Positions 1 through 64,000 of a stretch of 64,000 nucleotides of DNA are shown in pieces. The notes beneath the pieces are model-generated. The model was not told the origin of the DNA. It ran no database searches and saw nothing but the letters and a program-made list of their open reading frames with translations. A program made the position numbers and the translations under genes. Source of the DNA: Neophaeotheca triangularis (lineage: Eukaryota); contig BAAIJX010000012.1 of the NCBI GenBank assembly GCA_054600435.1, positions 434,001 to 498,000 of the forward strand, given 5' to 3'. Each line of letters begins with the position of its first letter. Positions within the stretch are counted from its first letter, which is position 1.

Positions 1-1353
1 GCCATCTTCGTCGAACCTCCAGCCGGCGCCAACGCCCAGAGACGGCTCTGCCGTACCGTGGAATTCACAGGCTTCATTCTCTAGCTGTCCCCATCCGTCA
101 ACCCCACTCCCCACGACGCCAGCCAAGCTTCCGTTGTTGTCTATCATGTCCTTCTTCAGTCGAAGAGAGGCCTCGTAGATTGCGTGAGTCATGCTGGGGA
201 CCCATTCACCACTCAAGCCGAGATCTGCGCAAGTCTGCTTTGCAAATTGCTCAGGAAAGCCAGGAGGATGTAGTAGAGACCACTCAAACTTGTCCGTGTA
301 GAGTCTGTTCTGGAGATTGACGCTCAATGTGAGGATGCACCGATGTGAGTCTGGAGGGTTCAGCGCATGCGAGTTATTCGCATCCCGTGGCAGAGGCTCG
401 GCAGAGACGGCAAAAGCTGGTGCGGAAGTTCCGTTAGGCATGGGTGTTGAAGGGTCTGACGTATGGTGGTGACCGTTCATTTGAGGAGGCTGTAGGAGGG
501 TAGCGTTGGGTGTTGATGTATCCATAGCGACAGAAGAGTCTTCGCGTGACAAGGGAGGCTGGACCGAAGGTGTAGGCGCATTTGTAGCGGGTGCCGGTGC
601 GTGAACAGCGCTGGGCTGGAAGAGTGGGTGAAGTGCTGTCGAGGCATGTTCTTCGAGTTGCTGTCTTATTTGCTGCGCAATCTCGTTGATCATCCCTGGT
701 TTCCTTGACAGGGGAAAGTCCAGCTCATCGACAAGGGTCTTGGCGAACTGATCCGGTGTGATCAGTGCCTCGTGCAAGTTCCACATGAACGAATCCTTGA
801 GCCTGTATGGGGGCGTAGGGTCTGGCTGCTTGTAAGCGGGCAGGTTCTCGTCGATGCCAAAGTCCTTGGCGTTGCTGGGGGTTGGAAGCGCAGCGTCAGG
901 CCGAAATGGCGCCACGTCAAGATCGATGCGAATGGGTATGAGGGTAGTGGGCAGCGTGGACTGTACATGCGATTGGCGTTCGGTCAAGGCGCGTTTGGGT
1001 TTCCCCATCCACTCGCGCCATATCCCCTGCACATCCACTGGCGCAAAAACCTCTTTGCCTAGCTCTCGCTGTCCGATCTTGTCGGCGTTGGGGTCGACAT
1101 CTCTTCCTTGTTGTGTGCTACGCAAACCTGTAGGCCGCCTTCGCGCATTGTCCGAGTCCTCTATACTGTCATCGTCAAACTCTTCGGCGTAGTTGATGGC
1201 GGTGGTACCACGTTTCGTCGTTCGCGTAGGAGGGACAACATTCTGCGGCTGGACGGGCGTAAGGAGGGAGTTGCCAAAAGTTCGTATGCGCGGTGCATAG
1301 CTCGAGACAAAAGCTTGCGGCGCGTTGACGCGGTTGACGTTGACGACTGTCAT
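1..1353 (-). CDS. SFH1: RSC chromatin-remodelling subunit Sfh1 (SNF5 family), 3' end runs off the window
   Basis: Manual translation from ATG at 1353 reads MTVVNVNRVNAPQAFVSSYAPRIRTFGNSLLTPV...RTTKRGTTAINYAE...LYTDKFEWSLLHPPGFPEQFAKQTCADLGLSGEWVPSMTHAIYE...GAGWRFDEDG. The frame is open to position 1, which explains its absence from the ORF track. Confidence 0.9.
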   Translation of the reverse strand, partial: MTVVNVNRVNAPQAFVSSYAPRIRTFGNSLLTPVQPQNVVPPTRTTKRGTTAINYAEEFDDDSIEDSDNARRRPTGLRSTQQGRDVDPNADKIGQRELGKEVFAPVDVQGIWREWMGKPKRALTERQSHVQSTLPTTLIPIRIDLDVAPFRPDAALPTPSNAKDFGIDENLPAYKQPDPTPPYRLKDSFMWNLHEALITPDQFAKTLVDELDFPLSRKPGMINEIAQQIRQQLEEHASTALHPLFQPSAVHAPAPATNAPTPSVQPPLSREDSSVAMDTSTPNATLLQPPQMNGHHHTSDPSTPMPNGTSAPAFAVSAEPLPRDANNSHALNPPDSHRCILTLSVNLQNRLYTDKFEWSLLHPPGFPEQFAKQTCADLGLSGEWVPSMTHAIYEASLRLKKDMIDNNGSLAGVVGSGVDGWGQLENEACEFHGTAEPSLGVGAGWRFDEDG

Positions 1354-2639
1354 GTCGTCGTTGCTGTTTGGCGGGGTCAATTGTTGCCCTTCACCTTCGA
1401 GGTGCTGTAGTAAGTAGGCTTTCACCTGCGCGACTTCACAAAGAGCCGGCTGGGGAAAGTTGTTGAAGCAGAGGAACGCTGCCGGTGCCGGTGTCGTCGC
1501 GTGAAAACAATATGGGTATCATTCGAATCGCACTGGAGCGGCGAAGGCGACTAGGACTGTTTACTGCACTGCGCGTGCGTGTCGCCGCGGGTGAAGCTGG
1601 CTCGAAGCAAGGAGGGAGGGATGGCCCGGGGTTTGCTGAACTGAACTTTCCAAACCCTCACGCGTTCAACAAGGCGCCCACAACGAACGTGTAGTCGGGT
1701 CGGACAAGCTTGCGGCAAGGGTCAACCCTAACCCTGGTTACGGGCAACGCATCCCGCCCCGCCTCGCCTCGTGCCCGACTTCACTCGCCCTTCCCTTCAC
1801 TTCACCCGTTGCTTCTGCCTGCCTGAGGCGCCCTTCACTTACTGCTGAGCCATCTTAGTCTGGTTGATAAGGAAGCCATAAACCGCATCACCAGCCTCTG
1901 TCGCGCATATGAACACTTATGGCCGGAAGGCATCCAACGGTTGGCGCGTATCTGTTTCAGCTTCAAACCCGGTCTGCAGCCAGCGACATCTCCGTGGCCA
2001 GTCATTGCCGCTCGCGTATATAGGAGGTACTACCGATACAAAACGGAAGTACTCCAAAGAACCGATTGATTGCTTCGATCTTTCCACAAGTATCGCGTCG
2101 ACACCGATCACCGTGTCCCAGGCCCCCAGACAGTGAAGAAGAAGCGAAGAACTACAGCGAGCCCTGCAGTCACACCCAGATGCTTGTCGACAGAGCCAAG
2201 TCTCACTCTGTCTCTTTCCAGGGCTCCACTACCCAATCGCGCGCGGCTATGGTATTTCTCAGACGGTAGGGTGAATCGCACTTCCCTCGTCATTGTTCTC
2301 TATTCACCAAGCAACCAGGTACCATTGTCAATTGGTGAATAGTGAAAGGGTGCCTTTGCTGTCTCAAAGAGCTATTGTTCTTGGTTTTAACAATGACGCG
2401 AACCTTTGCTTGAAGACTCGACACCCGGCCGTCGTTTTCGAGAAGGTACTTAAGACCATGTTTCTCTCTGCCTCTTTTCTCAAAACCAAGACTTCTTTTG
2501 ATTTATTTGCGCAACGACCTCTAACCTCCGTGTAAACCCAACTTCAACCACTCCTTGCAGCACTCTCTCTCCTCTAGCTGGTCTAGAGCAACTCACAACA
2601 AAACACTCTTTAGCGACCAACCAACCGATCGATAACAAA

Positions 2640-4043
2640 ATGCTTTCCTTCAACACTTTGCTTGCGGCTGTGCTTGCGCTCCTCCATGTTTCTACAGCGC
2701 ATCTCATCATGGACTACCCAGTCCCGATGGGCCTCGATTCACTGGACAACAGCCCTCTCGCCGACGCGAAGCCCGGTACACCGGAGTCCGATTTCCCTTG
2801 CAAGCAGCGTCCCGGCGTTTACGACCTCTCCATTATGAATAACTTCAAAGTCGACGACCCCATCAAGCTCAACTTCACCGGTAGCGCCTCTCACGGTGGA
2901 GGCACCTGCCAGATCGCAGTGTCCATGGACAAGCAGCCCGACTATCAATCCACCTGGAAAATTATCCAAGTCTTCGAAGGTGGTTGTCCCGTCTCGAGCG
3001 CTGGCAACGACGGCACCGATGAGTTCAGCTTCAAGATACCCAATGGGTTTCCCAACGGCGAGGCCACTCTTAGCTGGACCTGGTACAATCGTGTCGGCAA
3101 CCGTGAATTCTACATGAACTGTGCAGCCATCACTGTGACTGGAGGCGCCGACGACGGTCAAGCCTACTACAATAGTCTCCCGGATTTGTACGTCGTCAAC
3201 CTTCCGACAACCGAATGCAAGTCCGTCGAATCCAATTGTCAAAAGATCCCACATCCAGGCCAGTTTGTCCTACGCGCCAACGACGACGGCGAAATCGCCG
3301 CTGCTACTGGACCTTCGTGTGCTGCCTCAGCTGCCGCGCAGACTGAGGGCGTTCAAGGATACAAGACTGCGCCTTCCGACGAAAGCGCCGCTACGCAGGC
3401 TCCCGGCGTAGGCCGACACAATGACAATGCACCTACAAGCCAAGTACCCGATGGCGCATACGTTACCTCCGCCCCAGCTACGACCTCCGTGGTTCAGACA
3501 TCCGCGCCAACCACCTACCCTACCCTCTCGCCCTCTGACGGGCAAGGCGTCTCGAGCCCTGGCTCAGAGAACCCGACCGCCGCGCCTACCGCACCTGAAT
3601 CCTCTAAACCAGACCCCACTCCGCTCCCAAAACACGACAAGGACAACACAAACGACTCCTGCACCACGGATGGCGCCATTGTCTGCAACGGCAGCTCCCA
3701 ATTCGGCCTCTGCAACCACGGCAAAGTCGTCTGGCAAGACGTCGCTCCTGGCACTGAATGCAATGGCGGCGTGGTGCAGAAAGTCAAGCGCGCGGAGCCC
3801 GGAAACAGTGCTGCTGGTGCCGAGGCCCAGGCACACGAAAAGGGTATGCGGATGATGCATGAGAAGATGGAGCAGGCGCATGAGGAGGGCATGACAATGG
3901 GTGCCAAGGGGATGCACGAGCATATGAGGGGGCATGGCCAGGCGCATAGGCACGCGAGGAAGCATGTAGGTACGGGGAAGGGAGGACTCGACAGGGCGGC
4001 TTGGCGGGAATTGAGTGTTGAGGAGGCTGTTGGTGGGGTTTGA
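2640..4043 (+). CDS. Secreted AA11-type lytic polysaccharide monooxygenase with Ser/Thr/Pro linker, small Cys-rich chitin-binding-like module and His/Met-rich tail
   Basis: Signal peptide ending STA followed by N-terminal His (HLIM); SHGGGTCQ second-His motif; WTWYNRVGNREFYMNCA motif; 4-Cys module CTTDGAIVCNG...GLCNHG...GTEC. Confidence 0.85.
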   Translation: MLSFNTLLAAVLALLHVSTAHLIMDYPVPMGLDSLDNSPLADAKPGTPESDFPCKQRPGVYDLSIMNNFKVDDPIKLNFTGSASHGGGTCQIAVSMDKQPDYQSTWKIIQVFEGGCPVSSAGNDGTDEFSFKIPNGFPNGEATLSWTWYNRVGNREFYMNCAAITVTGGADDGQAYYNSLPDLYVVNLPTTECKSVESNCQKIPHPGQFVLRANDDGEIAAATGPSCAASAAAQTEGVQGYKTAPSDESAATQAPGVGRHNDNAPTSQVPDGAYVTSAPATTSVVQTSAPTTYPTLSPSDGQGVSSPGSENPTAAPTAPESSKPDPTPLPKHDKDNTNDSCTTDGAIVCNGSSQFGLCNHGKVVWQDVAPGTECNGGVVQKVKRAEPGNSAAGAEAQAHEKGMRMMHEKMEQAHEEGMTMGAKGMHEHMRGHGQAHRHARKHVGTGKGGLDRAAWRELSVEEAVGGV

Positions 4044-4863
4044 GTGAGGGGATTTGAAAAAGGTTTACTCTCGTTACGCATAGCTTGGAGGTTGCGGATA
4101 GTCTGGGTCAAGGGTAAGGTATGGCGTTACTGGTTTGGGCATAGCGAATGGTGGCTCGTGTTACTTTGGGCAATGGATTGCTACGTCGCCGGCCGTACTG
4201 CAATGTCGTTTCGTTAAGTAGACCGGTCGATTGAAGTGTCATCTGGACATCTTTCCTTGCTCTTCTGTTGGTGCTTACGAACGGTGATTGTGTAATCGTA
4301 GGAAGGAAACACGGTCCAGCATGATCGATACAGGCATCCATTTTTGGCCAGCTTTTGGTATTCAAAGTACGATCGGTTCGTCTGAACCGCTTCCACGCGA
4401 TAACCAGATGATGCCTTGGAAGCTGGTCTCGGGGGAAAATTTGCGGTTTTTATCTGCTGCCTGTGTCGTTCATGAATAACTAGAGACAATTCATAGATAA
4501 GGTATTTGGTGTACATTTCACACACACATCATCGACAGCCTACCTTGCCTTATTGACAGTTCATTCACAGCTTTACATTTCTATACAGTCCCATCGCTAG
4601 CTAGCGCTGCCCAGGCAATAGTAGCCAATCAGCAGCCAATCAGCTCAACCGACGTTCGCTGAGCTTCGCCTTCCTTTCGATTCGCCCTTGAAGCATCCCA
4701 CTCAAGCACTACAGCCATCTGACCTCTACAAGTGACAGGATGTCCTCGGGCTAGTAGAAACATACATAAGCTCATGTCACAACTCTGCACTCGTATATAT
4801 ATGGCGTTGTAGCCTAAGTAGTCTCGACAACAGCATGAGCAGTCTGCAGCCAGTCAATCCACC

Positions 4864-6659
4864 ATGGCCAGCATCCTAGACGGCATCCTCGCCCTCTTCT
4901 CGTGCTTCTGGGATGTCTTCGGTTTCTGGGCATCCGTAGGTTCAGCTCAAGACATAATCTCCATCACCACATTTACTAACATCACCTATAGCGCCTCTGG
5001 ACATACTTCACCTTCAACCGCCGCAAACACCTCACCACACGCCTGCACAACTCGCAATCCTTCGAAGATTGGCAAGACACGGCGCTCGAGCTGGACAAAG
5101 CCGTCGACAATGATGCCTGGCGCTACGACATGGTGAGCCGGCATTACGACTGGAGACTCATCGACACACGCCTGGACAACCTTAACACGGCCCTGTACGA
5201 AGGCGACGTGCTGACTGTGGTCGACATCCTACGCTCCGGGCTGGTGCGCAATCTCGGCAACATCACGTCGCCGAAATTGTTCAATCGCGCTTACGCCGGG
5301 ACCAAGTGCTTGATTGACGAGTATGTGAACGTCGTGGCGGACGCCGTGAGGTATGTTGTGGAGTATGGGGGTGGCGATGGCGCTGGGGATCTGGAGCTTT
5401 CGAGCCAGAATAAGCTCGATTTGCTTCATGATACGAGGCAGGCTTTTGGTAGGACTGTGCTGGTGTTGCAGGGTGGGAGTATCTTCGGTATTTGTCATGT
5501 CGGTGTTGTCAAGGCTCTGCATTTGAGGGGACTGTTGCCGAGGATCATTGCTGGAACTGCCACAGGGGCGTTGATGGCGGCGCTGGTGGGTGTCAAGACT
5601 GAGGATGAGCTGCTCGAGTCTTTGTCGGGCTCCGGCGTCGACTTGACTGCTTTTGTGGCTTCCAGCGAGCGAGCGGCCGCACAACCTCAGCATCCCGGCT
5701 GGCTTGCTTGGCTTCATACGCTTCGACGACGTATCCAGCGCTTTGTGCGGTACGGCTATGTGCTGGATCCCAAAGTACTGGAACAGAGTGTGCGTGCCAA
5801 TGTCGGGGATCTGACGTTTGAGGAGGCCTATAACAAGAGCAAAAGGGTGCTGAACATCACAATCTCTACTAATGGCAGGGGTGTGCCGAGCCTCCTAAAC
5901 TATATCACAGCCCCGAATGTACTCGTGTGGTCAGCAGCCATGGCCTCCAACGCCTCTGACCCTAGTCAGGGAGCTTCATCACTGCTGGCCAAGAACTCTG
6001 ACGGCGAAATTGAGCCCTGGGCCCTCCTTTCCGGCACGACTCCCACCCGACGAAACACAGTCAAGCGTCGCAGCGGTGACAGAGACCGCAACGCGCCGCT
6101 TTCCCGTATTGCGGAACTGTTTAACGTCAATCACTTTATCGTCTCACAGGCTCGGCCATACATCGCCCCCTTCCTCTCGCCCTCTCTCCACCACTCAACT
6201 TCCTCACCACGCTCAAGCCGCACTTCAATCAGCACGTTCGTCATGCGACTTATTATGATGGAGATCCAGCATAGGCTCACCCAGGCAGACCAGCTCGGTC
6301 TCCTCCCTTCCGGCCTTCGCCGCCTCCTTTTAGATGAACATATACCTGGCGCCTCGCTCACGCTTGTGCCAGAGGTCGGCTTGAGAGACTTTGCCAGATT
6401 ACTGAGGAATCCCACGGAGAAGGAGATCGATTACTGGATCTTGAGGGGCGAGAGGAGCGTTTGGCCTGCCGTGGGCGCGATCACTGTCAGGTGTGCTGTC
6501 GAGGTTGAACTCGACCGGGGCTACCAGGTTGTCAGAAGACGGAAACCTTTCGACGTGGGGAATGCGGTTGGAGCAGCAGCCGAAGGCAGTAGCAGGAAAA
6601 AGTCAGCCAACGTCGGACATAAGAGGAAAAGGCGCAGGGCTGCCAGTAGCGGCGGCTGA
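4864..6659 (+). CDS. Patatin-domain triacylglycerol lipase, TGL3-like; intron 4936-4991
   Basis: Exon 1 from ATG 4864; intron GTAGGT...TACTAAC...TAG joins in frame to ORF 5130-6659. Motifs GTKCLIDEY, QAFGRTVLVLQGGSIFG, DLTFEEAY, LLNYITAPNVLVWSA, ELFNVNHFIVSQARP. Confidence 0.88.
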
Positions 6660-6746
6660 TGTACTGTTCACTCATCACTCATAGCTCCATCACTCGCGGC
6701 GTGCACCTTCTCTATGATATATATCTCCATCATCACCTTCCAACCT

Positions 6747-7477
6747 CTATTTGCCCAAGTTCAAAAGCCCCTTCTCCTGCAGGTACTTGGTAATCTGCGC
6801 CACGCTCTCCTCGACACTCGACTCACCACCCTTGATATGAATCTCGGCATTCTGCGGCGCCTCATACGGCGCACTGATGCCAGTAAACTCCTTGATCTCC
6901 CCGGCCCTCGCCTTCTTGTACAAACCCTTGGGGTCCCGCTTCTCCGCCTCCTCGACGCTCACATCGACATAGACCTCAATAAACGGCAACGCCTGCTCAT
7001 CGCCCTTTGTCTCGGCGTGCAAATCCCTCGCCAACTTCCTGTCGGCGGCGTAGGGCGAGATGAAGCTCGTGAGCGCGACGGTGGTGCTGTCGGCGAAGAG
7101 CTTGGCCACTTCGGCGATGCGGCGGATGTTCTCTTCGCGGTCTTTGGGGCTGAAGCCGAGGTCTTTGTTCAGGCCGAAGCGCACGTTGTCGCCGTCGAGC
7201 CGGTAGGTTTGGAGCCCGAGGTGCAGTAGGTGTTGCTCGAGCGCGATGGCGATGGTGGATTTTCCCGACGCCGACAGCCCCGTGAACCAGACTGTGCAGC
7301 CGCGTTGTTTGCGGAGGTCGCTACGCTCGCTGCGCGTGAGGCCCGGGTGCCAGGTGATGTTGCTGGGTGAGGGGTTAGTTTTGAGGGGATGTTTGCTGGG
7401 GGTTTGTTTCGAGGAGTGGTGGGGTGTCTGGGTGGAGGTTTGTGCCTTTGCGCGGTTGGAGTAACTCACGTTGCCAT
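6747..7477 (-). CDS. MET14: Adenylyl-sulfate (APS) kinase; intron 7469-7363
   Basis: ATGGCAAC|GTGAGT...CTAAC...CAG|C AAC ATC ACC TGG CAC gives MATNITWH; P-loop [43 protein letters not shown]. Confidence 0.96.
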
Positions 7478-9532
7478 TGTGATTGTTATTGGACTCGGAG
7501 TGTTGGGGTCTGAAGTTGGATATCGTAGTGTCTTTTTTATCGTTCAATGGCCCTCGATCGTAAACAGAAATAAAAAGATAACAGAAAGTCACTTTTGACT
7601 ATCGGCGGTGGAACTTTAAGCAAAGAGGGAGCCCCTCCTTAACCCCTCGAAGCGTTATCGGAGCCGTGTATCAGCGCGCTGACTCCCGGCCCGAAATGGT
7701 CAGCAATTTTTTATCTGCGTGCAGCAAAGGCGTGCTCGCCAAGACGGATCGCACGTGAAGGCAGAAAGACTCTGCATCTCTACTCGGGTACTACCTGGAC
7801 CTCACCTCTTGGAAGTCGGAGTCGAAGTGGAAGAGCATACTCTACATTCACTGGTATATCGACTTGTTCCGACATCTGCTTCTTTCAATGATGGAGAAAG
7901 CATTCATTGACAGACTGCGAGTTCATTAGCCAGCATTAAAGCAGCCTCGCAAGACGAAAGAAGCCCCTGAAAGGATACGTTCGTTCACGAATCAATACAA
8001 GCACAAGTATCCACCTTACTATTGCTAGAAAACAGACTCACTCTATTCGTAGACACAGTAATACGAACTCTTTGACAGCAGACCCATGAGACGTTCGCGC
8101 TCCGTTTCTGGCTTTCGTGGGCTTGGACTGTGCTACACCGTCCAAGCCCAGCACTCTTTGAGAGACGCCACAGTGTTTGACATGTTGTCCGCGATAGAAA
8201 TGTGCATGACGGCGCGTCGTGACAGTGGCAAGGACGGTACTGGAAACCTCACCAGATCTTCCACTGGCCAATACCCTGCGTCCCCCGTGTCCTCCATGTA
8301 GATGTCGCCAGTCCGGTGACGTTTGGATTGTTCTCCAGGTATTGATGCAGAACCAATATGGCACATCCCGCGGGCAAGAGAATCGTCGAATGAGTCGATC
8401 GCGGCCGGTGAGAAGCAACATCCGAGCAATCCATGGGAAGTTTGCGGCGTTCATGGTTCCACCGATGCGGCCATGCGAATACCCATGGCTCCGGCACGAT
8501 CAAGATCGGGCACAAGGCCGTCAATTACCTGCGCTGCGGTTGAAAAGGCGTGAAACGGTCGTTGCCACACCTGGCAATTCCTATTTGCGCTGGCTGCGAT
8601 CTGACTGTAATCTGGCCGCAATCTAGCTGCTGCGTGTTTGGCTAGATGCAGCCCGTCCATTCTAGACCACACCCGCTTGCGAACCATTTAATGGTATAGG
8701 AAGGAGGAGGGAGAAGGTAGGGGAATAGAAGTAGGTATAGTGTGATTTCATGTGAAGCTGATCTGAGAGATTCCGCTTCACTTGGGGGGGCGCTCACAAG
8801 TATTCACCTCACCTCACCTCACCGCATAACAAGCACTCCACGTGCCTTATAGTAATATCAGGTGCTCTGCTGCGCCTCATTCAGCTTCGTCCTCATGACG
8901 TCTTCCTTGGTCTGGATCTACTGCGGGCTTCTATCTGTTCAATGCTGCTAACTTTTCCTCCTCCGTCTACTTCCAGCAAAACCAGCATTGAGGATCTTTT
9001 TGACTGCCCAGCAGAGAAGACAGCGAATAGGCCGCACTGCATTGGTGCAATACGCCATCTCGGTGTCCACATTGACCGAAGGGCAGGCATAACGTCACTG
9101 CGCTTGAGTGAGGTTTGGGAAAGAGCGGAAGACCTGGACGCGCAGTGACGGAGCTAGCTCCGCCGCTTGACCGCCCCTTTAAACCTCCCGCCAGATAGGT
9201 ACCTTACCTCCCACCTTCACTTCCAACAACTCACAAACCACCGCCAATACCTACCTCACCGTCGCGACATCAACACAACCCTCCTTCCTACCTTCAGCAC
9301 GGCAAAGCGCCATTCTCATGAGCTTGCAAAAACATAGTCGTATCCACTCCCACAACACACTTCCAACAGCTTCCCTACCCAACCACCGCGCTCAAGCCAG
9401 CCAGACGACGCATAGGCGCTCCGTCGCCGACTGATATCTCCACCGACACGAAAACCGTCACATCTACACGACACTAGCATTACACCAGCCATAACTTAGC
9501 CCACTCAGAGGCAGAGGCACACCAGGTAAGCG

Positions 9533-11566
9533 ATGGCACCACCTTCGCTTCCACTCCTTCCCACTCGTCGGCGCTCGACAAGCTCTATGCGACGCGACAC
9601 TGCTAAAAGCCAAGACTCTTCGCTCTTTCGGGAGCGGGTGAGTAAACGATTTTTGGCAGCGAGCGCTCTGCTCCTGTGGCCAGTGGCGTTCTTCGTCGCC
9701 TTCGGAGAATTGTCTTTGGGAAACTTCATTGACACTTTGTACTGCAGCACAGTCAAACAAATGTTTTATCCCAGCAGGGAGGGCTGGGAGCGAATCGTCG
9801 TGGCCATTTGCGGGCCTGGAAGCATCGGTGAGGAACTGTGCGGCAACACTAGAGGTCTGGCTCGAATGCTAATCATCAACATCATAGAAACGATGTGGAA
9901 AGCCAAAGAGAACAGGTTTAAGAAGACTGTCGCGGCGTCGGCCAGCAATGGCAGACGCCACGGCAAACTGCCGGATTACGAATTGCTCTCGGAGCATTTT
10001 TCATGCAAAACGACATCCGGCAAGATTGCCAGTATTCTCCGCCTCAGCCCTACCACGTCAAGGTCAGAGACCGCGACGCCGACTCCAAAGGCGGAGGCCG
10101 AATCTGCAGTGGCAATGCCAGCAGAACCAGAGATCGAACTCTGGGGGCCTCCGCCGGCGGAAGTCGAGGAATACGACTGGAAGTTGTACCAGATGTGCGG
10201 CCACGCCGAAGACAGCAACCCCCCAAGTCCTTCCTCAATTCCTGAAGCGTGGCCCGAGAGTAGCAGCTTCGAGAGCACGTCCACAGAGCAGCTGGACAAT
10301 GACTGCAATACGTACGGCGTCAGTTTCGAGCAGCAGCAAAGCACTGCGCATACTACGCCCGATACCTCATTTGGCGAAAAAAAGCCATTGTACAACGAGA
10401 AGGGCGAGCTCGACATTGAAGCCGCCTTCGCGAACGACCCCGAATGGATCAGGAGAGAGGCGAGGCGAGAACGCATTAGAAAAGGCGAAGAGTTGCCATT
10501 CGACGTGTGGGTTGGACGCCGCAGGCCCCGTGCCTCGCCACAAGAGGTCGTCGACAAGGACCTTCCCGTACCATGGGACCTCTGGAACGAAAAGGAGCGC
10601 AACGACTACCTTTTTCACACCACGCGCCATGAGTCGTACATTAAAGATGGCGTCAGTGTCGTTAAAGGCTTTAAAATCCCACCGAGGCAGATGCTTCAGC
10701 CACCACTGCCAAAGCAGCAACCTACCGCTCGTCGACAGTCACTCTTAGCTCGAAATCTGCGAAAGGCTTCGATGCCTACAGGAGAGCACAAGGTTCGCTT
10801 TACAGTCGAAACGAAAGGTCCAGGTGTCTTTAGGCCAAGGATCGATCATCCCCGTGAGCATCACTACAAGGACTCCACCGGTCTCCCCGCCTCGTACTAC
10901 GGAAGCGCTCCAATCAGCAAAAGCTTTATGGAAGCCGCCGGTAAGCAAATGGCGGGAGTTGCAGCATCTTACGGGGCGGTCTACGAGGAAGAGGACGGGG
11001 CGGACGCAAACGCAGTCACCGAGCAAATGACCCGTGCCAGCAACAGCAAGGGCAAAGCTCCAGCCACCGACGTCAAAGACATCAAACATGTCAAAATCGT
11101 CACCTCAGCCGAAGCCGAGAGCGCCATCGAGTCCGACGACGAGGATGAAGACGAAGAGTCCGCCTGGGAATCCGTCGCCCCTACCCCTGAAAACCTGCCT
11201 CCTCAGCCTACCCAACTTCCACCCGCTCAACCTGAAGCCTCCAAGAAACGCACCCTTTCTACCAAGGTCCCTAAAAGCATTCTCAAGAAGCAACGTCCCG
11301 TCTTCCCAAAACCCCCTGCCTCTCCCCCAGGAGCCGAGAAAGAAGAAACCTACACGCTCGCTCCAACGAAGCAGAAGCTGGCCCCTGAGACCAACAAGGC
11401 TCAAAATGGCCCTCGTTTCCCAGAAACGCCAAAGAGCATGCGCGTCCGTTCGCCAGAGGTTGTGGATTCGGTTGTTGCCAAGTCTCCCGCTACAGCGGCT
11501 GTGACGGTAGACACGGATATCAAGTCGGCATCGTGGAAGGCGGGGCATATTGAGATGGTGGAGTGA
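9533..11566 (+). CDS. Hypothetical protein (677 aa), largely low-complexity, one N-terminal hydrophobic segment
   Basis: Long uninterrupted ORF preceded by a C-rich 5'UTR-like region; no family motif recognised; true start uncertain. Confidence 0.6.
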   Translation: MAPPSLPLLPTRRRSTSSMRRDTAKSQDSSLFRERVSKRFLAASALLLWPVAFFVAFGELSLGNFIDTLYCSTVKQMFYPSREGWERIVVAICGPGSIGEELCGNTRGLARMLIINIIETMWKAKENRFKKTVAASASNGRRHGKLPDYELLSEHFSCKTTSGKIASILRLSPTTSRSETATPTPKAEAESAVAMPAEPEIELWGPPPAEVEEYDWKLYQMCGHAEDSNPPSPSSIPEAWPESSSFESTSTEQLDNDCNTYGVSFEQQQSTAHTTPDTSFGEKKPLYNEKGELDIEAAFANDPEWIRREARRERIRKGEELPFDVWVGRRRPRASPQEVVDKDLPVPWDLWNEKERNDYLFHTTRHESYIKDGVSVVKGFKIPPRQMLQPPLPKQQPTARRQSLLARNLRKASMPTGEHKVRFTVETKGPGVFRPRIDHPREHHYKDSTGLPASYYGSAPISKSFMEAAGKQMAGVAASYGAVYEEEDGADANAVTEQMTRASNSKGKAPATDVKDIKHVKIVTSAEAESAIESDDEDEDEESAWESVAPTPENLPPQPTQLPPAQPEASKKRTLSTKVPKSILKKQRPVFPKPPASPPGAEKEETYTLAPTKQKLAPETNKAQNGPRFPETPKSMRVRSPEVVDSVVAKSPATAAVTVDTDIKSASWKAGHIEMVE

Positions 11567-13199
11567 TCGAAAAGGAGGACTGTCTACGAGGTGGTGAATT
11601 CGTGGACATGGCATGCTTACGGCTGAGCTTTCTTTCTGGGACATTGTTATTCACCCGAGAGTGAGAGGATGTGGGTACTGGGTTTGAGAGAGACCGAGCA
11701 AGAGCTGAGAGTGGAGCGGCGGCCTTTTCTTTTCTTCTCGTCTTCAAAGATACCCCGAAGCGGACGACACGGACGAAGTAATGGGTGAAATTGATCATAA
11801 TGGGCGTTTAATGGGCTTTGGAGGGTATGACTATGGGGGGTGTCTCCAAACTGCGTGAGAGCTCGGATCAGATGCACTGCATGCACCGAGAGCTTCTGAT
11901 GGTCGTGTCATTCAAGCACATGGCTTTCCGGACGGCGACAACGCTTTCGACCTACGGCTAAAACTGCACTGTCGTTAGCAAGGTGCTTACTGAGTTCGCA
12001 TCAAACGAGATAGTGGAATGGAACAAACCATGTCAATGAAAGAGCGTGCTCATTACCTACTGTCTGGCAATGCTTCCGACCCCATCCCATCTCGTCCAAT
12101 CCAACTCACTCTCCCCTTCTCCCCACCTCAACTTTCCTTTTACATCCTCGACCTAGTTCCCGCTTCCTATCGACGGCGCCCACCACCGCTTATTAGCCCC
12201 TCTCCGGCTCCAGATGCCAACTTACCCCACTCTCCCCTGCTTCCTTCACTTACCTACTTTACACCATTGTCAGAGCCTGGATACCAAGTACGCCGACCCT
12301 TGGATGGGAAAACAAGAGCGCTCGACTCGCGGACAAAGATGTCGTAACGACAGTGCCAACAATGGCAGATAGTCTGCGGGGTGGGGGTAGTGAGGTGTTG
12401 CGTTGGATTGGCAGCGTTGCGAGTGGAGTTCTACATAGACTGGGATTTTGTCTGGAAGAAAGCGGGAGAGGACATTTTGGGACATGGAGGAGTAGAGTGA
12501 GATGTTATAGTTTCTATAGGTTGTGAGTCTCGTCGGTGGCATGCGGGACGCTTTCCACCACCGCTACCCTTCCACCCCTTTCCTTGTTTCGTCTAGTCTC
12601 TGAGAGTGTCTGCCGCTCTCCAGGCTCAGGCGTACGGTTGGCGATGTTGCTGCTTCCTTTGCAAGCGCGAAGATGGGCCCACATGCTGTAGGGGAGATCG
12701 GGAATGTGAGTTTGAGCGTTCGGGGTTCCGCGTGCTTGATTGGAGGATGCTAGAATGATTTGTTTGGCGAGGGAGCTGCTCAGGCGCTGGTGTTGTTAGG
12801 TGTAGGCACGTGCTCTGCTTTGCTTTGTTGGAATAGTCCTTGGTCTTGTTCCGTTCCTCGTCACCTCGAGAACCGGACGTAGTGCGATTGCGTTAGTGGT
12901 GCCCATTGGAAGTTGCTTGCGAGGCCTTTGGGTTGGCTTGAGCGGGAGCGTTGGTGCTTCGTTTTGCTCTTAGATAGTGGCCTCTGCTGTTGGTGCTTCA
13001 TAATGGTCGTCCACATGACGAGAGGCATCAAACATGCTTTGGCCCGGCGCTTGCGAGTTGACTTGAAGCGATGCGCTCCCAAAGGCTCAAATCGGAAGCG
13101 TGGCGGCACAGTATCCATAGACGCGCGGCATAGAGCGTCCGCCAGTATCACTCTCTCGTGACCCCCGAACCCTGCCCTTTTCAATCCAAATTCAACCAT

Positions 13200-13836
13200 C
13201 TAGCCTTGTCCATTTCCCTTGGCCTCCCCAGCCCCCGGACTCTTGGCTTCTGGCTCCTTGACCCCCTGGTTCCCATCCTCCCCAAAACCAAGATTGCGCA
13301 TACTATCCGGAGCCATGAGATTCCTGTAGCACTCACTAGTCAGCCAAAGAAAACCCACGACCCAAACCGATGAAACCACGAAAGAAACCCGCAAATCGAC
13401 CCTCATCGTTCTGCCCAACCCGCCACACTCAACGCCACCAAACCGCTCCCTCGCCAGCTCCGCCCTCACGACCCCCCTCCCCTTCAAGACTCCCAAACAA
13501 CTGCCTCCCCAATCTCTCTCTCTCCCACGCCCTGCCAAACCCCTGGCTCAGTCCCCTCCACCCCCTAGCCCCCGCAAACAAAAGAGCCAAACCGCAATCC
13601 AATAGAAAACCACCCTGCCCCAAAAGAACTCACCTCTCCATCCGACACCCCAAGTAAGCCTTACTCAACCCACGACACTCCTCACTGTTGACCCCGCGCG
13701 CACTCTTCAAACACTTCAGATACTCCTTCATAATCGGCTGGCACTCGGCGTCGTGGTCGAGAGGAAAGGAACCGCGTTCCGGCGGCGTGGGCTTGGAGAA
13801 AGTCTGTCGGCCGCCGGGGCCGCCGAAGGTGGACAT
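13200..13836 (-). CDS. COX19: Cytochrome c oxidase assembly protein Cox19 (twin CX9C); intron 13633-13324
   Basis: PTPPERGSFPLDHDAEC-x9-C...C-x9-CRMER, then AG|GTGAGT donor and CAG|G acceptor join to NLMAPDSMRNLGF (end of ORF 13200-13538). Confidence 0.93.
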
Positions 13837-15274
13837 TCTCTGTATGTTATCGGCAAGGGGGAGTTGAAGGGGCGGTATGGGGTTTGGAGACGGCTGGGAG
13901 AGGGGGTGTTTGTTTGGGTCGTGGGGGTCTTGTTCATTTATTAACCTGATGTATGTAGTTAGTACCCTGTAGGTAGGTAGTGAGTTCGTGCTACTGGGTT
14001 GACTAAGCGAGCCAGGGCTAGGTTGCTTACTACCTAGGAAGGTTTAGCGCGAGGGTTTTGCGATTTACTTTACATATTGTATGCATGCATGCATGCACCC
14101 TGCATATCCCTCTGTAAGTATATGGCTTCCTGCGCAATCAGAAGAACATCGCGTACTTAAGACCGCGACACTGCAGGGCAAGGGTACTAGGCTCGCGAGT
14201 AACCGCTCTAGTAGTAAGACTAAACATCGGCACGGTATGACGAACCACCTACAAAACAAGCACTAGAATGGAGACGTTCAGTCAGAATGGAGAAAATTGA
14301 TAACTAGGGGTATAAAAAAAGAGACGGAAACAGAGAGAGAAAGAACACAAGTCGATCTATCCACAATTCGAGTCCACCCAAGCAACATCGAAAACAAGTC
14401 CCTGCCCCATCCGTCGATGCACCAAAAGAGAAAGGGAAAAGCCAGTTCCGCCATCATGCATGCATGCTACGCCCCCGTCGCCGGAACTTCATCCCACAGT
14501 GTTGTGTGGTACTCGCATCGTCATCGTCGATCGTGACTCGCATTCGCTAGCCGTCGAACTCCAGGTAAGCAGTCGAAAATAAGCAGTCGAAAAGATGTTA
14601 TGAGAGGGAATTGGGAAAATGCTGGGTCCGTGGTGTATCGTTGACTCCGAGAACGCTGTGGAAAGCCGCCTAGATATGCTGGTGTTGATTGTTAGGTGAT
14701 GTCGTGGGGTGGGGACGAGGGAAGTCCGTCTGTAGTTTCGCAATGCCGCGGACGGAGTGGTGCTATTGCTGGCGTTTGATGCTGGTGTACAGTCACCCGA
14801 AGTGTAGTAGCTGTAGTAGATGGTAGATTATCGGACTGCTGAAAAATCTGATCTGATATTGCCCGCCTTGGTGTCGGTGCTGATGTTGATGTGCTTGATG
14901 CCTGAAGAATAGGATGGCATCGTCTGGGTATCTTGGTATCGGGAAATCGCAGGGCCAAAAGGGCTAACAGACCGACCAGAGCGTAAGCCAACGCCTGTCT
15001 CGTGCCGGCTATGCCTGTATGTCAGATGTATCTGGAAGACTGTTGTGGCTGGGTTTGGTGTGTTGGACGAAATGAGATCGCGCCCTTTTGTGTCTCAGTA
15101 CGGCTGTCTCATCCTGAAGCAAGACATGACATGTAAGGGGCACATGCTGAAGGGTCGCTGATCTATTCTGCTCGGAGGTCGCTCGGGGCGACGAATGCCA
15201 GTATTCCCCAGTTCGTTGGGGGTCACGGTTTTCGGGCTCAAAAGTCTGCACCAAGTCGGTGGCGGCGCAGTGTC

Positions 15275-16380
15275 TCAGCCGATCATGCTCGAGAAGTTAT
15301 CCTCCTCTTTGAAGTCGTAGTCAATATCACCGCCAAAGTTGTGGATCTGCATGTGAGACATTCTGCCACTGCTTGCGCCACTGCCTCCAGACTGGAAGCC
15401 TGGGCTGGTGGTTGGGTGGTTGCTATAACCATTTCCGTCGCCGTTGGTGGGGTCGCCAGCAATGTTCGTGAAGCCAGGGACCCTGAGCCCAGAGCCATTG
15501 GAGCGAGAGTACTCGGTAAAGCCACCGTGCTTGTTGATAATCTCCATGAGCTCACTGTCCATGCGGCGCTCCTCTTCGCTTTGAGGGAACGGCCATTCCT
15601 GACCAAGACTCTCCAGCATTTGCTTGAGCTTTTGTTCCCGAGTCATCCTTTCCTGCATCATCCACATCAAGTCGCGAGTCCAAGCAACAGAGCCGTTGAG
15701 GATGTCGCCCTTGTTCGGCCCCTTGTCCTTGTCTTCGAGAGGCAAGCCTTGCGTGATACCGCCGGACGTGGCTCTACGGCCTTGAGGGCCAGCAAGCAGT
15801 GACGTGGCAGCGTTCGGTGGCGACATGCCAGTACTGGCTGCAATTGAAGGAGAGAGCGGCGCGTTGGTCTGGAGATGCTTACGGACCTTCTCGTCCTCGA
15901 GTCTGTGCTGCGGGACCAGGGCGCCGAGATCTTGAATGCGCTCGTTGATGTTGTCGCGACGACGGCGCTCAACCATATTGTGAGACTCGCGACGCCTTCT
16001 ACGCTTGGCCTCTTGAGACTGCATGCCTGGCATACCACCTCCCTCAATCTTCGTCGGGAGAGAGGAGGCGACTTTGCTGTGGTGAGAAGTGTTCTTCATG
16101 ACGCCCTCAATTTGTGGGTGAATACCAGCGCCGGTGTTGGGTGACGCAAAAGGAGACTCGTTCCAGCTGTGGCCACTAGGAGTGCTCTCCCATCCATTGC
16201 CCATGGAAGCTGCTTGACGTTGGTGGCGGATTGGTTGGTTGTTGGAGTGAAACTCGTCGCTGCCTATCTGTAGACTCTGCATGCCTGGGGTCGTAGGTGA
16301 ACGTGGGTCTGACAGTTTGCGATCGATTGCTGCCGCATGCGGCCGCAGGCCGCCCTGCTGCGGGAGGCTGTGCCCGCCGA

Positions 16381-16411
<31 letters not shown>

Positions 16412-17087
16412 ACCCACAGGGCGGAACTGATTGTAGTTGAATTCGCCCGTAAACGGCGACTGAATGGGGCCACCGTCGGGGGTGCTGGAGTACATGTTCA
16501 TTTGTTGTTGCTGGTTCATGCCGTTATGGAAGAAGTTGCCCATACCCTGGTTCACGTCGAAGTTGTCTTGTGGTCCGCCTGCGCCAAAATTGAGGTCCAT
16601 AAGCTCGTCGTCGGCGATACCGGCGTTACCCATATTGAAGCTCGAGGCCATGTTGGTCTGACTCTGCGACATGCTGTTGGAGAGGCCGGAAGGTTGGATG
16701 TTCATGTTGCCGTTGTACTGGATCTGGTGTGAGTTTGATTGACCGGGGTATGTCATGTAGTTGTTGTCGAAGAAGTCGTTGGGTTCGGATTTGATGTAGG
16801 GAGAGCCGTGGCCAGCCATACCGGAGGCGTCGCTGTAGTCACCGTAACCGAAGTCAACCGGCGAGTCGTGCTTGTCTGAGTTCGGTGAAGGTTTGTCGTG
16901 TGTCTCGAACTGAGGGAACGTAGTGAGGGTTTCACGTCGAGCTATAGGGAGAAGTCAGCCGGGATCCTGAAAGGGAAAACCAAGTCGGAGCAGTGGTGCC
17001 GTGATGCCGTCTCGTAGTTGAGACGATCCGATGCCACGTTCAGCGAGAAAGCGCCAGGATAGGAAGACACTTACGATTCGCCGTCAT
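15275..17087 (-). CDS. bHLH transcription factor (Rtg3/MiT-TFE-like fungal family); probable short coding exon 17087-17075 and intron 17074-16942
   Basis: KRRRRRESHNMVERRRRDNINERIQDL...PNKGDIL bHLH with long loop, plus polyQ. Upstream ATGACGGCGAATC|GTAAGT...GCTGAC...TAG splices in frame with ATG 16819, adding 45 aa. Confidence 0.85.
16383..16410. repeat. (CTG/CAG)n tract encoding polyQ in the bHLH factor
   Basis: About 9 consecutive ctg units. Confidence 0.9.
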
Positions 17088-18354
17088 TGAAGCTCTCAAT
17101 GCATATAAGTCGGGTAGATTGTCAGTCGTCCAAATTCACCAGTCTGGTGTATCACAAGTCAGTTGCCACGACCTCGATCAAAGCTACAAATCGGCGCGCA
17201 GCTCACGGTGATATGCTTCTTCCGAGGTCGGTGTGAAGCTCTGATGTCAGACCCCCCAAGTATGCTCGAGCTCTTTCGGAGTGTAGCTGTTTGCCTGTAC
17301 AACAACGTGCCCGATTCCCCGTAGTCCAATGCCCGTAAGCAGCCGGCTTTCGAGGCGGTGTGTGAGGTTACACAACAGCTGCTCCGATCGCGTGGGTACA
17401 AGGAAGCTCTGTCGAGGGTAGGGGTGAAGGAATTTGGTCGAAGGTGTTGATGTGTATGTCTGTTTGCGAGTATTAGTTAGCTTGATACTTAAACAGGCGG
17501 ATATGGTTATCAACAAGCGGCTGGGTGCGATATGCGAAAGCATGAAGCTCGAGGCGCATTCGAGACACCAGGCCTAGGCCGTGGCTTGGTCCAGCGCTTA
17601 TGCATAATAGCAAGGCCAGACCAAGAGGTATGCCTGAGCATAAAGGAAGTCAAGTGTGTCTGGGAAAGAGTTGCCATCTTGGTAGATAAGATAGTAGTCG
17701 AGTGAAGTTGCGTGCGACATCTCGCGCCGAGATGCAAACCACAGCGAAAGACAGTAGAAAGATAGAAGGATGCTTACCTGTTATGTAGAAGTCCAAGGGG
17801 CTTTAAGAGGGATGTGATTGTCGGTGTTGTGGTAGTTATCAATCAGGAGGAAGAAAGGTCGTAGGCCTTGGGGCCAAAGATATAGTTGGATTCGGCGGCT
17901 TTTGCTCGTGAAGTTTGCTTGCGCAGCGCCTTGTGAAGATGGTATCAGCGAGAGCTTGTGAAAGGCTTCGTCGCTGTCGCAGGGCTGTGACGCTCCAACA
18001 GCGTACGGCGCTTAATGCCGGCTGTAGAGGAAAAGTGAGTAGCTACAGCAAAGGTACGGTGGCCGTGGGTGGTTGTGGTGGTGGTGGTGGGCTGGTGGGG
18101 AGGGTGTTGTGCGACGCGGTGACTGTGGGAGTAGGTTAGGTAAGGTACCTAAGTTGATGTCGCAGGGTCGGGTCCACTTTCGAATGCCAAGCTGGGGACT
18201 TTGGTGGGGAAGGGTTGGCCCTTGCTCGCTGAAATCCGGAGGAAAAGCGGACGACCCCGGTCGAGAGCTGGCTGTGGTGGACTGGTGGTGGAAGCTTTGG
18301 AGGGGCTGTCTCGGACGGGCAGATTGGTGGATGAGGTGATGAGGCGAGACGATG

Positions 18355-18391
18355 CGTGTGTGTATGTGTGCGTGTGTGTATGTGTGTGTGC
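18355..18391. repeat. Imperfect (TG)n microsatellite
   Basis: cgtgtgtgtatgtgtgcgtgtgtgtatgtgtgtgtgc. Confidence 0.85.
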
Positions 18392-19667
18392 GACGGGCCT
18401 GTCAGCGTCTCCCGGTCCTTGGGATAATGGACAGGTCGCACGGGGCCTCCGATGAGAATTCCGAGTCGCAGGATGCAAGGTGAGTGTAGTAAAAGGCAAA
18501 AAGAAGAGGTGTGGCAGAGTCAGCCCTGGAAGTCGATAGTAGTAATAGCTCGAATAGACCAACTCGGAGTCGGCGGCGACAGTCGTGATGCCAAACGAAA
18601 TAATGTGAGGCTGTGCTTGTGAATGACGATTCCTGCCGGGCGTTCCGTCTCCGACTAACTTCCTGTCTATCTGGAGTATCGACGAATCTGGGGAGAGGCG
18701 TGGCTGTAACTTAAACCTTGCCGCCGACGTGTCTGTGTGAGGTATGCGTCGATGTTGGCGTTGATGTCGAGGATGAGTATATATGCGAGCTTTTGTTCTG
18801 TGCTGGGGTCGGGTCGCGTTGATGTCTGTCTGGTCACGGGATCGATGAGGCGAGCTGAGTCCAAGTATCCCGAGGCAGCCTGTTTGATAACCGCACTCGA
18901 GCAAAGAGGTGGAAAAGGGCAGAGGGAATTGGCACAGCTTTATGCATGACCATCCATGTATTCGAAGCCTACAGACCCTGCCCTACCCATCCCATCCCAT
19001 CCCATCCCATACCGTCCCATCCCATACCTCAAACGGCCGGCACGAGCAAGACTATGTGCCTTTTAGTCTCACATATCCTGCGCGTGCATACTTGGTGACT
19101 CATGATTCGACTCTCTCCGGCCCATGGGCCATGACCGTTGCTCTTTGATCCAGCCCGTCGGAGCTGTCTTGGCGTAGCTTTACACTTTACGGCAGAAGAA
19201 AAAGGGTAAAGTGTGATGAAGATTGTGGTGATGGTGGTGGTGGAGATGCTGGTGGAGGGTCGCAGCTTGATCGCTGGTGTGTGGCGCCTGTGTGAGACAA
19301 TCTCCTGGCCCGAGCAAACAGCTCTGCGTGCTATCCCGGTTCGCAATACCCTGTCATGCCTTATCTCTGCATACTAGTCCTCGTAAACGGAAATCCCAGG
19401 TCTGGTCTTTCTGTGGGCCGTCAAGCGTTTACATCCCAACTTGGTGGTTAGTTGCTCCAGTCCGACCTCAGTCAGTCGGTCTCGCTGGGCGTGCTCAAGG
19501 TCTATCGGGCATCTCGATAGCCAGGGGAATCATGCAATAATGTTCAAACACCACGGTACCAAAGCGGCGGTGGCAGCTTGTGCTTCTAGAGTCGCGCAGC
19601 ATTCTTTGGCCGAAACCTGTAGCTCGAGTTAGCAGGCAGGAGGTACCGTAGCTGTCACTACACCCAA

Positions 19668-19745
19668 CCGCTACGGCTACCACTACCACTACCACTACCA
19701 CTGCAACTGCCACTGCAACTGCCACTGCCACTGCCCTACCACTGT
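19668..19745. repeat. Compound hexamer microsatellite (CCACTA/CCACTG/CAACTG)
   Basis: ctaccactaccactaccactaccactgcaactgccactgcaactgccactgccactg. Confidence 0.8.
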
Positions 19746-20847
19746 TCTAGCACATCCCCCCAAACACGAATCAAGGCATTGCACGACCAAGGCTCGAAAC
19801 CATTGCGAGACTGGCGGTTTCGAGGCCTCCTGTCTAGGACCTGGAGCTGGAGCAGTGCTAGACATGGAGAAAGAGGCATCACACGCCACATGCCAGGCTG
19901 CGTCTGTCCGCTCTCTGTCTAAGACTGCTGTCATTGGACACATTTGCCAGAGTCAGTCATGAGCCACTTCTCTCCAATTGCCCTCGATTCGAATGCTCCG
20001 ACGATCATCTGCATGCAAGCAATCCGCCCTCCCGCGCCGACGGAAGATCGTGCATGATTTTAATCGTGCAGACAACCAACAACGGGGAGCTGCTCGACCC
20101 TTTGCCGCTTGGCCAGTGTCAATCAATCCCTGCACACAGCAGAACGTCTTGTTATTGATATTCCATTATTAGGAAGTATTAGTCTATTACTTACTAGGCC
20201 TGTTCTGACTCTGCATATATCATTACTATCGGCTTGTTGCAGCTTCCAAGTCCTTTAGCGGCAACCTCCTCCACGAAGCGCCTACACCCAAAGAACATCA
20301 TGTAGCCGCTACCTATCCTCGCCACCGTCGGACTGCCCATTTCGAGCCCCGCCACCGCCTGTTTTTGCCCGCCTCGAGATTTGCATAGCTACTTGGCTGT
20401 ATAAGATGGGTTGGTGGTTGATAATACCTACCTTACCTTACCTAAACTATTCCTGGCCTTTTCAGTTCTGACCTTGTCTGTACGGGCTCGCCTCCGCCCC
20501 CGCACTTCCAATCGGCTCGCGCGGCAGCCTAGAGAAAAATAGCTGGCCAGTGCCTACCTTCCCTGACCTCCTAGCTAGCACCTACGCGTCTACCCAATAG
20601 GCAACACTTTAAACTCGTTAAACTTGAACAACTCCCGTTCTGCTGTAACCCTCGACGGCCCGTGTGGAGACCTTGAAGCTTTACTTTAACTACAGTCGCA
20701 CCCTAACTGGTAACAACTACCTTACCTCACCTGGGCAGTACCTGGCCTACCTACCCACACCCACCACACACGCACGTTGGCACGCAGCTAAAGCAGCCCC
20801 GCAACGACAGTCGCCAACAGCTGTTGACAGCCATAGTCAGCTCAGCC

Positions 20848-22808
20848 ATGGCGTCTTCCTCCTTCAGAGATAGCATCAACAGTCTGGGCTGGTCGCGACG
20901 AGAGGAGCCTGCCAATACCAACAACCAACAAAACCCCCTCCTCGGCAATCTCAACAGGTTCAATCCCTTCAGCAATGAGGGTTTTGTCCGTTTACCTACA
21001 GTCGAGAGCGAGGCTGCCGCGCCTGGGGCGCCGTTGCCAGCTAGGACTCGGCGCGAAGAGGAGGAAGGGTGGTTTGCGCGTAAGTCTACACTTTACTACC
21101 TCCTTTTTCTTACTCGTCCACACGCACATACCATCTCCCCGTTCCATACCGCCCGAGCTTCCTGCTTTGCCGATTTGCCACCCGTTGCTGCATGTTTGCC
21201 TCGCCATCTGTGCATCATCAATACGAAGAGCGTGGGGGTCTGGTGATGCCCACCAGTACCCTTTAGCGCTTTACTCTAGTCTCTGCAAGACATTGTCGCA
21301 TCCTGCACAAATGGTCACTGTGACCCGAGGCGAAGTTCCTGCGTCCTGCTGAACATAGCATGAGGCATGCCGTTTCCACATCACTTTCTTCTCTATTCGC
21401 TTGTCTTGTTTTTCCTACCCGCACAACCCCGGCACTGCCACCTCGGATCTTGACCCGAGACACTATTTCACTAACAATTCACCTACAGTGAGTCGATGGG
21501 ACCGCCTGCTTGTTTTTGGCGGCCTCAATCTCGCGGCTGTGGCTCTGTTCGTCATTTGCTTTACGCTACTTCCAATTCTCAGTCTTCGGCCAAGAAAGTT
21601 CGCCATATTGTAAGTCTAATGTTTCTCTGCCCATTCTTACGGATCTCCTCGAATCGTCCCCGGCACAAGCACCCACCGATCTCGTATAGGGTGTTGCCTT
21701 GCCGTGGTCTTCATATATTGTCCACGATGGAAGCATCATCATCGGCACGAAGGCGACTTGAACAACGCGCCACGCGATGTCGTTTCGACTTCACAGTGTG
21801 CCCACCATCGGACGCTAAAGCAGTGGGAGCGCCCGCCTGACCACAAATGCGGCCGGGGTCTGCAGCCATCCCGCTGCAGGTAGAGCTATACTAGCTTTGT
21901 GTTGATCTGTCTTGTCTTTCGACTTCATTCAGGCCTACCAATACCCCCTGCACATCACCTTCGTACACTATGGTCCTTGGCCATGCCGTACCCTATCCCA
22001 CGCACCCTCTCAGCAATTTGGCAAAGTATCGACGCTAACGTCAGATCAGATGGTCGATGGCCTCCGCTCTCTTCCTCAGCTCGTGGGCAGTCATGATGGG
22101 CCCAATGGTCTACGGTAAGTCAAACTACACCCATCACACCCTCATCCACGCAAGTCCGCGGAAACAACCGCTCGCACATCTCCATGGCTTGCGTAGATCT
22201 GGGGTCGAGCACCACTCCATAACACTCTCGCTACTCTCGCCACTCTGGCAGGCATTACATGCATCCTCACCGTTGCAAAGTACCGGAGGTAGATTGAGCA
22301 ATCATTGTGCAAGCCAACGTCGCTAATCACGTCTTGCATAACTCCAGTACGCCACCTGATCTCGCAAGAGCGACTGCCATTTACCGCGACTTATTTTGGC
22401 TCGATAGCTCTAACACTCTACTTCGCCGTCGGGGTAAGCTCCTCATCCCCATCATCTTGTTCTCGTGTAGCAGTAGCATCCTGCCTAGACTTGCGAGCGA
22501 GTCATGCAAGCTCCTCGCCACAACACCTTCACACCAACTTCCCTGCCACTTGCTGCTTCCATCTGACCACCCCTATATCCGCAATATCCCTGCTTCCTGT
22601 GGCAAACGAAATCTCAAGATAACGGTCTCTCGCTAATAACTCTGAAACCGAACAGCTCCAGAACACTCTCCTCACCCTCGTCTGCGCTATCGTTCAGCTC
22701 GTCTCCCTCGTCTGGTACCTCGTCAGCTACTTCCCTATGGGCTCGCAGGGCTTGCGCTTCGCCGCGCGGTTTGGAGGCGGAAGAGTGGCCGCTTGGATGA
22801 ACGGTTGA
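20848..22808 (+). CDS. SFT2: Golgi vesicle-transport protein Sft2; introns 21080-21488, 21610-22049, 22115-22347, 22434-22655
   Basis: Spliced translation MASSSFRDSINSLGWSRR...EEEEGWFA|LSRWDRLLVFGG...LRPRKFAIL|WSMASALFLSSWAVMMGPMVY|VRHLISQERLPFTATYFGSIALTLYFAVG|LQNTLLTL...WYLVSYFPMGSQGLRFAARFGGGRVAAWMNG*. All four introns have GTAAG donors and CTAAC/CTAAT branch sites. Confidence 0.92.
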
Positions 22809-24927
22809 GCGCACCATCAGCTTTGCTTGCTGGAGTGCAGACGACGGGCGGAAACAATGGGGCTGTAATTACGTCGCAACACAGCGAGCATACCAGGTAA
22901 AAGAGGATGGAGGTGCAGCGCAGACCCCGAGCACGTCTCCAGCGTCGTAACACCCCTGCCAGCATAAACAGCCACAAGAAGCTCGTGCTAAACCTTCTTC
23001 AACACCACCAGCCCCCAAAACCTTCCAAATTCCCATCTCATTACATCCCTACTACCGCTGCAACCCCATTGCTCCCCAAACTCCATTGCCCCTTAAGCAC
23101 CCAAACCACCAAACCCCGTCCCACCCGCCGCTTGCAAAGCAGCCTCGCACAAGAAATCGAACCCCGTACAACCAACAAACAGGCCCGGCGCTACGTCTCC
23201 CATGCGCAACGGTCCCCTGCAGCCCCGTGATGTGAGATCTAGCATATTGCTTTGCTGCCTCGGACGTTTGACAAGTCGACAGCTTCGGCCTGACCGCCGC
23301 TCCTCATCGACCCGACGACTCTTGTCGTCCATTTAGCGCCTTAAGAAGAGTACGTACGCCCGCTCAACGCCCACTCATCTCGATGCCAAAGAGTGATAAG
23401 GAAAAACGAAAATCCCCCAGCCGAAGAGCCAGCTAGCTCTATATCACGACCGCGAAGCCCCGAAGCTACCGCGCAGAAGCAAGAGGCGCCTCGAAGCCTG
23501 TACGCACCCGCAGCCCTTGTTGTTGATGTTGTTGTTGTTGTTTGGTAATCCGCGTGCGACCGACCTTTCAAAAAAACCGGGTAGCTACAGCAGGTCGCGC
23601 GCGCGTTGCACTGACGGCGACGCCTCGGCTTTGGGCGGGAATCTGGAGTTTGGCGGAGAGGAGGGGGAGGAGAGAGTGCCCGCTTGGTTTCTGCGACGGG
23701 TGTGCGCAAGAGCCGTTCGCGGTCGTTGTTCGTTGTGGGGCGTCTGGTGTTGTTTTGCGGAAGCTGGGAGCTAGCTAGAGCGGGTGTGCGACTGCGGTGG
23801 CGATGGCTTGGTTGACAGGTTGTTTGTACCTGAGGGGACGAGGGGGGTTTCCTTTGTTCGCTGCTGGCTGTTGTTGGTTTTGGTAGACTATCTACAGGGT
23901 TTCACACGGATCTTGTGGAGCTTGGGGCTAGTAGGCCTTGCGTTTTCGGTGTCTGCGTTTTGATGGCGGTGCTTGGTCTAGCTTTGGATTTTGGTGGGAT
24001 TGACGTTTTGGGTTTTTGACATTGACACTGACACTGACAGGCGGCTGACTGACGGGTGATTCTGCTTTGCCGGGGTGTGAGCACTACAGTTGCTTCTGGT
24101 GGGAAGTTGATAGAGTGGTGGTGGTGGCGGCTGCGGTTGGCAGCCGATCTACAAGTGTTACGTGCCAGGATTCGGTGATAGTGGTGACGGGGACGTGAGG
24201 TTGAAGGGAAACGAAATGTGGTAGTGAGCAACAAAGATAGGGGTCCTGGGTTTTGGCTTTTGACCTCCTTTCGTCTTGGTTTAAGGTTACCAAACTAGGA
24301 GGCGGGAAGTAAAATTGGCGATTTTGGGTCATGGTGATTGTGGTTAGGGCCTGCTCTTGAGGAAAAGGTACGGGAGACTGTATGGCGCGCAGAGTCATAC
24401 CAGGCTAACGAATACAAGAATCTTTCTGGATGGAGTTGAAGTTGCTATAGAGAGTAGTCGATAGTGCATATTTGGAAATAAACATGTAGGATGAAGCCAT
24501 TCAGCTACTGCACTATACCTCACCACCCACGCCACGCCTTGCATCTACCCAATCGTGTAAGTTTTTTACAGTACGAGAGGAGTTGAGATTGCTCATAGAT
24601 ACATTATCGCTCGCTAAACTGGGTATACATGCTGCATCGCTTCTCCGCGTCGTTCCCAACTTCATTCGTAGCTCTCTTCAGTACTAGAAAGGCCACGAAA
24701 AACACCGCAAGAGCGCAAATCGCGCCTCGAAAGTTGCATAGGTCTTCTCTCGAACCCGAAATTGCCGAAACCTTTGAAACACCTTCGCACCAACCTTGTT
24801 GCTCTCCTCCCTTGCGCCACTTGCTTCTCTCCTCGTAGTGATCTGCCATAACGTCGATAGTTGCTTGCTTATTAGACCCCGTCGACCAGAGCCCCTTGCC
24901 TAGCGAACACCCAGCTCAACCTCAGCT

Positions 24928-25840
24928 TCAAGCCAAGCCAAACACAGCCACCGCACCCGCCAATGCCATCAGACCCACAGCACCAACAGAGGCAAAAGGC
25001 TTCACCGCAGCCGCAGCGCCCTCTTCACCCTCCTCCTCCCCTTCTTCCTGCTGCTGCTCCTCCTCCTCCTCCTCAGAAGTGGGTGTAGCCTCAGCCCCGC
25101 CCTCAGTAGTCTCCGTCCCCGTCCCCGTCGCCGTCGTCGTAGCCGTGCTCGTGCTCGTAGCCGTAGCCGTAGCCGTCGCGGTCACGGACTCAGTCTACAA
25201 GCCAGCCATTAGCGTCAAACCGAACACAAGCCCCCACGAACCTCTTCCGTGGGCCCTTGGTAAAGGAAACAGTAAACAAACTCACCTGTCCCTCGGTAAC
25301 AGTAACCGTAACACCACCGGGCTGGACTTGCAAAAACGTCTGCCCTAGCGAATCCGTCGTCGTGAGCGTGCTCATGGCCGGCCTCGTCGTGCCCTCGCCG
25401 CTGGCGCCCGGACCGGGAACGGGGACGATTTCCTCGTCGGCGGGTGTGGTGGTCTCGGGGTCAGCGGGTCCCGCGGAGCTCGTGGTCACGACGAGGGTCG
25501 TGGTGCTCTCCGGATCCGCGGGGATAGTGAGAGTGGTGGTTTCGGGCTCGAGGGTTACAATGGGCACGACAACGGAGGGCTCGGAGTCTGAGTCTTCGGC
25601 TGTGGGTGGGGGTTGGGCTTGGTCGGGGGGCGAGGTTGCTGTGGTTGTAACGGTGGTCGTTGGGGTGGCGGGTTCTGCGTCGGCGGGCTGTTGGGTCTGG
25701 GTTTGGGTTTCGACGTTGGTTGTTGGGGTTATTGTTGTCGTTTCGACCGTTGAGGTTTCGACTTCCGGTTGGTTTTGGTCTTGAGGAAGGGCGGAGAGGA
25801 GGGTTGGGAGGACTGCTAGGAAGAGGGTGGAGAGCTTCAT
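24928..25840 (-). CDS. Secreted Thr/Pro/Glu-rich, probably GPI-anchored cell-wall protein; intron 25285-25195
   Basis: Signal peptide MKLSTLFLAVLPTLLSA; Thr-rich body; CAG|GTGAGT...GCTAAT...TAG intron; C-terminal GAAAA...hydrophobic tail VGAVGLMALAGAVAVFGLA. Confidence 0.85.
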
Positions 25841-27029
25841 GTTGACTCGTGATTCGAGGATTGGTGATGATCAAGCAGGTGTTAGAAGTGATGATGTGGA
25901 GTGATGAAGGTGGATGGAGGTAAGTAGGTTGGGTGGTATGTGAAGGTGTTTGGCGGAGCGAGAAGGTCAAGAGAGTATCCAGGTAAGTAGGCAGCAACAC
26001 TCTCGCCACGTAAGGTAATGTCTGCTCAGTCAATACCGAAGGCCTACTCAGCGAAGCAAACGTGAGAATTCTTCTCTGAAAGCAGTGACAAGACAGCGCG
26101 AGTGAAGAGAGGGGGGAAGAAAAAAGAAGCAACCTGCCACATGGGAAAGTCGCAAAGTGAAGTAAACTCCCTCCTCGGCGGCTGGCCACTCTCCCTCTCA
26201 CCAACAACAACAACAACATCCCGTCATCTCCCACCCGTCCCACACGTACCACCTTCTCTGCCTTGACTTGCTTGTGTTTTGCCCGCCGTCCTACCAATCA
26301 CGACAGTCCGAAGGAAGTTGCCTGGACGTCACGAGCAGGAAGCGTTCCAAGTGCTTTCAGGTTTGCTGCCCATTTCGCTTACCAGTCACTACATACAGCG
26401 CGAGATGCGCGCAGCTTGCAATTTAGTGGTATATAGCTGGAGTACTAGTAGGTACCTGTTTGCAAGCGCGGTATGGCCCGTATGGACAGATGAAAGGCGG
26501 GATCGAACGTGAACGCGCTTCGTTGGATGTCGGTGCTAGTGGAGATGCATCAAATGGGGCACCATGTTGCAAGCCGTGGCAAGATTTAATGTATATAATG
26601 TATGCCCCGTCTTCGTGTAATCAAAAGGATTGCGAAAACTGGGAAGAGAGCAGGAGCTGAAGTTGGTCGTTTCGTCTAGACTTTCCAACATTTGCAAAGC
26701 GAAGCGCAGTGGGCTCGTGCGCTTGTGCGGATGCGATGCTGTTATGCGTTGTTCGTGTAGCGAGATTGGGCTGGGTTGCACGTCGGCGCTTCGGTTTGTT
26801 TCAGGAGGTATACATTTTCTTCTTGACTATGTTTGCACAGGCCTGCTCTTATCCACTACTTGTACAGCGCGTGCAAAGGACTCGATTCGATATCGCAGTC
26901 AGTGATGATGTGCCTAGAAGCCGTCCTCCCATGTGAAGCTTCCCGGTCTTTGACCGACCGCCCTTGCTCCCGATTCCTAATAACACCGGCGTAATGAGAG
27001 TCAAGCTGCGCATCGTCTCCCTCAAATCT

Positions 27030-28164
27030 CTAAGCAGCGGCTGCAGAGGACTTGGGCGATCCCGGAGCGCGCCCGTGGAGCGCCTGGTACTCGGTGCGGT
27101 ACCTCTCCTTCTCCTCGGCGGCCAGGTCGTTGTATTTCTACAGAAACCACAGTCAGCAAATCGTAATTGTCGGAGCTATGCGGTTCGTGCACAAACATAC
27201 CTTCTTCTCGCCCTCGCTCAACGCTTTCCATTCATTCGAGACCAGCTTCAGGTTTTCGTTTGGCGTTATGGAGGTGAAATCGGCGCTGTGCAGCCTCTCG
27301 GTCATAAAAAGCGTGTAAGCCGCGGACGGTCTTTTGACGTGACGGTCGTCTCTAATCTGCGGGTACTTGGGAGGTCGTCTCTTTGAGTCCGGGCCCGTGT
27401 TCTCTTGCAGCAGACGGTTGAGACGCATTCTAGCGCGGTTCGCCGCCTCAATCTCATCCACACTGCGGCTCTCGACCCATTGCTTGTACTCGGATGAGAT
27501 CTTTTCGCTCTCGGTGTGTGCGAGATGGTTGTAATGCTTTCACATTGTTAGTTCCTAGTATAGACCCGACATCGATTTGGATACTCACTTCTCGCTCAGC
27601 CGGTGTGAGGGCTCTGTAGGCCTCACCGAGGCCCTTTACGTGGTCTCGGACACGCGCCTGCATCTCTGGACCAGCCCCTCCCAATCCCGCGTTTCTCATG
27701 TTTTCCGAAAAGAAAATCATCCAGGCGCTCTTGGTTTTGGCCTCCCTGGGTGGCTTCAGGGCAACCGCCTTCAAGGCTTTGATCTCATCCTTTTGAGTCT
27801 TTGCCTTTTTGGCAGCGACTTGCTGCTCTGTCAATTTCTTTGGTGCCTTTTTCTTTGGCTTGGCCACGGCATTTTTCTTCTTCTTCGCGGCGGAAGCCTT
27901 CTTCTCTTTCACCTGCTTCACCGCCGCAGAGTCGCCGTCTTTGGGGGTCTTGGATGCCGTCTTTTTTACACTGCGTTTGATCGTCTTGCTGGGTTCTCCC
28001 ACAGCTGTGCGCGGTCGTCCCGGAGTTGCATAAAGTCGGCGGGAAGATGTGAAGAGCGATCGAGCGCAGACATCACGCTGCCATTGGAAACGGACCGTGT
28101 GAGTGAGACGCGCCGGTAGGGGGAGGCGGAGCGCAGCCGCGACCTGCCGCCCAAACATTGCCAT
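27030..28164 (-). CDS. Twin HMG-box protein with mitochondrial presequence (Abf2/TFAM-like); introns 27588-27537 and 27200-27138
   Basis: Arg-rich N-terminus MAMFGRQVAAALRL...RRLYAT; box 1 KSAWMIFFSE...YRALTPAERE; box 2 VKRPSAAYTLFMTER...EWKALSEGEKK|KYNDLAAEEKERY. Confidence 0.82.
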
Positions 28165-28634
28165 TCGAGTAGTCTGATCAGGAGCCGAGTATCGTGGGAT
28201 TTGCGCAGTCAACCTCACGAGAAGCCCAAGTGCGTTGCGTCTGCTGTCAAAGTCGGATTGGTGTTTTGTGGGTTTTGTTGTTGTCGTTTCTCCAAGCTAC
28301 AGGAGCTCGAGCTGTGAGCTGAAGCTGCCGTCGCGTTGTGATGTGGCTGGTGAGGTGTGGCAGAGAGCACCGCACCTTACATTCATCGGGCGTTTTGTAC
28401 ATATCGGCCTCTGCCCCGCTAGCGTGAAACGAAGCGGGGCAAGCGGGAGCTTAATTCCAGAAGCCGTGCGGCGTACTTGCCTTGAACGTCACTTTGAACT
28501 TTTCGAGCTGCTGCCTCTCTCAAAACATCACCTACCTTACTCATCTCTCCCACCCGATACCTCTCCCTCCATCCTACCTACCTACACAGTACCTCCACAC
28601 ACCTTCACTGCGATTATTGAGCTAGCAGATCAAC

Positions 28635-31600
28635 ATGCCTCGCTCACCCAGTCGCCGTGACCGCGACCGCGACCGCGACCGCGACGAAGATCGCTACCAG
28701 CCGCGCCGTCGTGATGAGAGGTTCGAACGCGACCGCCGCCCACATGACCGCGACCGCGACCGTCGTGACCGTCACTACGAAAGCCGCCCCAACGACCGCT
28801 ACAATGCGCGCGAACGTTCTCCGCGCGGAGACTCCTACCGTCGTGATCGTCGCGACCGCACACGCTCAAGAGATAGGCACGACAACCGCGAGAAGCGCCG
28901 CGGGGACCGCGACGAGACAGAAGACCGTGACCAACGTGAGGTGAAGAAGCCGAGGCGTGACATTGCTGAGGAGCGCCCTCACCGCGACGAGAAGAAAAGC
29001 GAAGAGAAGCCCGAGAAGAATGTATGTGAACAGTGTACTCTTGACTACGAAATATACTGGTTCACTGACGATAATGTAGGGCGCCGCACCCCAAACCGAG
29101 GCCGATGTAAAGGCCGAAGCCGAAAGGAGGCGCAAGTACGCTGAGAACCTCGCTAGAATCAAGCAGAGGGTCAGCGAGGCCGAGGGAAAGCCGACTGCTT
29201 CAGTTACCATAGCCAAAGGTAATGGCAAAGAAGCTTCTGCCTCTGGCTCTGGCTCTTCGCCAAATCCACTAGCGGACACAAACGCAAAACCTTCGAGCAA
29301 TATTGACACTCTCGAAGCCAAATTTCAGAAGAAACCAAAGGTGCTAGGCGGCGACTTCAAGCCCACACCAGCGATGAAGAGCATGCCATCCCAGAACACC
29401 AACAACGCCCCCTCGCACCAGGCTGTGAACCCCAACGGCAAGTTTGCAGGCATTAAACTCAACAGGAGCAAGCCCACGAGCACCAAGCCTGGCCCTCCCG
29501 TACCGGCCAGGAAGGGACCTGCTGGGTTTGGTGAAGAGGAGGTTGTTGAGCGCAAGAAGTTCGTGCCTCTACCAGAGATGACTGCCGAGGACCAGATGGA
29601 CATCCAAGACGACGGAGACGACGAGAGTGATGTCATTCAGGACGATGATGAGGAGGCCGCTGGTCACTTGGCCGCTGCAGACAGGAGGGCTAGGGCGGCT
29701 ATGGCTGCTGTTCAAGAATCTGCGACACCTGCCAATGGAGTAGTCAGGGTGGGTGGTGAGAAGAAGGCGGCACAAGCGAATGGCAACGCAGACGAGGAAG
29801 AGGTGGATCCACTCGATGCATACATGGTCGGTATTGAAAGGGAAGTTCGCAACGCGCCGAAGCTCCCCGCTTCTGCAATGAGGCACGTTCCGAGGGTGTA
29901 CCACAACGATGACAACGAGGTCACGATCGATGCCGTTGGGGACCAGTTCGATGACATCGATTCTCATCGCAAGAAGGGCAGCAAAAAGAAGGACTTGCCT
30001 CCGGTCGACCACGCCAACATGGACTACGCTCCTTTCCGCAAGAACTTCTACACCGAATCCTCCGAACTGAGTGAGTTGACCGAAGATGAGGTGCAGCTCG
30101 CTCGCATGAACGAGGGCGTCAAGGTCAAGGGCAACAACCCACCGAAGCCGATCAACAAATGGTCTCAAGGTGGCTTCAGCACCCAAATTCTCGACATTCT
30201 GCGCGATCGAAAGTATGAGAAGCCCACCCCAATCCAGAGGGAAGCCCTTCCAGCGATTCTATCGGGTCGCGACATGGTCGGTGTTGCTCAAACGGGGTCA
30301 GGCAAGACCGTCGCCTTCATCTTGCCCATGTTCCGTCACGTCAAGGATCAGCCTCCTATTGAGAATGGAGATGGTCCTATCGCGGTCATTCTTGCTCCCA
30401 CCCGCGAGCTTGCATCGCAAATTCACAAGGAATGCAAGCCATACTTGACTGCATATTCTCTGCGTGCGGTTGCCGCGTACGGAGGCAGCGATCTTAAGAC
30501 CAACATTGCGGAGATGAAGCGTGGTACGGAGATTGTGGTTGCGACGCCGGGCCGCTTCATTGAGCTACTCACGGCGAACAACGGCCGAGTCACCAACCTC
30601 CATCGCGTCACCTATCTCGTTCTCGATGAGGCTGACCGCATGTTCGACATGGGTTTCGAGCCGCAAATCATGAAGATCATGAACAACATCCGCCCCAACC
30701 GCCAGACCGTCTTGTTCTCCGCCACGCTTCCGATGAGCATTCTCGGTTTAGCGAAGAAGAAATTGACCGACGCCTTGGAGGTTACAGTAGGGAGCCGCAG
30801 TGTTGTCGCTGCCGATATCACGCAAAGCATCGAGGTTCGCGAGGAAGACACGCGCTTTGCCCGTCTTCTTCAGATTCTCGGCGAAACGTACCACGATGAG
30901 AGCGTGAAGGACCGTACGCTAGTGTTTGTGGAACGCCAAGAGGCTGCCGATGCACTCTTTGGCGACCTTCTGAAGCGTCAATACAGTGCCGTCACTATTC
31001 ACGGAGGTCGTGAACAGATCGACAGAGAGGACTCGATTAGAGATTTCAAGAACGGCAAGGTCTCCATCATGATTGCTACGTCGGTCGCCGCCCGTGGTCT
31101 GGACGTCCAAGAGCTTAAGCTCGTCATCAACTACGACCCGCCAAATCATCTCGAGGACTACGTCCACCGTGTTGGTCGTACTGGTCGCGCGGGCAACAAA
31201 GGCAACGCCATCACTTTCGTTTCGGAAAATCAGTGCAAGACTGCTCCCTTCCTTATCAAGGCTCTTAAGGACAGCAAGCACGACATCCCGGAGCCTCTCA
31301 AGAAGCTCAACGAGTTGTTCGAGGAGAAGGTCAAAGAGGGCAAGGAGCGCAAGCTTAACAATAGCAGGCAAGGATTCGCTGGCCGGGGTACTGAGCGTTT
31401 TGCAGCGCAGCGTGAGCAGGAGCGTGCGCGCGAAGGCAAGGCCTTTGACAATGACGGGGAGGCAGTGGAGGAGGACGAGGGCAAGGACAAGGACAAGAAG
31501 CCGGAGAGCAAGCACCAGGAAGCAGTAGACCAGGCAATGGCCAAGGCCATGGGTGGTAGTAATGTTACTAAGGCAGGCGAAGGAGAGGCTCAAGCTAACA

Positions 31601-32199
31601 GCGATGACGATCCAGCTAAGCGACAGGGGCCCGTTGAGATTGCTGCCAACTTGCAGAACAAACTCAACGACGCCCTGATCGTCGAGAAGCGCGCCACCGA
31701 GGCGGAGCCAGATGTCAGCCAAATGACTGGGCTTGAGAGAGCTATGCGGGCCAGGCAGAAGGCCAACCAACAGCTCGGGGCTACAGGTAGTGTATCCCCT
31801 CCGCCAGACGATGTTCTCGGTACTAACAGTATTGAAGCGGCCGCCCGCCCTGGCGCTAGCATCGACAACCGCGGTCCGGATGCTGGCGAATACCACGCAC
31901 GCCTGGAAATCAACGACTTCCCGCAAAAGGCGCGCTGGTCCGTCACGAACCGCAGCAACGTCGGCCGCATTCTCGAATCCACCGGCGTCTCTATCACCAA
32001 CAAAGGAACCTACTTCGCCCCCGGCGTTGAGCCTGGCGATGGCGATGCCAAACTCTACATTCTTGTTGAGGGCGACACGGAGATGGCCGTCGAGAACGCC
32101 ATGCGCCAGCTTACGGAGAAGCTGCGTGAGGGCTACATCGCAGCCATGGAAGATGACAGCAGCAAGGCCAGTGCGCCCGGTCGCTACAGCGTGGTCTAG
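28635..32199 (+). CDS. PRP5: Pre-mRNA-processing DEAD-box helicase Prp5 (DDX46); intron 29022-29079 and probable in-frame intron 31787-31837
   Basis: RD/RS-rich N-terminus; DPLDAYM; AQTGSGKT, PTRELA, LDEADRMFDMGFEPQ, SAT, HRVGRTGRAG; C-terminal LEINDFPQKARW...KLYILVEG typical of Prp5. Confidence 0.95.
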
Positions 32200-33312
32200 A
32201 CTTGCAGCACGCTCGTCTTCGCTGCAATGTCGCGCGGCAACAGTTACGCTCTGCACACCCTTCCACCACTCGACTCGCCTTCACCCTTTTCCAACTACTC
32301 GCGCGATACCCAAATCTTGCACCCCCTGCCCTTCACGATCACAACTACCCTCATGATACGAAAAGCACCAAAAACAAACCAACCCCAGCTCAACACGACC
32401 TCGACCTGAAACAACACCAACCCGAAACTCGAAGCACAAACCGCACCACACCCGACGGCAGAATCTCAAACTGTATCCGACCTACCCCACACCTCTAAGT
32501 ACAGACTGCTGGACTGGCTCCAGCAGCATGTTCTCATCGAGCACGGGGTTACGGAAGGAAGGTGGTGGGAGTTTGCCGCCGTCTCGTGCAAGGACGGCTT
32601 GACGCTGCTTGTTTAGCGGTAGGAGATGGAAGCAGGACGCGGAAGGAAGTGCTAGGGGATCTTTTAACAGAGGAGCGAAAAGGCTATTGTGGTCTTGTTG
32701 TTTTAGCGGACTCCGACTGTGTGCTTGACCATCGATTTCTTCGGAGGTTGATGGGAACGTGTATGTTAGGTAGTTCGTCGTTATCAACAACCTATTTGGC
32801 TGAAGTTTCCGTGTCTACATTCAGGTTCCCGTCCCTCTTAAATCAGGGGCAGCAGGTGATGTCACAGACTTTATTTCCAGGTGACTCCACATGAGCTCCA
32901 GCAGCTCCAGGACCGGCTGTCTGTCTTGTCTCTCCAAACCTTCGGACAAAAGAGCCGCCGGGGACGCGGACAAGTAGGAGGAGTAGAGCGCCTAGTACTA
33001 ACGTTAAGTTGTTATTATTACTTGGTACTGGTAGAGCATGCGGTAGTACTACTATGTAGTGGTTGATACCTGAGACCTTGACCACGCCAATATTCCCCGA
33101 GTTCCACAATTCTTACTTAGTACATAGCCGTAGTAGTGTGAAGACAACTTGTTCGCTTCTTGCTAATAGAAGACACTACTACTCGATAATCCACTCTCCT
33201 ACTCAATCACCACTCGCTTCCTTTCCTTCCCTTCCTTTCCCTTCCTTTCCCTTCACCTCTCTTACTTATACGCAACCCAAAAACAGTTAAAACCCCCCCA
33301 CCAACCGCAACC

Positions 33313-35635
33313 ATGAGCGTCAAAGCAGCTGGCAAGCCCGCCTGGTGGAAGGAAGCCGTTGTCTACCAAGTACGCCCGCATCTTCACAATAGCTAGCAAT
33401 CTTATCATTGCTCTGCTCTGCTTCACGGGTCGAGGAATTGTTCATCGTGTTCATGGCATACTTACTCTCGCCACCAGGTCTGGCCGGCTTCGTTCAAGAG
33501 CACCGGGTCCGGCAATACCAAAGGCTGGGGCGACATCAAAGGCATCATCTCCAAATTGGACTATATCAAGCATCTCGGTGGTAAGATTGTCTCTAGTCTT
33601 GGGTTTCGTTGGTGGAGGTGGGAGTGAGACTGATTTTTTCGCTTGTAGCGGATATTGTTTGGACGAGCCCGATTTTCAAGTCGCCGCAGATTGATATGGG
33701 GTATGATACTGTAAGTTGTTGGTCTGAGGGATGGAAAGGGTGTTTATGGTGCGGATTATTAGAGGCTGATTTTTGTGGTACAGGCGGACTACAAGGACAT
33801 CGACCCCTGCTACGGCACGTTGCAGGATGTGGATGACATGATTGCTGAGCTCAAGAAGCGAGACATGAAGTGGATGGCTGACCTGGTTGTCAATCACACG
33901 TCTGACCAGGTATGGTGTACTTGTTAAACCCCGACTGCAACCAACGTCCTAACGTCTTTGTCTACCAGCACGAATGGTTCAAAGCCTCGCGTTCCTCCAA
34001 AGACAACCCCAAACGCTCCTGGTACATCTGGCAGCCGGCCAAGTACGACGCAGACGGCAACCGCCAACCCCCCAACAATTGGTCCATGACGCTGGGCGAA
34101 GCGCACTCGGCCTGGACCTGGGACGAAGCGACGCAGGAATACTTCCTTTCGCTCTTCACCCCCGAGCAGCCGGACCTCAACTGGGAGAACCCTGACGTCC
34201 GCGCCGCCGTCCACGACATTTTGCGCTTCTGGCTCGATCGCGGCGCTTGCGGGTTCCGCATGGATGTCATCAACCTCATCTCCAAGACCCCTGGCTTTCC
34301 CGATGCGCCTGTCGTTGCGCCCGATCACAAATATCAGCCCGGATTCAAGTGGTATGCTAATGGTCCGAGGTTGCATGAGTACTTGCGCGAGATTCATGAT
34401 AAGGTGTTGAGTAAGTATGATACCATTACTGTGGGCGAGATGCCTTTTGTCAGTGATGAGAACGAGATTTTGAAGGTTGTCGGGGCTGAGGCTGGGGAGT
34501 TGAGGATGATTGTGAGTATTGCATCCTGTCTTGCGGGTGGGAATGAAGTGTCTTTGCTAACTTCCTACGGCAGTTCATTTTTGACCTCGTCAGCGTGGAT
34601 GATGTCCCGGGCTCTTACCGTTTCACGCTGCGTGATTTCGATGCCAGAGAGATCAAGCAGATCACCAAGCGCTGGCAAAAGATCATGATCGACAGAGATG
34701 GCTGGAACAGCTTGTTCATTGAGAACCACGACAACCCCCGAGTAAGCCAACCCTCACCGTCCGCAAAATTATACCCACCCAATCTAACCCTACCCCTAGA
34801 GTGTCTCCCGCTACACCGATGACTCCGACTCCAACCGCGCCCTCGGCGCCAAACTGCTCTCAATGATGCAAACAACCCTCTCAGGCACAGTCTACGTGTA
34901 CCAAGGCGAAGAACTCGGCATGCGCAACGTGCCGCCCTCCTGGGACCCATCCGAGTACAAAGACGTTGAAGCCATCAACTACTGGAACAAGATGAACGCC
35001 ATGTACCCGGATAACCCTTCGCAAATCAGCCACGCCAAACACGTCCTACAGCGCAAAGCCCGTGACAACGCTCGCACGCCCGTGCAATGGAGCGGCGAAG
35101 CCAACGCGGGCTTCTGCGACGCCGACGTCGAGCCTTGGATGCGCGTCAACGACGATTACAAGGACGTCAACGCGGAAGCGCAGAGGAAATTCGACGAGCC
35201 GGACCAACTGTCGGTTCTGCAGTTTTGGAAGCGTGGTCTCGCGAACCGCAAGGAGCACAAGGACGTCTTTGTCTATGGCGATTTCTTGATGTTGGATGAG
35301 GAGCATGACAAGGTTATGGCGTACAAGCGTTTCAGTGACAAGGAGGCTTTTGTCACTGTTTTGAACTTTTCGGGCGAGCAGGTTGAGTGGGCTTTGCCGC
35401 AGGAGGCAAAGATCAAGGCTTGGGTTGCGGGCAATTACTCGAAGAGTAAGCCGGAGAAGGCTACGAGTGGGAAAGTTGTGCTTAGGCCTTGGGAGGCGCT
35501 GCTTGGTGAGTTGCTTTCGCACTGTATCCTTAAACTCTCGAACTCCCTTGCTTGCTCGATGCCGCGATACTTGCTGTCTTGGAATTTTACCATGGAGTTT
35601 TGCTAATGCTTGTTACAGCTTCCGCCGACGTTTGA
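33313..35635 (+). CDS. GH13 alpha-glucosidase (maltase / oligo-1,6-glucosidase), multi-exon
   Basis: WWKEAVVYQ|VWPASF, DLVVNHTSDQ|HEWF, PPNNW, QPDLNWENP, GFRMDVIN (nucleophile), TVGE (acid/base), IENHDNPR, YQGEELGM, ARDNARTPVQW; about 7 GT-AG introns. Confidence 0.93.
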
Positions 35636-36019
35636 GTCACGACCGATGGTTGATTGCTTTTTGCGTCAACAAAACATAGACTGAATAAATGAATGATAAT
35701 GGTGACGCGGAACGACGCTGTTTTCTCTTGCGTATCGTCCTCGCTGTTTCTGATCTGGCATATCGAGAGAATCGCTGGAGCAGACGTTATTGCTAAGTAT
35801 ACATCATCAATGGCTTGGTATAGTAACGAATGGTTAGAGTAGGCACTGAGGAGGCCCTCTTAAGGGAGTATATCTTTCGCTCTCTTTCGCCTCCCTCTCT
35901 CTTTCATTTAACACACACTCTCATCCACAACTATCCTCCCATCTAACCACATCAACTCTCAAATTCTCACAAAACTACCAACCAACCACTAACCACTCCA
36001 ACCACTTCTCCCCTCAACC

Positions 36020-36814
36020 ATGTCGGGGTAAACCTCCCATACCCCCTCAAAACCCCCCGCTCCAACACAGCTAACCATCCACCCCAGCACAACCCCCACC
36101 ACCACCTTCAGCGACTCCCAACCCCCGAAACCGCCTCGACCCCGCCCTGCCCCCGAACCAAACGGCCACCCCCCACCCCCTTACCCAGACAGCGACGCCG
36201 ACACCCCCAACCCCTCGCGTCCAGAAATCCCCCCTCCGCCCCGCCCACGCAGCCCCTCACCCATCACCAACGGCACGGCACCAGACCCTTGTGCCGATGT
36301 CAAAGACGACACGGCACGGACTTGCGCTCGCCCAAACTACTACGAAAACGAAACCGTGGTCGAGGTCCCCGAACCTGAGTCTTCCGTCCCCGGCAATCCT
36401 AACCCTGATAGGTTTGCAGGCCCTGACCCCGATCAGCCGAAACCGAAACCCCGGCCGTTCGTGCCAGGGAACCCGGGACCTGATCGTGATGTCGATGGCG
36501 ATGAGCCCGCGCCCGAACCCTCCCGACCTTTCTTATCCGGCAATGCTAGACCTGATAGGTCTGCAGGCCCTGACCCCGATCAGCCGAAACCCAAACCCCG
36601 GCCGTTCGTGCCTGGGAACCCGGGACCGGATCGCGACGGCGGCGAGCCCAAGCCCGAACCCCGACCTTTCGTCCCGGGAGGTCCTGATGTGCCCGACAGA
36701 GATAGTCTCGAGAGTGTCTTAGGCCCCAAGCCGCCTTATGGCCCTCCCAGACCTCCTAGGCCTGGGCCGCAGCAGCCGAGGCCGGTGCCGCCGTGGTATG
36801 ACTGCTTGCACTGA
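36020..36814 (+). CDS. Pro-rich tandem-repeat protein of unknown function; intron 36028-36087
   Basis: CAACC ATG context; ATGTCGGG|GTAAAC...GCTAAC...CAG splices into the frame of ORF 36356-36814; recurring RPFVPGNPGPDR units. Confidence 0.7.
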
Positions 36815-37678
36815 GGCTGGGGCTAGAATTTGGGGAGTTCAGTGGGATACTTGGAAACGGGGGGGAGGTGATATGGGAAGGGGGAGGGTTGGGAGCTAGC
36901 GGGTTTGGAGGGTGGTGGGGTTTCGTGCTGGGTTGTGTGATCTTCTTAGCTGGGTTTTGGGTTTAGCTGCTATGCTTTTTGGGCTGAGCTGGGGTGGTTT
37001 GCGTGCTTGGATCCCTGTGCTTTCTACTTTGGTTGGAGCTTAGCTCCGCAGTCAGGTTCATGGTCACGACTTAAGGTGGATTTCTTTTTCTTGTATTTCT
37101 TATGAATTGGAGTTTTGTCTCATTCTGCGTTTCCAGGTTTCGAGGTACCTCCATTTGTGTTATTCATTGTTGAGAAGTCAGACTTGTGCGGCAGTGCCAC
37201 GCCCTTGAAAGACCCTTTTTCCCTCAAAAAACTACAAGCGTACTGTCGCCTACGATGCTGCTTGTTACCTATCTACTTCACTCTTAGTGTGGCTACCGCA
37301 TGCGGTCCTCCCGGGATTTCTGCTGTCAGCTTGTGGCTGCGCTAGGCGCGTTCGTAGCATACTCTCCCCCTGTCGCTCAGTCGGAACGAAACGAGATTGT
37401 AGCTTTATTCTACGCGTGCGAAAATAGGTATGGCGGCGACCTGAATGGGGGGCAATGAGCCGGTAGGGACGAAGATGTTGGTCGTCATCGACGGTCAACT
37501 AGAAAGACGAGAAAGAGGGGATGAAGTCGTTTGTCGTCGAAAAAGTCGGTATTCACTGGGTGGACAAATAAGCCTGGGTATACTCATACAGACCAATCTC
37601 GGTGTCCTCACCTTGCCCCCTTCATCCCAAATGCCACGACCAAGCATCCCTCACCCTCACGTCGCTTCCCTCTCAATT

Positions 37679-39703
37679 CTACCCATCCGTCCCCTCCTTC
37701 TCCCTCCAAGCCGCCGCAGCAGCCATGAGCTTACTCATACCCTTCGCCGCCTTGTCATCGGCAGGGAACACATAATCCAAAAACTCCTCAAAAGTCCCAT
37801 CATCCAGACGTCTCCTCTTCTTGACCCTCCTTGGCATCATAGCAGCAACCTTACTCTTCTCCTCATCGGAGCCATGCGTTTCCTCAAAAGAATTCCAAGC
37901 TTGCAGCAGCGAGACACGCTCGTCTTTGAGGTCCTGGTCGCGGAAGAGAGCGTGAGCGCGCTGGAAAATGGCGCGAGCTCTCGAGACGGCTGTAGGGGAG
38001 ATGGCGTCGGTATTTTCGTGGTCGGTGGAGTCTGCTTCTTCGTCGGGCGCGTTGATTTCAAAATGCGCGTAGCTTATCCATACTTTAACGTGCTCCGTGC
38101 GCTGCAGCAGGCGTTCATACAAAGCGCGACAACGTGCAAACTCGCCCTCCTCTTCTTCGAAATCTATGTACCCCTTCCACACGAGCTCGGGCATCTCGAG
38201 TTCGGGCTGGGAAACGGCGAGTTCGAAGACAGCACGGCAGCGTTCGAGATCATCAAGACCGCGCTCCAGCTCTGCGAACTTCAGCCAAGCGGTTGAGTTG
38301 GCTGGGTCGAAGACGAGCCATTTCTCGTAGAGCGTGCGGGCCCGTGAGAATTCGTAGAGTTTGAGCTCTTGCTCGATGTACGCGTTGAAGAGCTTGTTCT
38401 TGGGACACATGCCAATTGCGGTTCCGAGAGTTTTACGCGCGGCCGACAGGTCGTTTTGCCGGAGTTCGAAACGCGATTTGGCAATCCAGAGTTTGGCTGA
38501 GGTGAACTTTTTGTGCGGGATGAGTTTGAGCGCTTCCGCATAGATTTGAGAGGCGCGGGGGAGGTCGCCCGTAGTAGTTTCTTCGTAGACGGCGTAGAAG
38601 AGCCAGAGGAAGAGGTAGCGGCGCCAGTGCCGTTTTTCTTGCGAGGGTGGGATTTGCGCTATGGCACGTTCGTATACGTCGCGGACGCGGGCTGTCTGTC
38701 CTGAACTTTCTTCCAGCGCCGCATAGTCGAACCAGGCGTCGTAATCTTTGGGGTTGCTTTTGACGCGGTCTTCGTAGAGAACGCGACGTTTGTTGAAGAC
38801 GGCTTCTTCCGCGTCTTCGGCATCGCCGTACTGTTTTATGAAGGCTGTGGAGGCTTTCTGCAGGGCTTGGGCTTTGCTGCGAGGAAGGCTGTCAAGGGCG
38901 ACTCGGTAGATTGCACGAGCACGTTCCAGTTCCTTGAGTTTGGCTTCGTAGCGTGCGAAAGCAATGAAGACCTTTTCGTCGGCAAAGTCATCGCCTAATG
39001 TGTTGATGGCCGTGCTGAAGACTTCACGGACTTGATCCTCGTCGCCGCATTCCTCCTCAAAACGCGCCCATTTAATCCAATTCTTCGGTTCGGGGTGCAC
39101 GATTGTGAAGCGCTCAAAGATTCCCCTCGCACGATCGTACTCGCCATACCGTTTCTCCAACTTGATGTATGCATTCCATGCCGACTCGTCCGGCTCCCAG
39201 CTCATCCAGCGCTCGAATACAGCCCTGGTTCCTGCAATGTTCCCCAACATCTCCTCCATATACACATACTTGTACCACAGCTTGTCCACTCTAGGCAGTG
39301 TAGTAACAGCGCGATCGAGCAAATTCCTCGCATGGTTGATATTCCGCTCCTTCATCTCAGCCTCGATATACCTCACCCAGAGCTGCACATTCGTCGCATC
39401 GACATCGAGCGCGCGCTCAAAAACGCTACGGGCACGTCTGTATTCCTTTTGCTCGAGTTCCCACGCGGCGTAGCGGAACCAATTGCCCATGTTGAGTCTG
39501 TTGCGGCGCACATAGTCTTCGAATTCGCGGCGCTTGCGGCCTTGGAACTCGTGCAATTCTTCGAGGTCGGCGAAGCGTTGGGTTGGGGCTTGTACGCCTG
39601 TTTCTTGTCGGTCTACTGCTTCTCGAAGGAGCTGTTCGGCGGATATTTGTTGGGTAGCGGCTTGCTTGTTTTTGACCCTGGGAGGGCCACGTGAAGCTTC
39701 CAT
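37679..39703 (-). CDS. CLF1: Pre-mRNA splicing factor Clf1/Syf3 (crooked neck, HAT repeats)
   Basis: [71 protein letters not shown] repeats throughout. Confidence 0.96.
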
Positions 39704-40087
39704 GATGGTGATGGGTGAGTGGGGCGTAACGTGAAAAGGCCGGTGGGAATATCCACGGTACGCGACAAATTGATTCAGTCAAAGGAAGTTGGTAGATTGA
39801 ATTGTCGAGGAGGAAGAAGTTTGGCACGTGCAATGCTAATCTGCCCTCTCGGATCTCGGCAGACAGATAAGATAAAGTTGCGACAATCTACTCGCTAGTC
39901 TCGCTAGCGTTGACGCATGTGAGGTCGCGCCTTCCACGCTCAAAAGTTGAAGCTCTTGCCTAAGCTACCTACCTTACCTACCTTGCCTTCTAATTTCTCT
40001 TCCACATCTTTGCGCCGACTTCACTGCGCGCCATCTGATTTGCTTGCCACGCACTTTGATTGCAATCACACGCACAGGCACATCAAC

Positions 40088-42061
40088 ATGGCGAGCGCAC
40101 TGGACGACTTGTTGAACGACTTCGGCGACGACTCGGGTGAGGAGAATGGCGAGGGCGAGCAGCAAGGCTACGACATCTTCGGTCGCGACAACGGCGATGG
40201 CGGCGACGAGGAGGCGGACAAGAACGGTGGAGATGGCAATGCCATGTCCATGGACATTGACGCAGAGGGAAACCAGCACAACGGCGACGGTGACGGTGAC
40301 AGCAGTGACAAGAATGAGATAGCCAAGACGCAAGATGATGAGGCTGAGGAGGAGAGGAACGCGGAGATTGAGAAAATGTCCATGCACAAGGTCGACGACG
40401 TTCGCACCGTCCTCACCCTCTTCAAAGACCTGGATCCGGTGCTTCAGGTAAGATGCTGTTGCACACATCCCAGCCCCGAGTGGTCTGTTGTGCAGGTCGC
40501 TGGGGTCTTTGCATACAATTCTAACAGTTTGTTTCATCAACTTCAGGAGATCAAGAGACTGCACGACTCCCCGCCTACCGACGAAGCTCGCTATGCAGGT
40601 AGGACCGACGACAACCCAGAGTACAAGCTCTTGACCAAGGCCAACAACTTCACCACGCGCATCGACGGCGAAATGGCTCTGGTCCACCGATGGCTTCGTG
40701 ACCACTACTCTGCCCGCTTCCCCGAACTCGAGCAGCTCATCATCAACCCTCTTGATTACGCGAAGGCTGTCTACATCCTCGGCAACGTCCCAACCAACAC
40801 CATAGAGATTAAGGACCTCATGGACAGCACGGACAACACGCTGAACCAGACACTCGAAGCCATACTTGACAAGGGTACCTGCCAGGCCATTGCTTATGAG
40901 GCTGTTCAGACAAGGGGTCAGCCTTTGTCCGATAGCGAGCTTGCCAGCATTAGGCGCGCCTGTGGGATTCAATTCCAACTTCACCAAGCTAAAATCACCC
41001 TCTCCAACTTCGCCGAGTCGCGCATGTCTATCTTCGCGCCCAACCTCACTACCCTCATTGGCACTCTTACCGCCACTCAGCTCATCAACTCGGCCGGTGG
41101 TATCTCTGAACTTGCCGCGACCCCAGCATGTAACCTTATAGCTGCCGGCAATAAGAAGAAGAACGCCGCTCTCGGTTTGGCCTCCAACATCGGCGTCAAG
41201 AACCAAGGCTACCTTTACAACAACACAATCGTCCAAACCGCACCCAAAAACTTCACCGTCCAAGCTATGCGCATGCTCTCGGCCAAAGTCGCCCTCTGCG
41301 CCCGCATGGACATGATGCACCAATCGAAGAACGGAGAAGCCGGTCTCGACTTCCTTCAGCAAATCGACAAACGCCTCTCAGCGATCTCCAAAGTCCCCGA
41401 TAGTGCCAAGACCAAAGCACTACCCGCCCCCGACGACAAACCCGCCCGCAAGCGCGGAGGCCGTCGCGCACGCAAAGCCAAGGAAGCAACCGCTATGACC
41501 GACCTCCGCAAAGCCCAGAACCGCATGGCTTTCGGCAAGGAGGAAGCTCAAGTCGGCTACGGCAGCGGCGACAGCACAATGGGCATGGGCATGATTGGAC
41601 AAAACGACGGCGTTCGCGGGACCAAAATCGACCAACGCACTCGCGCCAAACTGTCCAAGAAGAACCCTGGCTGGGGCGGCGCCACTTCCGTCGGCGGCGG
41701 CGGCAGCGGCGCTCAAACCGCTCTCCGCTCCTTCGGTGCCGCGGGCGCCACCGGCTCCGCGACCGCGCTCTCTCAGCAGGGTCTCCGTACCTCTGGCGTC
41801 GGAGGTTTGCGCACCGCTGCTACGAACCCTGGCGGTACCGCTAGCACTATCGCTTTCAGTTCCGGGCAGGGGCTGGAATTGGTGGATCCGCGCGAACGCG
41901 AGCTGAAGCGTAAGCGTGAGGAGGAGAAGGCGCAGGGGGGCGCGGGACAGGGTTGGTTTGGACCTGGCGGTGGAGCTGCCACTGCTGTTCCCAAGGTTGA
42001 TGCTGGGGGCTTCAAGATCCCTGCGCTGCCTGGGTCGAAGAAGGCGAAGATGGGGCAGTGA
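40088..42061 (+). CDS. PRP31: U4/U6.U5 tri-snRNP protein Prp31; probable in-frame intron 40448-40546
   Basis: NPEYKLL, RDHYSARFPELEQLI, RMSIFAPNLTTLIG (Nop domain), KALPAPDDKPARKRGGRRARKAKE, MTDLRKAQNRMAFG, GTASTIAF..GQGLEL. Confidence 0.95.
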   Translation: MASALDDLLNDFGDDSGEENGEGEQQGYDIFGRDNGDGGDEEADKNGGDGNAMSMDIDAEGNQHNGDGDGDSSDKNEIAKTQDDEAEEERNAEIEKMSMHKVDDVRTVLTLFKDLDPVLQVRCCCTHPSPEWSVVQVAGVFAYNSNSLFHQLQEIKRLHDSPPTDEARYAGRTDDNPEYKLLTKANNFTTRIDGEMALVHRWLRDHYSARFPELEQLIINPLDYAKAVYILGNVPTNTIEIKDLMDSTDNTLNQTLEAILDKGTCQAIAYEAVQTRGQPLSDSELASIRRACGIQFQLHQAKITLSNFAESRMSIFAPNLTTLIGTLTATQLINSAGGISELAATPACNLIAAGNKKKNAALGLASNIGVKNQGYLYNNTIVQTAPKNFTVQAMRMLSAKVALCARMDMMHQSKNGEAGLDFLQQIDKRLSAISKVPDSAKTKALPAPDDKPARKRGGRRARKAKEATAMTDLRKAQNRMAFGKEEAQVGYGSGDSTMGMGMIGQNDGVRGTKIDQRTRAKLSKKNPGWGGATSVGGGGSGAQTALRSFGAAGATGSATALSQQGLRTSGVGGLRTAATNPGGTASTIAFSSGQGLELVDPRERELKRKREEEKAQGGAGQGWFGPGGGAATAVPKVDAGGFKIPALPGSKKAKMGQ

Positions 42062-43087
42062 TGGCAGGTTTCTATGGGTACAGGCACCGGATGGGCATGC
42101 GGGCGTGTGGTTGTACACCTCGTCGCCCGCCGGTGCTCGATCCCTATCGACATTCAGCATGGACTCCTCTCTTCGCATCTGAACGATGCATGACCACCAG
42201 CACAGCATGACAAAGGCGATAACAAGGCGTTTACATTATGGGTATGTCCTCTCGCGAAACCAAGCCACCAACAGCCCATCAAGAACCACAAGCTCACCAT
42301 ATCATCCCAGCAATCCTGTCACTCGGCAAAAAGGTGACCGGAGCTTATGGCTAGATACCCCCTGCACAAACGGATTGAGGCTGGGAAGTACGGGCATTCC
42401 ACTTCGAAGAGCCTACATACTTGCCCACACTACCGGCGTTTGCTTTTTCACACGATGGTTAAGGGACGGCGCCTCAGATTGTGCACATTAACAGTTGTAC
42501 ATAGCGCAACCCTTATTCTCATCAAAAAAAAAAACCTCCCATTGTGGACTTTATTCCCCTGTCGCTGCTTTGACCTGCCGTCTCTGTCCTATCTTGTTGT
42601 GCTTACCACTGTCCGTTAAGGTTCCCTTCGACTTTGACTATGATTCTGTCCCCCATAGGCTATGCTAGACTAGACGCTGAATCATTGAATAGTTCAACTG
42701 TCTCTGTATCCCTTTCCACTGCTGCTAATCTCCCTGATATCGTCCAGGCGTTGAATGAGAAGCATCCGTCGTGATCACTACCATCGTCATGGCTCTACCA
42801 GCAGGGTTATGCGCGCCGATCTCGAGGAACCATTGATTCGTAAAGAGAAGCAGGCTTATGATGACCGCATTGTCCAAGAGCATGTACAAAACAGGCAAGC
42901 CAGCGCCCGTAATCAAGAAAGAAGAATTATCTACTGCTACAGAACAAAAGCACGTAAGTTTGTGATGCCAAATATACAAGCTGTCGATGTCACCAAACCC
43001 AAAAGTAAGCAGCCGGCAGCCTTACCCAAACACCGGCGCTGGGAAGATTCAAAAAAGCAACGGACAAAGCTCCTAGACACGCACCCC

Positions 43088-46000
43088 TCAAGACCCGCGA
43101 CCACTGCTCCCACTAGCGGTGCTGCTCTCCCTCCCCAACATGCCCTGATCCCCACCCCTCTCCGAAGCCGGCGTCTGCGGCGTACTAGGATCCAAACTCA
43201 ACTGACTGCGAATGGTCAAAATCCACTCATGCTGCAACAACTCGGCCGCGGAGATGCGTTTGCTAGGATCGCGCTCAAAGCACTTGCGCACAAAATCCAA
43301 GCCCAGCTCGGACATTTGCTCCGTCGTGGGCATCGAGGGCGAGTTGCCTTGGGCAATGTTGTACATGATGGCGAATTCGTTGTCCAGAGCGGCCCAAGGC
43401 CGGGAGCCCGTGGCCATTTCCAAGATGACGCAGCCGAGGGACCAGACGTCCTCGGCGCCGAGGCGGGAGTGTGGTTTCTTGTCACCTTTGATGACTTCGG
43501 GGGACATGTACATGGGAGTGCCGGTGACGGAGCGCTGGCGACCGCGACCATCGGGGCCGTCGGCAACGATGGTTTTGCCCTGTTTGGCGATGACTTTTGC
43601 GGCGCCGAAGTCGACGAATTTGATGACGCCATTGTGGTCGAGGAGGATGTTTTCGGGCTTGATGTCGCGGTGTACGACGTTGGCTTCGTGGAGGTAACCT
43701 AGGCCTTCGAGCATCTGCAGCGCGTACACTTGGATGACCGTTTCGTCTTCGATGCGGCCGTGTTCGAGGAGTCCGGCTAGTGAGCCGCCCGAGCAGTATT
43801 CCATGAAGATGTAGACCTTATCTCTGTGGGGCTCGATGCCGTAGTATTGGACTACATTTGGGTGGTCGAGGACTTGCAGCACTCCCATTTCGTCGCGGAT
43901 TTGGTTGACGATGGTGGGGATCAATTTGGGGTCTTGGAGGCGGATTTCCTTTACTGCCATTAGATGTCCGCTGTCGAGGTTTATGGCCGCGTAGACGGAG
44001 CCGAAAGTGCCGCCGCCGACAAACTGCCCTTGCTGCCAGCGGAGATGTACGTTGCCTGCGCTGGCGGAGAGGTGGGTGAGGGCGCGGTCGGCATCGTTGG
44101 AGTCCTCCAGAACCCGACCCAGAGCTTGCCGTTCCGCTTCGCGATCTTTCCTTTGTTGGTCGATTTTCTCGAGCTGGTCGATCCATTGCATGCGCACGAT
44201 ACGGCTAGATTCTTCATCATCCTTGAGCCGGCTCACGTCGAGGCGGAGCTTCCCAACCATCGACTCAAGCCGCTGCTTTTCAGCTTGCGCGGCAACCGTC
44301 GACCTCGCTCCCATGATGTCGAAGTGGCTGATGAGCAAACTCATGCATCCCGCCACTTTAGCCCGCAGCGTGGCATACTCCTCTTCACTGATGCTCAAGA
44401 TGTTCTGACCCCGCGTCATCATCATGGCAAACTCCAACGCCACCACTGCCCACCTGAACGTCTTTCGGTCACTCGCTACGCAGTCGTCGCAGATGAAACT
44501 CACCCAGTCCAGCGCAAGATGCGTGAGCTTAAGCTGGTGCATAGCACGACGCTGCTGGTCCATGTAAATCGCTGAACGCTGTCCAAACTCGGTAGCGAAA
44601 GCAAAACAAGTCTGAATCAACTCCTGGCACTCAAGACCGGCAGTCTGCTTGCGAACAATCTCCACAGAGTCCATGATGGTGTTTGAGAGCTTGTAAGCCG
44701 TCTTGCGAATTTTGGTGAGCTCGTCGTTGACGCGAGGAAGGTTGGCGCGCTGCTCCACGAGCACGTTGAGTTCTATGCCTGTCACGGTGGCGAAGGTGAT
44801 GTTGGCGTTTGCCAGACGCTGCTGGCTGCCGTCTGCCACCAGTCTGATTCTACCAGTCTTCAGCGCGAGTTGCGGTTGCCGGAGTTCGCTGGACATGCGG
44901 GCACCTTGCCAATACGGAGGTTGTTCGGGTTTAAGGATGAGGACGTATGGGTTTGAGGGGTCGTCTGGGCTATCTTCTGCATGGTAACACGTTCCAAGCA
45001 TTGATTCAATGTCTTTAGGCCGGTTTTGCAAAGTCGGGCTGGCCAGCACGTATAGCCCGGTTTTCTCGGAAGGAGTCGCTGGTGTTTCCACCAAAAAGTG
45101 GCCGGAAACCGCCAGAGAGTGCAAAAGGTCATCGTAACTTTCGTTGTCGATGTTGATGTTGTATTCGGTGGCGTTCTCGAAACGCTGGCTCAAGACTTTG
45201 GAGAAACGGAAAATCTTACGCTGCCTAACACGCACCGAATCCAAGATGGCCTTGTAGCGCTTGTCCATCTCGGCGCCAGCGACTTCGTCCGGTCTCTTCT
45301 GGAGTTCCTTTTCGAAGTGACTGGTCAGTCGCACGAGAGATTTGGAGGTCAGGCTGGAGAACTGCTCCGCAACCTCAACATCACCCCCTTCTAGATGGCG
45401 TGCGAGCTCATTGCTGAAGTCCCATTCTTGTTCCAAGATTTCGGCCTCCTTGAACGTGTTCTTGTTGGCCATGAGTTTCCAGTTCAGCATCTTGAAGTAG
45501 AATTTGAGGGCATCGAGGACCACGCTGTCAAAAGCATCGTCGATGCACGGTGGCAGATCCCAGCCCGGTTCCGGCTGAGCTAGAACGATGTAAGCCTCTT
45601 TGATTTTGACGGCAAGCTTGAGTAAGATTTGGAACTGTAAAATCATCTGCTCGGCCATCATGACACCTTGTTGGGCTGGATCCTTCATCTTCTTCGCGTA
45701 CGACAAGCGCATGCGGATGATCTCTTGTATCAGTCGCGAAGGGAAGTTGATGAGGGTCAGCAACTCTTCAATATAAGGAGGCAGATGGCGGTCAGAAAAG
45801 GCCTCAGCATTGTCGATGAGGGTTGACTTGGCCTTGTGGATGACCGTGTTCACACCATTCAACAAGCTGTTGTCGCCCTGCAGAGACTTTAGCCCATCTT
45901 CTTTGAGGATACGATCGATGAAGGAACTCTCGTCGAAGAGATGACCCTGCTGTTCCCCCCTGGGTCGTGTCCGGGACTTGGAGAAGTCGAGCTCGACATT

Positions 46001-47254
46001 GCCGACCCAAGCCTGCAACACTCCCAGCTCCGTATTGATGAGTTCCGTAGTATTATGCCACGAAATCACCGCATCGCACATCTCCCTATACGCAGGAGAC
46101 GCTGCTCTGGGATTCGCACTCTCAAAAGCCGCTCTCGTCGGATAAAGTCCTTCAATCTTCTCAATCTTGTCGACAACCTCCCTAACCTGCTCCAGCGGCG
46201 ATTTGCCCACCTCCGTCTCGCCCTTGATCTCAAAAGCGATAATGCCCTCGATCGTCGTCTTGACCCTCGACCTTCCATCGTCAATCATCCGCTTCTGCGC
46301 CGCAATCGTCCGCCCACACGTCTTCGCCCTGACACCAATCCACACCTCATTCTTCAAGGAACTATCGCCAGCATTATCCGCACCACCAATCAGTCGCTTC
46401 TTCTCCTGCTTCACCACATCACCCGTAAGCACATTCGCCAGCATCGAGTGCCACTCCAACCTTTCACGGTTCGCCGGTATCTTCAGCTCCTCCACCGACG
46501 GCTCCATGTCCTCATTCCCATAATACAACAGCGTGTCCTGATCATAGGCGTCATTGTCCAAGTACTGAGCATTTGGGCTCGCCTCGTCCTCTTCAGAAGA
46601 CCCAGTACCGTAGTCCAAACTCGGCGTGCGGGGTTCGGAGTAAAAATCATTTTCCGGTGCGTCCTGCCGTATACGCTGGACGTAGGCTTTTTCTTGCGCG
46701 CGGTACTCGGCGTTGGGGTTGCGGCGGTTGCGGTTGGAGGAGTCGTTGCGTCGCCGGCTGGAATTGCTGTTCATAGAGTACTGGTGAGGGCGGCGGGGAG
46801 GGGCGTAGGCGTTTGAGGGTTGTCTGCTTGCGATGGGGCGGGCGGGTGCTCGTTGGGAGCTGTGGAGGCCGCTGGTTTGGAGTTGTTGCAGTTGTGGGGG
46901 CACAGGTTCGTAGGCAGCGCCTGGGAGGCTTCCGCCACCGCCGCCGCCGCCTCTGACGGAGGAGCGGAGGGGCGTAGAAGGCATGCCATAGCTGGTCGCT
47001 GGGGTCGAGGTTCCGTTTATACCATCTGCAGGGCTGAAGTCACGGGATGCGACGCCGCTGCCATAGTCCTCAAACTCGCCTTCGGAGGTGCCGGCGCCAG
47101 TGTCGGAGGAGTTGAATGTTTGCAGTTCGGGCCGGTCGATTCCATCTGGATACTCCATGATTGTCTCGATAGGAGCGTGGGGCGGAGGAATGGGGTCGTC
47201 AGGGGGTGACGAGCGAAGAGGGCGGGAGGTGGAAGGGGGTGGACTCGAGCCCAT
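43088..47254 (-). CDS. SSK2: HOG-pathway MAP kinase kinase kinase (Ssk2/Ssk22/Wis4/OS-4)
   Basis: RERLEWHSMLANVLTGDVV N-terminal domain; kinase motifs WQQGQFVGGGTFGSVY, MAVKEI, HRDIKPEN, DFG, GTPMYMSPE. Confidence 0.95.
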   Translation of the reverse strand: MGSSPPPSTSRPLRSSPPDDPIPPPHAPIETIMEYPDGIDRPELQTFNSSDTGAGTSEGEFEDYGSGVASRDFSPADGINGTSTPATSYGMPSTPLRSSVRGGGGGGGSLPGAAYEPVPPQLQQLQTSGLHSSQRAPARPIASRQPSNAYAPPRRPHQYSMNSNSSRRRNDSSNRNRRNPNAEYRAQEKAYVQRIRQDAPENDFYSEPRTPSLDYGTGSSEEDEASPNAQYLDNDAYDQDTLLYYGNEDMEPSVEELKIPANRERLEWHSMLANVLTGDVVKQEKKRLIGGADNAGDSSLKNEVWIGVRAKTCGRTIAAQKRMIDDGRSRVKTTIEGIIAFEIKGETEVGKSPLEQVREVVDKIEKIEGLYPTRAAFESANPRAASPAYREMCDAVISWHNTTELINTELGVLQAWVGNVELDFSKSRTRPRGEQQGHLFDESSFIDRILKEDGLKSLQGDNSLLNGVNTVIHKAKSTLIDNAEAFSDRHLPPYIEELLTLINFPSRLIQEIIRMRLSYAKKMKDPAQQGVMMAEQMILQFQILLKLAVKIKEAYIVLAQPEPGWDLPPCIDDAFDSVVLDALKFYFKMLNWKLMANKNTFKEAEILEQEWDFSNELARHLEGGDVEVAEQFSSLTSKSLVRLTSHFEKELQKRPDEVAGAEMDKRYKAILDSVRVRQRKIFRFSKVLSQRFENATEYNINIDNESYDDLLHSLAVSGHFLVETPATPSEKTGLYVLASPTLQNRPKDIESMLGTCYHAEDSPDDPSNPYVLILKPEQPPYWQGARMSSELRQPQLALKTGRIRLVADGSQQRLANANITFATVTGIELNVLVEQRANLPRVNDELTKIRKTAYKLSNTIMDSVEIVRKQTAGLECQELIQTCFAFATEFGQRSAIYMDQQRRAMHQLKLTHLALDWVSFICDDCVASDRKTFRWAVVALEFAMMMTRGQNILSISEEEYATLRAKVAGCMSLLISHFDIMGARSTVAAQAEKQRLESMVGKLRLDVSRLKDDEESSRIVRMQWIDQLEKIDQQRKDREAERQALGRVLEDSNDADRALTHLSASAGNVHLRWQQGQFVGGGTFGSVYAAINLDSGHLMAVKEIRLQDPKLIPTIVNQIRDEMGVLQVLDHPNVVQYYGIEPHRDKVYIFMEYCSGGSLAGLLEHGRIEDETVIQVYALQMLEGLGYLHEANVVHRDIKPENILLDHNGVIKFVDFGAAKVIAKQGKTIVADGPDGRGRQRSVTGTPMYMSPEVIKGDKKPHSRLGAEDVWSLGCVILEMATGSRPWAALDNEFAIMYNIAQGNSPSMPTTEQMSELGLDFVRKCFERDPSKRISAAELLQHEWILTIRSQLSLDPSTPQTPASERGGDQGMLGRESSTASGSSGRGS

Positions 47255-47963
47255 ACTGGCTGGGCTGGCTGCTGGCTACTGGCTGCTGCTGCTGCTGCTG
47301 CTGCACCGTCTTCTGCCCGCCCTAGCTGGGATGCTGCTTGCTCAAAAGTGGCTCATGCGAGAGTATCGGCCGCGGACGCCGACTCCGCGTTTGCTGACTT
47401 CTCAACTTTCTGACTGATTGGCTTTGATTAGATGGGACGCAAGGTGTGGCGGTGCGATGGAGAGTATATAGGATTATTGCAAGGAGTGTTTACACAGGAA
47501 GTGATGAATGTTACAACTGAAGATGAAAGACGGTACTTCTATAATCCATCAGCCGACACATAAAGCTACGGGAAATGAGTTGTCCGCGCGCGCCTCGCGC
47601 CACGCAAAAACTTGAAAAAGCCAGATCTTGACTTGTCGCTGCCGTCCGTACACTTCTTGGAAGTGCCTAGGTTTGCTTTGTTCGCCAAGCCTACAGAAAA
47701 GACATGCTCGAGTTGTAGTTAATCATAGGTCCTCGGATTTGAATACACAATTGTGAGTAGGTAAAACGGTCTATCTTTGTGTCATTATTACTACTGTGGA
47801 CAAACTAGCAGGTCTCATAAACTGCAGCGTGAGCAGTGCTGCACCAATACATTGACTGTCGTTCAAAATTCCGCAATACTAACCCCTTGTTCGCTATGCA
47901 ATACTGCCGTGACAATCAAACCTCCACAACCTAGGAAAACACCTTGCTCCAATGCACATGATA

Positions 47964-49339
47964 CTACCTCGAATAGCTGGGATGTAGCATCGCAGTGCTA
48001 TTCCTGCCCTGCTCTAGCTCGTACGCTTCTCTTTCACCCTCCGTCCGTGTCTCTCCGGAGTTCCAGGTACCTGTCCGGCCCTCTTCCATTCTTCCTGGAT
48101 CACTTCCGCTGCCATTCGAACCAAGCTCTGCTCTCTTCCCTTGCCTTATTTGGGTGCCCTTGCTGTAGGTCCCCTCCTCGCCGACGTAGTTTCCAACGCC
48201 GACAGCAATGCCCCAGGCGCGATTCCTGCTCCGTGGTCCCCAGGCCCAGCCGTTGGAGCGGTTGAGGGGCAAGTGGTACCATCTGAACGAAAACCAGGCC
48301 GTGATGATACCGATCAAACTACCAACGATAATGTCCGCGGCCCTGTGGTAAAAGTCCGTGTAACGCGAGGCGTTGATGTAGAGGGAGACAGCTATCGGAA
48401 GGAAAGCCGGGATGAGGAGGTAGTTGGGTGGGGCGGCAGCCTGATCACGAGGCGCAAGTGAGCGGAAAGTTTGGCTGCCGTTGGGGGAGTCGTCGTCGAA
48501 TTTGGGGCCGCCGTTGCCGTTGATGGCTGCGGCGTCTGGGACGTCTTCGTGGCGAGCAGAGTGAAGCGGGAGGAGTTCGGTTCCGGGTTGCGAGCGGAGG
48601 CCTTGGTAGGATGCGTTTTGGTGGGGTAGATAGGGGAGCTGGATCGAGAATTTGGAGCAGATAAATAAGGATAGGTAAAGGAGACCAGACCAGGAAAAGG
48701 AAGAGTGGCCGCTAGGAAAGCTGCGGAAGCCATCTCGTAGCATGTGTGCATCGGTTTGCGTGCAGATGTCGGCGGTGACAAGTACCCAACGCGGATCGAA
48801 TTGTTCTCCGTAGCGCGAGCCAGTGTAGTAATCACTGATATTGTCCACATCCGGCTCGCACCTGCTCAACAGATCAGGCCTGGGCACACCAAAGAGGTTC
48901 TTCAAGCCTTGTGTGATAAAGAAGGCCGTTGCGCATGATAGCGCAAGACCTGCCAATCCCTTTTCGAGCTCCCAGAGCTTGCGCTTGAAGTATTTCGCCT
49001 TGTCTTGATGTCGCAGCGCCGCTGGTCCGGGGACGAAGATGAGGACTATGAGGAAGATGATGACAGCCGGTGCGAGGAGTGCCACTACGCCGACTGCAGC
49101 GACCGAGACGGTGTTGGGACCATGTGGGAAGGCGATGCTGAGGTCGAGTAGGGAAAATGGCCGTCTAAAGGGTTCTACCCAGTTGAGGCCAGCGCCTATG
49201 GCGGCGATGATGCTGTGGAGGGCGGAGGTTAGTTTGCGCGCAGTAGAGATGCGCAATGAAGGTGGTGTGCTCACATGATTACAATCCAGTCGAATATATA
49301 AGACGCAATGAGCGACTTTGAGGGTATCTTGAAGTTCAT
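47964..49339 (-). CDS. PAP2-family lipid phosphate phosphatase (Dpp1/Lpp1-like); intron 49274-49213
   Basis: Exon 1 MNFKIPSKSLIASYIFDWIVI; motifs KNLFGVPRP (C1), SFPSGHSS (C2), SRYTDFYH...D (C3); several transmembrane segments. Confidence 0.9.
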
Positions 49340-50903
49340 GGCGGAAGGTCGCGCATCTACAGTGGGATGCAATTAGGCCCGATGTGAAGAGGGTGTAGGA
49401 AATAGAAGGGAAAGGAGGTTGCTAAGGGTGTGAGGAGAAGAGGAATGGAGAAGTTCCCACCATGGTAACAAAGCTGTGAAGCTGCTGAGACAAGGGCGTA
49501 TCGCTATGTACACGCCCAGGTCTTGGCCCCGCTCTGGCCGCGCGCTCCGTCAGCAGCGTAAACTTTGACGGAATGGTATGGGAAGACGTCAGCTCCTTGC
49601 AAGGCTGTGTTGTTCACCTCTTCTGCTTGGCTGGTTATAGTTTTGCTTACAAGATGGATTGCCAATCCGGGATCGTGCCGTCGGCGGGCATCAAGTCTGC
49701 TTGACAAGCATTTGGAGTACGCGGCTCGGATCTTTCTACTTTCAGATCCGGTGCTCGCGTTTGACTCGCATTTGTTATCAGATCGGAATGAGCTTTTTCA
49801 ATATGAAGGACAAATGTGCAAATAATTTACTCTCTTCCTGCCTTAAAGGCTACAGAGGAAGTGATGCTCTTTCGGACGGGTTCGGTTCTTCAACACCGCC
49901 TCCCTTGCTGCTTTTGTAGCGTAGCGCGCCGGTAGCAGTAAAAAGTCGTTGCCAGGAACGGACCATCCAAGCCAGAGGTCGGTGAGGTTGGGGAGATCGT
50001 CTGCGCCAGTAGGACCTGCTCCGATGAGGGCCCTTCCTGGTTTGAGACTTGTGAAGAAGCATGCTGTCTGTCTTCGTAGTTGAATAGTTGGCTCCCATCA
50101 TGGCCTCTGGCTTCGTGACCCAGTCTCCTGGTGACGTGTATGGAGGCCGCCGCGAACACTCCATGCTGCACCAAAGTGGAACATACGATGAATGATATAT
50201 TCTTCTAAGTATCCAGTTCGATCAGAAAAGGCGAAGTAGTTGAAGTTTTCCAGACACTGTACCTGGACGCACTTGTCCTACTTAGGGTTGGGGTTTGAGT
50301 GGCAGTCGACCGCACCTCTTCTTTGCTATTGCATCAGCAGCGACACTGCTATTCATTCAAACGTCGAAAGCGATCGTTCGATAGCCCGTATGTTAGAGCG
50401 TGAGAGTATGACGAGTGCCGGCGAAAAGGGGAAATGAGATTTCTACATTGGATCGTTCATTCGGTACAAATTGAGCTTTGCTGGCATCAATCGGCCATTA
50501 TCGACACAATTTTCACGTGCAACGATATGTTACATAGAAAACAAGGAGCCTCCGATAACTAGGTTTGCTGCAAGTTCACGTGTTGCACACCCACATTGAC
50601 TGCGAATGTGCAAAGGGTATTGTAGCGATCGAGCAATGTATAGGCTTCAGGAAAGCCAAAAAACAGTCCCGAGTGCTTTGATCGAGTCTTGCGTTTGAAT
50701 GGCTGTATTCATAACCTTTAGAGACACGTTTAATCCTATGTAGAGAAGATATAGACAGCAGGAAGCAAGATAGACGCAAGGACTATGTGACAAGCAAAAA
50801 ACCAGGGACTGAAGCGCAGCTGATCATGCTCAAGTTAGCCTAGGTAAGGATGCAAAAATGATTACGGGATTATGAAATAACAATGAAACATCAACAAAAA
50901 TGC

Positions 50904-50910
50904 AAAAAAA
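50904..50910 (-). terminator. RNA polymerase III oligo-T terminator (T7) of the tRNA-iMet gene
   Basis: A7 on the + strand is T7 on the - strand, 5 nt after the discriminator base; a second run (T5) follows at 50900-50896. Confidence 0.8.
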
Positions 50911-50915
50911 GTGAG

Positions 50916-51104
50916 TAGCTGAGAATGGTTTCGATCCATTGCCCTCCGGGTTATGAGCCCGGCGCTAAATTGTTTGTCAGGATACATAATTCCCATCTAG
51001 TCAGGGTTCGAACTGATGCATACCGCTTCCGCTGCGCCTATTTTGTCAAGAGTTAATTATAAGTGGAACAAATCAAGGATTTGGAGAGTACTAACCACTC
51101 AGCT
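50916..51104 (-). tRNA. Initiator tRNA-Met(CAT) split into exons 51104-51096, 51037-51024 and 50964-50916 by two GT-AG introns
   Basis: Joined exons read AGCTGAG TG GCGC AGCGGAA GCGC G CCGGG CTCATAA CCCGG AGGGC AATGG ATCGAAA CCATT CTCAGCT A (72 nt). All four stems are fully Watson-Crick paired, with A1:U72, G29-G31:C39-C41, A54/A60 and anticodon CAT at 50955-50953. Confidence 0.93.
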
Positions 51105-52915
51105 AGATGTGTGGTTTGATTGACACATTAGTACATCCCATTAATGTGAGTGATGATAGTGGAATTCGAGGATAATAATATATATCGGTTTTTTTGTAAT
51201 TCTCGCTCCACCTAGGTAATTGAAGTCATCTTGAGAGCCGAATTGCATACACCTCAACATCAAGGCTCAAGCTTCGTTGTAGAGGTCAGCAAGCATCAGG
51301 CTTACTGATAAGTTTAACGCGAAATTAACAAGTTATAGCGCTTATCCAGAACCATAGATAGTCCAGAGTCCTAAGCTTGTAATAAGTAGAAAACATTAGA
51401 AATTCATTATAGAAAAAAAAGGTGTAGGATCCCTTTCATTCTGTAAAAGCACAGATCTCTATACTAATAGTGCCTGTACACTTATTGTTATGATCGGATC
51501 GGCTACATGTAACTAAAGCAGAAACCCGATACAGCAAATCGCCTCACTGCGTCAAAAGAAGATCTCGCGAGATGTCGAGAAACATCAGCCATCGAAGAAA
51601 CAACCGAACGCCGCATCTCTCGCATTCGGTCGACATATGAAATCGACTTCAGAGGCAAAGTGCTCAAGAAAGCGTCGATGATTGACCCGAACTGACAATG
51701 GCACGGAAAAGCTCCCTCCTGACGAAAAAGCAGCTGATCATTGACCAAAGTGTATTCCCCAACGAGTATGCCTTGCTGTAATATTCGAAGCAGTAGAAGC
51801 GTATCGTTCCGGCCGATACTACTTGTCAACTAACGATTGCAGTCGGCATCAGCGTGCAGAGGACGTTTTCTGCCGGATTGACGGAAGCTGGCTTATCGAC
51901 TCTACGATGCTCTGGTACTCTTCAGCCATGTCTTCAATCCTGCCCATGCAGAAAACCGAGACCGTATACGCCCGAGCACAGAAAGTGATGCCGGGATCCA
52001 ACTCGAAGTAGGAGATTGTCCCTGATGATGCCTCGAGCAATGCCTTGATCCGACATTTGGAAGGCTTCTATAGTGGGCAGAGTAGGTCGGCTTTTCAAGC
52101 GAGTGAAAACAGAGATGATTGGGATGCCCTAACCAGCCGAGAAAATCTACACCCGGGCAAAAGACTACTCAAGCATGCTTGTAACCTTACAGTCCCGAGC
52201 CTTGCAGCGATCAAGTCATCTCGAGACTTTAAAGGCAGGAAGGGTAAGGGACATTCAGCGACCAACATCGTCAGAAGTATCTCTTGACCTCGCTTGAAAC
52301 TCGAAGTTCTTTATCCCTGGCATCCTTAAGCTGGATCTGGCGGCTCTGCGCTCGTTCAATGATCTCACAGCAGAGAAAAAAGCGGCTTTAGCTCCCAGCA
52401 TTGAAATTTAGTCCAGGCTCCATGAATCCCAAACCACCGAGCGCGGACGTGGCGGTGGAGGAGGGCTACGCCGCTGTTTTCCAGGTCGGGGACGATATTC
52501 CATCGACTGCGCGCCATTGAACTTCAGCAAGTCGTCAACTTCATTTCTCATCCCTACCCTCAACCACCGTGCCTTCCGTCAGCTCTGCCCGCCCCCCCTG
52601 ACTATTCCCCTCATAACCCCCTTGTGCAGCCCTCTCTAGTTCAAACGCGAATCCATCCTACTAGAAAATTCCCAAAAGAGCCGCTCCAGTCTCCTCTATC
52701 TGCACGATGAGCAAATCGACAAGACGCCAGACGTTAGAGTTGCGTAAAAGCAGAAGCGCCATGGGTTTTGCTACCATCGTCGCGAGAGGTGATGGCGAGG
52801 AACCCCGGCTCCGTGAGCAAAGGCATCTATCGTGCGCAAATGCCCGCCGTCCGTCGTCGGGTGGGAGATGATACAATCAAGATCCCACGAGCTCTTGCTC
52901 CCACGCCTACACGAA

Positions 52916-53170
52916 CCACCGACGGCGACTCCGAAGCGCGGGTCGAGGGCGGAAGCGCAGGCGGCTAGACCCTCGTTGGGGAAGTTGACGGTACGGGTGG
53001 TTTGCGCGATGAGAAAGCCTTCATAACTACCACCTAGCCGCGACATAGCCACCGACGAGGACTCCGAAGCGCGGGTCGAGGGCGGAAGCGCAGGCGGCTA
53101 GACCCTCGTTAGGGAAGTTGACGGTGCGGGTGATTCGCGCGATGAGAAAGTTTTCCAGAGCAATCTCTAG
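52916..53170. repeat. Two-copy tandem duplication, period 133 nt
   Basis: 52916-53017 versus 53049-53150 differ at about 6 of 102 nt; each copy is followed by ctagccgcga. Confidence 0.9.
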
Positions 53171-53964
53171 CCGCGATATTCGTATACTAGGACAAAGGCC
53201 TTCCTTCAAGCGCTTGTACGGACTGAACAAAGACCTGCCCGCACCCTTCCTGGCGCTGAGAGAGAGCTTTTTGACCTCCTAAAGGCTCACCGGAAGCAGG
53301 AGGCAGAGTAACTGCACCGTCGTGTAGAGCGAGCTCCGGCGACAGACAAGGGCCGTGTAGCAGAGGGGTTTATCGTAGAGCGCCGCGCAGCGCCAGCTCG
53401 TTACTACACACCTTGTTGCACACGTTCAGTTGGTCAACCTCTGCCGGCGGCACTTCTCGCGTCGTCAAGTCCTGATCCGTACACTTGTTGATGCAGACGC
53501 TGTTGACTGAGATCTTGGCCAACCTGCGGTAGTCTGGGAAACATTTCTCTTCGCAACCTGCAACAACAGCACCTACCAACATAGCACGCTACGCTTGCTC
53601 AAGCTACTCAGACGCTCAAAAAAGTCCTTTCAAACGTTCAGCTGCTGAAGCTGCTGCCCTCAGCGCTGCTTTATTCAGAGACGAGACTCACTCTGCCTCA
53701 CACACCATCGAACCCTTGCACGGGCAAGCCATGGATCGGCGACCACCCACGTGATCACATATGCCGGGAGTATCTCCTTTGCTCTGAACGCGATCTACTG
53801 TCTCTTGGAAAACCGCAGTGGAGTGCTATTTCACCACCAAGGGCTACGCATCCCTTGTAACTGTTGGCGATTACGTCGCACCCAACGTACAATGCTTTCT
53901 TTTGTCCATCCGAAGGGTTAATCGCGCTATCATCCGACGCACAGCTTCCTTCGTAGCAAAGCCA

Positions 53965-54734
53965 TCAATCCTCATCCGACGAATAGCCCCCGAGCCCAAG
54001 AGCAGGCTGCACAGTTGGCGAGGCCGACTTCTTCTCAAGAGACGTGACAGCAGGCTCAGCTTTTGAAGCAACCTCCTCGCCCTCCACAGAAGGTACTGCA
54101 GTCTCAATCTTCTCCGACGGCTTGAGCGGTGACTTGACCTCTTCCTCTTTCCCCTTCTCTGCCGTGCTAGTCCTTCTAATCTTCACACCACCAATCAATT
54201 CCCTCTCTTTACCCTTCTTCCTCTTCTTCGGCCCAACCTTCCACATGTCCTGCATACCATCCCCCTCTGGCGCCACCTCAACCGGGCCCTCTCTCAAAGC
54301 AGCTTTCTCAGCCTCGTCCCTCTGCTGGCGAAAGAGTGCCAGATCAGCCGCAGTCTGCGCTTTGACCTTTCTAGCCTCCTCCTCTTGCTTAGCAGCAGTA
54401 GCATTCAAGAAATCAATCTCAGCATCATCGAGCGTGGGAAATTGATTCTTCAACTTTGCTGCTTCCTCAAAAGCTTCTTGCTTGGCGGCTTAAGGCACCT
54501 CTGACTCGTCAGTCACGCACAAATGCCCTACTTACTACTCGGTCGAAATCTCAAGTCACCTTTGTTCGCTTGCAGCGTCTCGTACAGCGAAGGGCCATTG
54601 CTGCCTTGCTGCTCGCTTTGGAGCTTCTCCCTCTGTTTCTGCTCGACTTCACGCTCGGCTTTGGACCAAGCTTGGTCGCGCTCAGTCGGGGCCTCGTCGG
54701 TGCCGCCGGAGACGAAGCGTGATGTGGAAGGCAT
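53965..54734 (-). CDS. FAM192A/PSME3IP1/NIP30 (yeast Fyv6) family protein; intron 54559-54489
   Basis: SRFVSGG...SLYETLQANK|AAKQEAFEEAAKLKNQFPTLDDAEIDFL...LALFRQQ; C-terminal LGLGGYSSDED. Confidence 0.88.
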
Positions 54735-54976
54735 CAGGACCGAGAGGGCGCTTCCTCCGGAGGTAACGTTTTGTCGATGGACGTGGGCCTCGGGATAAGA
54801 AGGGAACGGAATTGCAGCCAGACGTCACGGTTATTTTGCCGGCAGTAAAAGCAGGAGAGTGGCGCGACCGAGCGTGGCCTCAACTCGGACGTAGTTTTGA
54901 AGAGATTCAGCCGGAATACGGAAAGCTTCACTGGCTATTTTGCCGCGAGAAGAGACCGGCTCCACATGAGCAAAAA

Positions 54977-55024
54977 GGGAAAGGTGGGAAAGGTGGGAAA
55001 GGTGGGAAAGGTGGGAAAGGTGGG
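54977..55024 (+). repeat. GGG(AAAGGTGGG)5 perfect 9-mer tandem repeat
   Basis: Directly visible in the sequence. Confidence 0.95.
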
Positions 55025-55756
55025 AAAAGATGGAAAAAAGGTGGGTGGAATGGAGACACGTGCGTGCGTGGTGAGGGTTGTGGAGTGTTCGGGTAAGAAA
55101 GAAAGTGGTACGAGCGTGGACGGGCGTGGACGGGCTGTCAGATACAGCATACAGTAGTATACAGTCACACAGTATACAGGCTAAAGAGGAGGAGGCCCAC
55201 AGCAACCGGAGGGGCAGAAGCGGGCTAAGCTACTAGTAAGGTACCTACTAGTAGTAGTACTGCCTACCTACCTACCTACTAGTACCTAACGACGGGACCT
55301 GCTGGTCGACGAGGGGCAGCCGAGGGGCAGACTAGGGCAGGGTAAGGTACCTACAGTACTACCTGGTAGTACTAGTACCCTTGCTATCTTACCTCCTAAG
55401 CCCGCCCGGAGTCCTTGGTGGGGCATTGGCAAGATGACGCTCCAAGCCCCACGCCAGTAAACATGCGCGCGAGCGACGAATGGCAGAGGACCAAGTGCGT
55501 ACCTAAAGTGAGAGCTGCCGCGCCATGATGAAAAGTGAAAGAGTAGGTAGTAGTCGTAGACCAAGTACCTGTGTCAGTAGTGGGTAGCTCCTGCTCCTGC
55601 TCCTGCTCAAAGCTCCCAACTGCAATGCTCAAAACTTTTTGTTGTCGCCTTTCCTCTTCCTTTCCTACAACATCTTCCTCTTCCCTCGTCAAACAACTCC
55701 CACCCAGACATACCACCCTTATACACCACAACAACTTCCACCAATCCACCTTCAAA

Positions 55757-56895
55757 ATGGCAAAGAACTGGACCAAGGAGTCGTTCACTCTGAACACTGT
55801 ACGTTTCCCGCCCTCGCCACCAACTCCTCCATCAACATCATCGACATGATCATCTTCACCACCACCACCACAAATGGAATATCGAATACTAACTACAACT
55901 TCAACAACAGGGCGCTAAGATCCCCGCCGTTGGTCTTGGTACCTGGCAATCCGCCCCCAACGAGGTTCGCACCGCCGTCAAGGCTGCCCTCGACGCTGGC
56001 TACCGCCACATTGACACTGCCCTCGCCTACGGCAACGAGCACGAGGTCGGCCAGGGTATCAAGGACTCTGGTGTCCCCCGTGAGGAGATCTGGATCACCA
56101 CCAAGCTCGACAACCCATGGCACAAGCACGTCGAGGAGGGCATCACCTCCTCCCTCAAGTCCCTCGGCACCGACTACGTTGACCTCTACCTCATGCACTG
56201 GCCTTCTTCCACCGACCCCGAGGACTTGAAGAAGCACTACCCCGACTGGGACTGTAAGTGGAGAAATTAAGCCCATGATTAATTCATTCGAGTTTTTACT
56301 AACTTGTAATTTTTCAGTCGTCAAGACATGGGAGCAGATGCAGAAGATTGGTAGCACCCGCGCCAGGAACATTGGTGTTTCCAACTTCGCCATCAAGAAC
56401 TTGGAGAAGCTCCTCTCGGACTCCACCTGCAAGACTGTCCCCGCCGTCAACCAGGTCGAGCTCCACCCCAACAACCCCAGCCCTAAGCTCGTCGACTTCT
56501 GCAAGGAGAAGAACATCCACTGCACCGCCTACTCCTGCCTCGGCTCCACCAACAGCCCTCTCGCAAAGGACGCCACTCTCCTCGAGATGGCCAAGAGCAA
56601 GGACAAGACTCCCGCTCAGGTTCTGTAAGTCGAGCCACTGCCAGCGAAATTATACAAACGCAACACCCAGCTAACAATATACCCCTTTAACAGCCTCATG
56701 TGGGGTCTCCAGCGCGGTACCTCTGTCATCCCCAAGTCCGTCACCGCTTCCAGGATAGAGGCCAACTACCAGCTCGACGGCTGGTCGCTCACCGACGACG
56801 AGATGAAGAAGCTGTCTGGCTTGCCCGACCGCTTCAAGGTCTGCGGTGACGGCTGGCTCCCCGTCAAGGTCTTCTTCGGTGACGACGAGTACTAG
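55757..56895 (+). CDS. Aldo-keto reductase (Gcy1/Ypr1/glycerol dehydrogenase-like); introns 55799-55910, 56254-56317, 56625-56693
   Basis: FTLNT|GAKIPAVGLGTWQ, GYRHIDTALAYGNE, ITTKL, DLYLMHWP, IGVSNF, NQVELHP, VIPKS. Confidence 0.95.
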
Positions 56896-57167
56896 ATGAG
56901 ACGCGAGAAGAAGAAATGACTGGGCTTGTGCAATCATATCTTGTAGGAGACTCTTGACATTGAGCTCCGTAGACAGATGTACATAACGTTAAGCCTGAAC
57001 ATAAGAAAAGTTCCCTCGTATCATCGACGTTCAAAGTGTAATGGGAAGATACAATTACCTTGATGATGGAAGGCTGTGAGAACTGCAAACAATCACGGAC
57101 ATACACCTTGCGATCATCTAGAAGCCGGTGCTATCCTGGAAGATCCAAGCTAACCTTCACCCTTCCC

Positions 57168-58565
57168 CTACAACTTCGAAGACCCCTTCGGCCTCTCCAA
57201 CTCCTTCGTCTTACGTTCATAATTCTTCGCAAGCTGCCTAACCATCAAATCAAGCATGACATCCTCAGAACCACCCCTACAAACAAACCCAGTTAGCATC
57301 ACGCCCAACACGATAAAAAGGCCAAGTACTCACGGCACGCGATTTCCATTAACCTCCCTCCACATCCTCTCAGCAATCTCCCCCTTACCGGTCCTCGTAA
57401 ACCCATTGCCGCCAAAAAGCAAAACCGCACAATCCGCACACTCCTTCAAAACAATCCCGGCCTGCGCTTTCGCCGCCGCCGTCAAACCCCCCAATTCCCG
57501 ATCCCCCTCCTCTTTGCCCATGACACTCATCTGGAAGACAAACTGCTCCACCCACGCCCACAAGCTCTCAACCAACACCCCGGCCTTGGCCAGCCGATGC
57601 CGCACCACCGGCTGCTCCATCAACTTCTTCCCAAAAGCCTCGCGCTGCAGCACGTAAGCAAAAGCCGCCGAGAGCGCCACTCTCGCCTGCCGCGTGCATC
57701 CGATCGCTATCGTGAGCCGCTCGTGGTTGAAATTCGTCATGATGTAGCGCATGCCCTGGCCCTCGAGCCCGATTAAATTCGTCGCGGGCACTTTGACCTC
57801 GTCCAGCTCCATGTACGTCGTTCCCGCCGAGATTTGCCCCGAGACTTTCAGCCGTCGCATTTCCACGCCCGGCGTGTCCTTTAGCGGCACCAGGAGGAGG
57901 GATAGCCCGGCGGCGCCGCTGTTCTCGTCGCCCGTGCGTACCGCCATGGTGGCGTAGTGGGACCAGATGCCGTTGGTGATCCATTTCTTCGCGCCGTTGA
58001 CGACGTAGTGTTTGCCGTCTGGGGTTTTGGTGGCGGTGGTGCGGATGTTGGCGACGTCGCTGCCGGCGTCGGGCTCGGTGATGGCGATGCAGGCGCGTTT
58101 GCGGCCCGTGAGCAAGTCCGGCAGGTATTGGTCTTGGAGTTGCTGGGAGCCGAATTTGAGGATCGGGGGCACGCCGAAGGCCACGCCGGTCGTCAGACTG
58201 CCGCTGGGGCCCGCGAGACCGGAGCGCAGCATTTCGTCCGTGTAGATGAGGTTGTGGAAGGGGGTGAAGTCTTCGACTTTGACCGTGGCCAGGAGGGTGT
58301 GGATTCCGTTTTTCTTGAGAGCCGTCACGGGCAGGGGAGCGGGCAGGGCTGGGATTAGCATGTTGTGTTTTGCAAAGGTCTCGAAGACGTGGGGCGGGAC
58401 GGTTTCCTCGCGTTCCCAGTCAAAGGCGTGGGGGGTTAGGTGTTCGCCTATGAAGGCGCGGCAGGCTTTTTGCCATTGCCGCAGTTCTGGAGTGTAGTAG
58501 GGGGAGGGTAGACCGGAGAGATAGGGGGGCTCGCTGAAGGGGACTGGGGTTGGGTTGCCTGTCAT
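57168..58565 (-). CDS. Acyl-CoA dehydrogenase with peroxisomal PTS1 (-SKL); intron 57333-57277
   Basis: Start MTGNPTPVPFSEP; CIAITEPDAGSDVA, NGAKKWITNG, NFNHER, QREAFGKKL; spliced end RVP|GGSEDVMLDL...KGSSKL*. Confidence 0.92.
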
Positions 58566-59093
58566 GGTGGGGCTGGATTGGAGATGCGATTGTATTGGAA
58601 CTGTTGGAGATGTGATGATGAGAGGGATTGATCGTTTACTATACCAGTATATCTTTGTATGCTCGGGAGAGGCTTTGCTACATATCATCATCTATACTCA
58701 AGGCATAGGGTCAGTAGTAGTGAAACGGCAAGGCATGCGGAGCTCCTCTATCAACCGAGGGCACATGTCTTGACCTTAACCGACAGAGCCTCCTCTCCTC
58801 CATGATTGATCAATCCTTGGCTTCACGTGCGCGGTCCCAAACCCCACAGTCACACGTACCAACTTACCGCCACGCGCCCAATAATAATCCCTAAAGAGTG
58901 GGGTCGAATCGCCGCGAGGCGTAGGTAACCTCGACGACTGCCCAGATCTAATGCTTGGGAAAGGCGAGGCCGTACTCTGTAACTGCTACTGAACCTCCAA
59001 CATGTGATGACCTTCAACAAACCCTTCCATTCTCAAAACCGCACCAGCTGGAGGACAGCCGAATAACCACCCCAACCTCCACACCACACCACC

Positions 59094-59825
59094 ATGTCCA
59101 GCAAACCCAAACGCCCAAGCCGCCCCCGAAAGTCGTCCTCCTATAGCCGCGCCTCGCTCGCCCTAACCAAAACCCAAGTCGTCATAAACTGCTACGACCT
59201 CCTCCCACCGGGCAAACTCTCCACCCTCCTCTGGACCCTCGGCAGCTCCCTCCTACACAGCGGCGTCGTCATCAACAACCGCGAATACGCCTACGGCGGC
59301 CACGACACCCCCTCCACGACGGGCGTCTACTACACGCGCCCGCGCTTCGAGCCCTCGGGTGCCACTTTCCGCTGCCATGTCCTGCAGGGTTTCACGTTCA
59401 ACACCGAGGCCGAGATCGAGGCCGTGATCCGCGACGTTAGCGAGCAGTTTCTCGGCACGGGTTATAATCTGTTGCATCACAATTGTAATCATTTCACTTC
59501 GGTGCTGTGTGAGAGGTTGACGGGCAGGCCGGCGCCGGCTTGGTTGAATCGCGCGGCGAGGGTGGGCGTGAATGTGCCTTGTGTTGTGCCCGCTGCGTGG
59601 ATTGGCGCGCCGGATTGTGAGACTGCTGAGGGGGAGTTGGTGGATGAGGGGGAGAGTGGGGATGAAGGGGAGGAGGTGGGCATGTTGGCGGCGGAGAGGA
59701 GGAGGGAGAGGAGGGAGGCGCTGCAGCGGGTTGGTGGGGCTGGGGTGAGGGATACGAGTGGTAGGGAGGTGCCTGTGGCTGAGAGAGCGCCGGTGCCGAA
59801 GAGGAGGGGGAGTGGTTCGGGGTAG
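59094..59825 (+). CDS. PPPDE/DeSI-family (DUF862) deubiquitinase/desumoylase
   Basis: VVINCYDL, LHSGVV..REYAYG (catalytic His), YNLLHHNCNHF (catalytic Cys), PAWLNRAA. Confidence 0.9.
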   Translation: MSSKPKRPSRPRKSSSYSRASLALTKTQVVINCYDLLPPGKLSTLLWTLGSSLLHSGVVINNREYAYGGHDTPSTTGVYYTRPRFEPSGATFRCHVLQGFTFNTEAEIEAVIRDVSEQFLGTGYNLLHHNCNHFTSVLCERLTGRPAPAWLNRAARVGVNVPCVVPAAWIGAPDCETAEGELVDEGESGDEGEEVGMLAAERRRERREALQRVGGAGVRDTSGREVPVAERAPVPKRRGSGSG

Positions 59826-60443
59826 TGGTTGGGTTGCTCTGGAAAGATCGTAAGGTGTTGGCGGGAGTTCTGTGCTGTTGCTGCTGTTGCTTTGGCACCG
59901 GGGGATGAATCGATGGCGTGCATGGGCGATTATAGCGTGCTACGTATCTTGAAGGGAATGGGGTGCGAAGGCGTTGGAATGCCACATTAGGATAACGACT
60001 TGACGCAGCGTTGATTCAATTCATTCATCATACCCGGCTTCATCCTCTCAACCCCTTTCGTGGTGACGACAAGCCACTCCAGCCCTTACTGCTTTGGTAG
60101 AGATTCAAAGGCTAACAACGTCCTAGCATAGAGCCACTTGAACGCGGTTAGATGTATCTAGACTTTTGGTTTCATAAAGGACTGCCATATAACGACAGCA
60201 TACTTTTGAAGAAGGCTTGACCTCACAGATGACGAGCCTGTCAGAGGCCACGCAGGTCGGTTTGATCAAAAGAATCTGCTAGGTGGAGATGCCACGAAAT
60301 CGGAGGTGGAAGGTCATTTGAACAGTCGTGATGGACCCCTACAAACATCTCGCTCGAGAGTGAATTTCGTAGACGCCGTTGAAAACCTCCAAATCCGTCC
60401 AGCACACCAGCATATACGCACCTCACGCAAGCATACAAAATAA

Positions 60444-61342
60444 CTACACTACGCGCTTAACCTACAAGCCGCAAACGATGCAAAAAAATTAGCCCAAAGC
60501 GCCCTTGTTATACGAAGGTCTGCTGGGGTCCTTGACCTCGAAAAAGCGCTTCAACCACCAAACCTGGAAAATGCCCTCGCCAATCAACACGCCCATTTGA
60601 AAAACCGACCACCACTTGACGCGCGCGTTGGTCGATTCGGCAGTGTTGCGGTGCGTGCGCTCGCGCATTACAATGTAACTTTGTTCGTCTTTGACTGCGG
60701 TAAGGAGTTCGGAGAGTTGTTTTACTAGAAGGAGGAAGCGGTGGTCAGTGTTGAGGTCGAGAGTTGGTGTTGCTTCTTGTGGCTCACCTTCTCGTTCTAG
60801 CGGATCTTGTGTCGCTTCGGATTCGGGGACATAGACGATGCCGTGGACGTTGAAGCTGACTTCTTTCGTGTTCGCAGACCAGGCTTCGTTGCTGAAGCAG
60901 TAGGTGTATCTGCCGTCCATGTTCGCTGTGAAGGAGTGGTCGCCGGAGGAGACTGAGCGTTCGTTGACTGTGTTTTGTTTTGACGGGTTCTCGATCTGTG
61001 GGTAGCCAGTGTATCAGTGTATGTCTTTTCTTGCCGCGTTGCCTTGCGCTCTTCTGCGTGTCCATAGCTATGCCAGCTAGCCTCCTCTTCCTCTGCCTGT
61101 CGCCATGCTCCGCCAGTGCTCTCTCCCACCGGGCTGTTCAGACCTACCCAAAAGTCCAGATCCAGATTCCCTGAAGCACCAAACTCCCTATCCCCCACCT
61201 GGAAGGTAACCGTCATCTTGTCATCCTTGTGCAGCTCCTCGTGAAAGCACTCCCGCGAATGAGCTCGTAACTGGATGTTGTGAGCATTGCCGAGAGCGAG
61301 GAGGGCCGTAATAACCGCCAGCAGGGTGAGAAGGAACGCCAT
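60444..61342 (-). CDS. EMP24: p24-family cargo receptor Emp24; introns 61147-60996, 60787-60725, 60536-60462
   Basis: Signal peptide; RECFHE, DGRYTYCFSNE, RERTHRNTAESTNARVKWWS, transmembrane segment, spliced tail LKRFFE|VKRVV*. Confidence 0.92.
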
Positions 61343-63828
61343 GGTGAATGAGAAGCCCCTGCGATCGACGCCTGCGAGTTTAAGGAAAGTCGATACGCGA
61401 ACGTGAAGGCGGTTTATAGATGTTGCTTGCGTGTCTAGAGGTTAAGGAGACGTGGTTGGAAGGTGGGCCGAGGGTGTCTTGGCGGGGCGATGTCTGAGTT
61501 GCGACTTCATCTCGTGTCTCCGGCGAGCTCTTGATGATTCTGGGACGATTCTGGCGCCGGGAGCACCGAATTTTTGAGCTTAAACTATCTTTCATTCATA
61601 CTCTCGGCACATTATGATGGTGTTGCAGTTCACAGTGGCACTTTGCACGGAGGCTCTCCTCGAATGTCCTTAGGCATTTTGATCCTTTTCTCCCTGCTAA
61701 CCGCACTGAAGCGGACAACTTGCCGTTCTATTGGGGAATCGACGAAAGCCTCATCTGACAATCGTGCCTAAGAGATTGGATGTAAGTGCAAAATCAATTA
61801 AGGGGAATGAGGCGACCGATTGTTCCTAAGTCAAGCAGTCGGATCACAGTTCTCTCGCATAACATTCATTGCTCCACGATCTCTGTACTTTATACGAGAA
61901 GATGATTGAGGCAGCACATTCGGCACAGACTCAAAGTCGAAGAGCACCGAATCGTTAGCTCAGTCTGCGAGTTTTTTTTATTTACGACGGGAGTCTTGAC
62001 CTACCATCACATGGGCTATTCTGCCTCCTGGAAAAGTCTCGCGACCAGCGGTAAACTACGTATCTAACTCCACTGTAGGATGCTACTGAGACAAGCAAGG
62101 GAATCTCGAACCGGAGGAAATTGAGCAATGCAAGCGTTCCTATGAAGAACCGCCTCACAACGCAGAACCAATTTCGGAACTCTATATCCCAAGCCATTCA
62201 AACGCCCGAAAGGCCAGTCAATGAATTCTTTGGAGCACCATTCTTTGCTTCTGCGGTGTGCAAAGGACCTGAGCGGCGTTTCTTTCCCGCGTGCAGTACC
62301 GCAAACCGAGCATCTTACGTTGGTCCTGGCCTTTCATTGGATCAGAAGGACGACGTTCCGGAGAGGCAAAAGCCAAGTGTACTCAGACGTAGAGGTTCAG
62401 CGGCGCCATGCTCATTATCCGTCCAATCTCGGCCTTGGCTACACGAAGATTAGATGGGGTGGAGATGTGGTGGTTACCGTCGTTCCGGATATCACGTTTC
62501 TCAAATGACCGAACATTTCTGCTGAACAGACCTCTACCGGACATATGGCCAGTTTATGTCACTGGCCGGAGGAGCGGATCCGCCTACACCTCTTGCTATC
62601 TGTCGTTCTTGGTGGAAGCGTTGATGAGCAGATGCAGCCCATTGCAATAGCTACCGTGAACAAGCCAAGGAGTCACAAGGCACAACACCACGAAGTGAAC
62701 AAGCACAAGGACTGGCCGCGTTCGAAAGCCAAGAGAGCTATACCAGAGCGAGAGACGAGCAAAATCATGCCCATATGTGTAGGTGAAGAAGACCAGGGGC
62801 AAGCTTGGTCGTCAACTGAACAGCATCCATCCCGCCGCCGACCTCATCGGCCCGTGCACGCCACACCGCCACATGTCGCCGTCGCCGCACAGCCTCTCAC
62901 CAGCCTCACAATCTTTCAAAGACTGTATATTTGACCTTTGCAGGACCGACGTTACCGAATCCGCGCTTTGGCCCAATGGTTGCCGCGTCCTGCACTTACC
63001 GACCACTCTGGATGATCCCGATCCAGGAATCGGAAAACACAGGCTTGACACCACCGACCGTGTATCCCCCTTCACCTCCCTTCACCTCCCTCCGCTTCCA
63101 CTCGCCAAATATTGAACGCGTCCCCCCCCCCACCTCCCTTCTTCCCTTCCCTCCACTTCAACTCCCCAAATACACAAATGGCTTAGACGGGCGGAGCGCC
63201 GGATTTGGTAGAGATGTAGACTACGAACTCCTATGCATGACTACGGACCGTCTAGTGTCCTTCAAAGGAGCCTTCGGGTCGAACTCTTTTGCCTTTTCCC
63301 TCTGACCGATGAACTCTATCTTTTTGTTGCTGGACATAGGAAGGTGAGTCCGGTGGCTGCTGCTAGCGTCGGGAAAGGAGGGCAAAGGGGTGAGTGTTCG
63401 AATCTCGAGGGGGTGGAGGTGGACTTTATGGGTTCCTTGACGCTTTATGGCGCTGCATCCAGCCATTGTTTCCAATGGCATTATGTAATATACGGCATAG
63501 TTATGACGGTAGGTTCGTACTATCTGAGCACATCTACCCTTTGTTGTCTATTTACTTCACATGTCTGCGGCGTTTGATTTCCTCGCGAATGTTATGGCCG
63601 GTTACATGTGGCAGTCCGCGGGTTTAAGCCAGCTTGCTCCAGGCAAAGACAGCAAGCAGGAGCTCCTTCCCAACCGTTCTATTTCGCGCAACGGCTACAA
63701 ACCTCTCATACCTTCTCTGCACTCTGACACTACGATACGTTCCCCACACCAGCGAGAAGAACACCCCAACCCTTCAAGCCTGCAGAAACCACACCTCTAC
63801 CACAACCTCCACCCCGACTTCCAATACC

Positions 63829-64000
63829 ATGGCCCGCCTCGCCACCGGCATTGCCGCGACCTTCGTTGACACAGATAACATGCCAAACCCGCCCCCTAAC
63901 GTCTCCATCTTCGAAGCGCTACTGCCGAAACGCGTAGTCTCGGCTTTCACGACATCCAGCCACGGCAGCGTCACCAGCCAGGAGAAGCAAAAGGTAGAGA
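63829..64000 (+). CDS. 5' end of a probable gene running off the window
   Basis: ACC ATG G context after a C-rich leader; open frame MARLATGIAATFVDTDNMPNPPPNVSIFEALLPKR... to the window end. Confidence 0.45.
   Translation, partial: MARLATGIAATFVDTDNMPNPPPNVSIFEALLPKRVVSAFTTSSHGSVTSQEKQKVE

Follow-up and report, generated by a model that had tools for sequence, protein, structure and literature searches.

Small stable RNA genes of fungi can be interrupted by the same kind of intron that interrupts protein-coding genes. One case is that of the U6 genes, which are transcribed by Pol III and which, in S. pombe and many other fungi, contain up to four spliceosomal introns (Tani and Ohshima 1989/1991 and Canzler et al. 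2016, cited in passages of PMC5855946). According to the same passages, these introns have canonical splice sites at either end and a canonical branch site and are otherwise unconserved, and the Schizosaccharomyces U6 intron holds a match to the B box (Frendewey et al. 1990, by its title as listed in PMC5855946). Spliceosomal introns have additionally been described in U1, U2, U5 and rRNA genes (Bhattacharya et al. 2000; Takahashi et al. 1993/1996; both in PMC5855946), which agrees with the statement of an earlier, sequence-only reading of this DNA (the initial annotation) that such introns are known in fungal snRNA and ascomycete rRNA genes. What determines the insertion of introns into non-coding RNAs is called unclear there, and the passages of PMC5855946 that deal with spliceosomal introns of stable RNAs name no tRNA case.

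Introns of tRNA genes and of mRNA genes are removed by separate machineries (passages of PMC10275265). Eukaryotic tRNA introns that are cut by the SEN endonuclease lie at position 37/38, have no conserved terminal motifs and pair with the anticodon, and the bulge–helix–bulge (BHB) motif is given in the same passages as a 4-bp helix formed by the 5′ exon with the intron's 3′ part, with the sites of cutting in the neighbouring 3-nt bulges (PMC10275265). Multiple non-canonical BHB introns occur in the tRNA genes of Cyanidioschyzon merolae, nucleomorphs and archaea (passages of PMC3978253). A full-text literature search yielded no description of spliceosomal or GT–AG introns in a tRNA gene, as the initial annotation had supposed; subscription journals and supplements may differ in this respect, and the nearest phrase retrieved was 'non-spliceosomal tRNA introns'. 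Thus, mRNA-type introns are known in fungal stable-RNA genes, and what is described here for the first time is a tRNA as their host.

The gene that we describe lies on the minus strand of a 64-kb stretch of fungal DNA, all of which was analysed and which we call the window. It had been read as three exons separated by two inserts, and re-reading of positions 50800–51250 returned the same structure base for base (Table 1). In standard tRNA numbering the inserts fall at 9/10 and 24/25, again as proposed. Exon 3 comprises the anticodon arm with CAT, the variable loop, the T arm and the 3′ acceptor strand, and is followed by CTCAC, a run of seven T residues that had also been reported, GCA and a run of five T residues (50900–50896). 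When the exons were joined by their coordinates in a script and the product was given to ARAGORN, cutting at GT and AG produced the predicted 72-nt tRNA-Met(CAT) cloverleaf, with an acceptor stem of 7 bp, a D stem of 4 bp, an anticodon stem of 5 bp, a T stem of 5 bp and no mispaired position in any stem of the ARAGORN cloverleaf. ARAGORN found no tRNA in the unspliced locus, nor after excision of either insert alone.

Eukaryotic cytoplasmic initiator tRNAs are marked by an A1:U72 pair, by three G:C pairs beside the anticodon loop and by A54 and A60. All of these marks are present in the 72-nt product: its top pair is A1:U72, its anticodon stem pairs are c-g, c-g, g-c, g-c and g-c, with the three loop-proximal pairs being G:C, and its T loop is ATCGAAA, with A54 and A60. 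The sequence A54-U55-C56 is given for initiator tRNA in passages of PMC3978253. The three pieces are unmistakably those of one initiator tRNA gene, and chance is excluded as the reason for their fit.

Table 1. Features of the split initiator tRNA gene and its candidate transcription signals (window coordinates)
Feature	Position	Strand	Description
Exon 1, AGCTGAGTG	51096..51104	minus	9 nt; tRNA positions 1-9: 5′ acceptor strand, U8, G9
Intron 1, GTTAGT...AAATAG	51038..51095	minus	58 nt; GC 0.31
Exon 2, GCGCAGCGGAAGCG	51024..51037	minus	14-nt micro-exon; covers the D stem and loop (standard tRNA positions 10-24)
Intron 2, GTATGC...ATTTAG	50965..51023	minus	59 nt; GC 0.39
Exon 3	50916..50964	minus	49 nt; position 25 to discriminator
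A-box-like element, TAGCTGAGTGG	51095..51105	minus	From the base just ahead of the tRNA, across exon 1, to the opening G of intron 1
B-box-like element in intron 2, AGTTCGAACCC	51004..51014	minus	Pattern G[AT]TCGAA.CC; putative role
T-loop B box, GGATCGAAACC	50927..50937	minus	Initiator type (A54, A60); pattern G[AT]TCGAA.CC
T7 run, terminator-like	50904..50910	minus	5 nt past the discriminator

Judged by their sequence, both inserts would be classed as U2-type GT–AG introns, each having an extended donor, a YAG acceptor, a YTRAY branch site and a suitable length. Intron 1 has the donor GTTAGT and the acceptor TAG, with two branch-site matches, TTAAC (51056–51052, with the A 15 nt before the final G) and TTGAC (51049–51045, 8 nt). 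Intron 2 has the donor GTATGC and the acceptor TAG, with the branch-site match CTGAC (50980–50976, A 12 nt from the last G). The initial annotation was therefore right that both inserts contain branch sites, and the exact matches that it gave are replaced here by TTAAC or TTGAC for the first insert and CTGAC for the second. The boundaries of the inserts can slide without any change to the joined product, through three registers for insert 1 and two for insert 2, and exactly one register of each begins with GT and ends with AG. We defined a full signal as a GTNNGY start, a YAG end and a YTRAY element with its A 6–35 nt from the end. Across both window strands, real introns included, this signal was found in 10 of 127,884 58-mers and 6 of 127,882 59-mers, so the joint chance of splice-type signals at the fixed boundaries of both inserts is ~2e-8, with the alternative registers allowed for.

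The window also contains mRNA introns against which the inserts can be compared. Two introns of an aldo-keto reductase gene are confirmed by RNA (55799–55910, 112 nt, and 56254–56317, 64 nt); both are GT..AG introns, with the donors GTACGT and GTAAGT and with TACTAAC 18 and 15 nt from CAG, respectively. A third intron of this gene, read by eye, spans 56625–56693 (69 nt, GTAAGT...GCTAAC...CAG). Further introns came from a scan for full-signal segments whose excision joins two open frames of at least 80 codons each, which returned 25 candidates versus 1 in the reversed sequence, a comparison that is partly circular for the motif positions that the scan requires. Among the clear candidates are those at 29022–29079 (58 nt, GTATGT, CTGAC at 11 nt, TAG), at 34512–34573 (62 nt, GTGAGT, CTAAC at 13 nt) and, on the minus strand, at 25285–25195 (91 nt). 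Plain chaining of open reading frames was too ambiguous to define introns (3 full-signal candidates among 422 frame-compatible ones, from 39 ORF pairs) and was abandoned. The branch site of the local introns lies 11–18 nt from the end. Consistent with the initial annotation, the two inserts share both signal style and length with these neighbours (58 and 59 nt, compared with 58, 62, 64, 91 and 112 nt), and their donors are sub-optimal relative to those of the two RNA-confirmed introns, with T at +3 in GTTAGT and with U at +4 and C at +6 in GTATGC. Signals and length together partly support the view that the inserts are spliceosomal-type introns, which the spliceosome would then remove.

One alternative is that the inserts are non-canonical tRNA introns that are cut by the tRNA splicing endonuclease and joined by ligase, or removed by another protein nuclease, and that their GT and AG termini are incidental. 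Introns in the D arm do occur in multi-intron tRNA genes in which a BHB guides the endonuclease (passages of PMC3978253). We therefore searched each valid register for this motif with a simple ungapped geometric test, which relaxed variants could escape, and found no complete BHB in any of them. The registers of intron 1 had 1, 0 and 2 of the 4 central-helix pairs, and those of intron 2 had 2 and 3 of 4 with poor flanking helices. The case most favourable to the endonuclease, register 0 of intron 2, reached 3 of 4 central pairs, its outer and inner pairs numbering 1 and 2 of 4, respectively, so that for both inserts the valid registers lack a full central helix with flanking helices. In the minimum-energy fold of the precursor, the junctions likewise do not lie in paired 3-nt bulges. 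The positions argue in the same direction, since eukaryotic tRNA introns sit at 37/38 and have unconserved termini (passages of PMC10275265), whereas these inserts lie in the D-arm region and each has a complete set of donor, branch site and acceptor, the joint chance of which is given above. Removal by a protein nuclease is, in our judgement, highly improbable.

The sequence around and within the gene contains signals of Pol III type. An A-box-like element, TAGCTGAGTGG, overlaps the 5′ end of the gene and is an exact match to TRGCNNAGTGG, which we take to be the A-box consensus. This consensus has two matches in all across the two strands of the window, this element among them, and we give the match little weight because it largely follows from the conserved 5′ end of initiator tRNAs. 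The natural A box, at positions 8–19, is interrupted by intron 1. The pattern G[AT]TCGAA.CC, presumably that of the B box, is assigned both to the T loop (GGATCGAAACC) and to an element inside intron 2 (AGTTCGAACCC); these two are its only matches on either strand of the whole window, an observation made post hoc. Measured from start to start, the A-box match is 91 bp from the intronic B-box-like element and 168 bp from the T loop. There is no run of four or more T residues within the 189-nt precursor, and the T7 run follows exon 3 closely. Runs of at least seven T residues occur nine times in 128 kb (both strands), giving a chance of ~7e-4 that one would start within 10 nt, or ~3e-3 at the rate of the AT-richer spacer in which the gene lies. 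By sequence, then, the locus has the makings of a type 2 Pol III gene, with putative A and B boxes and an oligo-T terminator. We did not find support for a stronger avoidance of T runs in the tRNA introns than in mRNA introns: a run of at least four T residues is present in one of five local mRNA introns, and because only one of the five examined has such a run, the lack of T4 runs in the inserts does not discriminate between the two.

The spacer that holds the gene is 4.5 kb long and is flanked by a PAP2 phosphatase gene (47964–49421, minus strand) and a gene for a FAM192A/Fyv6-domain protein (53965–54489, minus strand). The window as a whole is ~54% GC, and the spacer is AT-richer (GC 0.45 for 50–52 kb). 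Of the ORFs in and around the spacer, 42 were translated and scanned, and two gave matches. The first, of 38 residues, is to the palm of family-X DNA polymerases (52771–53097, minus strand; 28.7 bits against a cut-off of 25) and marks a relic located on a 107-nt tandem duplication; the second, to Tim10, is sub-threshold. These translations revealed no host protein gene around the tRNA. The one public RNA run found, a metatranscriptome in the form of contigs (0.08 of the region's words), gave eight records, on neighbouring genes, with depth in 9 of 30 bins; depth was zero from 49173 to 53848, which says nothing about expression of the tRNA locus.

These surroundings bear on the possibility that the tRNA is spliced by the spliceosome from a Pol II transcript, either of a non-coding host or of upstream read-through, from which RNase P and RNase Z would afterwards free it, and that the Pol III-like signals are leftovers. 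Such an origin would account for spliceosome recruitment, which is normally coupled to Pol II, and it could draw on a TATA-like AT-rich block ~66–82 nt upstream and on the split of the natural A box. However, no intact minus-strand protein gene abuts the locus, the ORFs between 51.1 and 53.9 kb yielding only the polymerase X relic and the sub-threshold Tim10 match; the spacer has no RNA contigs in the one metatranscriptome; and the T7 run, the missing internal T4 and the box matches fit Pol III. We consider a Pol II origin very unlikely.

The initial annotation had also predicted that standard tRNA finders would miss the gene, and both programs that we applied, ARAGORN and Rfam, were blind to the genomic locus. 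ARAGORN reported no tRNA in the raw window, whether its intron option was on or off, and Rfam gave no match at gathering thresholds. In permissive mode the Rfam tRNA model recovered exon 3 only, at 23.3 bits compared with a gathering score of 29. Because ARAGORN and Rfam both miss this locus, annotations of fungal genomes may systematically lack genes of this type.

To place the DNA, we used the single-exon acyl-CoA dehydrogenase gene of the window (57333–58565, minus strand), for which the best named homologues are 74–78% identical. These come from Meristemomyces, Hortaea, Elasticomyces, Baudoinia, Teratosphaeria, Zymoseptoria and their relatives, and because of them we assign the DNA to a Dothideomycete resembling the Mycosphaerellales and Teratosphaeriaceae. 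In Mycosphaerellales, introner-like elements are present in hundreds of near-identical copies, which are stably structured and roughly double the length of regular introns (passages of PMC3609843). Described in protein-coding genes, these elements carry canonical splice signals wherever they are inserted, degenerate into regular introns and drive intron gain in their clade (PMC3609843). The inserts of the tRNA gene lack the double length and the stable structure: they are 58 and 59 nt long and have no excess structure (folding z of +0.27 for intron 1 and +0.41 for intron 2, 200 shuffles each). Neither has a further copy in the 64-kb window, neither has terminal inverted repeats, and any target duplication amounts to at most 1–2 bases. 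Their alignment to each other scores 33, compared with 16.3 ± 5.8 and a maximum of 38 among shuffles; beyond their signals they resemble each other little. Because of their regular length and lack of excess structure, the inserts are not fresh introner copies. They may have arisen by intron gain, either through reverse splicing into an abundant RNA or from a degenerated introner-like element. If they derive from introners, the copies must be old, and that the exons and splice signals are nevertheless intact is mild evidence for selection on the split gene.

The apparent age of the inserts also matters for another explanation, that this is a dead or redundant initiator copy, one of several, in which two intron-type insertions, such as degenerated introner-like elements, have landed. 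The locus would then be silent, or its transcript would not be spliced productively, and intact copies elsewhere would supply the tRNA. Several circumstances would suit it. The analysis covered the 64-kb window, and intact initiator genes in the rest of the genome could make this copy dispensable; species with active introner-like elements, which bring canonical signals with each copy (passages of PMC3609843), are near relatives of this lineage; the AT-richer spacer also houses the duplicated polymerase X relic and is thus a region in which dead sequence survives; and the zero metatranscriptome depth was counted on this side too, for all that it is silent on tRNA expression. Set against these are the 72 exon bases, which are free of defects in the stems and in the initiator marks checked, and the intact terminator and box signals. 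Moreover, the inserts do not look recent, being of regular length, unstructured, single-copy in the window and mutually dissimilar; since they look old, a dead copy should show decay of its exons or signals. Two independent insertions into one dead target of 72 bp would also be a remarkable coincidence. A dead or redundant copy is a possibility that we take seriously and nevertheless doubt.

We also looked for related loci in contig collections. In metagenome contigs, AG followed by exon 2 and GT occurred at at least 120 loci, and the downstream T-arm and anticodon exon accompanied 0 of the 120 among the matches listed, so this pattern is unspecific. A gapped pattern of exon 2, intron 2 and anticodon had no matches in prokaryotic genome contigs and none in viral contigs; the corresponding pattern of exon 1, intron 1 and exon 2 had none in viral contigs and matched four prokaryotic genome contigs. 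As the collections searched with gapped patterns are prokaryotic or viral, absence from them means little. Two of the four matches are bacterial coding sequence and were rejected as relatives. The remaining two are mycobacterial chromosomes, matched at the same offset.

The explanation that we lean towards, on the strength of the sequence, is that the initiator tRNA gene works and that the spliceosome removes two introns from its Pol III transcript; the gene's anatomy, splice-type signals, lack of a BHB and Pol III-type signals are observed, and its transcription, the removal of the introns and its function are what we infer from them. In this scheme, the nuclear initiator tRNA-Met gene of a dothideomycete would have gained two U2-type GT–AG introns, at 9/10 and 24/25. 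Guided by the A-box-like sequence at the 5′ end, and by the B box of the T loop, the B-box-like element of intron 2 or both of these, Pol III would start a few bases upstream. With no T4 run in its way, the polymerase would read through both introns and stop at the T7 run. The spliceosome would then excise both introns by intron definition and join the 9, 14 and 49 nt of the exons. As long as the introns split the D arm the tRNA cannot fold; its D arm and L-shape would appear only after splicing, to be followed by RNase P and RNase Z processing and CCA addition. Points against the scheme are the sub-optimal donors, the split of the natural A box and the lack, to our knowledge, of a tested case in which a first exon of 9 nt is spliced on an uncapped Pol III transcript. 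More tentatively, and with rather less confidence than the scheme itself, the gene may be functional and dependent on splicing, possibly as the main or only initiator of its lineage, with the intronic B box restoring a workable spacing between the A and B boxes.

If this explanation holds, the gene would be the first tRNA gene with spliceosome-dependent maturation, and the separation between tRNA and mRNA splicing would be broken by a tRNA that needs the spliceosome. We speculate that the supply of initiator tRNA is linked to splicing, in which case translation initiation would be tied to splicing capacity through that supply. The number of tRNA genes in fungal genomes would have been underestimated. 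Such a gene would also show that intron gain reaches even a 72-nt Pol III gene, which bears on the choice between reverse splicing and insertion at the DNA level, and it would offer a natural substrate for studying how the spliceosome copes with Pol III transcripts that lack a cap and begin with a 9-nt exon followed by a 14-nt micro-exon.

Among the known systems closest to it, this locus resembles the fungal U6 genes in that it is a gene for a small stable RNA with Pol III-type signals, interrupted by several short introns with canonical signals, and like the Schizosaccharomyces U6 gene it has a B-box match inside an intron, here intron 2. It differs from U6 in that its host is a tRNA, whose D arm is split by the introns, and in being known from sequence alone. 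As a tRNA is not part of the spliceosome, reverse splicing into an RNA at the spliceosome's active site does not explain how these introns were gained. Spliceosomal introns have reportedly also been found in U3 snoRNA genes (PMC5832005). With the introns of rRNA, snRNA and U3 genes the inserts share the placement of mRNA-type introns in abundant fungal non-coding RNA genes, some of which are not transcribed by Pol II, and they differ in the class of the host RNA, which here is a tRNA. As with SEN introns, a nuclear tRNA gene is interrupted and the intron has to be removed before the tRNA works; unlike SEN introns, there are two inserts, placed away from 37/38 and carrying GT, branch and AG signals. 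The cases of Cyanidioschyzon, nucleomorphs and archaea resemble this one in having several introns at non-canonical positions and in being missed by standard finders, but they belong to other lineages and have at their junctions the BHB that is absent here. Introner-like elements, finally, come from the same fungal neighbourhood and are a source of new spliceosomal introns that turn into regular ones, which makes them a plausible origin of the inserts; unlike those elements, the inserts are 58–59 nt long, unstructured and without a second copy in the window.

The split initiator tRNA-Met gene, which carries two mRNA-type inserts, lies in an AT-richer spacer, and we found that GC content was 0.45 at 50001-52000, compared with 0.51-0.59 in the rest of the window. 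A domain scan of ORFs revealed no convincing protein gene in this 4.5-kb spacer (49.4-54 kb). We observed a short match (38 residues, 28.7 bits; cut-off 25) to the family-X DNA polymerase palm domain PF14792, which coincides with a tandem duplication. Because this palm match stands without further polymerase domains nearby, the match and the duplication together look, from the sequence, like the relic of a polymerase X gene. A weak, sub-threshold Tim10/DDP zinc-finger match may mark an intron-split small Tim gene.

Features near the tRNA gene and candidate introns elsewhere in the window
Feature	Position	Strand	Details
Candidate intron	10353-10303	minus	51 nt, full signal, donor GTATGC
Tandem duplication, 107 nt	52916-53022, 53049-53155	minus (ORFs 52771-53097, 53027-53278)	93% identity, spacing 133
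Tim10/DDP zinc-finger match	53370-53588	minus	17.1 bits (cut-off 22.3)
Gene with FAM192A/Fyv6 N-terminal domain	53965-54489	minus	PF10187, E 1.6e-12
Putative third aldo-keto reductase intron	56625-56693	plus	69 nt, GTAAGT...GCTAAC...CAG, read by eye

Two further candidate mRNA introns were considered. The putative third intron of the neighbouring aldo-keto reductase gene lies beyond position 56500, where the RNA comparison at this gene ended. The 51-nt candidate has a GTNNGY donor, a YTRAY branch site and a YAG acceptor, and the second tRNA intron shares its rare donor. This candidate may not be a real intron, given that a long plus-strand ORF (9530-11566) runs opposite it.

The first gene upstream of the tRNA gene, on the same strand, is the one encoding the FAM192A/Fyv6 domain. 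Fyv6 of yeast is a second-step splicing factor; that this gene lies close to a tRNA gene carrying mRNA-type introns is probably coincidental.

Follow-up and report, generated by a model that had tools for sequence, protein, structure and literature searches.

The DNA analysed here, referred to as the window, is a stretch of 64,000 nt (64 kb) in which the genes neighbouring the locus under study are eukaryotic: they encode a MEKK4-like kinase, a PAP2 phosphatase, a Fyv6-like protein and an aldo-keto reductase. An initiator tRNA-Met gene sits in a gap of 45% GC between these genes, which have 55% GC. Judged by gene style alone, the source is an ascomycete-like eukaryote. It occupies positions 51104-50916, is 189 nt long and consists of three exons and two introns. 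The gene lies on the minus strand, as do its exons, introns, putative leader, A- and B-boxes, TATA-like run and terminator-like site. Exon 1 (51104-51096) is 9 nt long, has the sequence AGCTGAGTG and supplies tRNA positions 1-9. This is immediately followed by intron 1 (51095-51038), which has 58 nt and 31% GC, reads GTTAGT..TTGAC..TAG and separates tRNA positions 9 and 10. Exon 2 (51037-51024) comprises 14 nt and spans tRNA positions 10-24 in the standard numbering, with position 17 absent. Intron 2 (51023-50965) is 59 nt long with 39% GC, reads GTATGC..CTGAC..CTGAC..TAG and lies between positions 24 and 25. Exon 3 (50964-50916), with 49 nt, supplies the remaining positions, 25-73. A preliminary description had read this locus as a tRNA gene with a re-wired Pol III promoter, and the sequence features on which it was built are all present where it had placed them, on the minus strand.

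The gene is found only after computed removal of both introns. The raw window yielded no tRNA, either with ARAGORN or with Rfam at gathering thresholds, and ARAGORN found none when only one of the two segments was removed. When both segments (58 + 59 nt) were taken out by their coordinates, ARAGORN returned a 72-nt tRNA-Met(cat) in which the four stems are perfect. Eukaryotic initiator tRNA-Met is marked by an A1:U72 pair, by three G:C pairs at the foot of the anticodon stem and by A54 and A60 in the T-loop. The cloverleaf encoded here has A1:U72, three G:C pairs adjoining the anticodon loop (ggg/ccc) and the T-loop ATCGAAA, which is the initiator form with A54 and A60; it therefore carries the marks of a eukaryotic initiator. 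Of these, A54 is named as a mark of the initiator T-loop in the part of PMC3978253 that was available. Standard finders would miss an essential gene of this kind, which could explain initiator tRNAs that are "missing" from genome annotations.

Introns of the U2-type GT-AG class begin with a GTRNGY-like hexamer, have a CTRAY-like branch site near the 3' end and finish in YAG. These signals are present in both introns of the window gene and in the introns of four distant genes that are described below (L001-L004). All six begin with GT, finish in YAG, have a CTRAY-like branch site 8-20 nt from the 3' end and are 50-59 nt in length. The two window introns resemble each other in the branch regions only; no further copies of the introns were found in the window or at the other loci, and nothing accordingly suggests that they arose from a repeat or an "introner". 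The introns interrupt the tRNA at 9/10 and 24/25 and not at 37/38, the position that is cut by the tRNA endonuclease. In addition, neither junction forms a bulge-helix-bulge in the minimum-energy fold of the 218-nt precursor. The GT, CTRAY and YAG signals, the sites away from 37/38, the lack of a bulge-helix-bulge and the changes in relatives, which respect the signals, together make removal by the spliceosome the natural inference. Both introns are, on these features, most likely removed in this way. The four sequencing runs that were aligned to the locus contain no spliced joint and the sole RNA contig over the gene is unspliced; these are contig data, so this is not evidence against splicing.

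These public runs (X2, X3, X4 and X20), all four in the form of contigs, also reveal how the gene varies among relatives. X2, an air-metagenome contig, has 2 differences in 701 nt. X3, an isolate-type run, keeps both introns and has accumulated changes that are unevenly distributed, with 0 in the 72 nt of the exons versus 12 in the 117 nt of the introns (Fisher p=0.004) and 23 in 512 nt of the flanks. Exons 1 and 2 are identical in X2, X3 and X4, and exon 3 is identical in X2 and X3. Here, intron 1 alone carries 6 substitutions and 1 insertion in X3. The splice signals are kept or improved while the introns drift: both 5' splice sites are unaltered in X3, and the 3' end of intron 2 goes from TAG to CAG in X3 and in X2, where this is one of the two differences. 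A change at 51056 in intron 1, found in X3 and X4, turns ATTAAC into ACTAAC and thereby creates CTAAC, a textbook branch site. The preliminary description had argued that the gene is live, and this is supported, not by the arguments given there, but by the freeze of the exons against the drift of the introns, by the kept or improved splice signals and by the RNA-library contig to which we return below.

X3 has at least two more loci with exon 3. Its further short contigs (records 4, 7 and 9) share exon 3 and then diverge into different flanks, and at one such locus intron-like sequence lies directly upstream of the exon. A 161-nt RNA-library contig from X20 was considered as evidence of splicing and rejected: it has exon 3 only in common with the window and otherwise its own intron-like and flanking sequence, and it belongs to another organism.

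More distant genes came from a scan of metagenome contigs in which the pattern was exon 2, then GT and, 70-100 nt later, GATCGAAAC; it gave five loci. Four of the five (L001-L004) are genes for initiator tRNA that differ in their acceptor stems; they are interrupted at exactly this 24/25 site and are without intron 1. Their introns are 50-53 nt long and take the form GT[AT]AGT..CTAAY..YAG, their exons are intact and fold properly, and a run of T5-T7 follows each gene within 8-26 nt. The fifth locus (L005) is a chance match. A scan of viral contigs gave no matches, and prokaryote genome contigs gave none to the intron-1 pattern. The two matches to the intron-2 pattern in prokaryote genome contigs are in bacterial MAGs, allow no tRNA-like parse and were set aside as chance. 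Counting the window gene, intron-bearing initiator tRNA genes occur in at least five distinct sequence lineages.

Transcription of the gene is represented by X4, an RNA-library (metatranscriptome) contig that covers 50907-51124. It is a single piece of 218 nt, unspliced and with both introns included, it has 1 difference from the window and no loose ends, and it comes with no strand information. Its 5' end, G51124, precedes the mature 5' end by 20 nt, and its 3' end, 50907, is the fourth T of a T7 run; the DNA runs extend past both ends. A Pol III primary transcript would be expected to have this extent, which we regard as a weak hint, as X4 is one strandless contig from one study at a depth of 5.8, with ends that may reflect coverage. 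The 20 nt that begin at the first base of X4 (51105-51124) would form a 5' leader. Consistent with this, X3 has 0 changes in 51105-51124 versus 4 substitutions and 1 insertion in 51125-51144, and the freeze of the putative leader is a small hint that agrees with a start near 51124.

The opposite end of the gene is bounded by a terminator-like site (50896-50910), which begins 5 nt after the tRNA end and consists of T7 (50910-50904), GCA and T5 (50900-50896). The arrangement is that of a Pol III gene, with T7 after the gene and no T4 anywhere in its 189 nt, an internal absence that is not beyond chance. The gene is very probably alive and transcribed by Pol III.

In type 2 promoters, the A-box lies approximately 10-20 nt downstream of the start site. 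Intron 1, between tRNA positions 9 and 10, cuts the canonical A-box (TG|GCGCAGCGG). The preliminary description had drawn attention to this split and the cut is indeed there; in the DNA its effect is milder than the word suggests, as the terminal AG of the intron restores AGGCGCAGCGG and only T8 is lost. The restored remnant (51039-51029) is composed of this AG and exon 2, and departs from TRGYNNARNGG at 1 position and from TRGCNNAGTGG at 2. It lies 85 nt from the start of X4, which we take to be too far to set that start. If the canonical A-box directed the start, transcription would begin inside intron 1 and exon 1 would be lost.

A second candidate is found further upstream. The sequence TAGCTGAGTGG at 51105-51095 is a perfect match to the A-box consensus (TRGCNNAGTGG, 11/11), in which the whole of exon 1 is flanked by base -1 of the leader and by the G that opens intron 1. 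This exon-1 A-box was not mentioned in the preliminary description. Perfect matches to TRGCNNAGTGG occur only twice in the 64 kb on both strands; the other one, at 57950-57960, is in GC-rich, coding-like DNA and is a chance match. The exon-1 A-box begins 19 nt downstream of the X4 5' end and is thus at the distance expected of an A-box, with the start site taken from one contig. In L001-L004, which are without intron 1, the same -1..+10 site has 2-3 mismatches and the canonical A-box has 1, a contrast between one lineage with intron 1 and four without. The match is partly forced by A1 G2 C3, by T8 G9 and by the G of GT, leaving base -1 and positions 6 and 7 free; its chance is estimated at roughly 1 in 64, for a match that was found after looking. 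A shifted A-box, and with it a re-arranged promoter, is plausible from these sequence relationships. The claim of a re-wired promoter thereby gains support from an element that it had not used, and the intronic B-box on which it had relied is unproven.

That B-box motif is present in intron 2, as had been described. The B-box-like sequence AGTTCGAACCC (51014-51004) has the core GTTCGAACC (51013-51005) and 1 mismatch to GGTTCGANNCC, and it occurs in addition to the B-box of the T-loop, GGATCGAAACC (50937-50927), which is of the initiator form, has the core GATCGAAAC at 50936-50928 and likewise has 1 mismatch to the consensus. The further claim was that the introns have adapted to Pol III, that is, that the B-box of intron 2 is a selected, working site for TFIIIC and that the introns have been purged of T runs. 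This is a possibility that we hold tentatively and at clearly less than even confidence, and its separate lines of evidence fare differently.

In its favour, the motif is rare by chance. When each intron was shuffled 20,000 times with the splice ends fixed, a match to GWTCRANNC arose in 1.0% of the intron 2 shuffles and in 0.75% of those of intron 1, for a motif that was chosen after looking. The sequence GTTCGAANCC is unique in the window, occurring once on both strands of the 64 kb, at intron 2, where 0.61 occurrences are expected. The motif has also been retained. The only change within the intronic B-box in X3 is G -> A at 51009, which still fits the consensus, and in one paralogous intron of X3 GTTCGAATC stands directly before CTGAC, as the motif does in intron 2 of the window; both the X3 change and that of the paralogue fall on degenerate positions. 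However, the chance of two consensus-preserving changes is estimated at about 0.1. Furthermore, the orthologous and paralogous introns are still approximately 85-90% alike overall and have had no time to drift, so that recent common descent suffices to explain the retention of the motif and no selection is needed. The preliminary description had proposed conservation of the motif in orthologous introns as a check, and the outcome is divided: the motif is kept in one orthologue and one paralogue with introns this similar, and is missing in all four of the distant genes (L001-L004) that share the intron 2 site and are without intron 1. The last result can be read in two ways. It leaves the motif in a single lineage, and the genes in which it is absent are exactly those without intron 1, which would not need it. 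A precedent exists in the U6 gene of S. pombe (PMC5855946, in the part available), which the preliminary description had cited correctly.

The T runs do not add to the case for adaptation. The longest run is 3 in both introns, and it is true, as had been reported, that neither contains T4 and that T7 follows the gene. In the shuffles, the lack of T4 from both introns has P=0.46, and over all six introns P=0.13, so it is no more than chance. In a rough control within the window, only 1 of 5 candidate protein-gene introns (with ORFs on both sides) has T4, from a set that is too small to be of use and that includes some doubtful candidates. The absence of T4 is a necessary condition that holds for these introns and is no sign of adaptation. 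In view of this, of the retention that descent explains and of the absence of the motif from 4 of 4 distant genes, the claim that the introns are adapted to Pol III is not demonstrated. Judged from its sequence and its placement, the intronic B-box itself may be functional, although we lean somewhat towards the view that it is not.

Spacing is where the re-wired arrangement finds its best argument. The gap between the end of an A-box and the start of a B-box is 80 nt for the exon-1 A-box and the intronic box versus 157 nt for the exon-1 A-box and the T-loop box. From the canonical remnant, it is 14 nt to the intronic box and 91 nt to the T-loop box, and in L001, L003 and L004, the three distant genes in which the T-loop box was scored, the canonical A-box is 82-85 nt from the T-loop box. 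The available part of PMC5855946 gives 30-90 bp as the normal spacing of the A- and B-boxes in tRNA genes and approximately 200 bp for yeast U6. At 80 nt, the exon-1 A-box and the intronic box are within the normal range, and no other pair is normally spaced and also places the start upstream of exon 1, which makes this the best argument for re-wiring.

The promoter may instead have remained as it was. Here, the gene would be transcribed by Pol III with TFIIIC bound to the T-loop B-box, acting together with either A-box or with upstream elements, and both new boxes would be coincidental. The B-box of the T-loop is intact, as are 10 of 11 positions of the canonical A-box by the looser consensus. 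With a gap of 91 nt, the canonical remnant and the T-loop box also make a plausible site for TFIIIC, and yeast U6 functions with about 200 bp between its blocks (PMC5855946, in the part available). Both motif matches were found after looking, and that in exon 1 is partly forced by conserved tRNA bases. Against this, X4 starts 85 nt upstream of the canonical A-box, and a start set by that box would lie inside intron 1 and lose exon 1. In addition, the perfect match at -1..+10 is present only in the gene with intron 1. An unchanged promoter is, on balance, unlikely.

A different polymerase was also considered. Spliceosomal splicing is normally coupled to transcription by Pol II, and a TATA-like run, TATATATTATTAT, is located at 51184-51172, which is 48-60 nt upstream of the 5' end of X4 and 68-80 nt upstream of that of the mature tRNA. 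Pol II could transcribe the locus from the upstream TATATA, with the introns removed co-transcriptionally by the spliceosome and the tRNA cut from a longer RNA. The run is unchanged in X3, where the adjoining 51185-51188 and 51170 are changed, in a stretch that is too short for significance. The tRNA-Sec of Trypanosoma brucei is, according to the available part of PMC2943599, made by Pol II. The preliminary description had held that the TATATA leaves Pol II as an alternative. The element is present, and the alternative is weakened by the extent of X4, whose first base lies 55-60 nt downstream of the TATATA and whose last is the fourth T of T7, with nothing beyond either end. Moreover, T7 and T5 directly after the tRNA are the usual stop for Pol III, and T5-T7 is found in all four related genes. 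Transcription by Pol II is therefore quite improbable.

It is very improbable that the locus is a dead relic, or that its segments are cut out by the tRNA splicing endonuclease and joined by ligase, as might be suggested by the lack of spliced RNA in the runs, by the failure of ARAGORN and Rfam to recognise the locus and by the endonuclease-mediated removal of every eukaryotic tRNA intron described in the available part of a review (PMC10275265), given that the exons are frozen while the introns drift, that the intron site is common to four other lineages with intact, properly folding exons, that neither intron is at 37/38 or has a bulge-helix-bulge at its junctions in the folded precursor, and that GT, a CTRAY-like branch and YAG are present in all six introns, whose lengths are those of fungal introns.

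The reading that we prefer, at a little better than even confidence, is that the locus is a live nuclear initiator tRNA-Met gene with two introns of the spliceosomal type, which is most likely transcribed by Pol III. Pol III would make a precursor of approximately 218 nt that begins at about G51124, ends in the first U's of the T7 run and has both introns inside. As intron 1 pushes the canonical A-box 58 nt downstream, the start would most likely be set by the exon-1 A-box at 51105-51095. The contact of TFIIIC with a B-box could be made at the intronic box, across a gap of 80 nt, or at the T-loop box, across 157 nt. Once the introns had been taken out, most likely by the spliceosome, trimming of the ends would leave a normal 72-nt cloverleaf. 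In its broader form, which we advance at somewhat less than even confidence, the proposal is that a fungal group makes its initiator tRNA only from spliceosome-dependent genes and that, wherever a further intron moved the A-box away, the internal promoter came to be formed anew by exon 1 with the G of the 5' splice site as the A-box and by the intronic B-box.

If this is true, the precursor would have to lose one or two mRNA-type introns by splicing before it could adopt the tRNA fold. It would be the first case of a tRNA that requires the spliceosome for its maturation, and the start of all translation would be tied to splicing capacity. The spliceosome would be working routinely on a Pol III transcript that is unrelated to splicing, and the genes would offer a natural system for how TFIIIC copes with introns that move its two boxes. 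The apparent need of the initiator tRNA for the spliceosome is the remarkable, larger point.

In its mature sequence, the gene resembles ordinary eukaryotic initiator tRNA-Met genes, with which it shares the initiator marks, the initiator form of the T-loop B-box and the T-run terminator. To our knowledge, ordinary initiator tRNA genes are uninterrupted. The introns of nucleomorph tRNA genes cut the internal promoter boxes. Like the gene described here, the tRNA genes of nucleomorphs and of Cyanidioschyzon merolae are nuclear and are interrupted outside 37/38; unlike it, they have introns that are defined by bulge-helix-bulge motifs and removed by the tRNA endonuclease (PMC3978253, in the part available). 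The introns described here have GT-AG ends, branch sites and no such fold. The available part of a large recent review of tRNA processing (PMC10275265) places eukaryotic tRNA introns at one position in the anticodon loop, apart from the world of mRNA introns, and describes only splicing by a protein endonuclease with a ligase; in contrast, the introns in the window lie outside the anticodon loop. No description of spliceosomal introns in tRNA genes was found in the literature searched, the coverage of which excluded most subscription journals.

The introns of U6 genes are usually explained by reverse splicing at the catalytic centre of the spliceosome. A tRNA is not a component of the spliceosome, so this explanation is inapplicable here. 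Among Pol III genes, those of fungal U6 are described as having an mRNA-type intron in the available part of PMC5855946. From the same source, SNR6 of S. cerevisiae is comparable in having a type 2 promoter with an unusual geometry, in which a TATA and an internal A block are combined with a B block at a distance of about 200 bp. It differs in being intronless and in having its B block after the terminator, whereas here the odd spacing comes from the introns. The closest known system is the U6 gene of S. pombe, which has its B block inside an mRNA-type intron (Tani and Ohshima 1989; Frendewey et al. 1990, cited in PMC5855946, in the part available). Both are Pol III-type genes that encode a small structured RNA, contain a match to the B-box within an mRNA-type intron and have a TATA-like element upstream. 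Unlike that gene, the one in the window encodes a tRNA and not a component of the spliceosome, it has two introns, and it retains an ordinary B-box in the T-loop besides an intronic box of putative use.

Intron 2 of the initiator tRNA gene (minus strand) contains two copies of a branch-like CTGAC, the first at positions 51004-51000 and the second at 50980-50976, each preceded by A[CT]CC. In contrast, the visible end of the paralogous intron from sequencing run X3, which comes from a close relative, has a single CTGAC. Therefore, intron 2 looks like the paralogue's form with an internal duplication of approximately 24 nt. The core of the B-box-like motif inside this intron is an 8-nt palindrome, GTTCGAAC (51006-51013, minus strand). 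Its palindromy is probably incidental, as the counterpart in the paralogue, GTTCGAAT, is not palindromic.

The paralogue in X3 and the other organism represented in run X20, an RNA library, each show just 29-30 letters beyond exon 3. Around 50963-50965, the departure from exon 3 occurs one base later in the paralogue and one base earlier in the X20 organism than in the window. Their introns may lie between tRNA positions 25 and 26, and 23 and 24, respectively, and not between 24 and 25. Alternatively, these introns may use AAG as the 3' site.

The four neighbours of the tRNA gene are eukaryotic genes of ordinary type. On the minus strand, these are the reading frames of an MEKK4/Ssk2-like protein kinase (43088-47275), a PAP2 phosphatase (47964-49421) and an Fyv6/FAM192A-like protein (53965-54489). 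The fourth, on the plus strand, is the reading frame of the first exon of an aldo-keto reductase (55893-56270). The aldo-keto reductase gene has a clear ordinary intron of 64 nt (56254-56317, plus strand; GTAAGT..TACTAAC..CAG), which includes two T5 runs. Ordinary introns of this DNA can therefore hold Pol III stop signals.

Upstream of the mature 5' end, the window has a TATATA-like run at a distance of 68-80 nt. This is far more distant than in two of the four related metagenome genes, L002 and L004, where such runs precede the tRNA 5' end by 25-45 nt; upstream of L001, such a run is absent. The putative leader begins with GTCAATCAAAC (51114-51122, minus strand) and carries two CAA triplets immediately 3' of the first base of the unspliced RNA-library contig. 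In plant tRNA genes, start sites are marked by CAA motifs.
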